A stretch of 64,000 bases of DNA from Kondoa subrosea (lineage: Eukaryota): assembly GCA_039545335.1 (NCBI GenBank), contig BCIN01000001.1:860208-924207 (forward strand), given 5' to 3'. The translations under genes were made by a program, and so were the position numbers. Positions 1 through 64,000 of this stretch are shown one piece after another (the first letter of the stretch is position 1; each line of letters begins with the position of its first letter). The notes below the pieces were generated by a model. It worked only from the letters and a program-made list of their open reading frames with translations, was not told where the DNA came from and made no database searches.

Positions 1-3000
1 CTTTACTCAATTCCGAACAACTACCTGCCTATTTCGAATCTTCTCGAATTCATATCACCGCTTTAGTCGTCGCTTCCTATTCTGGAGAAGGATCTGACTT
101 CTCTCATCATTTGGCTAAATCGGAATTAGGGACTTGGTTGAAAGAAGAAGGCATTCCTGCACTCTATGGTGTTGATACTCGTGCTCTTACCAAGAAATTA
201 CGTCAAGGTGGTTCGCTCTTAGCTAAAGTATTGGCAAGAAAAGCTACTTCTGCCAGATCATTATCGACTCGCAAAGGTCCAAGAGGATGGGCAGAAGATT
301 ACGCAGATATACCTATGCATGACCCAAATGTCGAGAACTTGGTAGCAAAAGTCTCAAGATCTCAACCTAGACTTTACAAACCCTCTGATCTGTCTTCCGA
401 TATCAAAACACTTTTACATCCAGAAGGTCGACCACTTCGAGTTGTTGCAATAGACGTCGGTATGAAATACAACCAAATCAGATGTTTCCTGATGCGAGGT
501 ATTGAATTGAAATGCGTCCCTTGGAATTACGACTTCACTTCCTCCAGCGAAGAAGCCTTCGACGGTCTTTTCATCTCCAATGGTCCAGGTGATCCAACTT
601 CAGTACAAGAAACCATCAAACGTATTGCGACAATGATCGAAAGGGCTTCTGTACCCATTTTCGGTATTTGTTTAGGTCATCAATTGTTGGCTTTAGCTGC
701 CGGTGCATCAACCATCAAAATGAAATATGGTAACCGAGGTCAAAATATTCCATGCACGGATTTGATTTCTGGAAGATGTTACATTACTTCTCAAAATCAC
801 GGCTATGCTGTCGATACTTCTTCTTTACCTTCTGGATGGAAAGAATTGTTTGTAAATGCAAACGATGGTTCAAACGAGGGTATCTACTCTACAGAGAAAC
901 CTTACTTTTCTGTACAATTTCATCCGGAATCTACTCCTGGTCCAAGAGATACTGAATTCCTCTTTGATGTCTTTATCAACAATATTGTTACCTTTAGAAA
1001 AGAAGGAAGATTAGTTCCTGTGATTATGCCTGGTGGTCTTGCTAAAGAAAACGCTGCGAAAAATCCAAGAGTTCATGTTAAGAAAGTACTCATCTTGGGA
1101 AGTGGTGGTCTTTCTATTGGTCAAGCTGGTGAATTCGATTACTCTGGCAGTCAAGCTATCAAGGCTTTGAAAGAGGAAGGGATCTATACTATTGTACGTG
1201 GTGGTGATGTTGTGCTGGTTCTCTGCTAGATCTTCACTGCTTCGTACAGCTCATCAATCCCAACATAGCAACCATTCAGACCTCCTCTGGTTTAGCAGAC
1301 AAAGTCTACTTCTTACCCGTTACACCTGATTTCGTTCGCAAAGTTATTCAACATGAGCGTCCTGATGGTATCTATGTCACTTTCGGTGGTCAAACCGCTT
1401 TGAACGTCGGTATCAAGCTCAAAGATGAATTCGAAGGCTTAGGGGTCAAAGTTCTTGGTACTCCAATTCAAACCATCATCACTACTGAAGATCGAGAATT
1501 ATTCGCAAACGCAATGTTGGAAATCAATGAACGTTGTGCTCAATCTGCTTCAGCTACTACTATTGAAGATTCCATCAAAGCAGCAGAGGAAATTGGTTAT
1601 CCTGTTATTGTCAGAGCTGCTTTCGCTTTAGGTGGTTTGGGTAGTGGGTTTGCTCAGAACACGCCTGAGTTGGTAGAACTTTGCACCAAAGCGTTCGCTA
1701 CTAGTCCTCAAGTTTTGATTGAGAAGAGTATGAAAGGCTGGAAGGAAATCGAGTACGAAGTCGTACGTGATTGCAGAGACAACTGTATTACGGTCTGTAA
1801 CATGGAGGTGAATATCTTATCTTGTCGTGATGAATTTGCCTTTTGACTTATGTGCATACAGAACTTCGATCCTCTTGGTATCCACACCGGTGATTCAATC
1901 GTTGTTGCGCCCTCTCAAACGCTATCGGACGCAGACTACAATATGCTTCGAACAACAGCAGTCAATGTCATTCGACATCTCGGAGTTGTCGGTGAATGCA
2001 ACATCCAATATGCGCTCAATCCAGACTCTCAAGAGTACTGCATCATTGAAGTCAACGCTCGTCTTTCTCGTTCTTCCGCTTTGGCTTCGAAAGCAACTGG
2101 TTACCCCTTAGCCTTCATTGCAGCTAAACTCGGTCTGGGCGTTCCTCTCAATGAAATTCGCAACACTGTCACGAAGAGTACTTCAGCTTGCTTCGAACCT
2201 TCTCTCGATTATTGTGTCATCAAGATTCCTCGTTGGGATCTCAAGAAGTTCCAAAGAGTCAGCACTGCGCTCAGCAGTAGCATGAAGAGTGTTGGTGAAG
2301 TTATGGCTATTGGTAGAACTTTCGAAGAAACAATTCAGAAAGCGATTCGTGCGATAGATCCGCAATTTGCGGGTTTTGGCGGTGTATGCGCTCTCGCTAC
2401 TCTTACATAGACATATGCTGATAATATCAACAGAACGACTATTCTGACGATATTGACCATGAACTGGCCAATCCATCGGATAAGCGGATCTTCGCCATTG
2501 CTAACGCAATGAAGTCTGGATACTCTGTCGACAAGATTTGGCAGCTGACCAAAATTGACAAGTGGTTCCTGAACAAGCTCATGCATATCATTGACCTGGA
2601 AGGCATGGTCTCGTAAGTCCTCATGCATGAGAGCTTTGAATGCGTACTGAATTTCAATAGGCGATACAATGCTGGTTCTATTCCTCCCACTTTAGTCTCG
2701 CACGCCAAGCAGATGGGTTTCTCGGACAAGCAATTGGGCAATTTGCTACACTCCAACGAGCTTGCTGTCCGAAGAGTTCGTCAAGAATATGGCATCTTCC
2801 CCTTCGTCAAGCAGATTGACACAGTAGCCGCCGAATTCCCTTGCTTCACGAATTACCTCTACACTACATACAATGCAGCTGAGAACGATGTCGAGTTTGA
2901 AGATCATGGTGTAATGGTTCTTGGTTCAGGTGTCTATCGAATCGGTTCTTCAGTCGAATTCGATTGGTGTGCTGTCAGATGCATTCGAACACTTCGTGAA

Positions 3001-6000
3001 AGAGGAATGAAGACGATCATGGTCAACTACAATCCTGAAACAGTCAGTACAGATTATGACGAAGCCGATCGACTATACTTCGAGACAATCACTCTTGAAA
3101 CGATTTTGGACATCTACGAGCTTGAACGCTCTGGAGGTGTTATCATCTCTGTTGGTGGTCAGACTCCTAACAACATCGCTCTCCCTCTTCATCGACAAAA
3201 TGTCAAGATATTGGGTACATCGCCAGAAATGATTGATACTGCTGAAAATCGCTACAAATTCTCTCGCATGTTGGATCGCATACAGGTCGATCAACCACTA
3301 TGGAAAGAGCTGACGGATATGAAGGAAGCTCATACCTTCTGCGACAAAGTTGGCTACCCTGTCCTCGTCCGACCTTCCTATGTTCTGTCAGGAGCGGCAA
3401 TGAATGTTGTCTACTCTGCTGACGATCTTGACGACTACCTTTCGCAAGCTGCTGATGTATCTCGCGATCATCCTGTTGTCATCACGAAGTATATTGAAGA
3501 GGCAAAGGAAATCGAGATGGACGCTATCGCGAAGAATGGCAAGCTCGTCATGCACTACATTTCCGAGCATGTTGAAAACGCTGGTGTACACTCCGGTGAT
3601 GCTACACTGATCCTTCCACCACAAGATTTGGATCCCGAAACAATCAAGCGGATTGAAATTGCGACTCAAAAGATCGCCAATGCTCTGAATGTCACTGGAC
3701 CGCTCAACATTCAATTCATGGCCAAGAATAACGAGATCAAGGTCATCGAGTGCAATCTCAGAGCAGCTCGATCATATCCTTTCGTATCCAAAGTCACGGG
3801 AATCGATGCAATTACGATGGCTACAGACGTTATGCTTGGCTTCCCAGTCACTCCTTATCCACCTCATACTATGCCAGAGAACTATGTCGGAGTCAAAGTG
3901 CCTCAATTCAGTTTCAGTCGCTTAGCTGGAGCGGATCCTGTTCTTGGTGTGGAAATGGCTTCGACTGGAGAAGTTGCATGCTTTGGCAACGATCGTTATG
4001 AGGCCTACTTGAAGGCATTGCTGTCAAGCGGCATGACAATCCCTAAGAAGAATATCCTGTTCTCAATTGGCTCATACAAAGAAAAGTTGGAAATGTTGCC
4101 TTCAATTAAGAAGTTGCATAAACTGGGCTTCAACCTCTTTGCTACTGCTGGTACTTCAGACTTCATTCAGGAACATGGCATATCAGTCAAATACCGTGAG
4201 TTTTCTGTGGTTTTTCTTCGATTTGTCTAATGCTCGGGTCAGTGGAAGCATTGGTAGACGAAGATGCTTCCGGTATCGACCGCCAGAAGCTTGAATACTC
4301 TTTGAACCAGCATATCGCCAACAACCTGATTGACTTATACATCAATCTGCCGTAAGCTAAGCTAACTAACCAGTTGCTCGGTCTGTACTAATAGCTACTG
4401 CAGTTCTAAGAATCGCTTCAGAAGACCCGCAAGCTATATGAGTAAAGGATACAGGTCCCGAAGAATGGCTGTCGATTTTGCTGTTCCCCTTGTCACAAAC
4501 GTCAAATGCGCCAAGCTTTTCATTGAGGCTTTGGCTAGAAAACCCAACTTCGCTATTGATATAGTCGACTGCAAGAGCTCTCACCGAACAGTCACTCTTC
4601 CTGGTCTGATCGCACTCAATGCTTTCGTGCCGAATTTGGCAGAAGCTGGAGACCGCTCGGTAGTAGAAGCTTCCGCAGCGGCTTTCCGTGGTGGCTTTAC
4701 TGCTATGCAGCTCAGTAGCAAGGGCGCCACTACATCAGCTCAATTCAATGCCTCTCGTGCCAACGCTAGTGGTTTCAGTTTGTGCGATTTTGCGCTTTCA
4801 ATCTCTGCAAGCGGAACCAACGTCGAAGAATTGACATCTTCTCTGGATATCACGGCTCAATCTCTTCTCGTTCCTTATCACAATGTCAACAGTACTGTCT
4901 TGGTAGATGTCGCAGCGGTGGCAGCTCACTTCGACTCTTGGCCCTCTGATCGACCTCTCGTTACAGATGCAAAGAAAACTGAATTGGCTTCCACTTTGCT
5001 CTTGGCAAATCTACATGGTCGATCAATTCACGTGACAGGTGTATCTACCAAAGAAGATATCGAATTAATAGCTCTGGTCAAAGCACGCAACCTCAAAGTC
5101 ACTTGCGATGTTGCGATCTACTCTCTCTTCTTCACGCAGGACGAATTCCCTGGTGCAACATGCTTGCCCACAAAAGTCGACGCCGCAGCTCTATGGGCAA
5201 ATATGCGTAACATTGACGCTTTCTCCATCGGCAGTCTTCCCTACGAAATGGCTCGTGATCTCCAACAGCCTTATACAGCTGCAGCCGGTCTGGAAGAAGC
5301 TCTGCCTCTTCTCTTGTCCGCCGTATCAGACGGTCGCTTGACCATTGCCGATATCACTTCTCGTCTTGCCGATAACCCGCGAGCTATCTTCGGTCTTGAA
5401 ACTCAAGCAGAAACTTATGTGGAAATTGAAGCAGACAGAAGCGCTGCACTCTCGCAAGCTCCCCAATGGTCACCTTTGGCTCATCGCGTTTTGACCGGTT
5501 CAGTTCATCGTGTCGTTGTCCGAGGGACTACAGCGTACTTGGATGGCAAGGCTGTTGCGCCGGCGGGATCAGCGGTCGACCTTGGTGATTCTGGACTCGC
5601 TCTGGCACAAAGAAAGAAGACTGCTCGCTTTTCATTGTCAAATGCAACTAGACCGACTCTTCAACCATCATACTCCAGCAATGCAAACTTTGATCGTTCA
5701 CCGAAAGACAGCAGTTTCGCTGCACAAATCACTAAGTCACCTACTCTTCGGTCGACCACAAGCGCAAACCAATCACGCAGTCTTCTTCAGCCAAGCGCGA
5801 TGTCACTCAATGGGCTCGGAAGCGCATCTGCCAATACTTCTCTTTCGGCGTACCCCTCAGACCCTGCATTCGCTCGCAGACATGTTCTCACTGTCAAGCA
5901 GTATACTCGTGAAGATCTGCACACCCTCTTCAGCATAGCTCACGAGATGCGAGTTTCGGTAGAAAGAAACAGCTCCATCGAGCTTCTACGCGGCAGAGTG

Positions 6001-6894
6001 CTCTGCACCCTATTCTTTGAACCATCAACACGTACATCTACCTCTTTCGAGGCTGCAATGCTGCGCCTTGGTGGAAAAGTCGCTTCCGTGCCGGTAAATC
6101 AGTCGTCAATCACGAAAGGTGAAACTCTTCCAGATACAATCAGGACGGTAGCGTGCTACTCCGACGCTATCGTTCTTCGACATCCCGATGTAGGCAGCTC
6201 ACAATTGGCAGCCAAATTCTCACCTGTCCCGATCATCAATGCCGGTGACGGAACTGGCGAACATCCAACACAGGTCAGACCTTGACATGCTATGCGTATG
6301 TGGCAGACCTGACGTAATCCATCTCGTGCAGGCTATGTTGGATGTATATACTATTCGTGAAGAATTAGGAACGGTAAATGGTTTGACGGTCACATGTCAG
6401 TCAATGTCACCTGCGATAGAGCAATACTTATACCACATACAGTGGTGGGCGACCTGAAGAATGGAAGAACGGTTCATAGCTTGGTTCGAGTTCTGGCGCT
6501 TTACTCAGTCACCTTCAACTTCATCTCGCCTCCTTCTCTGGGCATGCCTGATTCTGTCAAAGCCGATGTGCGCCGTGCTGGCCTCTCTTTCAATGAGTCT
6601 ACCAGTCTCGAAAGCGTCATTGGCCAATCGGATGTCCTTTATGTCACAAGAGTGCAGCAAGAACGATTTGCAAATCAAGCAGAATATGAATCTGTCAAGG
6701 ACGCTTATATTGTCAACAATGATCTGCTTGCAAAAGCTCGTCCTCATATGGCTATCATGCACCCTTTGCCAAGAAACGCCGAAATTGACCCGGAGGTTGA
6801 TTTCGATAGTCGAGCTGCCTACTTCCGCCAAATGAAGTACGGATTGTTCATCAGAATGGCATTGTTGTCCCTTCTCCTTTCGCCATCAGCATAG
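1..6894 (+). CDS. URA2: Multifunctional pyrimidine biosynthesis protein (glutaminase + carbamoyl-phosphate synthetase + inactive DHOase-like domain + aspartate transcarbamylase); 5' end lies outside the window; multi-exon
   Basis: GATase motifs GICLGHQ and FHPE. CPS motifs [25 protein letters not shown] and [15 protein letters not shown]. ATCase motifs [20 protein letters not shown] segments are joined by GT-AG introns (e.g. 1194-1249). Confidence 0.97.
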
Positions 6895-7150
6895 ATGGCT
6901 TTTCAAGCCACAAATTCGCCGTTACAGTAACTGCAACAGAAGCTGACAGAGTATAGGGCGAACTAGAGGAAGAATCGCAGTTTAGAGCGATTCTGTATAT
7001 AGACGAACCACGCATCTTACCTTTGTAGTAGTATCAGTAGCACGTTAGACGACTTTACCAAGTCAAAAAGCACTAGCATTTCCCATTTGCATTGTATCGC
7101 ATTGAAATCCCGTCTGTCTTTCCGTGAAGTGCGTTGACTTGATTTTTCGC

Positions 7151-8101
7151 CTAGATCTTTTTGAATACCCTGATCAACACTCTACTGTTCTCCAATTTGA
7201 GTGGATAGAGAGATGTTCCACCTTCGATGCGATACCATTCTGAATCTGTTGCCTCACACTCTTCCCAACCTCCATCAGTCGCCATCCCTAGCGCATGATC
7301 CAATAGAAAGCCAAGTGGATAGCTTCTTCCATCTTTCCCGACCGGTACGGAAGATAAATCGGCGCTTTCGACTATTAGAAGAAGATCATCTGGAAGTGCG
7401 ACTGAAGTGAGATGAGTTAGAAGAGCGACGGTCTTTGGTCTTGACTGCAGAAAGAGCTCAGAGATAGTGAAGAATATCTACTCGCACATCAGCAATGCGA
7501 CTCTACAATTGGTGAAAAGGTAACTGACTGTAAATACGCAAGGTGTCTCGCGAACCTGCGGCAGCGCTTCTTTTAGCAGCTGAGCAGTGACTTCTTGATC
7601 CAAGATGTCGACATTAGGACGATCAGTCAGAGATAGGCGAGAAGAGCAACCCATAGCTTCGAGAATGCCTTCTGTCGCCTCTGTCCAGTTGGCTATGTCT
7701 ACTTGGGTAAGATGGTAGGCAGAGTTTGGTAAAGAGAGAGCGATTGAAGCAAGGGCCATCTGCTCGCTTGCGCAACCAGCTCCGAAGCATACAAAGGAAA
7801 GTTTTCGATCAAGCGAGAGATGTGAAGAAAGTTTGGATCGAAGAAGACGACGATAGATAATTGCGCGTGCTGGTACCCATCGTGCGAAGTATGCTCGAAG
7901 CTTGTCAGCAGACCCGAAAGCAGCAGCATAATCTTTTGCGTATAAGTCTGTCTTGACCTGTTGCAGCGTCGCTTGGAAATCACTGCTTTCGATTGTTGGA
8001 GTCGTCAGAGTCTTGCATATACTCAACAAATGCATCTCTTCTGTTGATAGCCTGTTCTCTGTTGATTTCTGCTTTGCTGAAGGTGCTCGCCGTCGATTCA
8101 T
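7151..8101 (-). CDS. BMT6: 25S rRNA uridine-N3 methyltransferase, BMT6-like
   Basis: AYFARWVPARAIIY resembles the BMT6 RWSPSRALAY motif. SAM-binding-like segment VCFGAGCASE. The spliced C-terminus reads LLLIVES...WYRIEGGTSLYPLKLENSRVLIRVFKKI*. Confidence 0.75.
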
Positions 8102-8569
8102 GTTTGCACACTTCTCGCGGTGACAGGGCAATGATCTTCTCTCTGCTATTCGTCACGTCTCTGGGTAGACTTTTCTTCACTCTCTCTTTTCGCTCGGTAT
8201 GGTTGCTGCCGCTTGAAAGAAACAATAATGTTCTTCGAGTTAAGTCATAGAATCGAATTGACAAAGCAGCATATACGAGATCTGTCTCTGCGCGTCTCCC
8301 GAAAACTACCTGTCTGATCGGAGCGGCCGCTCATAGCCTTATGAAGAAGGTTCAAGCTGTGACAAAGATCAGATGTGCGTGCATCGCTCAGACACACTGC
8401 CTGCGCAGCGGACCACCTTCTTTTACCCTGCTACACGCATCTGATGAGTATGCATGGTTCTCAGGCGGGAAAAGAGAGGCTTCTGACTCGAACAATTTGC
8501 ACTGCTTTCAACATTTCTGGCGAGTCTTTTCCGGAAATCAGCTCTCTTCTCCTCAAAGCTGCTCTCATT

Positions 8570-8918
8570 ATGACTTCCAACATCCTCCATTCCTTTCGTG
8601 CTATCCAAATCAGACATCTTCCGCTATCAAGCAAATCGAAAATGACAACCTTCTTACCAAAACTAAAGCATTGTAGGTTATTCTTCTCAAGAAGACACAG
8701 CAGACTGATAATGACTCGTAGCTCATAAGCGGGCGAGCCTTCTTTCCTTGCTCTTTCCTTCACTTTGCCTCACAAAGAAACGCGAAGTGGTCCAGCGCTC
8801 ACCAAAGACAGAAAGACCTCTACAATTCACACCAATACCACAATGGAAGACATCTCGGTGCAGCAGCAGATCGCAATGCCTGATCCCAATACCAGAAGGC
8901 AAAGAATTGGTCTTATAG
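8570..8918 (+). CDS. Possible small hypothetical protein, 2 exons
   Basis: Removing a 47-nt GTAGGT..CTGAT..TAG intron (about 8672-8720) joins MTSNILHSF...KLKH to an open frame ending CLIPIPEGKELVL*. No family recognised. Confidence 0.3.
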
Positions 8919-8975
8919 TTGCGAATCGGAAGCATGGAATGTGAAATTGTTACATGTGAATAGGTGCGTATTGCT

Positions 8976-9465
8976 TTACAACTTGGATGCTCGCTCATTT
9001 GCTTTGAATCCTTCATCTTTGTCCAAAGGCTTTTGCTGTATTAAGAATGCTCAAAGAAGGGCAGATGTCGCGGAGACAATAGCTTACAGGGAACCGATCC
9101 TCGCCTTTGCCAGAACCTTTGTTATATCCTACTCTGTTGCCGAATTCTGTGTAGCATTCTTAAGCTAGAGTTGTGAAAGCGAATAATGATGTACTTACTG
9201 TCGCCCTCCTTTTCAGCTTGTTCGAGATCGGCAGACTTATCAGGTCCGCGGGCATAGGCTCGCTTGTCACCATCTTTCTCCTCTAGCTTCTGCACCTTCT
9301 TGAGTTCCTCCTAGAGCGCTTGAAGTAAGAATGGAGCCCCTGACTTTGGAAATCGGACATTCAAGCTCACTTCAGTCTTTCGGTTCTGCGTATATTCCTG
9401 CAGGCATGAATAGTAAATAATGTTTCGCGTGCAACAGCCGGTGTACTCACCTGAGTGCGAGTCAT
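8976..9465 (-). CDS. Small (~90 aa) hydrophilic protein, 5 exons
   Basis: Four canonical introns (GTGAGT, GTGAGC, GTAAGT, GTAAGC donors) splice in frame to MTRTQ|EYTQNRKTE|EELKKVQKLEEKDGDKRAYARGPDKSADLEQAEKEGD|KFGNRVGYNKGSGKGEDRFP|QKPLDKDEGFKANERASKL*. Confidence 0.7.
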
Positions 9466-10021
9466 TATGAGAATTGGTTGGAGAGCAACAAGCACATTCA
9501 CATGAAAGTTGATCGTGACGCCTAGATCGAGAGGCTATTCTGTCGCTCGCTGATTTGACTCAGGAGTGTGGTATCTCTTATTCATGTCAGTCTCTTCTCT
9601 CAGTAGTGCTCGACGTGTCCGATGATTCAAATCGCTACTTGCTACACTGGTCCAATTCTTACTTTGTATTCTCTTGAGCCTATGCACATCATCGCAATGG
9701 CCTGATTCAGTCCTTCTCTCGATCGCTATCTTCTGCGATGTATTACTATTGTGTTTCAAATCTCTTCCCATCCTGAGTCAATTGACTTTTCACTCGCTCA
9801 AGACTTGCAACTGCCTTGCCCTTCATAGTGCTCATCTATTCCTATGGACTTCACGTGTGCATGAGCCTTTTCCAAGCAATTTTCGTACAATATGGGAGCG
9901 TTCTTTGCCGGTTCCGTCTTTTCACAATGACGGTTCCGTTCGTCATCGTATTTGCAAATTTGTAATAGCGTTTTTCGCAAATCTCTGGGTTTTTGCCAAC
10001 CACTTTCGTATTCTTCACAGC

Positions 10022-11155
10022 ATGGATTCTCAAACTCAACAAGTCATCAATTCTACGGTGATTAACTTCAACGGGGGTCGGGCCAGTGCAGCTGATTTGG
10101 CTCCTGCTATAGTGTTTGGTGTCTTAGTGAGTCCAGCATGTATACATTGGATATCACTCACAAGACTATCTAGCTCTTCCTCTCGCTACCTCTGCTTGCT
10201 TGGAGATGCGCAAGCAAGAAAAATCGCAACAAGATCTTAATCAACGCCGTCGTGTTCTTTCTACTTCGACTGGCTTCCCTCATCATACGAGCCTACATGT
10301 CACGACGTACCTATTCTGAAGGCACTCTGATCGCCGAAGAAATCCTGACATCCATCTCATATCTACCTCTGTTAAACGCAGCGATTGGCTTGTGAAAACA
10401 ACACGTAGTACATCAAGAGGAACGTGCAGAACATAGTGATGGCGGTGATCTACGAGACGAGAAAGCGCATTACCAGAAGAAGGCAAAGTGGGTAAACTAC
10501 GCGGGATGGTAAGTGCTGTTTGGCAACGTCTACTTTCAAGACGAGCTTACACTTATACAGGTTCCTGCGCTTTCTGCTTCTGGCTGCTCTTATCACCGCT
10601 ATTGCGGCGGCGGCTATACTCAGAAGAAATTACTCCAGGCAAACCCAGGCGAACACGATCAGAAATCTTCTCAAAGCTAGCTACGTGGTCTCGCTAGGTG
10701 AGAACAGTGCTTCAATGCATTAACTACTCTGACATTTTCCCCTAGTCGTCAACGTGGTCAACCTGCTGCTTGTCATACTCAGGACCATCGTCAATCATGA
10801 CTCTTTCCGCACTACTGCTCTGATGTATGCCTACTCTCTGCCTCTATTGGTTGTATCGATATACAGAGTGGTATGTGATTTTAAAGGTCCCCTCTTCGAT
10901 AGCACACAACACTATCTCATCTATAGGTCGAAATCTTCTCGTGCTTCCAAGCGACTCGTACTCAGCTCATTGCTTTCTGGGTAGCCATGATCACATTTGA
11001 AGTGTAAGCGTCCTTTTTCGTCTTTAACATAAGCTCATCAGTCTATTAGTATCGCCTATGCTATTCTGCTCTCGGTATCCATCCCTAAGTGGCTTAATAG
11101 CTATCGCGACAGACATAATAGTGCTGACAATGAGAAGCGAACGCTTCGATCATAA
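10022..11155 (+). CDS. Multi-pass membrane protein, uncharacterised (RTA1-like topology possible)
   Basis: Starts MDSQTQQVINSTVINFNGGRASAADLAPAIVFGVL. Several hydrophobic helices across exons (e.g. FLRFLLLAALITAIAAAAIL, YAYSLPLLVVSIYRV). Ends ...SIPKWLNSYRDRHNSADNEKRTLRS*. Confidence 0.6.
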
Positions 11156-11677
11156 ATCGTGGTCTACGACGGCGATATCGGGTTTCGAGCGAAGAAGTAC
11201 TTAGTATAGCTTCACGGTAATACTGCTGAGATGTCTGAAATGATGACCAGCATTGATTAGGTCCTCGAACGTGCGGCACAAGCTTTTTTGTGCACATTCC
11301 TCGAGTTTCATGATCTGAGATTGTCAATATTGTATCCTCTCGTCGCCTTCTCACGAGAGTAGCGACTTACTGTCTACCATCATGTCCGTCTCGGACACTT
11401 TCAAGTTGAGAGGGCTTTCGAAGCGAATCTTTTTGAGCGTAGCTTATATGCACATCGTACAGATTCGCTGTACGTTCAACGCCCCTTTGCTCAGTCTCAC
11501 ATCTCTCTTCTGTAGTCTTTCCGTAGTGACGCCATTGATATTTGAGCGCGACCGCGTGTGTGCTTCGAGTATTAATAGACTCTAGAAACCTGAAGTCTGG
11601 TCAGAAGCGACCACGTTCGTGCCGTGGTCTGCTATATTGAACTTAGCCTGTCTTCCTCTTGACCCATCCAAGTTGCA

Positions 11678-13968
11678 ATGCAAGTCTTTGCTGTTCTCCT
11701 CGCTCTTTCGGGCTGCCTCGCTTCCCCGCTTTTGCCTCGGGCTCAGTCTGCTAGCGAAGCTGCTTCGTATGCTGGAGCTACCAGTTCCGGTGAGTAATAC
11801 ATACAAGCTCTGGTATCACGATCGCTTAGTCTCGGGTCATCTAGACATCTACCCTCCCAATGTGGAACCCAATACTGCTCTCTTCCCCGATGAAAGTCAA
11901 GTAGGATATGCTGGTCCTACTCCAACTGGAGCTCAGCCTTTCGCGATCGAAACTGCTCCTGCTTTCCCTGCCAATACAGAGCCCTTCTTCCCTACAATTA
12001 AAGCTGTGCCAGCTAATGATGTAGGTCATATTCGTTGAGTTGGCAGGCCTCTAATATCTGGTATTTGATAGTCTGCCTCTTCATCTTTCGATTCGAGAAA
12101 ATACTGGGGCAACTTGTCGCCTAAATATACTGTTGACTCAAGCGTCTATGGTTTGGACGAAGCTTCTCCTCTGATTCCGGATCAGTGCAGTATTACTCAA
12201 GTTCAGTCAGTCAATTTCTGTTCCTGTTATGTAGACGGGTCTAATCTTTCTTCACTTAAAAAAAGCATCCTATACAGACATGGCGCCCGGTATATCATTT
12301 GCTTGTTTTGTCATTGGCGAGCTTTCTGACTCTGATGTTGTAGCTACCCTACTTCCGGCTCTATACCTACCGTCTTCGCAACTCAATTGCACAATGCAAC
12401 CAGAAACGGCGGCTTTTCAGCAAAAGGTGATTTGAGCTTCTTGAACACGTGGGAATATGAGCTTGGCGCAGAGCTCTTGACTCCAGTGAGGACAGTCACA
12501 TTAAGCTATGTACAGAGGGGCCTGACGTACTCAAAATAAGTTCGGTCGCTCGCAAGACTTCAATTTGGGTGTTGGAGCTCGAGTCCTATATGGAGCCCTC
12601 CTACAGAACTTCACTGAACAAGGCGTTCTACCTGTCTTCCGAACCGAATCTGAGGATCGAATGGTAACTTTAGAGGCTTCAACGTAGTTGATGCTTATGT
12701 TGAGTCTAGGTAAAGACTGCGCTCAATTTTGCAGCCGGGTTTTTCGGTGTTTGTCTTTCCTACGTCTGACCTTTTGATTTCTCTGTCTCAAGCTTCTATC
12801 ACAGGTTCCTGAATATCAAGATGAAGTCAATATCCTTTTGATGATTGAAGAAGAGGGTTTCAACAATACTGGAGCACCATACGATACTTGCACAAACGCC
12901 GACGTCGCTAGTCGTGGAAGTATTGGATCAGCTCTTGCCGCCAATTTCAGTAAGACCGCTTTTGCTCCTACTATCGAACGCCTTCAACCATACATCAGCG
13001 GTGTGACGCTTAACACTACCGATATAATTGGAATGCTCCAGCTATGCTCGTACGTATTTGCATCATCCGTTACCACGCGCCTTGTTGAAACCTTACACAG
13101 CTATGAAACCGTTGCTCTTGGCTATTCTAAGTTTTGCGAATTGTTCACCGAGGATGAGTTCAAGGATTATGAGTACTTGTATGGGTCTACGATACTTGTT
13201 GAGCGACTACCAGCTGATTCACTTCTTTCTGACAGCTACGATTTGGCCTTTTACTACAACAATGGTTACGGGTCACCTGTCGCTGCCGCTCAAGGTCTTG
13301 GTTTCCTGCAAGAATTTGTAGCTCGCTTTCAGCAGACTCTTCTAACCGAATTCAACTCTACTACCAATCGCACGTTGGACAGCAGCACTGCCACTTTCCC
13401 ACTTAACCAGTCGATCTACGCCGACGCTACTCATGAAGTAAGTCTTCTACTTGCCGCACGCGTACACGATTGACAATAACAGGTCGTTGTTCTGGATACC
13501 ATTACAGCTCTCAACCTATCATCTGTCTTCGCTTCTGGACCACCTTCGTATGAGAAGCGTGAAGAGAACAACACTTTTGTCGCATCGCAAGTCGTACCTT
13601 TTGCGACCAATCTAATCATCCAAGTTCTGGAATGCTCAGACATGAGTCCAACTAAGCAAATGCGATTCCTCTTGTATGTCTCTCCGTTGTACTTCGCAGT
13701 ATAAGCCGCTAATGATGCTTAGGAATGACGCTGTTCTGCCTTTACACTACCCAGGATGTGACCCAAAGCAGTCACAAGGTCTTTGCGCTTTCGATAAAGT
13801 TCTCAGCGCGTTGGAGCAAAGAGTGCAAGATATTGATTTCGAGTATGCTTGCTTCGGCAACTAGTAAGCTCTTGTCCGGCTATACACGATCATCGTAGCT
13901 GATGCGATCTGTGCAGCACTGCTGAAATTGGCCAAGACGTCAATGGCCTCCCACCTAAAAGGAAGTGA
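11678..13968 (+). CDS. Secreted histidine acid phosphatase / 3-phytase family protein
   Basis: Signal peptide MQVFAVLLALSGCLA. The catalytic RHGAR|YPT motif is split by an intron near 12290-12342. Also WGNLSP, LCSYET and YADATHE (the HD/HE site). Many short introns. Confidence 0.9.
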
Positions 13969-14255
13969 GAAGACGAAGAAGAAGACAGCTCAGCGTAGCA
14001 TAATGTAGATAGGATCAATAGACTTTCAGCCTTCGTTAATTCCAGATCTAAGGGCTCTCTTACCTTGATATATTACGTGACACTTTGACCTTGTTTTTCT
14101 TTTGCGCGACCGCGATTCTCATTTCGTCTCCCCTTTAGTAGCAGGCCTGAGGCTATCCCTGCTGCATTCAGTTCACAGTTCGAGCCTTAGCCTAGCTTGG
14201 TAGCCTTAAGCTTTACTTGCATCTCTCGAAGCTCTTTCCATTTCCTTCACATAAC

Positions 14256-15676
14256 ATGCCTTCAATCCCTTCTACTGGCACTTCTGCCTATGTCAATATC
14301 AGCGCAGTGAAAGCTGAGGAATACTCTGTCAAGATCACTGATGAAGCAATCAAGAAAGCAACTTGTTTTATTGAATCTACTCAAGGCAGCCAATTCTCTA
14401 TTGGTTTTAGCACAATCCATACTACAGTCGCTTGCAAGGTCTTGATCGATGGAGATGAGCAGGTGAGCCTCTAAGACACGGTTGCAGAAGAGTTGGACTG
14501 AGCGAGACAGAACGGTTCTATAGGCACAGTTATTAGTCAGAGCGGGACATGGCGCTGGAACAGTTAGAGGCCGTCTCATTGGTGGAAATATGCTTAGACC
14601 ATTCGTCTTTACCAAGTAAGTCTCCATATTCTCAGATCTTCATATAGAGAGCTAAATTTAGTGTGTTCTTGCAGGATTACTTTGACGGGTATGTTCAGCG
14701 AGAAGTAACCTGGAATATTACTAAACGTCCGAATCTAGACGACGACGACGTTGCTTGTCAATCTGAGCAAGTTGTCAAGAATTTGGGAACGAGTTAGTTG
14801 AGCGCTTGCTTCTTGTTCTCTGCGGGCTGACTTTGCCATTGTAGTCGTCGTCGAGATGCGCAGAGTCATTGAACAGGTATCTCTCGCAACCTCAATCGAA
14901 CTCTTGGGCCTGTGCTGAACGTGAACTCAGGGTGTGAGCGGTAACAATTCTACGAGTTACAGTAATCCCATGAGCCATGCCTTCCATGAAAAGAGTAAGA
15001 AAGCTCAAATGGCCTCAACGTATGCTCCCTTTTCGTATCCTTTTCTCCGTTAGTGTATGCCTACTGACTTGCTGCGGTTTACTTACTGCCTTATAGTGCC
15101 GGATTTGGACAGGCTGAACGTACTATACCTGGAGCGTCAATTACAGTAAACTGGATCGATCAAACTTGGGCCGCTCCTTGGTGTACCTATACCTTTACGT
15201 ATAGAGATGGGGACTTCTTGGAGATCAATGGTCATAAAACTGGTACTGCCGGAATCAACAATAACGCGAGTAGCAATTCGCCGCAACCTCAAGCTGGTCC
15301 TTCTACTCAGAGCAAAAAGAAATCAAACAAGAGATCTGCTCCTGAAGCTGAACCTGAGGCATCTGGTTCGAATGCGAAATCTAAATCACCAGTAGAGACT
15401 GAAGAACAGGTAAAATATGTGCTTTGAGACCGGTAGAGAAAGCTGATCCGGCGATCACAGAAAATGATTCGTGAGCTAAAGGAAGAGAATGAACGCTTGA
15501 AGAAGAAGGTCAAGCTGGAGGGCAACGTCAAACCAGAGAGAGTGAAGAAGGAAGTGGTCAAAGCTGAGCCTGTTCCAAAGAAGAAAGTGGTGAGCAGTCC
15601 TTCTTCTTATGCGCTATGTCGCTCACGAGATGGTTTGTGTTCACAGATTATTGACCTTTCTTCTGATAGCGATTAA
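14256..15676 (+). CDS. Conserved fungal hypothetical protein (DUF7918-like), copy A
   Basis: CFIESTQGSQFSIGF, RPFVFTKITLTDDDD, FHEKSKKA and TFTYRDGDFLEING are typical of this basidiomycete family. Ends IIDLSSDSD*. Confidence 0.7.
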
Positions 15677-15927
15677 TTGGGTTTAGCTGCATTTGGGCCC
15701 TCGCGTATGTATAGTAGGGTTTAGTTTCCTTGTAGATAATTAGTTGTACTGCACTTCCAAGACATGGACATTTCCCTTGCACTGAACTTCTCCGGATTCG
15801 ACCAAATTTGTCTGCTTAGGTGATTCAAATCTGTGATTTGCGTACGGCTGCAAGCGTATGCATATGCGGTCTACTCGCTATGCCCTTTCATTACGAGTCT
15901 GGTGCGCGTTTCACGGACGTTGTTATC

Positions 15928-17530
15928 ATGCAAGAATTTCTGAAACTTGTGGTAATGGCAGGCGCTAGAGCGTTCGTTGGATCATCAGATGAATCTCATC
16001 CTGGCACACATATGCGCTTGCCTGAGATGAAGACAGATCTTGAGGATCCTCTGGTAATGCATGACTTCAGATTTCGTTAAAGGACTTGCAAACTTATGGA
16101 ACTGTGCTTAGACTCTTTCTACATGGATTGAGAGCACGCCTGGACAATACTTCTCTGTCAATTTCACTTGCGATCAAGCGTCGTGCTTCATTCGTATGCT
16201 CATAGGTAAGCACGACTAGAACGTGCAGCACTTGAAGACTGACAGGGGAGTTAGACGGCAAGCAACAGGTATGTAGGGCAATCTCAGCCAGTCTCGGACT
16301 GATCTCTAGTGTTCTCTTTGTCATACAGAAAAAGTGGCATCTTCGACAAGGCGAACGAATGTGCTTATCTTCTGTCAGAACTGGTGCAAATGAAGTCCGA
16401 CCTTTTGTCTTTGCGAAGTAAGTGTCACACCTCAATTCCCAGACGCTTTCTGATAGTTTCATAGAACTCGAGTAACGGACGACGAAAGCCAGATCTGCGC
16501 AGACAGCGCCATCATTAACGGGCTTGGTACAAGTGGGTACCAATCTAGCTATAAACAGCGAATTATGCTGATACCTTGACCGCAGTCGTCCTAGAAGTGA
16601 AAAGGATCGAAGAAAACGGACCAGAACTCAGAAGAAATCCTCGACCTCCTACTCCTTTCGAGCCATCTATCACAGACAATACTTTCCACGAAAGCAAATC
16701 CAAACTTCTAGGCAATTGTGTTGGTTTGGGTGAACCGCAATTCGTTCCTGCGGCAGATCCATATCGCGCTAGAGGATTAATGCCAAAATGGGATGTTATT
16801 GAAGAAGATCGAGGGAAGCTTTGGTTGCGTTTCGTTTTCCATTATCGTGCTGGTCGTAAGCAGTGTCGTTCCTTATTATTGCTTCTGCAATTTAGCAACG
16901 GGTGCCATTTACAGATGTCCTGGAAATGCTCGGTTTTAAAGAACCCTCTAAAGATCCGCCTCCTCCTGCTCGCGTAGCCCATTCACCAGCTAAATCAGTA
17001 GCGACAAATCAATTTGATGGAGGTGCGTGGCGCTCATAGTCTTGCTCATTGTAGAGCTTAGTACAGAATGTTGTCCACAGGATGGTCACCTGAAGGCTCA
17101 CCTGAACCGCAGCAGAGAGCGGCTTCAACAGCTACGAACGGAGATGTGCAATACCTCGCTACGGCTCAAAAACAACTTCCTGGTGAAGCTATCGTGATCC
17201 CTGATTCGGACGATGAAGATGACGAGGATGCAGAGACTATGGCTCTCAAGGTCAGTGCTTCTCGAAGATGTTACTTTTTGACTTCTTTGATATTTATGCG
17301 ACTGCCAGGCTCGAATCGATGCTGTGAAAGAAGAGAATGCCCGACTGAGGGAAAGAGCAGCAAGTGTTGTGGTCAAGCGCGAACGATTGGACAGTGCACC
17401 AGCTGAATTGCCTCCTTCCAAACGAGGAAGAGCAGAAGATGAAGGAGAGGTCAGTCTGATCGCAAGAAAACCGCATACTCAGTAGCTCAAGATCGTGCAG
17501 ATCGATTTGACTCAAGAGGATGATGAATAG
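15928..17530 (+). CDS. Conserved fungal hypothetical protein (DUF7918-like), copy B; start codon uncertain
   Basis: TWIESTPGQYFSVNF, RPFVFAK..VTDDESQIC, FHESKSKLLG and RFVFHYR match the motifs of copy A. Ends LKIVQIDLTQEDDE*. Confidence 0.65.
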
Positions 17531-17712
17531 AGAGGGACGATACCCATCAGAATAAGTAAACACATCTTGGGTTTTTGTTTCCTTGTACAATATTTGCATG
17601 CTTTTCTCCTCATAAAATGCTTGAAAACAATGAATGTATGATAAATGCTAACTTCTATGCCATACTGCTATTACTGACTCTCACCCAATTATCAATGCGC
17701 AACTTCCCCTAT

Positions 17713-19666
17713 TCAAAGCGATGGAGCAGAGGTCAAGAACAGCTCAGATGAACGACTCTTGACCCATCTAGTAACTGCATGTGCACCGGCTACAGCAGCA
17801 TTCTTTGGCAAAAGAGGTGCGAAAGCTATATAAACTTCAAAAGCTGATGTGATCCAGCCTAAAACGCTTTCGTTCTCGGACCGCAGGTAAATTAGTTTGA
17901 CCGGTTGACGACCTTGACCATACGTTGGAGGCCGAAGATGTATCTGATCATGTATTCTTTGGTAGAGGGTTATCAACCTGTTATACTGTGTCAACGTCGA
18001 CCAGAGGACAGAGGGGAAAGAGATGTACTGTCGCTTGTTGTTCTCCTCTTCGTACTCTCCCTCCCAAGCTGGTGAGGTGATTTGTACATAGGTACGGGAC
18101 TTGTAGACAAAGTGTCTTAGACCGGGAATTGAGAGGTCACCTGTCGGCAAGTCAGCATTCGAAAGGTTAGGGAGTCTCGATTCACATACCAACTTGATAA
18201 GAATGATTTGAAAGTGCATGATCCAGCGGACGCAGAGCAGTGCTGTTGGCCAATTTCTGTCAAAGCAACACGAAATCCGAATTTCGGCAACGAAACTCCT
18301 CGTATGATGTTGACTGACATTTGCTACCGCTTCTTTCCACTCCCTAACCTCAAAGAAAGCTTCTTTATCCACACTAACAAAGACCAAGCCAACATCCCGG
18401 TTAATGAAACTGATCAGAGCATGCAAGAATCCAGTAGCGTTGAACCGAGGTAAACATATTGGAATCCAAGATTCTGAACCGAGTGCAACGAGAGAAGGCG
18501 AGGAGTAGATAGTGTTTAGGAGCAAGTGTAGGTCAGCAGGATGTACAGAGTGTTTCTTTGGTCTGATTAGGGTGACGACTTTGCCTGCTGCGATAACAAG
18601 TACGTAAAGCACATCCTGTAATAATCTATGACACGCAATTCAAGTAACATTGATTGGGTTGAGCTTACCAAACGATTCTTCGTTGTTGGAATCAGAAGTT
18701 TGCTAATCTCTTCTCTTACCGCAGCATCCAATTTTAATACTTCCAAAGCGCCCATGAGCATAGAAAAATGTGTTTGCAGTCGAGTGACGAGTGAAGCTAT
18801 AATAGAGTCTGTTCCTTGCAATAATCGACGAAGATCAAAGTTGTTGTGCTGCTTGAAAGTACGTTGAAGCTGAGATAGGGAGACGACGGAAAGAATGTGT
18901 AGATGAAGGTAATCTAAATGTGTGCGAAGCTGTACCAGTAATTAGATTTAGGTATGCTGGAAGAAACAGCAAAACGAACGACAGATTCTGGTTCTCCCCA
19001 ATCTGATACACAGACAAAGTAGAGAGGCGCTTTGAGAAGAAAAGAGATCTTGTCTTGCCCAGCGTTGATGTAGCGGATTTTGTCTCCTGCGTCTGCAAAA
19101 ATGGAGATGATAGCTTGCATTACGCCGACCAGAGTAGTGACGGCTTCATCATCTTCGTCTTCTGATGCATAGACTGGTTTACCAGCGCTTGTGAGCACGT
19201 AATATTTGCGTTTGGTAGTGCCGAGCTTGGAGGTGGATGCTACCGGTGAGGTGTCTTCTGCTTCCTGTATCGATCGCGACAAGCTAGAGGGCGCATTGAC
19301 TACATATAATGAGTCTTGCCATATCACAGAACTATAGATCATACCTTTGCTAGCTACCGAAGAAGTAGAGACCCGTCTGGACACCTTTGACCGCTGAAGT
19401 GTCGCTAGCAACCTTTCTCGTGGATCCCCATCCCTCTCTTTTCCTTTCCCTCCAGACTGTGAGAACGAGTCTACAGTGACGCTATCGCCAAAGTAGTCTG
19501 CCGAAGAAGTAGACTCTAGATGCGAAGGTGTAAAGATCTCGCTCGCGGATGCGCTATCGTCAAAGGTACTTGACACATGGGAGCGCTTTGTGATACGTTG
19601 ACTAGATAAAAGAGAAGGAAGAGAGGGCTTCGAGAGCAGGTTCGGAGTGTTGTTGAGTTTGGACAT
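17713..19666 (-). CDS. MON1: Vacuolar fusion protein Mon1 (Ypt7/Rab7 GEF subunit)
   Basis: KYYVLTSAGKPVY, GVMQAIISIF, LKAPLYFVCVSDWGEPES, ESWIPICLPRFNATGFLHA, GLRHFVYKSR. Confidence 0.93.
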
Positions 19667-19959
19667 CAAAGGATGTTGACCAGCACAGTGACCCAAGGGC
19701 TTTCGATGGAGTCTGACTAGACTGGGGTATCCTCATGCACGCAGCCTGCCATAGCGCTCGCGAATATAGTAGGAGAAGATCTTGAGCTTCTGCCTTTCCG
19801 CGGTTGCTATAGGAGACCTTGGAGACAGATTGTTTCAATGCAATTCCACTCAGACTATTTATGCGCTTTCCTTCTTGATCTTATACTACGTCTTCAGTCT
19901 CTTTTTGGCTTTCTGTTCTCGAGCTGGACTCACCCTAATTTGTACAATCTCATAAGACT

Positions 19960-21680
19960 ATGGATGAGCGAACTCTTAATCTCTTAGGGGCTTTCATTCA
20001 GCTCTTTCTTACCGGCATCTGTTTTATGCTCGGCGTGCTGGCCATCCAATCTATCGACAGTGCTAGAAAGATCACATGGAGAGCTATCTTCTGCGTCCTG
20101 CTGCTGGCTCTGTTCCTGGTTGACGCAGGCTTTCAAAGCTGTAGCGCTTTCTTGAGAATCACATCGTTGGGCGATTCAAGTCGCTGGCGATACATGCACT
20201 CAGCCTTTCTAGGTGGAATCATCTTTATGGCTCAAAACTACTTGTGAGCTTTCGACGCTCGAGCAGTTCTCGCGTGGTCGCTCATTCATGCACATAGCGC
20301 TCACTTTCGGTTGCGCCCTGTGGTGAAGAACATCGTCCCAATTGTCATCAGCTCACTATCTGTTCTGCAATTCGTCCTTAGCATTCGTACGCTTTTCCCT
20401 GCACGCTGCGGTCATTGCTGATAGATTATGTAGTACTCACCTTCTTCATCCGGGATAACAAAGACTATGTCTTGGAAGGACCAGATAGCGGCAATCGCTA
20501 CATGCCTGGCATCGCTTTCCGTAAGTTCTCATTTGAGATTATAGAGGTTGAGCTGACTTGAACCTTCAAGTCGCACCCGCTGTGGCAGGTCTCGTTATCC
20601 TAGTGACTACTTCTACTGTACAGAAACACCTTGTTTGCAACTGCAAGTGGGGACTTAAGCGCAATATCTTCCTTCTCAATGAGGTACGTAATGCGTTTGC
20701 CGTGACGCATTCGCGTCTGATGGTGGTCTGTAGATGCAAGTGCTTCCATTTGGAATATCTCTAGCTACCTTCCTCTTGTTTATGCTCAGAAGCGATACCA
20801 TCTACTTCCTCTTGACGCTCATCCAAGGCCCGGTCTACGTCTTTACGGTCTTCTGTTCTTTCCTCATCCAGTTCAACACTTCAAGCGATCGAAGGAAGAG
20901 CATGTTTTCGCAAGATACTTGGAAAGACACGCTCTCCCCGGAAACGAAGAGGATTGATAGCTATTCCGAACTGAAGAAGGTCAGGTCAAGCTCTATTGCA
21001 TTCCCGATCTTCTGGCTGATGTACTTTGTTACAGGTCATCTCTTTACCTCAAGCTACTCCTGACCCACTCTTGCATCGTTTGCCAACTGATCCATTTGCC
21101 GATGCATCCAAATCACCAATGGAAATCATCTTTCATCAAGCAGATGCTTCCAGTCCAACTCTTGCTCGACCTCAAGTGCAACCTCAACCAACTTATCAGA
21201 TCGACCTCTCCAGCCTCTCTGTTCCGTCTGAAAGTAGACCTGATTCAGACGACCGAAGCGTCTATTCAAGAAGCAGTGCTAGAGCTTCTGGTTTCACTTC
21301 TCGTTGGAACACAGCAATGCAAGACTTAACACCAGCGGCAGGAGAAGAAGAAACAGAAGTATGCGCAAAGAATGTGTCTAGGTTTTCAGCGGATACAAAA
21401 GCTCCAGTCAGTCTTCTTTTACATACATCAGTTTAGCTGATTAACACGATACTCGCAGCCTCAATTTGCTGGAATTACTATGCCTAAATTCCCAAAACTC
21501 GGTCTTGGTAATCTAGGTAGTAGCGGTGGACCTTCTTTACCTTCTCGTCCATCACCAAAAACACAAACTTCCAATGACAATTTGTTGAAAGTATCGAAAC
21601 CTGGTAGACCTGGTAGAGAGAAAGGTGATACGTTGCATGATTATGAATGGTCTTCAAGACCTAGGATTGGAGGGCGGTAG
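19960..21680 (+). CDS. Hypothetical multi-pass membrane protein with a long disordered C-terminal tail
   Basis: Hydrophobic segments LLGAFIQLFLTGICFMLGVLAI, AIFCVLLLALFLVDAGF and PFGISLATFLLFML, followed by a Ser/Pro-rich tail. Canonical introns link the ORF fragments. Confidence 0.6.
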
Positions 21681-22872
21681 TAGAAACAAAAAGAATGGAC
21701 AGTATAAAGGAAGTAATAGCGCGCCGGTCGTTAGAGCAGTCAGTGTACAAAAAGGTGTAATAGAAGCATTTTGTAGCAATAACACACTCCTTTTGAAGAG
21801 ACTAAAGGCATAAAGCATTCTGAAGGCGAACGTGTCTTCTCAGGCTGGAGCTGATCAGAATGGAAATTCTGAACTCAGTACCGACACCGCAGTGCGGCCC
21901 AATGTCACAAAGACGTCACGCAGAGCACAGAGACGACAGCAAGAGAAATAAGGAAAGCCGACGGTGGCAATAAGCCAAATGTTGCTCAGAAACAGCTTGG
22001 AACAAAGACAAATCACAGTAGAAGCTGAAGGGCTGAAAGAACAACAGTATACAAAGAAAGCCAAGCCTTGCAATGCAATGTAGCTGTAGACCGATTCATG
22101 CAAATGAACTATTCCCAGCCAGATTTGAGCCAATAGACTCTAAATCTTCAGATGTGGCTCATCCAGCTATCCTCTTCGAACGATGCAATTTCTGCGGGTA
22201 TCAGAGCTGGTTTGATTTCAGGCATTGGTGGTCAGAAGGAACCGGAGCGAACCAATTTCTCAGCTCTTTGCTCAGCGAGAACTTGAAAGACATAGTAATC
22301 ATAGCTGTGTATTACTGTAAACTTGCATACAATGCATCTTTGAGTTTTATGGACTTGCCCAAAACAGACTCTTTTCGCAAACACTTCGCTTCGTCTCGAG
22401 ACTTCGGTGGCGTTGTCCCCGCAAAATCCTCAACTGCTCTTGCAACAGCATACAATCGCTTCAGGCTTTCACTAGCTCTGCAACGAACTACTTCTCACCC
22501 TTTCAAGCCTGGAATTGACGACAAATCGAATCTTACGTGGTCGGCAACGCCCCTATCGCACAGCAAAATTTTGCAGAGCCAAGGGCTGCTAGATCAAGTG
22601 TACTGCTACCACTGTGTAAGCCCTCTGCTCCGCTTCTCTCTCCTGTCAATTTCTGTTATTTCGAATTTTCGCTCGGGCAAATTCTTCCGAACGTGCCTTC
22701 TTGTGCCAAAAACTCAACACCTCATTTTGGCTGTTCTGCCTTGCTAGAACGCTCTACAAGTCTTATCAATGTATACTGACACGCTTGTCGTTTCAATAGG
22801 TTTGGTGAATCCTCATATTTGAAGAGGAGGTCATCCGAACATTAGTGGAGGTTGCTCCATGCCTAGAGGGCA

Positions 22873-25844
22873 ATGCCAAAAGTCGTCAGTCATTCCATCT
22901 ATCCTTAATCTATTCCATTTGACGTGTCCCTCTTTCTTCAACGATAACAGCAGAACCGATTTCGCAATCGGAAAATCAACTTCAAGACTCGTATCCCTAT
23001 CCGAACAGGCGTTCTCGATGTCACAGAAGAAGAAGACTACTCTCAAGGAGGTGAGGGAGGCGTCCTCGTCGATGCAGAAGACAAGGAAAAAGATCGGATG
23101 CGAGTCGAAACCGGTGTCGACAAGGAAGAAGAGAGTGTAAGCAGATGATTCCTGCTTTGCGCAAAGTTGCTAAGCTGGTCACATTGGTTTACAGGAAGTC
23201 CATTTACAAAAGGTCATCAATGCCTCTACAGCTTCCTACACCGCTCGTGGTTCTCCTTCTCGAGGTGGTAGCAACAAAGAAGTCGCAGCTGCTTTCATTC
23301 CAACACCCGATGCGACCGGTCATGTCTCTGATTGGGAGAAGCTCTACAAACCTCGACCGCATTCCGAACCAGTCACCTATATTCGTTTCAGCGATACAGT
23401 CGAAGATACTTCTGGCGTGGCTTACAACATGGATGAGGACGACGATGAATGGCTTCAAGCTTGCAATACTAATATCCTCGCTAATGCAGAGAGCAATAAA
23501 GCTGCTGCTCTGCAAGCAGATAGAGATGCTAGAGGAACAAGACAAGCGCCAAAAAAGAAGGATGGTCCACCTACTTCACCCTTGTCTGAACTCCACTTCG
23601 AAATGATCATGGATCACTTTGAGAGGGTTACGGAAGAACGTCTGCCTCTTCTTCGACTGGTAAGTCTGCATTTGCCAGAATTTGGGACATTTGCTGATTA
23701 CATCAATAACATAGGACATGTCTCGCTTTCCTACTTTTGCTGAACTCGAACCAACTTTCTCTTCTTCTGAATATCCACAACTCTCTTCTCTCAAAATCTT
23801 TGCCAAAATTGTTTATTCTCACTGGAAGGAACGAAGGATAAAGCGTGGAGGCAAATTCATCACACCTCAGCTAGATGTAAGTCACACTTGCTGAAGCGGT
23901 ACGAGTAGTGCTAAGTTTACGGTCTAGTACGATGAAACTGAGGATGGTCCATATGTCTGTTTCCGTCGACGTGAACTCAAGACGGTACGAAAAACTCGAA
24001 GAACAGATTCACAGAACCTCGAACGCTTAGCCAGACTCAATACGGACCTGACTGCAGCTAGAGAACTGCTAGTGCAAGTACTGGAGCGAGAACGATTGAA
24101 AAGGGACGATTTCTTGGCTGATCAGCAAGTCTTCGAAGGTCGGGTGCAAGTTCGTGATCTCAAACGGCGATTGGGCGAGAAGGATGGTGATGAAGATCTG
24201 CTTATTGGTCGAAGGGAGAAGAGGCGGCGTATGCATGATGATAACAATCTTGCTGCCAGTACTGGGTAAGCCTTGGCTTTTACTTTTCCAATAATGTCCT
24301 TATCTAATTCGAGATTCAGATCACTCAAAGTACCTCTTCGAATACCTCAAGCCAACAGAGAACATACTGTTCCAGCAACACCACCCATTGCCGACCCTCT
24401 GCAGCCTTACAAAGACCGATCTGGTCATATCGCTCAACGTATCGAGCGAGATCTCGCCAAGAAGCGCGAAGCAGATCGAGAGTGGGAAGACTTTATCGAT
24501 GGCGCTTACGCACCCTCGCCAATGTCTGCACCAAGTCGGTTTTGGCGTGCACCTGAATCTGTTCCTGTTGTTGCAAGTGACGGCACTCGAAGCGAACTTT
24601 GGGCTTTCGCATCTCCATATCCTCACGCTATGGGTGGCGTGCAGCCAAGCTTTCGCAAGAGAGTTGGCAGAGGTGGAAGGATTCTGCTGGATCGGACTAC
24701 ATCGAGTCCAAGAGAGAGCACGCAAGAAGATTCCGAACGTCGAGCTCGATTGGAATCCATGTGGAAATTTGACAGTGATTCACTTGAACTACCTGGCGCA
24801 AATTCTCAGCATTATATCGATGACTACGAAACGCCTTATATGTCAAACCGTTTGGATCTGCTACGCGGTGGCGACGTCGATTCTTGGCAACCCAGTTCCC
24901 TCTATCTCGACGAAGCAACTCGCTGGGTCACTCGAGAGCCGGACCCTCTTCCTCCTACTACAGTTGTTGGCAAACTTCCAGTCAAAGCAATGCCTGTTCC
25001 TCCGCCCATGCCGAACTTAGCTTTGCAGCAACAGCAACAACTTCAGCAGCAGCAGGCTCAGGCTCAGGCAGCTCAACAAGCAGGAAACAATGCTCCGCAG
25101 ATGCCTAGTAATCAGAACGCTGCCGTCGTTGGTCAAATGATGGCAGCCGCCAACCATGCTCAGCAAGTAGCCCAAACTCAGAACATTGCAAGAAGCTCGC
25201 CGAACGGAACATCGGTGCCTCTTCCCAATGTTGGACCTGGCACCCTTCGACGTGGTCCCTCTGTCTCTCAGTTAGGTCACAATGGGATGCCACCGAATAT
25301 GCCTATGCCTCAAGGCGTGCCATGGCAAGCAAACATGGCTGCAATGAAAGGCTTGATTGGGCAGAAGATGGATCCAGCGATGTTACAACAGTTGATACAA
25401 GCTCAACAGAATCAACAGAATGGCACTTCTCAGAACAACATGCATAGGCAGCAATTGATGAATCAAGCTGCTCAAATGGCTGCTGCGCAACAAGCTCAAG
25501 CTCAGCAACAGATGAATGGTCACTCTTCGCCTATGATCAATGCTTCTAATGGCCTGCCGATGCGAATGTCTACTCCTGGTTTTCCTGTTTCTTCCCCTAT
25601 GATGTTACCGAATGGCATGCAGCGGGCACCCAGTGCAAGCTCAGTCCATGGCTCTCCTGCAGCACAAGCAGCTCTTCTTCCTTCGATGTCACCTGCAGCT
25701 CAGAACGAAGCGCTCAATCTGGCTCGCAGCCCATCGAAACGATCGCCTAGCTTGCAAAATCAAGGCTTGCAGCAACAAGCTCCTCCTTTCAATCCGCCGT
25801 TTTCGACACCCTTCCAACAGCCAGCTCCGGCGCAACAAGCATAA
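22873..25844 (+). CDS. EPL1: Enhancer of polycomb-like protein (NuA4 subunit)
   Basis: Spliced MPKV|QNRFRNRKINFK, ETGVDKEEESEVHLQKVIN, IPTPDA, YIRFSDTVED, YNMDEDDDEWL, PYVCFRRRE, FRKRVGRGGRILLDR. Q-rich C-terminus. Confidence 0.92.
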
Positions 25845-25955
25845 ACCAAGGGAATCAATGTAATGGGTTTGTCTGATTTGGACCATTGTATATTCCGAAA
25901 GGAAATCGAATTTTAGTCACGAAACTATATACAAATGCTAGATGCACACTTAACG

Positions 25956-26282
25956 CTATTCTGCTTCGAATGCCTCTCCTCTTGCTAGACGAATAGGACC
26001 CTTTATGGACGCGTTGTGATCAATCACCGTTCCCTTCTGCTTGATCTGAAGAATGCCTTGATCTGCTAAGCGGAAGGCCAATGATCTAATCGGATCCCTG
26101 AGATCGGATATGAGCTAGAAATGATCGCTGGACTTTGCATGCACAAACATCAATTCTCGCCAATCTGCTTCGGGCAAATCAAACGCTCGTGCGACTTCTG
26201 AAGGACAGATTGTACTGATGTCCTTCCGAGCGCGTAGCAGACTCAAGATCTTCTCCTCGAGCTCATCTTCGGTCGGTTGCAT
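25956..26282 (-). CDS. DUF3253 family small protein
   Basis: MQPTEDELEEKILSLLRARKDISTICPSEVARA..WRELM|DPIRSLAFRLADQGILQIKQKG..IKGPIRLAR. TICPSEVAR, QKG and GPIRL are DUF3253 hallmarks. One intron. Confidence 0.8.
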
Positions 26283-26598
26283 TGGAACGAAGAAGAGAGC
26301 GCAAAATGCCAAATGATTGGTAGGCCAGGCTGTTAAGCGCGGACACAGGCCCAGACATGCCAAACGCAAAGGCAACAGAGCGTGTGGGCAGTGCTAATTT
26401 TTGGCGAGACATTGCTCGAGACCTGAGTTAACAAGTCGCAAACGAGACAGCTTCAAATCGCCTGACAAGGACTCAAGAATGCAGCAGACCGGAACACAAA
26501 GATTTCAGATCAAAGTGGTGCTTTCCGAATCAGCGGTCTATTTACAATGTCGTGCAATGAGATCTAATGTTCTAACCTCTTTTTTTGTTGTCAACCCT

Positions 26599-28730
26599 CT
26601 ACATCATGCCGCCCATTCCGCCCATACCAGGCATTTGTGGTGCAGCCGGACCCTTCTCTTCAGGAGCTTCAACAATAGCAGCTTCCGTTGTGAAGAGTAG
26701 AGAAGCGACACCGGTCGAATCCAATAAAGCAGTCTTGACGACTTTGAGAGGATCCAGGATACCAGCAGCAATCATATCGCAGTATTCACCCTTTTGGGCA
26801 TTGTAGCCCATATGGAAATCTTCGCCGTATTGATCTAGAAGCTTGCCTACGACTACGGAACCTTCTTCGCCGGCATTTTCTACTATCGTTCTTGATGGTC
26901 TTGTGAGCGCAGAGCGAGTGATAGAGATACCTAAATTCTGATCGAAGTTGGCTCCAGTCATTCCATTGAGAATTCGAGATGCCTGTCAGATCAGTTGCTT
27001 TCTAAGCACAAACCGTGCATGAAAGTACGAGGTACTGACCTTAAGAAGAGCGACACCTCCACCAGGTACGATACCTTCCTCCACAGCCGCCCTTGTAGCG
27101 TTCAAAGCATCATCAAATCGATCCTTCTTCTCTCCAACTTCCACTTCCGAAGATCCACCAACTTTAATGACAGCTACACCGCCTGAAAGTTTCGCTAATC
27201 GTTCTTGCAATTTGGTCTTGTCGTAATCAGAAGTAGTCTTGTCGTTGATCATGGATCGAATTTGTTCGCATCGTTCATTGATGAGTGATTTAGTTCCTTC
27301 ACCATTGAGAAGGATAGTATCATCTTTAGTAACTGTGACTGCTCCAGTTGATCCTAATAAATCAGGTGTAGCTTTTTCGAGTTTGATATCCAGTTCATCG
27401 GTAAAGACTGTTCCACCAGTCAAGATTGCTAAGTCGCCTAGGATAGATTTCCTGTTATCACCGAAACCAGGTGCTTTGACTGCTGTGACTTGTAATTGAC
27501 CACGAAGCTTGTTGAGAATGCAAGCAGCTAAAGCTTCGCCATCTACATCTTCGGCAATGATCAGTAGAGGACGTCTTTGTTGAGCTGCAGCTTCAAGTGA
27601 AGGTAGGATATCTTGAAGGAGAGAAATCTTCTTCTCTGACAAAAGGATAAGAGGTTTTTCGTATTCAACTTTCTGCGACTTGACATCGGTCACGAAATAT
27701 GGTCTGTACGAAGACGGACAGATTTTAGCTGTAAATCGGCTAAAATGGTACGATCACGTACGAAATATAACCTCTGTCGAACTTCATGCCTTCGGTAATT
27801 TCAATCTCATCTTCAATGGTCTTGCCTTCTTTGACGGTAATAACACCTTCTTTGCCTACTTTCTCCATCGCTTGAGCAATCATAGCACCGACATGGGCAT
27901 CTCCGTTTGCTGATATTGTCGCTACTTGAGCGATTTCAGCAGAAGTAGTGATTGACCTTTTGTTCTCGTCTAGGAATTTGATTACAGCGCTGTATAGTTA
28001 GGAAATCAGCTCTGGTCATGCCTGTATTGAGAAGTACGGAAACTGACTCGACTGCTTGTTGAGAACCTCGACGAAGATCCATTGGTGAGCAACCAGCAGC
28101 AACGTTCTTGACACCTTCAGAGTAAATTGCTCGAGTAAGGACTGTAGCTGTTGTTGTACCATCACCAGCGACTTCGTTTGTCTTGTTAGCAACGTCAGTT
28201 ACTAGTCTGTTCATAGAATATGATCAGAAGAATATGGGAAAACAAGATGAACGCGGGCATACCTGGCTCCTAGATTTTGGAACTTGTCTTGCAAGTTAAT
28301 TGCTTTGGCTACAGTTACACCGTCCTTTGTGATCTTTGGTCCTCCATAAGGCTGTGAGAGGTCACTTTACTACATCGGACTAGTCTGATATAGTAAATTG
28401 CTGCTCACCTGTTCAATAATCACGTTCCTTCCTTTGGGCCCAAGAGTGACTGAGACAGCTTTCGCCAATACATCTACACCAGCAAGCATGGCTGCTCTCC
28501 TACAGAAGTCAAAAAGCGTAGAAATGAGCAAAGAAGAAAGTTGCTACAGAAGGGGGCTCTTGACATACGCTTCATTGCTGAATTTGACTTCCTGCATTTA
28601 TTGCAAGCATTATGAGCAAGTGGCTATTTTGTAGAAAGTGAGATAAGCTAACCTTGTGAGCATAACGCACGCCAGCGCGCTTGGGTACAGCTGATTTACT
28701 AGCTCCTCTCTTTGCAGCAGCAGATAACAT
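26599..28730 (-). CDS. HSP60: Mitochondrial chaperonin Hsp60 (GroEL homologue)
   Basis: Basic presequence [60 protein letters not shown]-repeat tail. Confidence 0.98.
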
Positions 28731-28833
28731 GATTGATGATTGATGGTTCTTGGATGAAGAAATTATTTAGTTGTCGGCGATTCTCGAAGTTTTCGACGAC
28801 CCTTACTCCAGATCCACCTTCAAGTTCGCAGCA
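28731..28833. promoter_or_regulatory. Putative bidirectional HSP60/HSP10 promoter with a heat-shock-element-like motif
   Basis: Only 103 bp separate the divergent ATGs. TTCtcGAAgtTTTC at 28781-28794 resembles nTTCnnGAAnnTTC with an imperfect third unit. Confidence 0.6.
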
Positions 28834-29460
28834 ATGGTAAGATCCAGTCTCATCATAGCTGCAAGACTGCGTGGACTGATCAGTCATCGCAGGCCCTTTC
28901 CATTAGAAACATCAAAGTAAGCTGTCGGCAGCAATTCTGCGTCATGTGCTTTGGCTCAAGCAAGTAACCCTATTGTTTTAGTCTGTCGTACCTCTTTTGG
29001 ATCGTATTCTGGTCCAGAAGATCAAACCAGTAGAAGTGAGTTTACATCCATCTTATAGTCAAGCACGCTAATCCAGTTTGTTCCTCGCTAGAAAACAGCT
29101 AGTGGCATCTTCTTACCCTCTGTAGCATCAGCTGCATCAACAGCACCAACAGAAGCTACCGTCTTAGCTGTTGGTCCAGGTTATAAAGACAAGAAAGGAA
29201 ACACGATAGCTTTGTCTGTACAAACGGGAGATAAAGTCTTGCTTCCTCAGTTTGGTGGAACGACGCTCAAGGTTGGAGATGATGTGAGTAGTCTTCTAGC
29301 TGTTGCGAGTTCTTTTTGCTCAGTCAGGAGGTAATCCACAGGAGTACCACATGTTCAGGGTCAGTTCCGAGTGTTGTTCTGCGATTATGCGATTATGATA
29401 GCGCTGAACACTATCTCACATTGACAGGACAGCGAGATCTTGGCCAAGCTATCAGAATAG
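28834..29460 (+). CDS. HSP10: Mitochondrial co-chaperonin Hsp10 (GroES homologue), 6 exons; missed by the ORF track
   Basis: M|ALSIRNIK|SVVPLLDRILVQKIKPVE|KTASGIFLP...VLAVGPG...GDKVLLPQFGGTTLKVGDD|EYHMFR|DSEILAKLSE*. Confidence 0.95.
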
Positions 29461-29752
29461 AATATCGCCTTCAAGCGGAGGACAGTAAAATTGTATATTG
29501 CATCGCGCACGCTGAAATCAGCAAACTTCATCTTCACCACTCATTTATCTCTCTTGTGCTGTCTACTTCTGTTCTTCCCCTTGCTTTCGATTCTTGTTTA
29601 CGTTTGCCTCGATTCAAGACTCTTCCAAGAGTTTGGCTCGCAGCGCACTCGTTGCACAATGAGACCGAAGTTCATGACTGCTTGGTTGCTGTATATCTCA
29701 CAATGCGTTATGCCCGTGAAACATGTCCACAATGTATTATACACTTATAAGT

Positions 29753-31868
29753 CTATTGCACATCCATTTCTTTGCTTTCACTTTCTATCTGACCCAATTC
29801 CTCGTATTCCCCTTTCGACACCGTTGCTCGATGATCAGGCATGGTCAAAAACAAACAACCTTGCACTAAGAGGAAGAAGATCATTGTTGGCGGTAAAGGA
29901 CTTAAAGTCGTCGAATCTGCCATTTTCCCAAAAGCCCATGGAACTGTTCAATTGTCTCTCAATAAAAATAGAAGGAAAAGCAATCAAGTACACTGACTAC
30001 TTGCTCCTCCGGAAAAACCAGCTGCAATGCCTATTCCTAGTATACTGGATCGTTGATCATCGTCCACCTGTTGAGCTGCATAACCAAGTACGTGCGGCGT
30101 AACAGGGCCCTAATGAACATTTGCTTTAAGGCGAGTCTCCCTAGGATTTGATTGAAAACTCACCCAAAGATATCCAATTGCATAAATGCACAAACCATCG
30201 ATGATTGCGCTTGGAGAGATCCAGATCAGTCCGATAGCTAGACATATACCTAGCGCATGTTCTAGAGGGAATCTTTGATCTTCCGTAGCGTTTGGCCAAA
30301 ACTTTCTTAATCGTAGCATTAATTTTTGTAAAGGTTCTTCTATGGCTGAGAATGGTCGTAAGGAGGTTTTAGACATGATAAAAGGTAGCATTCGACCAGA
30401 TGCGATTCCTGCCGAGCTGTACATTGGTCCTAATCTCAGGCGAAATTACACCAAGAGATTGTAGGAGCACGTACAAAGCTGCTAAAAGCATTCGAGACAG
30501 CGTCGGATCCAGTTGTTTCACATTGAGTAGATAACTCGGTAGCCAGTCTGCTATCAAGAAGTGGAAGGAGTACTACTTTGCATATCAGCTGAAGTAATTT
30601 GACTGTGCATGTAAGCTTACGCCAATGTACATGACTGTTATCGTGAGCCAAACTGTTGGCAGCCGCAATAACATCCGAAAACGATCAAGAGCAGACAAAT
30701 TATCCTTTGCTGCTTAATGTGTTAGATCAAAGGGACTTCCACAGTCAATCGAAACTCACCTAGACTTTGCTCGGACGCTTTCTCATCCGCGAAAGCATAC
30801 CACTGATAAATCAAAACCGGTATTGTTCCAGCAGCAACGATGAAGAAATAGTACTTCAACACCTAAGTCAGATTCACGCAGGCGATACTCAGGCAAATTT
30901 AAGCCTCACATTCCATGTCCAGCCCATTTTGACAAAAGTGCCAATACTGAAATCAAAAGATGTTATGAGCGGCAATAAAACTGATTGACATAGGAAGAGA
31001 GCCTCACATCACAGGAGAAGCCAATCCGCCAATATGTATAAAACCCCTTTGTTTCTTCCAGCATCAACATTCTGTAATTTTTTTGGGCGTGACATATAAG
31101 CTCACCATAACAGTTGAAACTTCATCCTGTCCAATCCATGACCCAAAGTAGATATTATCGTTTCATAGAATCCACCCGCTAGACCTAGTTGAAAGATCGC
31201 TAGGAAGACTATTGAAAGATGAGGCTCCAATCCTAGTAGGAAGCCACCAAAGAGCCAGCATGAAATAGCGACCTGCCAATATGCAAGCGCGGGTTCAATA
31301 GGTGAATCGAGGAGAAGGAGAAGGAAGAAACCGCCTACAGTGATAGCTCCTCTAGTACCAAGTTGTTGACTGAGATAATTGACAGACATGCAGCCGACCA
31401 TCTATGCGACGCAATACGACAAAAGTCAGCACATGTCAGTGCTGAACGCCTGAATAGACTGACCATTCCTAGCGACTGTCTGCTTCTTTCTCAATACTCC
31501 CTCTATAATGATTACAGAATATTAACGCACGGGATTACTAGTTGTCCAAGTCTACCTATAGACAGATTACTTTGCAATTCAATAATTTCAGCTACGACAA
31601 ACTCAATCACAAAATGATCAGAAAGAAAACTTACTAGGCGGTCTTGAAAGCAGGTAAATTCGTTCCGAGACAAGCTTCTACTCCCTAAACGTAGTGCGTT
31701 GGCTATTATAGGGTGAAAGAGCAGTAGGAATCAAACCATACCCCACAGAATAACTACATAGACAGATGTTAGCTTACAGAGAAGAAGGAAAAGAAGGAGA
31801 AGACGAGCCATCATTCCCGCCAAGTAGTGAAAGAGCTGATTCGCATCTTTGGCTTTTGCTTCAGTCAT
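29753..31868 (-). CDS. MFS transporter (fucose permease / BSC6-like), many exons
   Basis: Hydrophobic exons GVEACLGTNLP, FLAIFQLGLAGGFYETIIS, GIASGRMLPF and AIGYLW..GP. Ends PWAFGKMADSTTLSPLPPTMIFFLLVQGCLFLTMP...MDVQ*. Confidence 0.7.
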
Positions 31869-32047
31869 GCACTGAAAATCTCAAGATGTAGAGGAAACGA
31901 AGGGAAAGCGGAGAAGACGAGTGGAAGAGGTGTGAGTAGCTCTCGAAAAGCTTGGGACAGAAGACTGAGCCCGCAGCTAGCTTCAGCTTGAGTTGAGAGG
32001 TAGATTTGGAAAACAGTAGATCACACTCTTCATCCTAAACTTCCACC

Positions 32048-33249
32048 ATGGCGAGAAATGAAGAAAAGGCACAGTGCGTCTCAATTAAGTGTCTGTCATA
32101 TGTGTGATTACAGCTGACGATTTCGCGTACAGATCTATGCTGTTTCGATTCCGAGAATCCAAAGCCGCTGAAATGGGTTTGGTAGCTCGAGGCGACAAAC
32201 GACCTAGGGTAGCTAGTTTGTGCACGGATTTAAGACAATGTGAACGATGGAGAGGTGAATTGCTCAAAGATGTGAGTAGGAAAGTGTCTAAAATTCAAGA
32301 TCGTTCGTTCTTCTCTTCTCTCTCAATGTACATGGATTGGCTTAGCATGAGCTCACAGAGGGAATGTCGGATTATGAAGTTCGAGACTTGAACGATGAAA
32401 TCAATAAGCTACTAAGGGAGAAATGGCATTGGGAGAATCAGATTATAAACTTGGGTGGTGCAAATTACAGAAGAGCTGCTCCAGAAATGATCAACCCTGA
32501 TGGATCTAAAGTACCTGGAATGAGAGGATACAAGTACGTTTACCCAGGCTCATGCTGTTTGTCGCTATGCTCATTGGATTTTCAGATACTTCGGTCGAGC
32601 GAAAGAGCTACCTGGTGTCAAAGAGCTATTTGAAGAGCAGGGTAAGCGTCCTCTTCAACGTGCTGTGTCATCAGCTTACATGTTTGGGGCGTATACAGCC
32701 GCGGAAGCATCATTGGAAGCATCTTACAAGAACGAGAGGAAAACAATCTTTGATAATGTTGGGCCAGAGTACTACGGAGATCAAGAAGAGCAGAACGAGG
32801 AATTATTAAAGTCTGAGCGAGAAGCAGAGGAAGAAGGTAAGCACATGTCTATCACGGCAAATGCTTGCTCTGATTTATAACACACAGCCTGGATTGAGCA
32901 ATGGGCTACTTTAGCGACAATTATAGGATTCCCAGAAGATACACCTGCACCACCTTGTCCTCGAGCAGAATACATTACATTAGGCGGATCTTCTTCCGCG
33001 GCAACAGATGTCGATGAGAACTCAAGTACATCAGCTTCAACGGGAGAGAAGCGCAAAGCATCATCCAATGACGAAGAAGCAGCTACAAAGAAGACAAAAG
33101 GAGCAATAGAAGGAAGTGGTGCTGGTCATCGAATTCTTACAGCTCTAAGAGCAATAGATCTACAACCGCCAAAGATGCTCACTGCAGAAGAAATAGAAGC
33201 TGCCATCCTACAGCGACAAAAGCAAGACTTGCTCAAGGAATATGTATAA
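32048..33249 (+). CDS. ISY1: Pre-mRNA splicing factor Isy1 (Prp19/NTC complex)
   Basis: MARNEEKAQ|SMLFRFRE, CERWRGELLKDVSRKVSKIQD, RDLNDEINKLLREKWHWE, YKYFGRAKELPGVKELF. Confidence 0.96.
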
Positions 33250-33325
33250 CCAGTAGTACTGTTTCTATTCTAATTGTACATTTGGGGGTTTTTGCATGCC
33301 TAATCTTTTCCCTCCGTACTATTTT

Positions 33326-35101
33326 TCATCTACCTCTTTGTTTCCTTATTCTCTTCCTTATCTTATTAGCCCTCTTGAAAGCCAATACGCTTTTCCCAGT
33401 TCTCGTTCGCATATGCATCGCTTTCCTATTCTTACCAACCCTGAACCTACTTTGTCCAATAACTCCAGATCTCTGCCAACGGATCAATCTCGCTTCCGTT
33501 CTTCTTGCTAATTCTTGTTTCCTCAATTGATTGGTTGAAGTTGTTTCTGGTCGAGGATAAAGTGCGTTGTGTGTGGTTTGAGTCAGATAAGCATCTACTG
33601 TAAGTTTCACTCTATCGAGGAAAGGTGTGTCTTGAGCGACAGTCAAGGAATTGACGTTTGGTGGAATCCCAGTAAAAGTTTCGATACTTTTTATTGGCTG
33701 TATTGCTCCAGAAGAAGAAGAAGCAGGAGAAGGAGGTGAAGGTAATGTTAACCGTTGACGACCATCTTCGAGAAGGAAATAACTTGGACCAGTAAAAGTT
33801 AGATCATCTAATGACCAAGATCCTAGTCGACCATCACGAAAAGCGGTGATCAACCATCTATAAGCTCGCTCTTCATCCACTACACCACCTTTCTTCAAGG
33901 CGCCAATACGTTGAGCGACACCGATGACGAATTCTGATAGGTCATTAGTAGGAAGAGGAGGTGATAAAGATTTGATGCCATCAGCTATAGTCCCAGTCAG
34001 AGAGTAGGTTACGGTGATGACCGAGTTACGTACGCAAGAGATGATGAGGTGTTGGATTTTCGGTATTGAAGAAGCGATGATTGATGCGGAAGAGAAGATA
34101 GTCGGCTAATATTTCTAGATCGATTAGACCTTCTTTAATCCCGCCTGTGATGTCCACGACCTATCAGCGCATTGAAATACTCAAGCAATCTGGACCTGAC
34201 CACTGAGAGCCAATTTCACAGCTTGTTCTGAATTATAGTCTCCCTTGCCCAAATAAGTGCGCATAATGCCTGGCGTATCATGAATGTAGGTATTCGGTTT
34301 CTCCCATACTTTGACTACGCTTGTGACTTTTCGAGTAACACCTGCTTCTGCACCGGTGAAAGCAGCTTTGCCTAAGTCATGCTCGCTCAGGTTTGGGTGA
34401 TGGATTATAGGTTACGACTAACCTTTGTGTACTCCAACTCGTCGAAGGGCGTTCAAGAAGGAAGATTTGCCAACGTTAGGCATACCGACGATCATGATTT
34501 GCAAGTCTTCTGGATCTTGCCCGTAGTTTGGTTCAGGAAGAAGTCTTTGTCTACCTCGAGGAGCTGGAGATAAACCTGTTGCGAAGCGATGTTTTGCTTC
34601 TTGGGCGAGTTCTGCGGGCATATAATATACTAAGTGTGACAGAATGGACCTGAACGTTGCCGCGAATCACCTATAGCTTGATGAAGTACTTGACGCACAT
34701 CGCTATCTATTCGAGTATCCACGAAAGCGACTGTATGATCCAAATGCTGCTCGAAAGCTCTTTTGAGTGGTTCTTCAAATCTTCGATCGCCCAAATCTCG
34801 CTTGCAATACACAACGAGTCTAGAGGCTCTTTGGCCCAAAGATGTACCAGAGAAGCGGGAGAAAGCAGGATTGATGCTCGTCAGTGGTAGACGAGCATCC
34901 CTGACTTCGATCAAAAGGTCACATCGAGCAATTCGTTCATCCATTACGCGGAGAGCCTTGCGCATATGCCCAGGGTACCATGACTGAAGTATATAGAGAG
35001 GATAGAGAATCAACACAACGATGGGTCTAAGGTACAGCGAAAGAACGGACAGGCAGAACTGAAGGAAACGCGAAAAAAGGCTTAGGAATGAAGGGAGTCA
35101 T
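33326..35101 (-). CDS. MTG1: Mitochondrial ribosome-associated GTPase 1 (YlqF/RbgA family)
   Basis: SWYPGHM, EVRDARLPLTSINP, MIVGMPNVGKSS, GVTR and DTPG in the circularly permuted GTPase order. Also FRDGRLG. Confidence 0.92.
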
Positions 35102-35227
35102 GGGAATTTGCTTCTTATGCTATATCAGACGCATTGTATCGAGCTTCTAGACAATTCAGACAATCTTGAAGCGATGCAGGTCACAGTCCGAGAGCAAAAG
35201 AATTCATGTTGATTTCGGAAAGCGATC

Positions 35228-36669
35228 ATGTCCTTCGCTCATGCGCCTGTAAGCAAAGGTGAGTCGCAATGTCGTCTTCATTTCGGTCTGTGCCCCAAAT
35301 ATCGCTGCTCCATCAGGCCTGGTCATTGTTCTTTCACTTCTATCTGTTATTGCATCTTCCTTCAATGTCAAATACCTCTTCAATGTCCCTCTTGCCTATG
35401 TCACAAGAGATTTGCAGGTCTGCACTTCCCTTCTTTGTGATCCCTCTATTCCGAAATTGATGTATGAGGTAGCTATGGCGACTCCTCACCCATCATTTTG
35501 CATTCACAAACAGCTCGGAGCTCTTTGCTGCTGTACTCTTGCTCTTTAACATCGGCGTAACAGTAGAAAGGTATAATACCACTTTGATTATCTTCCCAAA
35601 CCTGCTAATCAGATAGTTAGACTTTGGGGTTCAAGAAAAATGAGCGTAGATGGCCTTTCCAGCGGTCTTGAGCGCAAGAGCTGATCTATCGGAATACAGA
35701 GCTTCGTCATTCTTTCAGCTGGAATCACATCATTGCTGGAACTTGCCGCGCTGGCACTGCTCTCTGCTCTCGGTATAGGATCAGGCAGTCTCCCAGCAGG
35801 ACCCTTCGGGGTGCTAATAGCAATCACCTATCAGTACTATCGTAAGTCCTGTCACTTTCTAAATATCCCTAGCTGGATGCGTGCAGACAGGTATGGTTCC
35901 AGCAACTTACCATTTCCGCATCTTTGGCATGTCTTTCAGCAATAAAGCACTTCAATACTTCTTTGTTGCACAATTACTAGGAAGCAATCCTGCTCAATCT
36001 TTCTTACCTGGCTGGTGCGGACTAATAACGGGTTATTTGATTCGAAGCGATCTTTTCGGATGGCGACAGTTCCGTCTCCCTTTTATCATCACTTCTTTCT
36101 CTTCCAGATTCCTTCGGCCTCTCAGTGAGTCCAGATTTGGCTACCTCTGCGGCCAGTATGACTATTTTTCTTATGTGATTCGATAGTCGGCTCAACGAAA
36201 ACTCAAAGACGGTCGACTCGGACAGTAATAGGCGAAGACGATGAAGCAAACACCTTCGCAGCATCAGGTATCACATCAGCCATGTCTGTAGCGGCAGGAA
36301 GACAGAACGCTTCTCGTCGAGCTGCATCTGGCAACTCTGCCGCGACACCTGCCGTGACGGCTGCAAGCACGACTGGGAACGCTTTAAGAGAATGGAGAGC
36401 TACTCTAGGTGGGCAAGCAATATCCGCAGTAGATGCAGACCAGGTCAGTGTACTTCAATCCCACATTTAGATTGCAAGCTTGATTGAGTGCTTGCCATAC
36501 ATAGGTTGCTAGTCTGGCCGCTATGTTCCCAGGACATTCGAGGGTACAACTTGCTCTTCAGATGCATGGACTTGCTGATGAAGTTGAACAGGATCGGATA
36601 GCGACAGCATTAAGATTGAGTAACAACGATACGTCTAGAGCTGTGGAGTCCTTGCTAGCACAAGGCTGA
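35228..36669 (+). CDS. DSC2: DSC E3 ligase complex subunit Dsc2 (rhomboid-like pseudoprotease + UBA domain)
   Basis: MSFAHAPVSKG, QLWRLLTHHFAFTNSSEL, ER.WGSRK, PAGPFG, YYRMVPA. C-terminal UBA: QVASLAAMFP..SRDRIATALRLSNNDTSRAVESLL. Confidence 0.88.
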
Positions 36670-36923
36670 CTGAGATGAACGGACCCAAACTATCTTACAT
36701 AGCCTAATGCTGCACTTAGAGCGAAACAGTCTCGACTGTTGCTGAGTACTGTCTTTTGGTCTTTGAAGATCCACATCATCAAGCGAGAAGCAGTACACTC
36801 TTCTATCTCATTTGAATTCGACGAGACAGCGTTGAGGTCCGAGTAACAACGACACGTCTAGAGCTGTCGAGTCCTTGCTAGCACAAGGCTGACTGAAATG
36901 AACGGATCCAAACTATTTTACAT
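36603..36923 (+). repeat. Imperfect direct repeat of ~98 bp: 36603-36700 and 36825-36923 (DSC2 last exon plus start of 3' UTR)
   Basis: Both copies read gacagc..gagtaacaacgaYacgtctagagctgtSgagtccttgctagcacaaggctgactgaRatgaacggaYccaaactatYttacat. Confidence 0.93.
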
Positions 36924-36940
36924 CGACAAAGCACAACCCA

Positions 36941-39900
36941 TCACAACTCCTCGCATAGTACAGAATCCTCTCGAATGAAATTGACCATGTAGCCGTCAAC
37001 CGTTCCGGCTGATGAAGAATGAGCTCTGAGGTAAATGGTGAGCAGACCAACGTACAAAGATCATCTTCGTCGTCAAGCGCTTCTTCAACCTCTTCGCCAT
37101 CGACATTACCAGCTTCAGCTTTCCCTGACTGTTCTTTCGACTCAGCTTGGGCTTCTTGATCCTCGAAATCCTCTCCATCGATGACAAGTTCCTCTTCAGC
37201 TAATTCAGCAGCTTCAACATCTTCCTCATCTTCTGCAGCAGCTAAAGCTTCCAGGATCTCAGCTTTCGTAGGCCCAGCCACTGGCTCAACCGTTTCTTCT
37301 TCAGGTGCTGATGTGTCAAGGACTTTCTGCCGTTTTTCGCTTTCGATCTCTTGCACCAGCTTGTCACCAAGCATATCCCGCCAATCCATCTTTGCAAAAT
37401 ATTCAGTCGTGAAGTCGCCTTCTGCGATGACCATGTTGTCGAGCATCTTTTTCTGATTGGCCTTGCGAAGCATATTCTCTTCGATAGTTGCTTCACAGAC
37501 AAAGCGGTAGATGTGCACGTCTCTCGTTTGACCAATACGATGACACCGATCTTGACATTGACGATCCATAGCACTGTATGGTAACTGCTAAGCCTTATGT
37601 GGAAGCTATTATGAATGGGCTCACGGGTTCCAATCACTGTCATAGAAGACAACGGTATCCGCTCCAGCTGGACATCTCGTTATTATCATGAATTCCGGTG
37701 CGAAGAGAACAAAGCTTACTAAGATTGATACCCAAGCCTCCAGCGCGAGTGGAAGAAATAAAGCAAAGAATGCGAGAGTCGGTATTGAAGCGCTCTGTCA
37801 GGATCTGGCGCTGTTCGACTTTTGTAGAGCCATCTAAGCGCAAATAGCGATGCCCGTGGAAGCTGAGGAAAATTTCCAGGATATCCAATACTTTGGTCAT
37901 CTGAGTGAAGATCAGAGCACGATGATTGCCCTCTTTCAACGATCGAAGAAGTTCATCTAGCTTTTGCAATTTGCCGCAATCGTACTGTATAAGTGATCGA
38001 TCTGGGAAGGCGATGGCGAGCTTTGTATTGGCTAGGTGAATGTTTTGTAGCTTGTCGATATCAAATTCATCGGCCAGATCTTCCTCATTTATACCGTTGA
38101 GTGCTCGTTTGGCTAAGTCTTTCGCTACCACTGTGGGAGTTGCAAAAGCAAATTTGGATATGATCTCGCTCATGGCTTCCGAGCGATTGTCGTAGCTTGT
38201 CAGGAAGCGAGATACAGATGTTTGTCGCTGCGTCGCTTCAGGGGAAAGACGGGTATCGGAATGAGTCAGCGCTGGCAAGAGAGCGACAGAGTCGATGGTT
38301 TCAGAGGAAAAGATAGGTTCTGCTTTGCAACGCGCGTTATTTTCTTGAACTTGTCGGTCGATTCGTTGCAGCGCTAGATCGTACCGCTTGCTTTTCAGAT
38401 ATTCTTTCCAGCCATGCACAGTCCGCACGTCGACAGGCGCCGAAAGGTTTTTAGGTCTAGCAATTTGCTGTTCAATGAGGATGCGTCGGAGTTGATCTGA
38501 AGCATTGAGACGCTGACTTTCGACCGCGGCGTGGCTCGAGCGACCAATCACCAAGGGTCGAGATTCGGCGAAGTGTTCATCTTCTTCCGCCAATAAGCGC
38601 TTGCGGACGATGAGATCATTTACCTCGAAATCGCTAGCCACTGGGCGAGGCATCGCTAATGAGGTGACGACAGGTCGGACTTCAAATAGATCTGGATGGT
38701 TGCAGACCTTTCGTAGCTGCATGAGGCAGTTGATGATGCTGAGGAAATGTCCTGAAGATAGGGTATCGCGAGTCTGTGCTCGACTCATGAACTCGTCGTA
38801 CAGATATCGTTGACGCTTTGATAGGCGGCAAGTGATGATATGTTCGTATTTGCCAGGCATTTGTGTTTCGACATCTGCTTTAAGTCTGCGCAGAAGGTAA
38901 GGCCGCAAGATGGTATGTAGTCGAGATATAGTAGCACGTGTCTCTTCGTCCATAGGTTGCCCACTCTCGATGGCTTTCTCCATGGGATTGCTATAGTCCT
39001 GCATTAGGTTAAAGCTCTTATCGATCAGACATGCACTGACCTGAACCATTCCTGAAACTCGCTATAGTCTGCAAATGGGCCACTAGTACCACTCATTCCT
39101 TCAGGCATCAGGAAGTAGAGTAGAGACCACAATTCCATGAGATTATTTTGCAGGGGAGTACCGGTTAGCAGAAGTCGTCTTTTAGTGTTGAAACCTAGTA
39201 AAGTCTGCCAGCGCTGAGATTGGAAGTTCTTGATATGATGTGCTTCGTCCAGCACCATGTAGTGCCATGGCTTTCGCCGGAACATATGCTGATCGGCGAG
39301 AACAAGTTGATACGAAGTAACACAGACATGAAAGGCGTTTTTTGTGTTCCAGCCCTTGCGCTTCTCTTTCCGTTCTTTGATGCTACCATAGTAGGTAAGG
39401 ACTTTGAAACCAGGCAAGAACTTCTTGAATTCCATCTCCCAATTGAGCATCTGCGGACTGATTAGTCAGGCCAGCTGTGCCGATGACGATTGACGTACAA
39501 CACTGGTCGGGACGACGATCAGATGTGGACCCCATACACCCTTTTCACACGCAAGCCACGCGAGGAGAGAAATAGTTTGCAAGGTTTTGCCTGAGTTGAT
39601 TTCTCAGAACAATTCTCGCTCATACTCTCAGCTTGCTTACCTAGACCCATTTCATCTGCAAGAATACCATTGAGACCGTTAACATACAGACTGGCAAGCC
39701 ATTCTAGGCCAGCTTTTTGATACGGTCGTAATGTTCCTCGCAACAAGAAGGGTATTTTCACTTTGATGTGTTCCTCTGATGTATTAGAGCTGTGTTGCGA
39801 GATTGCATCAGACATCTCAGCATCTTCTTCTGCTTGCGGAGAAGCTTCCTCGTCAGAAGTAGCTGTCGGGCTGTGGTCGAGACCGTTGGCCAGCGGCGGT

Positions 39901-42170
39901 TCGGACGTTTCTGGCTGATACCCGCCGAGTAAAGCTTCTATTGGCACATCCGCTTCTGCTGCGAGAGCTCTCATTTCTTCGTCATCGTCTTCTGATTCGG
40001 CTTCATCTTCATCCATCGCATCATCAAATTCCACATCAGCTTGTTCTTGACCCTCATCTGGAGGTGGAGTGAATTCTACATCTTGATCTACTTCTTCTGT
40101 CGCTTGGTGATCTTCCGCAATTGAAGATGGAATGTCGGGAGCCGGGGATGCGAGAGTGGAAACACCTTCTGCGGAAGCCGACGCGGCGTCTTGCTTGTTC
40201 TGATCAGTCTCAGAAGCCTCTGGTAAGCCTTCTGGCCGAGTTCCGTAATTATACTTCTGCATGAGTTCCTCGATGGTAAGATTTGCGTCGTTCAGCAATC
40301 CTTGGTCTTCATCGCTTTCTTGACCAGCACCTTCGATCGGCGCTTCGTCCTCTTCTTCCATCTCTTTGGCAAATTCCTCGTCATCAATATCTCGCATAAT
40401 CTCTTCCTCGTCCGCGAATTCGCCATCAGGGTCTTGAGTGATAGATCGGCTTTCATCTAGACCAGATCCATCTTCTTCTTCTTCCTCGTCGTCTTCCTCG
40501 ATAGTATGGTCTGAGAAAGAATCTTCTTGATCATTTTGAGCAAGATCATCTTTGCGGGCAGCTAAGAATTGAGAAGATTTTTCTAGTATGGCATTGAGCG
40601 CTTCTTTGCCTTTCCGCTCCATTTCTTCCCGCTCTTCTTGATATGCTTGAGCGCGTATAAGCTGTGGTATAGAAGAAACTGGAATCAGTCTATGACACTG
40701 ATATTGTACTCTAATACCCACATTAGCGGCCATGACCCATTTTTTCATAACTTGCTTCGCAGTCCATTTAGCCAAAGCTCTCAATACTTTCTCTTGTCTT
40801 TCTCGTTCTCTTTCTTCCCTATTCTCAACCTGATCGAAATACTCCATAATCATTCGAGACACTTTCTTGCCTGTACTAATCTTGAACTTTCTTTCATCGT
40901 GTACTAATTTCGATAAGCCCGCAACGGCTTCAATAAGAGAATCTTCGTGATCCCCTTCTTTCCTTCTAATACTTTCTCGGTGATACGTTTTTCGATCTGG
41001 GTTTAAAGAGTTCAAACGACCTTCGTTTCGGTAAAGAGTGATTCGATCAAGAGTCAAAGCTTCGTTCGTGCTTCGTGTGGTAAAATCTCTGGGTCTTTCA
41101 TCATTGCCTGTAATGTCTGTAATAGACACATAGGAAGAGAGGAAATTGGACAGCGTTTCTTTTTCGGGGATAGCTAGAGGACGTTGATCTGGATGAGTGT
41201 AATCTGGTTCTTCTGTACAAATAGGTTCTTCATCTGGAATTTCGAGGCGAATACGTTTCAGAGGTTCGGTAAAAGGTGAGAAATCTTTGAGGAGTTTGCG
41301 TTTGGGTAGAGCAGTCACTCGAGCAGCTTTCGCAAGTGGTTTGCTTTCAAGGGTAGGAGAGGTATAACGAGGCGGATCTGGATCATATTCTTCGACTGGC
41401 TCAATCGCCACACTTTTGCGACCGCCTCTGCCTCTTGCACGACCTCCGCGACCTCTTTTGGAGCTCGTTGCTACAGGTGCTGGTTCGATGAAGATCTCTT
41501 CGGGTATGGCAGGTTCGGTTTCTAAGGGAACTTCTTCGAGCAGCTCTTCTTCGATAGGCGTTTCTAGCTTAATAGGAGCACTCTTGCGACCTCTTCCTTT
41601 GCCCTTCTTGCCTTTAGTAACAGGTGGTGGCATGTTCTGTTCGTCCAGCAAAGGCAAATCAATTGGAGCAGAATGCCGTTTGGATTTAGCTGGAGCTTTC
41701 TTTGGCGAAGGTGGAAGATCAGGTAAGGCTTTCGTAGCAGGTATTCCTAATCCTTGATTCCTTTCGGTCGCCGCTCTTCTCGTAGTCCGCATCCTAGGTC
41801 CAGCAGGTTGCGTTAAAGAAGTAGCCTCTACAGCATTACTAAGATCAAACTGCTTTGAGAAGTCTTGCCAAACTCGAGAATTGTCTGCTTTTGCTATAGC
41901 TGGATCAAAGTAAACCATAGAAGTAACTCTGTCCATATGAAAGAGTTCTCGAACATGAGTGTCATGCGAATCTGCTACTCTTTCTATCGCATTCTGTCTC
42001 GCTTTAACCAGATTATCGCGAGTGATTGCTTCAGGTATCATAGAGGCAGCGGCTTTGCCTTTCTTGTTGGACCGAATGTAAGGAACATGACCTTTTGGCC
42101 AGAGATCAGGGAAAGATGCATCCAGAGTGACAGCGCTGGTCGAAGGCTGAGGCTTCTCGTCCAAGTCCAT
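36941..42170 (-). CDS. SWR1: SWR1 helicase (Snf2-family H2A.Z exchange ATPase)
   Basis: HSA-like segment. [49 protein letters not shown]. Long split-ATPase insertion, [23 protein letters not shown]. Start and last exon are approximate. Confidence 0.95.
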
Positions 42171-42378
42171 GCTGAGCAAATCCCTAGATGCATGAATATT
42201 CAGCACCATGATTGCTATTTTGTGCATTTCGCTTTCTTGGACATACACGGATTCCTTCGATTCGCTTTTTCAAGCACGCGAAGGACACTGGTGGACGATT
42301 TGCAGAGACTACACGCGCTGGGCGACCGTGCTGTTTAAGGCTTATTTGGTGGAACAAGTTTAAGGCAACTTCAGCAAA

Positions 42379-43834
42379 ATGAGTCTGAACACGCGAATCC
42401 AAAGTGTGGATGCCGATCAACTGCAAGAGTCTGGATTGGAACTCATAGAAGCTTGCAAATTATCGGATCATGAGAAGATCAAATCGCTCGTCCAGAAAGG
42501 TTCAGCTGCTTGGGTGCAAGACGATCAGGGATGGACAGCACTTCACTATGCTGCTGGTAAGTATCTTCTTCTGGCATGAAAAGCAGAACTCAAAGATTTT
42601 GTAGGTCTGTCTAGCCGTTTTTAATTGAGTCGATACTGAACTTATGATCTTGTAGAATCTGGTGATTCTGATTTATGCGAACTATTGCTAAGAAATGGAG
42701 CAGTATGGAACATCACAAGCAATACAGGCCATGTATGTGCTTTCCTTTTGCTTAACTTGCGTTACTGATAGGAAGGAAGACTGCAGCAGATGTAGCTTTT
42801 TCGCTCAACCACGAACATACCTATGCTGTCCTACTCAACGAAGGTATCCGTCATCAAATGCTGCAAGCTATTTTAGGAGAAGGATCTGAAGATGAAGAAG
42901 ATGAGGAAATGACTGAAGAAGTATTAGAACCTGCATCAACTGCTTCGAACAATGCGGCCTTCCTCAAAAGTCGCTTACGATTTCTTACTACCGATAGTGG
43001 TCAAGAGATATGCGTAGATGAGGAAGATAATGGAGTTATGATGGGATGGGAAAGTGGAATCATGAAAGCGACAGCTGCAGCGTTATGCAAAGATCATCCG
43101 TATGCTGATGAACTAGCAGTCGTTAACTGCGGATTCGGTTTAGGTATAGTAAGTCCGCTCTTTGAACTGTACTTCCATTTTTGATTAAGCAAACAGATAG
43201 ACGAAGCTCTCCAATCCTACAAACCCAAACGTCATGTTATCATTGAAGCACACCCAGATGTTCTAGCTCGAATGCGCTCAGGTGGATGGTACGAAAGACC
43301 TGGAGTGGAGATCTTTGAAGGCCGATGGCAAGATTGGCTATCTGGTATGGCTGAAGAAGAAGGTGTTGGACTCTTCGATGCATTGTACTGGGATACTTTC
43401 TCGTGAGCTAAGTCTGCGCTCTTCTTATGCTCCAGACTGACGATGAAGTAGAGAGCATTATCGAGATCTGCACGAATTCTTTGATATACTGCCAAACCTC
43501 ATGCGTGACGAGCATTCTCGTTTCTGTGAGTGTCTTGCATTTTACTGCGTGGACTTGGTCTTAGAGTTCTATAGCTTTCTTCCATGGTCTGGGAGCTACG
43601 TCAAGAACTTTTTATGATGTTTACACATCAGTTGCGGACATGCATCTGCAAGAAGTAGGGATTAAAGTTCAGTGGAGCGAGGTGCCTGTAGAGGACAGCG
43701 AAGTTACTTGGAATGGTATAGTGAGACGGTACTGTACGTAATTTTGCATGATTGCGTTCTCAAATCTGACCTTTCGTGTAGGGAACGTGCCGTCTGCTTA
43801 CAGATTGCCGCTAGGAAAGTTGGGCATAGATTAA
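42379..43834 (+). CDS. RMT2: Type IV arginine N-methyltransferase 2 with N-terminal ankyrin repeat
   Basis: GWTALHYAA ankyrin motif, NGVMMGWE, VNCGFGLGIID, HVIIEAHPDV, YWDTFSEHY, SFFHGLGAT. Confidence 0.93.
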
Positions 43835-44085
43835 TTAGATCAAATCGAGAAGTGTACGGCAGCGCACATGCAAAAGAGAAAGTGAAGTTTCAACGAAAGA
43901 TGGCAAGAAGGGAAATGAGAAAAAGGACAGCAACGGGACAAATAGCTTGAGATCAATCATTTCATTTCATTGCATCCATTTCATCCCTTGAAAGCCTAAT
44001 ACATAGATAATTGTTACCTAGGCGGGATCCGTCATTAATACAAATTTTGTGACAGACATACAATGGCACTCACATATTGAGTGAC

Positions 44086-44641
44086 TTAGTTAGACTGGGC
44101 CTTTTGGCTGTAGCCTTCAGACTTGGCGTTGTGGGCTGAAAGTATGAATGAGTACGGAAACCAAATCATCGTCAGTCCAGATATCCTTACAAGATTCATC
44201 CATCTTGTCAGAGACGGCATCCTTGGCAGCGGTCATACGAGTGGAAGCAGAGGCGTTGGACTACAGCAGCCAAGCAGAATAAGGAAATAAGTCCAGATGG
44301 CGGGAAGTCTCAACTTACGTCCTTGGCAACGCTCTTGTTGGCCTGCGTGCACTGTAAGCATTAACTAGCACGGGGCAAAGAGACTGTGAACTAACCTCCT
44401 TGGATGCTTCGGCTCCAGATCCTATTGCGGTGGAATAACAGTCAGATAATGTTCATATCATGCATGAACAACAGCTAACCTTGAACAGACTCGACGACGG
44501 AGCTACACCACGAGCATGAGATGAGAAAAGGCAAGACCGAGCGAAGGCGGGGCATGCTCACTTAACGGTGTCCTGTGTGCAATTAATCAGTATCAATGCG
44601 CCCATACAGATTCCGAAGCTACATACTTTTACGGTCTGCAT
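44086..44641 (-). CDS. GRG1: Glucose-repressible Grg1-family small protein, 7 exons
   Basis: MQTVK|DTVN|SVVESVQ|GSGAEASKE|ANKSVAKD|SNASASTRMTAAKDAVSDKMDES|SHNAKSEGYSQKAQSN*. ASKEANK.VAKDS and AAKDA..DK are Grg1 motifs. TATAAAA lies about 90 bp upstream. Confidence 0.88.
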
Positions 44642-45638
44642 GTTTAAGGTTTGCGAATAGAGTTGTTTGAGTTGTTTGGAAGTTTGAGTAGGAAGTGGTT
44701 TGGGAGAAGAGGCAGACGTGTCAAAAACAAGCCTTTTATAGTCGACAAATACGTCATGAGTGTCCCGAGCCGCAATAGGGCATAGCGCAAGCCCAGACAC
44801 GAGAGGCTTGTAAGGCGGCAAGAAGATTTACGTGAGAAGCAATAAACGGGAGGCGGAAGTTAGCCAAATAATTGGCCAATGAAACACAATGCGGGTCGGA
44901 ACATGTCGTTTACATACGTGTTCATTACTTCTGCTGCCTTCATCCGAAGGTGATGTATTGCCGCACAGTAGGGTATATGTAGGACTCAGATGGATAGAGC
45001 AGGCAGTGGAGAGCGAGCATACCTCCCAGCAGAGAAGGCAGCAAGAAAGCTCCTTCATTCATAAAGGAAGATCATCGAGCCGGTGCAAAGAAACTCACAG
45101 AGGTCCCTACGTATCATGCGCAGAGACGAATCAAGCCGAACCTTCCTTCTCTTTTCAACTCGAAGTGGGAGCGATCGCAAGTACATGGAAGTGTCAAAAG
45201 CCCAGAGCGAGATTGACCAGTCGCCTCCAATATTGAGTTGACTGGTCGTCGTATAGATAGAAGTAGTAGCAGCCTGACCGAGCGCTCTGCCAAACGAAAC
45301 ACCGCAAAACACTGCACACAAGCATGACGAGCTGGTCTATGCGAGAACGAGATCCAGAAGCTCGGCTGCTTCTGTCGCATGACAGGCATCGCATACATGC
45401 ATTCACTGTTGTGAGCATGCGTGGAATCTGGACAGAAAGAAGATGCTGATACGCTCATCAACGCGATGTGATGCTGAAGGACAGAAAGAGAAGCATAGAT
45501 CGCATAGTGAAGACACCAGGAACGAAATTCAGGTCTCAATGTGCTACAGGGCTGCATAGAAGCTACAAGATTGACTGTTGCTCTCCAAGACCACGAAATT
45601 TCAAATTTCCAGGAATCAATACTCAATAAGAAGCCGCC

Positions 45639-47147
45639 ATGTCAAGCGTAGAAGAGAAGCTCGAGCTGATCACGAGGAACCTGCAAGAGACCTTAGGCGA
45701 AGACATCATCCGCGCTGCTCTGGTCGAATCTGAGAAAACTGGTAAACCTGTCAAGCTGTACTGGGGAACTGCAACCACTGGCAGACGTGAGCTGTTGCTG
45801 TAGATTGCACAGAAGTATGCTCATTGAAGTCATCAGCTCATTTGGGTTACTTTGTACCGACGACAAAGATTGCAGATTTCCTACGAGCTGTGAGTCATTC
45901 ACTAACTCGCTCACCCATTTGCTTATTAATTGCATTTGCATTCAGGGAGTACATGTCAAGGTTCTGCTGGCTGGTCAGTCATGCGTTCATGTCAATTCTC
46001 TCAACTCACGCGAAGACAGACGTGCACGCTTTTCTGGATAATTTGAAAGCACCAGTAGAGCTAGTAGCTCATCGAGTCACCTACTACTCTCGAATCCTTC
46101 TTGCCGTCTTCAGATCAATTGGCGTCCCAACAGACCGGCTTGAATTCGTTACTGGATCTTCTTACCAATACGATCCAAAATACAATCTAGACAAGTACAA
46201 GCTATGCTCGATAACTTCTGAACATGATGCGAAACGAGCTGGTTCGGAGGTAGTCAAGCAGACAGACAGCGCACCGCTCAGTGGTCTGCTTTACCCTTTG
46301 CTGCAAGCGCTAGACGAGGAGTATTTGGATGTGGATATTCAGTTTGGTGGTGTCGATCAGGTCAGTAGATCGGGCTGTTCGCTGACTTAACTTCAGCTGA
46401 CATCCCCCTTTGACTTGACAGCGCAAGATCTTCATCTATGCAGAGTCATACCTACCGAAGATCGGGTACAAGCGAAGAGCGCATCTCATGAACCGAATGG
46501 TACCTGGTCTAGCAGGCGGCAAGATGTCTTCATCGGATCCGAATTCCAAGATTGATTTCCTCGACGGGCCTAATGTAGTAAAGAAGAAGATTTCAGCAGC
46601 TTACGCAAATCCAGGAGAAGTGGAAGGCAACGGTCTTTTAGCTTTCCTCAAATCAGTCTTATTACCTATCGCCTCTCTCAAAATGTCTTCTGATTCAACT
46701 TCTCGTTCTCCTTTCATCACACCAGATGCACCGGAAGGTTCAGTCTTCTCTATCAACAGACCTGAGAAATACGGTGGACCAATTCATTACTCGTCTTACG
46801 AACAAATAGAAGCAGCTTATGCCGATACTTCGCTATTCCCAGCAGATTTGAAAATGGGGATAACGGAAGCTATCAACCTTTTACTTGCGCCAATTCAAAA
46901 AGAGTTTGAAGAAGATCCCGCTTTCAAAGAGATTGAGAAATTAGCTTACCCACCACCTGAAGCACCGCAAAAGAAACAAAAAGTGAAAAAAGTCAACCCG
47001 AGATTTGCTAAACCTGCAGAGGGAAGTGAAGGGAGTCAGAGTAAAGCAGAGGGAGAAGTACCAGATCCACCAACTGATGGAATCAAGAATGTCACGCTTG
47101 AAGAGGGAGTCAAACAATTAGAGGAAAATAGAGGTGTTCCTCAGTAA
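45639..47147 (+). CDS. TYS1: Cytosolic tyrosyl-tRNA synthetase
   Basis: [10 protein letters not shown](P)HLGY (HIGH motif), [38 protein letters not shown]. Confidence 0.96.
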
Positions 47148-47207
47148 GAGAAGCAGCTATCTATAACATGCAAGGGGATTATAATACTAGACACTAGAAT
47201 ACAAACT

Positions 47208-48843
47208 TTACGTTCTTGATTTAGAGTTCTCTCCCGATGCAGATGCAGGTTTGCTACCACTTGCAGACATCTTGATATATTCTTGCATTGGATCTTTGGA
47301 CCCTTCCTTCTTGACAGCAGAATATACATCGCCTAATATCGTCAGAGCAGCAACACGTTTCATGATTGTTTCCTTTTCTTGTTTGGGATCATAGATGATC
47401 CGATCACAAACTTCGCGAATGACCATATCCACTTCAAGCTTGGCCGTCTGTTCGTACACACGTCCATTTGAGCTGATTAGACAGCTCCGATGACGTGCGA
47501 GCGAACCTTGAACAAAGCCTGTAAGCCTTTCGTAGCAGCTTTATCTTCCAATTCTTTCCTCTTCTCCTCGCTCAAGCCTTTCTCTTCAGCCATACTGAGT
47601 TCCTTGAAGATATCAGACAACTCATAAGCTGTTCTCATTGTCGATACCGTTTCCCTACATAATTGCGTCAGCCTTGGATATTGCGCATAAAAAGTGGCCC
47701 TCACGAAAAGATGTTTGCTGTCGATTTGACACCCATGAACCAGCCTGAGACGCCAAAGGGAGAACTATTCGAGGCAGTGTATTGTCGCGCTTTCGACGAA
47801 TATACAGCTCCGACTGCATGTAATAGATCGACACCAAAGCTTTCGTCCCTCAATTCGTCCGCTTCGATCTGGAAGACAGAGTAAGGCAACAATAGAGTGG
47901 GTAACAGAGACTACTCACTGCCCATATCGCTCTTACTGACCGCTGGACATCTGGATCATCTCCTCCATTTCGCGCTTGTTCTGTAAATATGCTGATCTTC
48001 TTCAAGAGGGTAGATCTGTCCGCGGAAGGATTAAGTATCAGCTCAGACTGAAGCGTTCACCTCTTCCACGAACATAAGCTTTTGAATCCTCTCCTCCTTG
48101 ATCTGAGCCCTCTCTAGATCCTCTTGCGCTTTCGCCGCTTTCTGCTCAGGTGTCAATTCTTTCTTTGCTTTATCTTTCGAAACAGTCGTCCCACTTGCGT
48201 CTCCTCCATTAGTTTGTTGATTCTCTTCTTCAGTATCGTCTTTCTGCATCGCTGATTTGAGTTCTTGACCTAGAGAGACTGTGCCTATTATATCTTGGAA
48301 CCGTTCTCCACCAAAGAGAGTGCTGAAGACTGCTTCCGGGTCGATATCTAGTTTGCAATCGTAAAGGGAAAGTACATATGTATCGATGTGATGAAACTTA
48401 CGGCCTTCATCTGATTGTGTTCCAGCTGGACCAAATTCATTATATCGTTTCCGTTCTTTCGGATCCGACAACACAGAATAAGCTATAGCAATGAGTTTGA
48501 ATTCATCATCCGCAGCTGGTGTCCTCAGATGCGCAGGTAATTTATCAGGATGTTTCTTCAAAGCCAATCTTCTGTAAGCACTCTTGATCTCTGCATCACT
48601 CGCTTCCACTTGAACTCCTAACACATCATAGTATTTCGTATCCAATGGTTTCGCATCCGTTCCTATCCTTCGGTTACTCTTTGCAGCTTTCGGTAAAGGA
48701 CCATCAAATAAAGCAGAACAGTAGGCGCATTCGATACTGTATGGCTCAGAAGTAGAGGGCTTGAGAAATTCAACTTGCTGTTTGCATTTCGTGCAAGAGA
48801 TTGTTGTGTAGGCTTCTTTCTTGCGAGATTTTATCACAGGCAT
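47208..48843 (-). CDS. DnaJ-domain protein with DnaJ-X domain (Djp1/Caj1-like)
   Basis: J domain YYDVLGV..IKSAYRRLALKKHPDK, FGGERFQDIIG, ELRDESFGVDLLHAVG, KLEVDMVIREVCDRII. Confidence 0.88.
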
Positions 48844-49289
48844 CTCTAGCTAAGGTATAGATTGTTTCAGGTATCTATCTGTCTGCTCTCGCTCGTTTGC
48901 GGAATAAGCTTGAATCGAAATGTTGGAGAGCAACAATCTCTTGTGTGGAGATACAAGCTTTCTAAGCCTGCTGTTGCTTCACTCCTCTGGTTCATTTTCC
49001 GTTTGAGGTTATCAAGCTACAGAACCAGAACAACCCTCCTTCCTTCTGGTATTTCCAGTGACTCATCCGGCAAGCTCTGTTCTTCTTCTAGCTGTCTCCC
49101 TCTGTCAATGCATTCTGCTGTATCTTTGTATAGAAGTCAATGATCGTTTGCTTGTCAATACTTTCCCTTTGTTCTTGGAGGTCATTAGTTGCTCAGTTCT
49201 CGTATTCTTCTCTTCTCTTAATACCTCAGACATCTTGTCATCGCTGTTTCTTCTTTCGCTCGCTCATAGGCGTCCACTCAATTGAAAGC

Positions 49290-50855
49290 ATGAATAAAGA
49301 TGTTGTTATGCAAGAGGCAGCGTAAGCTTTCGCCGTTTATGCGTTCGTCATAACCAAAACTGATACCATCCCATATGTCACAGTCTCCAGGAAGAAGGAC
49401 ATATATTGGACCAGATAAGTGAGGGCTTGAGGTTTATCCACACGACTATGGAGCGTGCAATGACTCCTGGCAACAATGTTCGGAGCAATATGAATTCACA
49501 GCAGGTAGTACCCATCTCTATCACCCTTGAAAACGGAGCTGATACGTCGTCTCAGACGGAGAAGGCTGAGGGCTACCTGTCTGCCGCAATTCAGCACTTG
49601 GAAACCTTGGTCACAGAGCACCATAACGACGATCTGAGCAATTACTTGAAAGAGATGCATGCAGCGAATATGCAAGTAAGAAGCAGTCCTTTACCGGTTT
49701 TAGCTTTCGATCCTGCTAAGTCCTTGTTGACAGCTGCAAAGCTTTCAGGTTTACAATTCTCCAAACCCCAAGCTCCCTCAGGTAGATGCAACAGTACAAG
49801 TGGTCAGGCTTGATTCCTCGTACCTCTGCATCACTAACGAGCACTTCTACCGAAGATGTGGCAGCAGACGTCATTTATCACAGGAGTCATTGCGACCCAT
49901 CTTGACGTGAGCACGCTTTCACGCCTGAAGTAGTCCAAGTCTGAACGCAGAAGCATAGGCAATGAGATTACATCAAGTACAAGACGAAATTGTCGCTTTC
50001 GGAGGGCAAACTTTCACAATTGTCGATGTTACCGGAAGAATTGCACATGAGCTGCAAATACTTTTCGACGCTGACCAACACTTGCGCGGAACTTTTGCGG
50101 GACACTATAGCCTGCCAGACAATATAGCTATCGGTGCCGATAACTGTCGAGGACTCCTCACTGGATACCTTGCGGTGTCGAGATTAGTTCTGCCCATATG
50201 TAAAGACGTGAGTCTATGTCTTTTATTGATGTATACCGCTTGTCACAGATTCACGGGTTTTGCAGATTTCGGCCACTAGATGCACCTTACACCGCGTACG
50301 GGATCACCTGCACAAGCTGCGCGAGGGAACCCTTGCTGAAAATGCGGCATCAGTGAAAGCAGCAGAGTCCGAAGTAAGTTCGGTCGAGAATGTTAGATCC
50401 TCCTGATTTGGAAATTTTGCAGCTTGAATCAGCCTATCATTCGGTAAGCTCTGGTCACTGGATTGACGCTCTTGATGCTCACGAGAATTCCCACTCTAGG
50501 CATCTGCGGCTCTGGATATGACTGAACTTGTATGTCTACTGTTGAGAAGTTTTTCAAGATCAAGGCTGATGTGTCTACTGCCTAGTGGATGGCGCATTCT
50601 ACTCCCGAAGACTTGTTAAGCAGGAAACACTGTTTGGATATAGCTCTGAAGACACTGAAGCACGTATGTACCAAATTTCTCCCCCTTGCCCGAACATACT
50701 CAAAACTACCACGCAGACTGTAGCCTCGATTTACCAATGTCACGCACTACTACATGATCGTCTCAACGGTCAGCTCATTGACTGACTTCTTTGCTCTCAG
50801 TCGAGCTGAAGATATCGTCTAGCCTGTCACAGATCTGCACGCCTTCAGCAACTGA
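49290..50855 (+). CDS. Hypothetical multi-exon protein, no recognised family
   Basis: About 10 canonical introns join MNKDVVMQEAA|..LDQISEGLRFIH..|MWQQTSFITGVIATHLD|AMRLHQVQDEIVAF..|..LREGTLAENAASVKAAESE|LESAYHS|ASAALDMTEL|WMAHSTPED into one frame. One donor and the 3' end are ambiguous. Confidence 0.55.
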
Positions 50856-51141
50856 CCACAACGGTTCCCATATCCAACGTCACGCCTCGGTCCGTCTTCG
50901 ATACACAGGATTTAAATGTGATGAAGCGTGAATCTGCGGCTGATTTCAGTCAGGGGCCGTCAGGTCCAAGGAAAAGAGAGAGATGAGTTCAGGTGCCGCT
51001 TAGGCTGTTTCAATACAAGTTTCCAAACATATGTGATAAGGCTACGAGCCATTCGCAACCGAATCCTCCTTACTCTATTGCGGTACGATGTGCATGCAAT
51101 AGCAATTCGTGAATTCCGACAACTTAATCTCGTCACGAACC

Positions 51142-51844
51142 ATGTCAACTGTTATCGCGAACTGTAAGCTGCCATACTTACTGGTCGCACGCAGTGCTAA
51201 GCACCACAAAAGCAGAAGCAGCCCTTGCTGCTGCGCTCTCACCAAATGGAGACTCGAATGCTCAAAGTAATGTTTTCAATGACTTTCATTCTTTGTTGGC
51301 TGAATCTTGTTGTGCAGAGCTCGCTGAGAAGATCGTCGAAGCTTTAGTAGCCAAGCACGAAGGCGAAACAGACTCTGCATTCACAAATGAGGCAAGATCT
51401 TTATTACTTACGCTCAAGAAGGACAATCCTGAATTAAGAGACGCGGGTGAGCAGCGGTCCAATACGTTCCCTCAGCTTCGTACTGATGCGCGCGTTGCCT
51501 CCTCTACAGTCTTGTCTGGTTCGATCAGTCCTGAGAAACTGGTCCAAATGAGCACAGAAGAGTTGGCCAATCCTTCTTTACAGCAAGAGCGAAAGAAGCT
51601 ACAGGAGCAGAACCTACAGGGCCAGTCTCCCGAACTGTCTATCCGTTCTGAGCTCATCGTAGTACAGGCGCGATCGGTATTGATACAATGCAAGGTTTAC
51701 CTGATCAAGAGAGCGAAATTATGGATAACGAAGGCGGTCTCACAAGTACGTTATCCATTCGGTAGTAGACCTCTACTGATTGTCGTTGTAGCCCAGCGCG
51801 AAGTTAAGATAGCTGGTCAAGAGGGAATTGACTTTCATCCTTGA
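51142..51844 (+). CDS. Stand-alone TFIIS central-domain (TFIIS_M) protein
   Basis: LAEKIVEAL..NEARSLLLTLKKDNPELRDA|VLSGSISPEKLVQMSTEELANPSLQQERKKL is the TFIIS domain II signature. No zinc ribbon or RSADE motif. Confidence 0.8.
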
Positions 51845-52061
51845 GCTTGCCTTCAAATCTTCCAACAGAGCACAAGAAAGACGAGAACTGCTTGCTGGTC
51901 AAGTAGTCTTCGACAATGTATAATACCACTGTCTTGGCTTGTGACTTCGTTATAACTTCCCCTCGCACCGCTTGTTCTAGACCACGACCTGTAACGAACG
52001 ACGTATACCTCAAGGATTGGATGATAGGCTGCTAGAGAACTGCTATACCCCGTAGCAGAGA

Positions 52062-53752
52062 ATGACAGATGCTAGCTCTAGCAAGCCAATATCACGAGCA
52101 TCCAAATTCACGTATACGAAACCAACAGAGGAGCGACCCTTCTCGCGTTCAGCAGCTAAAAGGTCTTCTGTACTCGCTTTAGGCAAGATCGATCACTTGC
52201 AGCATTACTTTGCTAGAGAAGCTCGACGAGTGCACAAAGAGTCCAAAGGACCAACAGCGATCTTACCTGTTTATGCTGGAGAGCAGACTATCGAACTGCG
52301 CGAGGAAGATGAGGATGAAGAGGATCAATCCATGCCACCTACGCCTCAGGCTGCACCGAAGAGAGAAGAGCCTGCTTGGAGTACTACAGAACCGGAAGAT
52401 CGTATGAGTTGGAAAGATATGAGGGCAAATGTATGGCAGGAGATAGACGCTGTGTGTCAGAAGTGAGTCATTCAAATGTAAGTAGGTACAGGTGTCTGAT
52501 CTGTCAAATAGATGGAATGTTGTGGATCACTTAAAGAAGACGAACCCTTCTTCCTCAGCAGCTACATCGCCTGAAACGAGCGCTTCTCGATCACAAGAAT
52601 CACCTACTCCTTACTCTTTACCTCCAGCAGAACCTTCTTCCCTTCTTCTGCTTGACTTGATCCATTTGACTACAGGCGCCATTCGCTCGGTTCAGCGTTT
52701 TGTTATCTCACTACCTTCTGAACAACTCTCTTCGCGTGTCTCTTCGCTTTCAGTCAACGATAGTCCTCTCACAACGAGACATCAATCTCATATTGGCTTG
52801 TCTACCGCATCTAGACCTAGAACTTCTTTACCTTCTTCTTCCAATCTACCTGCAAGTAAACCATCACGACCATCCACTTCTGATCCTTCAAGTGAATTAA
52901 GGAAAGCTTGTCTTGATGTACTGGGTACATTAAGGGAAATGGATCTGAAATATCGTTTGACTTCGCCCGATCCGAATAGTTCTCTCGATGGAGGAGGAGG
53001 AGGAGGGGAAGAAGGATATTTGTACAAAGAAGTCACTCTGGCCGAACTGGGTAAAGAGAAAGAAGCGGTACAGAAGTGGATTCAGGTCGTTGATCGGAAT
53101 TTGTTTGCTACGATTGTTCAGAGTGGATTGTCGGATGAAAGTACAAGTAGAAGGAATGGAAGTTCTTCAACTGGAAGTGAGGGATTGCCAACTTGGGCGA
53201 GAACGGAAGATTTCTCTGATCCAATGCGTAAGTCGTTGCTTTTTTTACTCGTGTTGAAACGAGAACTGAATAAAATCAACAGAACAAGCACACGCATTGA
53301 TACGAGATCATCTACCGCATGAACTACTTTTTCATCTCGAAATACCATCAAAGGAAGGCTCAAAAGATCTTTTCCTTGAATCACTATCAAACGGTCAACT
53401 CCTTTGTCTAGCGTTCAATTCCGCCGTAAGATCATCTACTAGACCGTGGGGCTACATACCATCAGAAGCGATTCATAACCTTTTCTCCATCGATACCAAA
53501 GATTCAAGAAGACAAATATCGGAGATCAGTGATGCTGGAAACGCTCGAGTTGGATTGACTTTCCGAAGATTGGAGAACCTCAGAGTATTCATTGCGGCTA
53601 TTCGATTGAGGTATTCAATCAGTCTGGCAAAAGAGTTTGACGTCAAAGTGATAGCGAGGAAAGATAATGGCTGGGAAGATATGTTAAGCGCTGCCGTGGA
53701 TAAATGGATGAAAGCCGTAGTTGCTGAAAAGAGGGAAGAAGTAATCTTGTAA
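52062..53752 (+). CDS. Conserved fungal hypothetical protein with a C-terminal calponin-homology-like segment
   Basis: FSRSAAKRSSVLALGKIDHLQHYFAR at the N-terminus. C-terminal LFLESLSNGQLLCLAFNSAVRSSTRPWGYI..TFRRLENLRVFIAAIRLRY. Two introns. Confidence 0.7.
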
Positions 53753-53922
53753 AAGACAAACACACAACATTGTTGGCATAAAACGTAGCATTAAAGCATT
53801 TCCTTCTAGTTGATCCCATTGAGCATCGAGCTACAGAAACGGTACTCGATCTACTGTACATTCCCTTGTAATTTTACATCCTCTTGATAGACCCAAAATA
53901 TGTTTCCTCTTCCTCCAGCACA

Positions 53923-54919
53923 TCATGTAATAACTCTTGCGTAACTCTTGCGTCCCTGAGGTCCATGAGGTTGACCAACACCTAATCCACTCTGTTGAGC
54001 CTTCCGTTGATGCCTTCCGCCTCGACCAGCGATGCGATAAGAAGAAGGAGCGATAATGGATCGATGTCTTCGAGGAGATCGAACAGCTGGTGGTGGTCTA
54101 TTTACATTGGCTGAAGTGGTATCCTCTGCTGAGTATTGAGGTAATGTAGGACCATAGTAAGACCCAGGAGGTAGCAACAACTAAAAGGATAAAGATCAGC
54201 TTCGGATATTCGCAAAAGCAAGACGATTCTATTGACCTCTTTGGACAACCTCTTGCTCTTCTCACTGTGCCTCGATATATCTGGTGAAGCACTAATTCGA
54301 AGTTCTGGTACTACCGGTTGATTATATGTAGGAAATTGAGCTGATCCGGTCCGAGAGTGAGTTTGCTTTTCGTCGGCCAACGGTCTTTCTGAGTTTGCGA
54401 AGCGAGGTAGATGTGCGATCTTTTGTAACACCCAGATTATAGCCAACGAAAGGAGGAAAGCTGTACTCGTGAATCAACCTCTGTCTAAATGCAAAAAATC
54501 GAATGTTACGGACCTGAAACACATGTGACTGCAATAGTAGCTGGAAACCACCTATTATGTGGATTAAAGAGGTATTGCAGTTGTTGCATTACTGTTGCAG
54601 GTGAAGAACGAGTGACCGCTTCCGCTGCCCTTTCGATCACTTGACGTTTTGCTTTCTTTTTGACTTCCTTAACAGCTACTGGAAAGACCCGCTTGGCAAG
54701 TTGACGAGCAGATTGAGCAGTATCGGGTGATGCAGCAGCTCGGGCTATCAGTTCGGCAGTCGCAGCTGGGAAAGTGAAGGTGTTCTTAATATTGGCGATC
54801 GGAACAACCTTGGATATAGGTGGCATGAATTTAGGTGTCGGTGCAGCCGATACAGTAGATGCAAAATGAGCTGAACCAGCCAGCAAGGTAAAAAGGAATG
54901 ATGAAGTGGTAGTGTACAT
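53923..54919 (-). CDS. Putative type I membrane protein (signal peptide, single TM, cytoplasmic tail), 3 exons
   Basis: Signal peptide MYTTTSSFLFTLLAGSAHFASTVSA. Splicing gives TM TIAVTCVS|AFLLSLAIIWVL, then a tail ..KSKRLSKE|LLLPPGSYYGPTLPQY..KSYARVIT*. Confidence 0.6.
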
Positions 54920-55534
54920 GTTTGAATCAGAACTTGGGTATGTCGAGTGAAGTGAATGAGGGAAGGACAAAGGGAGCCAGCTCCTATGCAAGGTATACAC
55001 CAGGGCAGCAAGCCACAGAGAAAGGCTTGAGAGATATGAGTTCCAGGATAAGGGCGACTTGCCATCTTTGACAGCCAGCGGCAATGTTCCTCGATTCGGA
55101 GTGGCTTGATTACCTAATATGCATCGTACGCGTCTGGTAATAGGACCGAAATAGCTGCCTGAAGTATTGCATCTCTAGGAGCAACACTTGATTCGAATCG
55201 AAGGCTTCACAAGAATCAACTTTTCAGTGGCCCGTTTGGCGTTTCCAAAGAGCTAACTGTTATAGGACCCAAGATCCTCGCAAAGCATATAACAGGGGTA
55301 GCGAAGGAGCGCAAAGGATTCGCTACACAAAGCTGGTTCGTGCTCAAGCTTTCGCGCATCAATCTTCGTTATCTTATGGATCGCGGCAGCCTACGAAGCG
55401 CACTACTTTCACCCTCATACTTACCTCCTCCTATCCCTTGTCTCTTCTTTCGCTTTCCACTGCTTTTCTAAAGAGTCTCGGATCTTCATCTGCGTGTTCT
55501 TGTCACCTTAATCCTTGATCTTCCACTCGCTACG

Positions 55535-57066
55535 ATGAAGCTGCCTGCTGAAGTACTGGTAAAATGCGTGGAGTAATGCTCGACGAAAAGTCAGCTGAAG
55601 AACTTTGGCGCAACAAGCAAGCTACTGAGTAACTTATTCTGAGACGTCTCCAAAGACATTCGCTAATGCCTGGACAAGATCAGACAGCCAAAAAAATCAT
55701 GTCCTCTAGTCTTTTCAAGGAGCACGTTTCTTCCCCGGCATTGCTGGAAGCACTCAAGTCAAATCTCAGCCTAGGCAAGCTAGTCCTTGATGTCGCCGTT
55801 GACATGCGGCTGGAACCCATCAGAATCTCCGACGAGGATGACGAGGATGCAGCAAGAGAGATTGGAACTAATTTAGCTAGTGTACGAGCTTCTGAAAGTA
55901 GGTATTTGGCTCGGCTAGTCGTCGACTGTGCTGATCGCTCATCAGTGAACGCGGAGAAGAAATTACTTACTGGGCAGATCATCCTTCTCTGCTGCCCTAA
56001 TATTAAAACTTTGCATCTCTCTGTTGGCCTGAGCAAGCATGAAAAATCGGCTTTTCTCTACCAGCCCAATCTACCATGCTACCACGATCTTGCGGCTCTT
56101 TCGTGCATCAGTCAACTGACAACTTTTAGTATTGAAGAATCCTCCTTCACGGGACCCATCGCTTACAGAGATATCGATCGATTCTTGGATCTTTGTCCTC
56201 GGCTAGTCAATGTCGATCTCTCTGGTATCAGACTCAGCTGCTTCGATATTGGACGCGACAGGAGAAGCTGGAGAGATCAATTAATCTCTTTCAACTATAT
56301 TGAATGTGAAAGCCCATTGCCGGACGTCAATTTCGTCCCAAGGGACAATGAAAATCTTAGTTATTTGTTGGAGAAATCGGCATCAAGTCTTTGCGACCTT
56401 TCTTTGGCCCGACGCCCTTCCGAAAGGCAATGCCCCATCAGCTTGATGATTAACATTCGGACCTCCTTAGAAGGCTCAGCAGAACGGATCAAAGCCTCTT
56501 TTCCTCGATTGACTACATTGGATTTGGCTTTTGTGGATCTAGAAGTACTCACTGATGAAGATTGGTCTACGTTCTTCGACAGTTTGCCCGCACTAGAAGA
56601 ATTCAGGCTAATATCACTCGGCACCATTACTGCGGGTCAAGCAGAAGCATTCGTTCATGGATTGGCTAGTTCTGAAAGACATATTCGAAGGACCGGAATA
56701 CACTGCAAAGATCCTGACGCAAGTGCTGAAGGACACATTGCACCCAACATATTCTTACCTTTACAAGATCGAGATCGGTTTCCAAGCCTGGAATACTGCA
56801 CGATCTGCTACAAAGCAGCAGTACAGAAAGTCGCTGAAGAACTGGGCTTGGGACGAGAATACAATCGCGAAGAAGTCAGCGAAGACTTATTGCATGAATA
56901 CCAAAAATCGTCTTTGAACTTTGAAGAAGGTACAGCGAAAATCAACTTCTTAATCTATTTGGATGCAAAAATACCAATGTATCTTACGGCTATCAACGGA
57001 AAGCCCGATCGTTATTGTGCTGGGGATAATGATGTTACAATAGACAGGATGTTGTCCACTGGATAA
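55535..57066 (+). pseudogene. F-box/LRR(RNI)-like gene with an in-frame TAA inside the F-box (pseudogene, null allele or sequence error)
   Basis: MKLPAEVLVKCVE*CSTKSQLKNFGATSKLL (TAA at 55574-55576). An intron then joins in frame to the 466-aa ORF with LRR-like CPNIKTLHL, CPRLVNVDLS, FPRLTTLDL, LPALEEFRL. Confidence 0.6.
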
Positions 57067-57084
57067 GTATATATATATGCGCAA

Positions 57085-57467
57085 TCACTCTTTCTGCTCG
57101 GGTGACATTGCTCCCTGTTTTAGAAGTTCAGCTCAGTTCTCAAAAGCGATACAAGGCAGCCTACCGTCGTCAATTCTTCTGTGATTGCCTTTTCCAGTGC
57201 ATCAATTCGCGTCGAAAGGCTCTGTACTGCTCGCGAGATCAGCGCTGCGAGAGACATGAACAAGGCGCATACATCTTTCAGAGGCCTGCTCTGACAGAGT
57301 ATCCAGACTAGCTTCGAGCGTATCCAAAGAGGTCTCAACAAAAGCAAGCTGAAAAGAGAGATGAGACCAGACACGGTGCAGACATCTTGAAAGCTGACCA
57401 GCTCTTGAGGACTCGTAATCTGAGGATCCTGCAGCAGTGCAGCCTGTTTCCTTTGAGGAGTGCTCAT
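57085..57467 (-). CDS. HSBP1: Heat shock factor binding protein 1 family (small coiled coil), 4 exons
   Basis: MSTPQRKQAALLQDPQITSPQEL|LAFVETSLDTLEASLDTLSEQASER|LQSLSTRIDALEKAITEELTT|GAMSPEQKE*. Matches the HSBP1 pattern (..MSSRIDDLEKNI). Confidence 0.8.
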
Positions 57468-57589
57468 GATATTTGGACGGTCGCAGTCATAAACAAGAGT
57501 CGCGAAGGGCAAGATGGACAGGCAGACTGAGGAGCTTGTCGCAAGCCCAATACATTTCTGAACTCAGATCTCTCAGGTTATACACATTC

Positions 57590-58994
57590 TTAGTCATATC
57601 TTCTTCTCCTGCTATCTCTTTCCGAACCGCGATCATCATCGTCTCTTCTTCTTCGTTCGCCCCTGTCTCCGCCTCCATCTCGATCAGCAGAACTGCCATT
57701 GGTCGCACCTGCTCCAATAATTTGCATTTCTGCTGCTCGTTCTTGATCTTTAGCTGAAGGGAAGAGTTTCCGCTCAACGCGCTGCTGTGCTTCTAGCTCG
57801 GATCTGGCCCAGGCATCAGCGAGAAGGTCAAAGTTGGGCCTATGAAGTCCAACTCACAATAGAGCTGGTGAGGGTGCAGAACGATGAATGCTGAATACCA
57901 ATACAAAATGAGCACAAGATCCGTATTCTCAAGTAAGCAACTCACAAATTACAGAACCCTCCTCTGTTGCAAGAGCCTAATGAAAATAGTATTAGTTGCT
58001 GGAAAACCGCGATCCTACAGATCTTACCCATTTCGTGCTGCCGACAGCATCTGCGCAAGAAACTCAGTAGTTGCCCGTCTGATGCGGGAGATTAGCTTAC
58101 GCTGTGAGAAAAGAAGAACTATCAGCTATGTATATAAATGACAGCACTGTATGCTCACCTTCTCTAAAATCTGTGACTGGCGATAATTCTGCGAAAAGAG
58201 GTTTGCCTGTAAGATGAAGAGGTTCATATCAACTGGTGCTGAAGGAAAAGACCGTCTTCACTTGCCTGCGTACCACTTGTTGTTCAGATCTTCAACTGCA
58301 GCTTGAGCTTCATCTTCCCCTGTAAACAAGTATTAACGTTGATTGAAACGGCAATCCAATAACAGCTTACAATCATAACGAGCATATACGTTGCCAATCA
58401 GATGATCACCAACCTGCGAGGAAGTGGAACTGAGGTAAACGTCTAGACGTTAGCTGAATCCCAAACTCACATTATCGCACACATGCATTTCGAGCAAGTG
58501 ACCATACTTGACTAGCTGGCAATACACATCATCATAGAACTCATCAAAGTGCTTCTTCTTCTCCCTGTAAGCCACGGTGTCATAAGCAACTTCAGATTGC
58601 ACAATGAATGAGAATGGCCCACTCTGGTGTGATGCTTTCGTTCGCATGAGCAGGGTTAGTGTACATGTTGCAAATGACTAGAGTTTGTGAGTATTGCGGT
58701 TTGATGTGCTTGCGAGAACAGCGGTCCCCATGTCGGCATGCTCCAATTTTCAGATAGAAACTGTCCAAGTACGTTGAGGGCTTTGACGCGATTGTACAAC
58801 TGCGGAAGACAAACCTGCAATTGACTTTATCTTGCTCTGAACCATAGATGGCCTTGAAACAAGCAGATTCTGAGCAATTGACTTTCAACAGCCAGCAATG
58901 GCGAGCTTACAGCTAAATGGGAGGCTGTGACCCAAAGTAACAAAGCTATCAGATGTATTCTGAAGCTCTAGCTCTCAGGCTCACCTCCAGACAT
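57590..58994 (-). CDS. U2AF1: Splicing factor U2AF small subunit (U2AF35/U2AF23), about 14 short exons
   Basis: [87 protein letters not shown], and an R/D-rich tail. Confidence 0.95.
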
Positions 58995-59501
58995 GGCGGT
59001 TTCGTGATGAAGTTGCAATTCAAAGCGAATTCTCGAAGTCTGTCAAAACACACCAGGATGGAGCATCAATGAATGTGTGCTTTGCACTATACACGCCGAC
59101 TAGGAATACAATTTTCGAGAGATCCCCCTTTTCTCTGTTGAGATTTTCTGTGCCCAAAGTGAAGATGCTAGAAGATGCCAGATCCCAGAAAAATGCTTCC
59201 TCTTCTTGCCTGCCCTTTTCCCAGTATGCCCGCTTTTGATGACCTTTTGATGATTTGATTAGAAGAGATGAGAAAGTACAATTGTCAAAATAGTTGTTCA
59301 GGCGAAAGCGCCATTGTGAGATAATACAATTTTCGCTTGAGAATGAGAGATGCCGGTGAAAGTTGATATTAGTTGTGTCTTTGAGGGTAGTAGTAAGATT
59401 GAGGAACAGATTAGATTGCTGGTATTAACTCGACTTCTTGTTTATTGTTACAGTGCTTTTGAGTCGAACAGAATAATTTTTGAGACTTTGAGATTGAGAA
59501 T

Positions 59502-62345
59502 TTAGCAGCCAAGGTAGCGGTAGTTGAGTTCAGACATTTCTCGAGAAAGATAGCCCCAAGTCAGCTTGCCACCAATTGTAGGTTTGCCAGCTTCAACGCG
59601 ACGACGTTCCAATTCAGCTTCGTACCATTGCAAAGACCACATGAAGAGGACAGTTGGCTGTAAAGTTTGCGAAATCACTAGATGCTCAAGAGCAAAACCC
59701 GAACACCGACTCACCTGAATGAGAATGTTCAAACGACGACTTCGAGTAAGCAAATACGCCGATTGAAGATCTACCTCGCAATGCTTCATGACATAAGCAA
59801 TGACGAGTGAAGAACTCCTCGATACGCCAACTCTGCAATGCACCAACACTTTGCCTCCTTTTCTTCGAGCATCTTCAATGAATTCGTTGGAACGCTCGAA
59901 AAGGCCTTTGATAGGGTCAATTCCATCATCGCTGATACCTTGGAGATCAAGAACTTCAATGTTGCCCATTCTTTGTTCGAGCCAGAGTGAATTGGTAGGC
60001 AAACGCGCTTTGAGATTAATTGGGACATTGCCGAATCCAGTTGCGATGGGTGATTCGTTACCATCGCGAGGGGGAATAAGAGCAGTTTCGCCAATAGAAA
60101 CAACATGAGTGATACCGAGTTCTTTGAGCATGAGAGCGTTAGTCGCGTGATTGAGGTTACCAAGGTAGAGGAAAGGCAAGATGCGAGACGGGAAGTGACC
60201 ATCGAAGCGTTCGTTATAGAACCAGGGCGCAGCGATCATCTTGTCAGCCAAACTGGGCTGCTGGTAAGAACTTTGTCTGGTCAAAGCGGGAGTAGCAGGT
60301 GAACTTGATCGTGTGAATCGAGGTCGGAAAAGAGCTGGAGCAGGTGGAGAAGTCTCTACTACAGATTCAAGCTTGACTGAGCGACGTTCTTGATGTACCA
60401 AAGCGAGTAGACGGGTTTCTAATTGACCAAGAAGTTCGACATCATTTGGGTAAACAAAGAAACTGCGCTGAGCTTCGTGCTGAAGATGAAGATAAGCTTG
60501 AGGTAGGGTTAAACCACGATCGTACATGACATAGGCGAGAGCGAGAACAGAAGTATCGGTGTAGCCATCTGTCGTGTGAATAAGAACATTGCGAGGTGAC
60601 CATTTGGCTTCTTCGGGACTAAGTGAGCTCTTTGCTTTACGCCCACGAGAGAAGATAGAGGTAGGAGAAGCTGAGACAGGTTCGACTGGCCGTTTAGTTT
60701 GACGGCGAATCCAAACAACAAGTTGAATAACACTCTCCATGCTGGAAACTATGATGAGCTGGAACATCAAGAGCTGACAACAGGAAGCTCACAAGTTGAT
60801 CAGACTGCTCTGGGTAGTGCAGGCATCTCCAGTCGACAAACATTCTAGATGAGTGATTTGAGCAGGATCGACATTCTGCCCAGGCTTGATGTTGCGATGA
60901 ATGCGGTCGACCATGTTCTCATACCCTCTCAGAGCCTCAGTTGATGCCATAAGAGCTTTGTCATGAGCTTCAATGCAAATGCTGAAACCATGAGGATTAC
61001 CATCTTCCATTTCATCACGATCAAAGGAAGAGGAAGAATCGCTGCTGCTAATGTGTTGATGAGATCTTTTTGGGAGAGGTAAAGAATTGTAGGTGAGAGT
61101 ATCAGTTTCGAGCGCAGCAACCAAAACACCAAGTTCATCGCTTGAATCCATTCTCGCTGCTGATCTCTGAAGTTGCTGTCGAGCCACCGGTACATCTTGC
61201 GTATTGCCTAACCATACACCATCCGCAATTTGAGAAGCCTCAGTCAAAACTCGCATCTCTTCCTTTTCTTGGTTGAAGAAATCAATCTTGTTTCGAACGA
61301 AACCCATTGAATCCACTGCCACTAAATCAGGATAGTACTGTTCAAAGACTTCAAATCGATCTTCTACTACAAAGACGCGGTATTCGACCAGATCTTCAGC
61401 TGAATCCGAATCTGCCAATCGGCTTGCTCGCATGTCTTTCTGAGCTGCCAAGAATCGTTCAGCGGTAGGCAAAAGATCAACAGAAGAGAGACCATCTGCT
61501 GAGTAGATGACAATGTCGGAAACTGAAGCCAGCTTGGTTGCTTGCAGGCGGAAGTTGCGCAGGTTGATAGCGAAAGGAACTGCTGGTCGAGAAAAGCGAG
61601 GAGAACTTGAGTTTTTTAGTAGAAGATCTTCAGGTAGGAAAGCAGAAGTGAGAAGAGCGCAACGAGCTTCTGGACCATAGCTTGAACTAGAAGAACTTGC
61701 TAGACTTGGGTCAAAAGAATGGTCAAAAGAAGATGCTGAGCTCGAGTTGGAAGAAGAGCTGTTGGAAGAGGCATAAGATGAAATTGAAGCGAGTGAGTTG
61801 AGACGAGAGTGAGGTCGGAAGAACATGGCTTCGTTATCGCAAGTGACTGTTGTAAGCCCTCGAAATCTGGAAATTCATATCAGTCCAAGCGCAAGCTTTA
61901 TTGCGCAAAGCACTGACCTGGGAGTCTTCAGACCACCTTCACCGTATCCAAAGTAGTAAGCCTGCTGCGTTCCGCGCTGATCTGCGCCGTGAAGCCATGG
62001 AAACAAGATGTTCTCTGGTGTATCCAAAACAAAATCTTGAGCTTGAAGAGCATGATACTGAGCTGCAGAGAGGACTTTGATGTCTGGATTAGATGGATGG
62101 GAAGGATAGGTAGCGTCTTGCGGGTGCTGTAGGCCATGTATGTGAGATTTTGATACACGGTGTGATGAAGGACTTGGACGAATTGCTGGAATGTGAGCAG
62201 TGATGGCAGCGGACTCTTTTGCTGCCTGGCAAGTAGAGGAACGCAATTGCTCGGACGCTGCTAGTGATGCTTTTTGAACGGTAGAAGTGTGACCTGCAGC
62301 TGCGCTTGATCGCAGAGCCAAGGGATGCATAGTAGTTGTGGCCAT
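59502..62345 (-). CDS. PPS1: Dual-specificity protein phosphatase, Pps1-like
   Basis: Active-site VLVHCRVGVSRS, HFPSRILPFLYLGNLNHA, DDGID, LFPWLHG, INLRNF. The upstream DSP-like domain is degenerate (VLIHTTDGYTDTS). Confidence 0.88.
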
Positions 62346-62536
62346 GATGGAAGGAAGTGAGTGTGAGGATGAGTGAGAAAGACCAGCTTGAAGCTTGTGA
62401 AGATTGTGTTGCAGAAATAGGAGAAGAAAGTTCCCACTCGAATGTGATGGAATTTGGTTCGGGATGTCTGACCGGAGGACTTGGACTTTGGCTAGAACTC
62501 AGTAGCAACCAGTGCAAGTGAGATGAGAGGGAGCGA

Positions 62537-62557
62537 AAGAGAGAGAGAGAGAGGGAG
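62537..62557. repeat. (GA)n microsatellite upstream of the PPS1-like gene
   Basis: aagagagagagagagagggaga run. Confidence 0.7.
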
Positions 62558-63103
62558 ATTTACTTTCGGCGAGCGTCTGTTCGAAATATGTCTCTGCGCT
62601 TGTCGCGTCCCGCGTTTTCATGGATTGCCGTTGGCAACTCACCACTAGCACAACGAGTCTACTGTATTCAGAGATAGAAAGCCTATCCATGATGTATACA
62701 AGCTTCCCATGCCGACAAAAAGTAACGCGCTCAACCCTCTTCTTCACCCACGCGACTTATCGCTTTGTGTACGTCATGACAGCAATTGATACCTGTACAC
62801 AAAACACGTTGTAAGTGTGCACTGTGATAATGTCGTGACATTCTTGAATAAAGAAGACGGAACGGGAACACGAGGTCAGAAGCTGATAAATGAAACAAGA
62901 TAAATGCAATCTAGATTATGAGCCCAAGATCTGCCGGTATTCCTACCAAATATCTGGAGAGAGATCGTGAAGCAGCAGAGTCTCGAGCATTAGAGGGAGA
63001 TGAGTATACAGAGTAGGAGGAAAGGAAGACTGGCAAGCTTAAAGAACTGACGAAAGTGGAAAAAAAGGGCGATACGCATAAGTTTGGATAACATGCTAAC
63101 ATA

Positions 63104-64000
63104 CTACTGGAACATGTTACTATGAGCCCAATGGTTGTCATTTGCTAAATGAGCTGCCTGCACTGCTGGGTGATTGGTATGAGCTTGAGGATTGGCTAGA
63201 ACTTCAACATGGTGCCCTTCGATAGCTTGCAAACAGCTCCTGATATTGGTCGCGTTGGACAGATTATTGAAATGTGCGCCCTGAGGTAAGATCAATCGAT
63301 AACTATATTGCGTGCACTCAGTATTTATTCGCGGGAAGGAATAAAGTCACTCACGCGAAGCTTTTGAAGGATCGCAGTAAAGGTTCTCCAAATCGCACGT
63401 TAGTACTGTTATTGATGTCCACAATTGGTTTGATCAAATAGCGAGATTGCGCAAAGTTGTCTATGATAGGCTTGAGCGTGAATGAGCCGTCGGGATTCGT
63501 AGATTTTTGGACCATAACGCTGTACGGTAAGCCATCGTGTCTGATCCCGCGCCAAAGCAACATCTCTAAGGCTGTACCCAAGTCGTTGACGAATTTGAAT
63601 CTCGAAGCAAGCGAATGAAAAGGAGACTGTGGATCATTGAGAAAGCCCTTGACAGCTACCTCCATGGGCTTGCGTTGGAACATCAGTATGATCAACTCAG
63701 GAAGAGATGAGCACAGCCTCACTATCGCGCCCGCAACTCTCTCCATCACTAAGACCTGATAGTGCACGAGTCCAATTTGCAACGAATAGTGTATGATTAC
63801 TTCAGGTACTTTGACGTGAACTTCTTTGAGATGAATGGCTGCTCGAGCTTGATTCATGCCTTCTTCTGGAAAGGTTTCTGTAGAGACTTTGATGCACAGA
63901 AACCCACAGTCCGACGCTTTAGCTAAGAAGAACTTGCCGAATCCTCCGTCATTGCCCGTCGCGATTGGTTTCTGGATATCGCAAGCGAGATGCAGGTAGA
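63104..64000 (-). CDS. Protein-kinase-like fold protein, probably a pseudokinase; 5' end lies outside the window
   Basis: Gly loop GNDGGFGKFF, LCIK, VKVPEV, LVMERVAG (hinge), GIRHDGLPYSVMV and IIDNFAQS occur in kinase subdomain order. Confidence 0.6.

Follow-up and report, generated by a model that had tools for sequence, protein, structure and literature searches.

A probable one-base internal exon in the U2AF35 gene of a basidiomycete rich in introns

A single C at position 58101, read on the minus strand of the window (the whole 64,000-nucleotide stretch of DNA that we analyzed), is probably a constitutive internal exon of the gene for U2AF35, the small subunit of the splicing factor U2AF, and would lie between two complete U2-type introns of 57 and 50 nt. 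We show the anatomy of this gene, the need of its reading frame for one extra base between two longer exons and the conservation of the protein motif that spans this point. Here we set out the evidence that the C supplies that base, weigh other ways of splicing the region and consider how so small an exon might be handled.

Results

Identity and anatomy of the gene

Judged by its homologues, the minus-strand gene is the U2AF35 orthologue. A search that used exon 4 (45 aa) as the query matched 170 proteins, the best 120 of which were examined, and the named homologues among the matches listed are 35, 26 and 23 kDa U2AF subunits of basidiomycetes, with Puccinia, Rhodotorula and other Pucciniomycotina ranked at the top. 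The spliced model is 72–76% identical over 200–214 aa to proteins P0008 and P0011–P0016, whose source name is splicing factor U2AF 35 kDa subunit, which bears out the assignment to the U2AF small subunit made in a preliminary description of this DNA. Aligned with 11 relatives, the model is gap-free from approximately residue 4 to approximately residue 200, except for a variable stretch after zinc finger 1. Exon 4 matches the Pfam zf-CCCH family (PF00642) with an E value of 5.5e-06 (26.6 bits against a cut-off of 20.5), zinc finger 2 of the model has the form C-x8-C-x5-C-x3-H, and a profile built from 24 relatives matches Schizosaccharomyces pombe U2AF23 (PDB 4YH8) with an E value of 2.3e-101. 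The organism is an intron-dense basidiomycete, most like Pucciniomycotina. As the protein searches found no protein identical to the U2AF35 of the window, this organism seems to be unannotated.

When spliced by coordinates, the gene model yields an open coding sequence (CDS) of 741 nt, encoding 246 aa (Table 1). From 5′ to 3′, its exons measure 10, 14, 38, 138, 94, 43, 54, 48, 1, 23, 31, 33 and 214 nt and its introns 60, 58, 54, 58, 57, 51, 59, 57, 50, 51, 55 and 54 nt; 11 of the introns are GT-AG and one is GC-AG. The gene is very intron-dense, with 12 introns in 741 nt of CDS or approximately one per 60 nt, and it contains other small exons (10, 14, 23, 31 and 33 nt) besides the proposed one-base exon. 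Upstream, its neighbor (59505–60788, minus strand) is an open frame of 428 aa that contains the catalytic domain of dual-specificity phosphatases (PF00782, E value 2.5e-29). Beyond the 3′ end lies an uninterrupted open frame of 477 aa (55633–57063, plus strand), which matched no Pfam family at E ≤ 0.001; the presence of this uninterrupted frame beside a gene with 12 introns makes for a sharp contrast in intron density between neighboring genes.

Table 1. Coordinates of the U2AF35 gene and of the features around the proposed one-base exon (window positions)
Feature	Position	Strand	Description	Basis
U2AF35 (U2AF small subunit) gene	57590..58994	-	Start to stop codon; 13 exons, 12 introns	
Exon 4	58623..58760	-	138 nt; CCCH zinc finger 1	Pfam PF00642
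Intron 7	58207..58265	-	59 nt; only GC-AG intron of the gene (GCAAGT...CAG)	Gene model
Exon 8	58159..58206	-	48 nt; ends GAT TTT AGA GAA G at 58159; last G is base 1 of the Ala codon	Sequence
Intron A	58102..58158	-	57 nt; GTGAGC donor, CTGAT branch motif, CAG acceptor	Sequence and model
Proposed one-base exon (exon 9)	58101	-	C; would be the middle base of the Ala codon G-C-A	Sequence and model
Intron B	58051..58100	-	50 nt; GTAAGC donor, CTGAG branch-like motif, CAG acceptor	Sequence and model
Exon 10	58028..58050	-	23 nt; A is base 3 of the Ala codon, then CCRQHEM and base 1 of a Gly codon	Sequence

The reading frame and the protein motif call for one extra base

Exon 10 reads A TGC TGT CGG CAG CAC GAA ATG G and opens CCCH zinc finger 2. 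With the C at 58101 included, the frame is kept and the sequence DFRE-A-CCRQ is restored; without it, the frame is lost immediately past DFRE, and removal of all 108 nt leads to a stop after 178 residues. The Ala codon, which directly precedes the first Cys of zinc finger 2, can be assembled from bases present in the genome: G at 58159, C at 58101 and A at 58050. All coordinates and letters that the preliminary description gave for 58028–58206 are correct, including its division of this codon over three pieces.

The motif that the C restores is strongly conserved. Among the best 120 of the 170 matched proteins, DFRE(A/S)CCRQ is uninterrupted in all 73 homologues that contain it (66 with Ala, 7 with Ser), and the remaining 47, which are fragments or broken models without the motif, include none with an insertion at this point. 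The region also forms one ungapped match in each of 80 metagenome loci, the best 80 of 428 confirmed, a selection that favors cDNA and intron-poor genes, and S. pombe U2AF23, for which there is a solved structure (4YH8), likewise spans the motif in a single ungapped match. Since the motif is contiguous in homologues and loci, exactly one codon fits between GAA and TGC. Because the length of intron A is a multiple of three and it contains no in-frame stop, the case for the C as an exon rests on homology and splice signals and not on the frame alone. The earlier statement that the C is required is thus correct when the comparison is with a single 108-nt intron, which shifts the frame, but does not hold against retention of intron A or removal of an 80-nt intron, both of which are in frame.

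Two complete introns flank the C

Introns A and B are each complete alone, having a donor, a branch motif, an acceptor and the usual length. Their sizes resemble those of the other ten introns (60, 58, 54, 58, 57, 51, 59, 51, 55 and 54 nt), their donors, GTGAGC and GTAAGC, recur among these ten, and each has a branch motif and ends in CAG. The 3′ end of intron A is ...TTTTCTCACAG, where the A of CTGAT lies 21 nt from the end and the last 20 nt are 75% pyrimidines, and that of intron B is ...TCTTGCGCAG, where the A of CTGAG lies 14 nt from the end. Between them, CACAG C GTAAGC (58106–58095, minus strand) consists of an acceptor AG, one base and a donor GT. A single intron of 108 nt, by comparison, would be about twice the length of any other intron of the gene.

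The pattern of a full short intron, 1 nt and a second full short intron occurs once on the two strands of the 64-kb window, at the 58101 site, and is expected 0.03 times (mean of 100 dinucleotide shuffles of the window; maximum 1). Given the motif of the homologues, the two complete introns and this excess over expectation, the one-base exon that the preliminary description proposed is also, in our analysis, the best reading of the sequence.

Elsewhere in the window (16207–16335, plus strand), two intron-like units of 75 and approximately 60 nt abut with zero bases between them (...GCAACAG, then GTATGT). No other match in the window shows the paired-intron pattern with zero spacing, for which 0.02 matches are expected. 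The arrangement may represent a long intron that is removed in two steps, or may be due to chance.

Conservation and origin of the split

The Ala codon is uninterrupted in four related genomic loci, L056 (Sporidiobolales-like), L069 (agaric-like), L080 and L077, which have introns elsewhere. In an Agaricus model (P0038), the DFREACCRQ stretch is contiguous but lies in a shifted frame, and three tremellomycete-like ORFs (P0020, P0024 and P0028) continue across it without a break. As the split was seen in no related genomic locus that we read, conservation cannot be used as support, and the intron pair is not general but limited either to this species or to a lineage dense in introns. A conserved yAG-N-GT, for which the preliminary description proposed to check related U2AF1 genes, is accordingly absent from L056, L069, L080 and L077, none of which comes from a close relative. 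By contrast, the position of intron 7 is shared, in that homology in the public ORFs P0039, P0051 and P0059 of relatives stops following WYAG or WFNG. Also shared is the intron that follows VNCS, which is present in L056 as in the window gene.

A scan of genome contigs for the locus of a relative gave 38 pattern matches, none of which was confirmed. We also used the 43-aa ORF formed by exon 8 and intron A of the window to look in the protein collection for ORFs of relatives that run from DFRE into an intron; a close-match search returned 0 candidates, and a search for longer proteins returned 4, none significant. An origin of the pair by tandem duplication found no support, as the likeness of introns A and B does not stand out among the intron pairs (rank 45 of 66).

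Public models of U2AF35 from related basidiomycetes frequently break at small exons. P0010 is without 13 residues and P0032 without 12, and both P0061 and P0088 are without the start of finger 2.

Alternative readings of the site

Enumeration of all GT/GC-AG or AT-AC borders between exon 8 and exon 10 gave 25 single-intron models that are in frame and free of stops. All but two of these, considered below, delete conserved residues or use poor sites.

It is unlikely that intron A is coding or mostly retained, such that an exon extends from 58206 to 58101, only the 50-nt intron is removed and a protein of 265 aa carries 19 additional residues between DFRE and ACCRQ. Such a transcript would make sense as a message, since the 57 nt amount to 19 codons without an in-frame stop and neither the downstream frame nor the Ala codon is disturbed, and it is the model that an automatic predictor would probably pick. 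However, an insertion at this place is found in none of the 73 motif-bearing homologues (best 120 of 170) and none of the 80 loci (best 80 of 428), GTGAGC begins exactly where homology ends, and the series of CTGAT, pyrimidines and CAG ends one base before homology returns. Since single-intron patterns occur by chance approximately 55 times per 128 kb, a match at exactly these borders is improbable. Moreover, intron A read in frame has a coding-versus-intron trinucleotide score of -0.40, below every one of 46 nineteen-codon CDS windows (0.014 to 1.27), a score trained on small data, in part on the exons of U2AF35 itself and on only 557 nt of intron.

A different proposal, made in the preliminary description and in our view quite unlikely, concerns function: that the one-base exon is a regulated sensor and that U2AF35 controls its own synthesis through skipping and decay. 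What speaks for this idea is only the coincidence that a factor that reads AG has an extreme AG-N-GT arrangement in its own gene. The preliminary description supposed that skipping would create a target for nonsense-mediated decay (NMD), yet the C-skipped form, as predicted from the sequence, has its stop at 57795, 8 nt inside the last exon, and would encode a protein lacking finger 2; because of this location, it would not be a target of junction-dependent NMD. NMD that follows the long-3′UTR rule could still apply to it. In addition, low U2AF would be expected to cause skipping and still less U2AF, which is positive feedback and not homeostasis, and the absence of the split from the related loci seen (L056, L069, L080 and L077) argues against a conserved regulatory device.

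The second single-intron model, in which one 80-nt intron (58158–58079) is removed, is very unlikely. This intron would be canonical (GTGAGC donor, CAG acceptor at 58081–58079), in frame and stop-free, and has a branch-like CTAAT approximately 16 nt upstream of its acceptor, overlapping the intron B donor region. Its size is far outside the 50–60 nt range of the other introns, and the stronger pyrimidine tract and the CAG at 58102 come earlier. Its product, 255 aa with a net gain of nine residues, would exchange the invariant Ala for a ten-residue stretch, an insertion seen in no homologue (best 120 of 170) and no locus (best 80 of 428).

Least probable is that the site reflects an artefact or a dead gene, either because an indel beside 58159 or 58050 conceals a single 108-nt intron or because the gene is a decaying paralogue of a working copy elsewhere. 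An indel error typically shows itself as a discrepancy of one base. The sequencing runs that a search listed for this stretch were two DNA runs from one sample, with no RNA run among them. When Logan contigs of these DNA runs (word depths of 143 and 53; approximately 19 million letters in the two contig sets), which come from another assembly pipeline, were compared with 57300–59300, there were 0 differences and 0 gaps; as both runs derive from one sample, perhaps the source of the window, this comparison tests the assembler and not the sample. An assembly indel at the site is unlikely. Furthermore, the site is not a homopolymer, a perfect acceptor-N-donor arrangement would very rarely fall by chance in the middle of a 108-nt intron, and no damage is seen in the other 10 introns or anywhere in the ORF.

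Three further arrangements were rejected: a stwintron, in which a splice signal of the outer intron is split by an inner one and no base is left, would break the frame by removing all 108 nt, and no donor that gives an in-frame product without the C forms after intron A is removed, as read from the sequence; use of a GC donor would, by similar reasoning, give no in-frame product; and a recursive splice site is a zero-length exon at which acceptor and donor abut (AG/GT), whereas here one base stands between them.

Discussion

How would an exon of one base be spliced? Introns of 50–60 nt would probably be recognized across the intron (intron definition), in which case exon length would not be limiting. 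The AG of the intron A acceptor would also serve as positions -3 and -2 of the intron B donor, within the stretch that pairs with U1, such that U1 and the 3′ splice-site factors, bound at B and A respectively, would be expected to collide. Because of this overlap, we infer that introns A and B are not engaged together and are removed one after the other. If intron A were removed first, the ligated RNA would read ...GAAG C followed by GTAAGC, leaving the context of the B donor (AGC before GT) unchanged; if intron B were removed first, the A acceptor would be followed by C ATG.... Either order would give the same mRNA, containing G + C + A. RNA structure across the two introns is nothing unusual (z-score -0.13; 87 of 200 shuffles fold as well).

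No special function need be invoked for the one-base exon. The simplest possibility is that it consists of two intron positions one base apart, which may be tolerated in an intron-dense gene. One could also imagine, with no more than a slim chance of being right, that it is a working checkpoint, where the overlap of the A acceptor with the U1 site of B would make productive splicing depend on how fast and in what order 3′ splice sites are recognized, and three off-paths would tune U2AF35 activity. Skipping would give the protein that lacks finger 2, retention of A would add 19 residues and retention of B would lead to an immediate stop (at 58099 in the sequence). That the exon should sit in a gene whose product reads AG is a curiosity and would be important only if a regulated checkpoint were shown.

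If RNA confirms the one-base exon, a core spliceosome gene will join the very short list of genes that have one. The site would also be a natural and compact substrate (108 nt, with overlapping signals of its two short introns) that could be used to probe how the spliceosome handles an exon too small to bind and in what order neighboring introns are removed. It is, in addition, a trap for annotation, since a predictor would break U2AF35 or keep intron A and so report a false insertion of 19 residues. Our literature search, which was mostly by titles and abstracts and placed the gene list in the Coprinopsis cinerea supplements outside its range, found no report that links U2AF to a one-base exon, nor any that joins U2AF, microexons and basidiomycetes.

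The protein itself resembles its characterized counterparts. S. pombe U2AF23 and human U2AF35 (4YH8, 7C06 and 1JMT) have the same order of CCCH finger, UHM and CCCH finger as the window protein, and the DFRE-A-CCRQ stretch joins the UHM to finger 2. The window protein differs in having a C-terminal tail rich in Arg, Asp and Gly, and its gene in being cut by 12 introns.

One-base exons are rare, as the preliminary description noted, but are reported from fungi (PMC12940212; PMC12230235) as well as from plants, where it had placed them. In Arabidopsis APC11, cDNA proved such an exon, as did base substitutions, which reappeared in the cDNA (PMC4674806). As described there, the APC11 exon is like the one proposed here in being a single base between an acceptor AG and a donor GT, essential for the frame and missed by annotation; it differs in belonging to a plant gene with flanking introns that total 422 nt, whereas the window gene is fungal, has introns of 57 and 50 nt and is known from genomic sequence alone. 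A closer parallel is the one-base exon of the Fusarium P450 gene CYP621A (PMC12940212), also a fungal gene, where the base is the middle one of the codon of a conserved residue. The argument for it is the same as ours: an apparent intron approximately twice the usual length, an intronless relative as the ruler and AG and GT borders. While 20 orthologues share the Fusarium exon and SRA reads confirm it, the split in the window is seen in one genome, read from DNA alone, and in none of the orthologous loci that we saw.

The stwintrons and one-base intron shifts described in fungi (PMC5587772) are similar in that two successive U2-type reactions act on adjoining units and, in the shifts, intron positions lie one base apart in a conserved codon. 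A stwintron, however, is removed whole with nothing left, while the site in the window must keep one base. Finally, in Coprinopsis cinerea, which is also a basidiomycete, a long-read annotation contains 13 one-base exons in 13 genes, together with 57 two-base and 27 three-base exons (PMC12230235). These counts suggest that one-base exons, if rare, are a regular feature of intron-rich basidiomycete genes.
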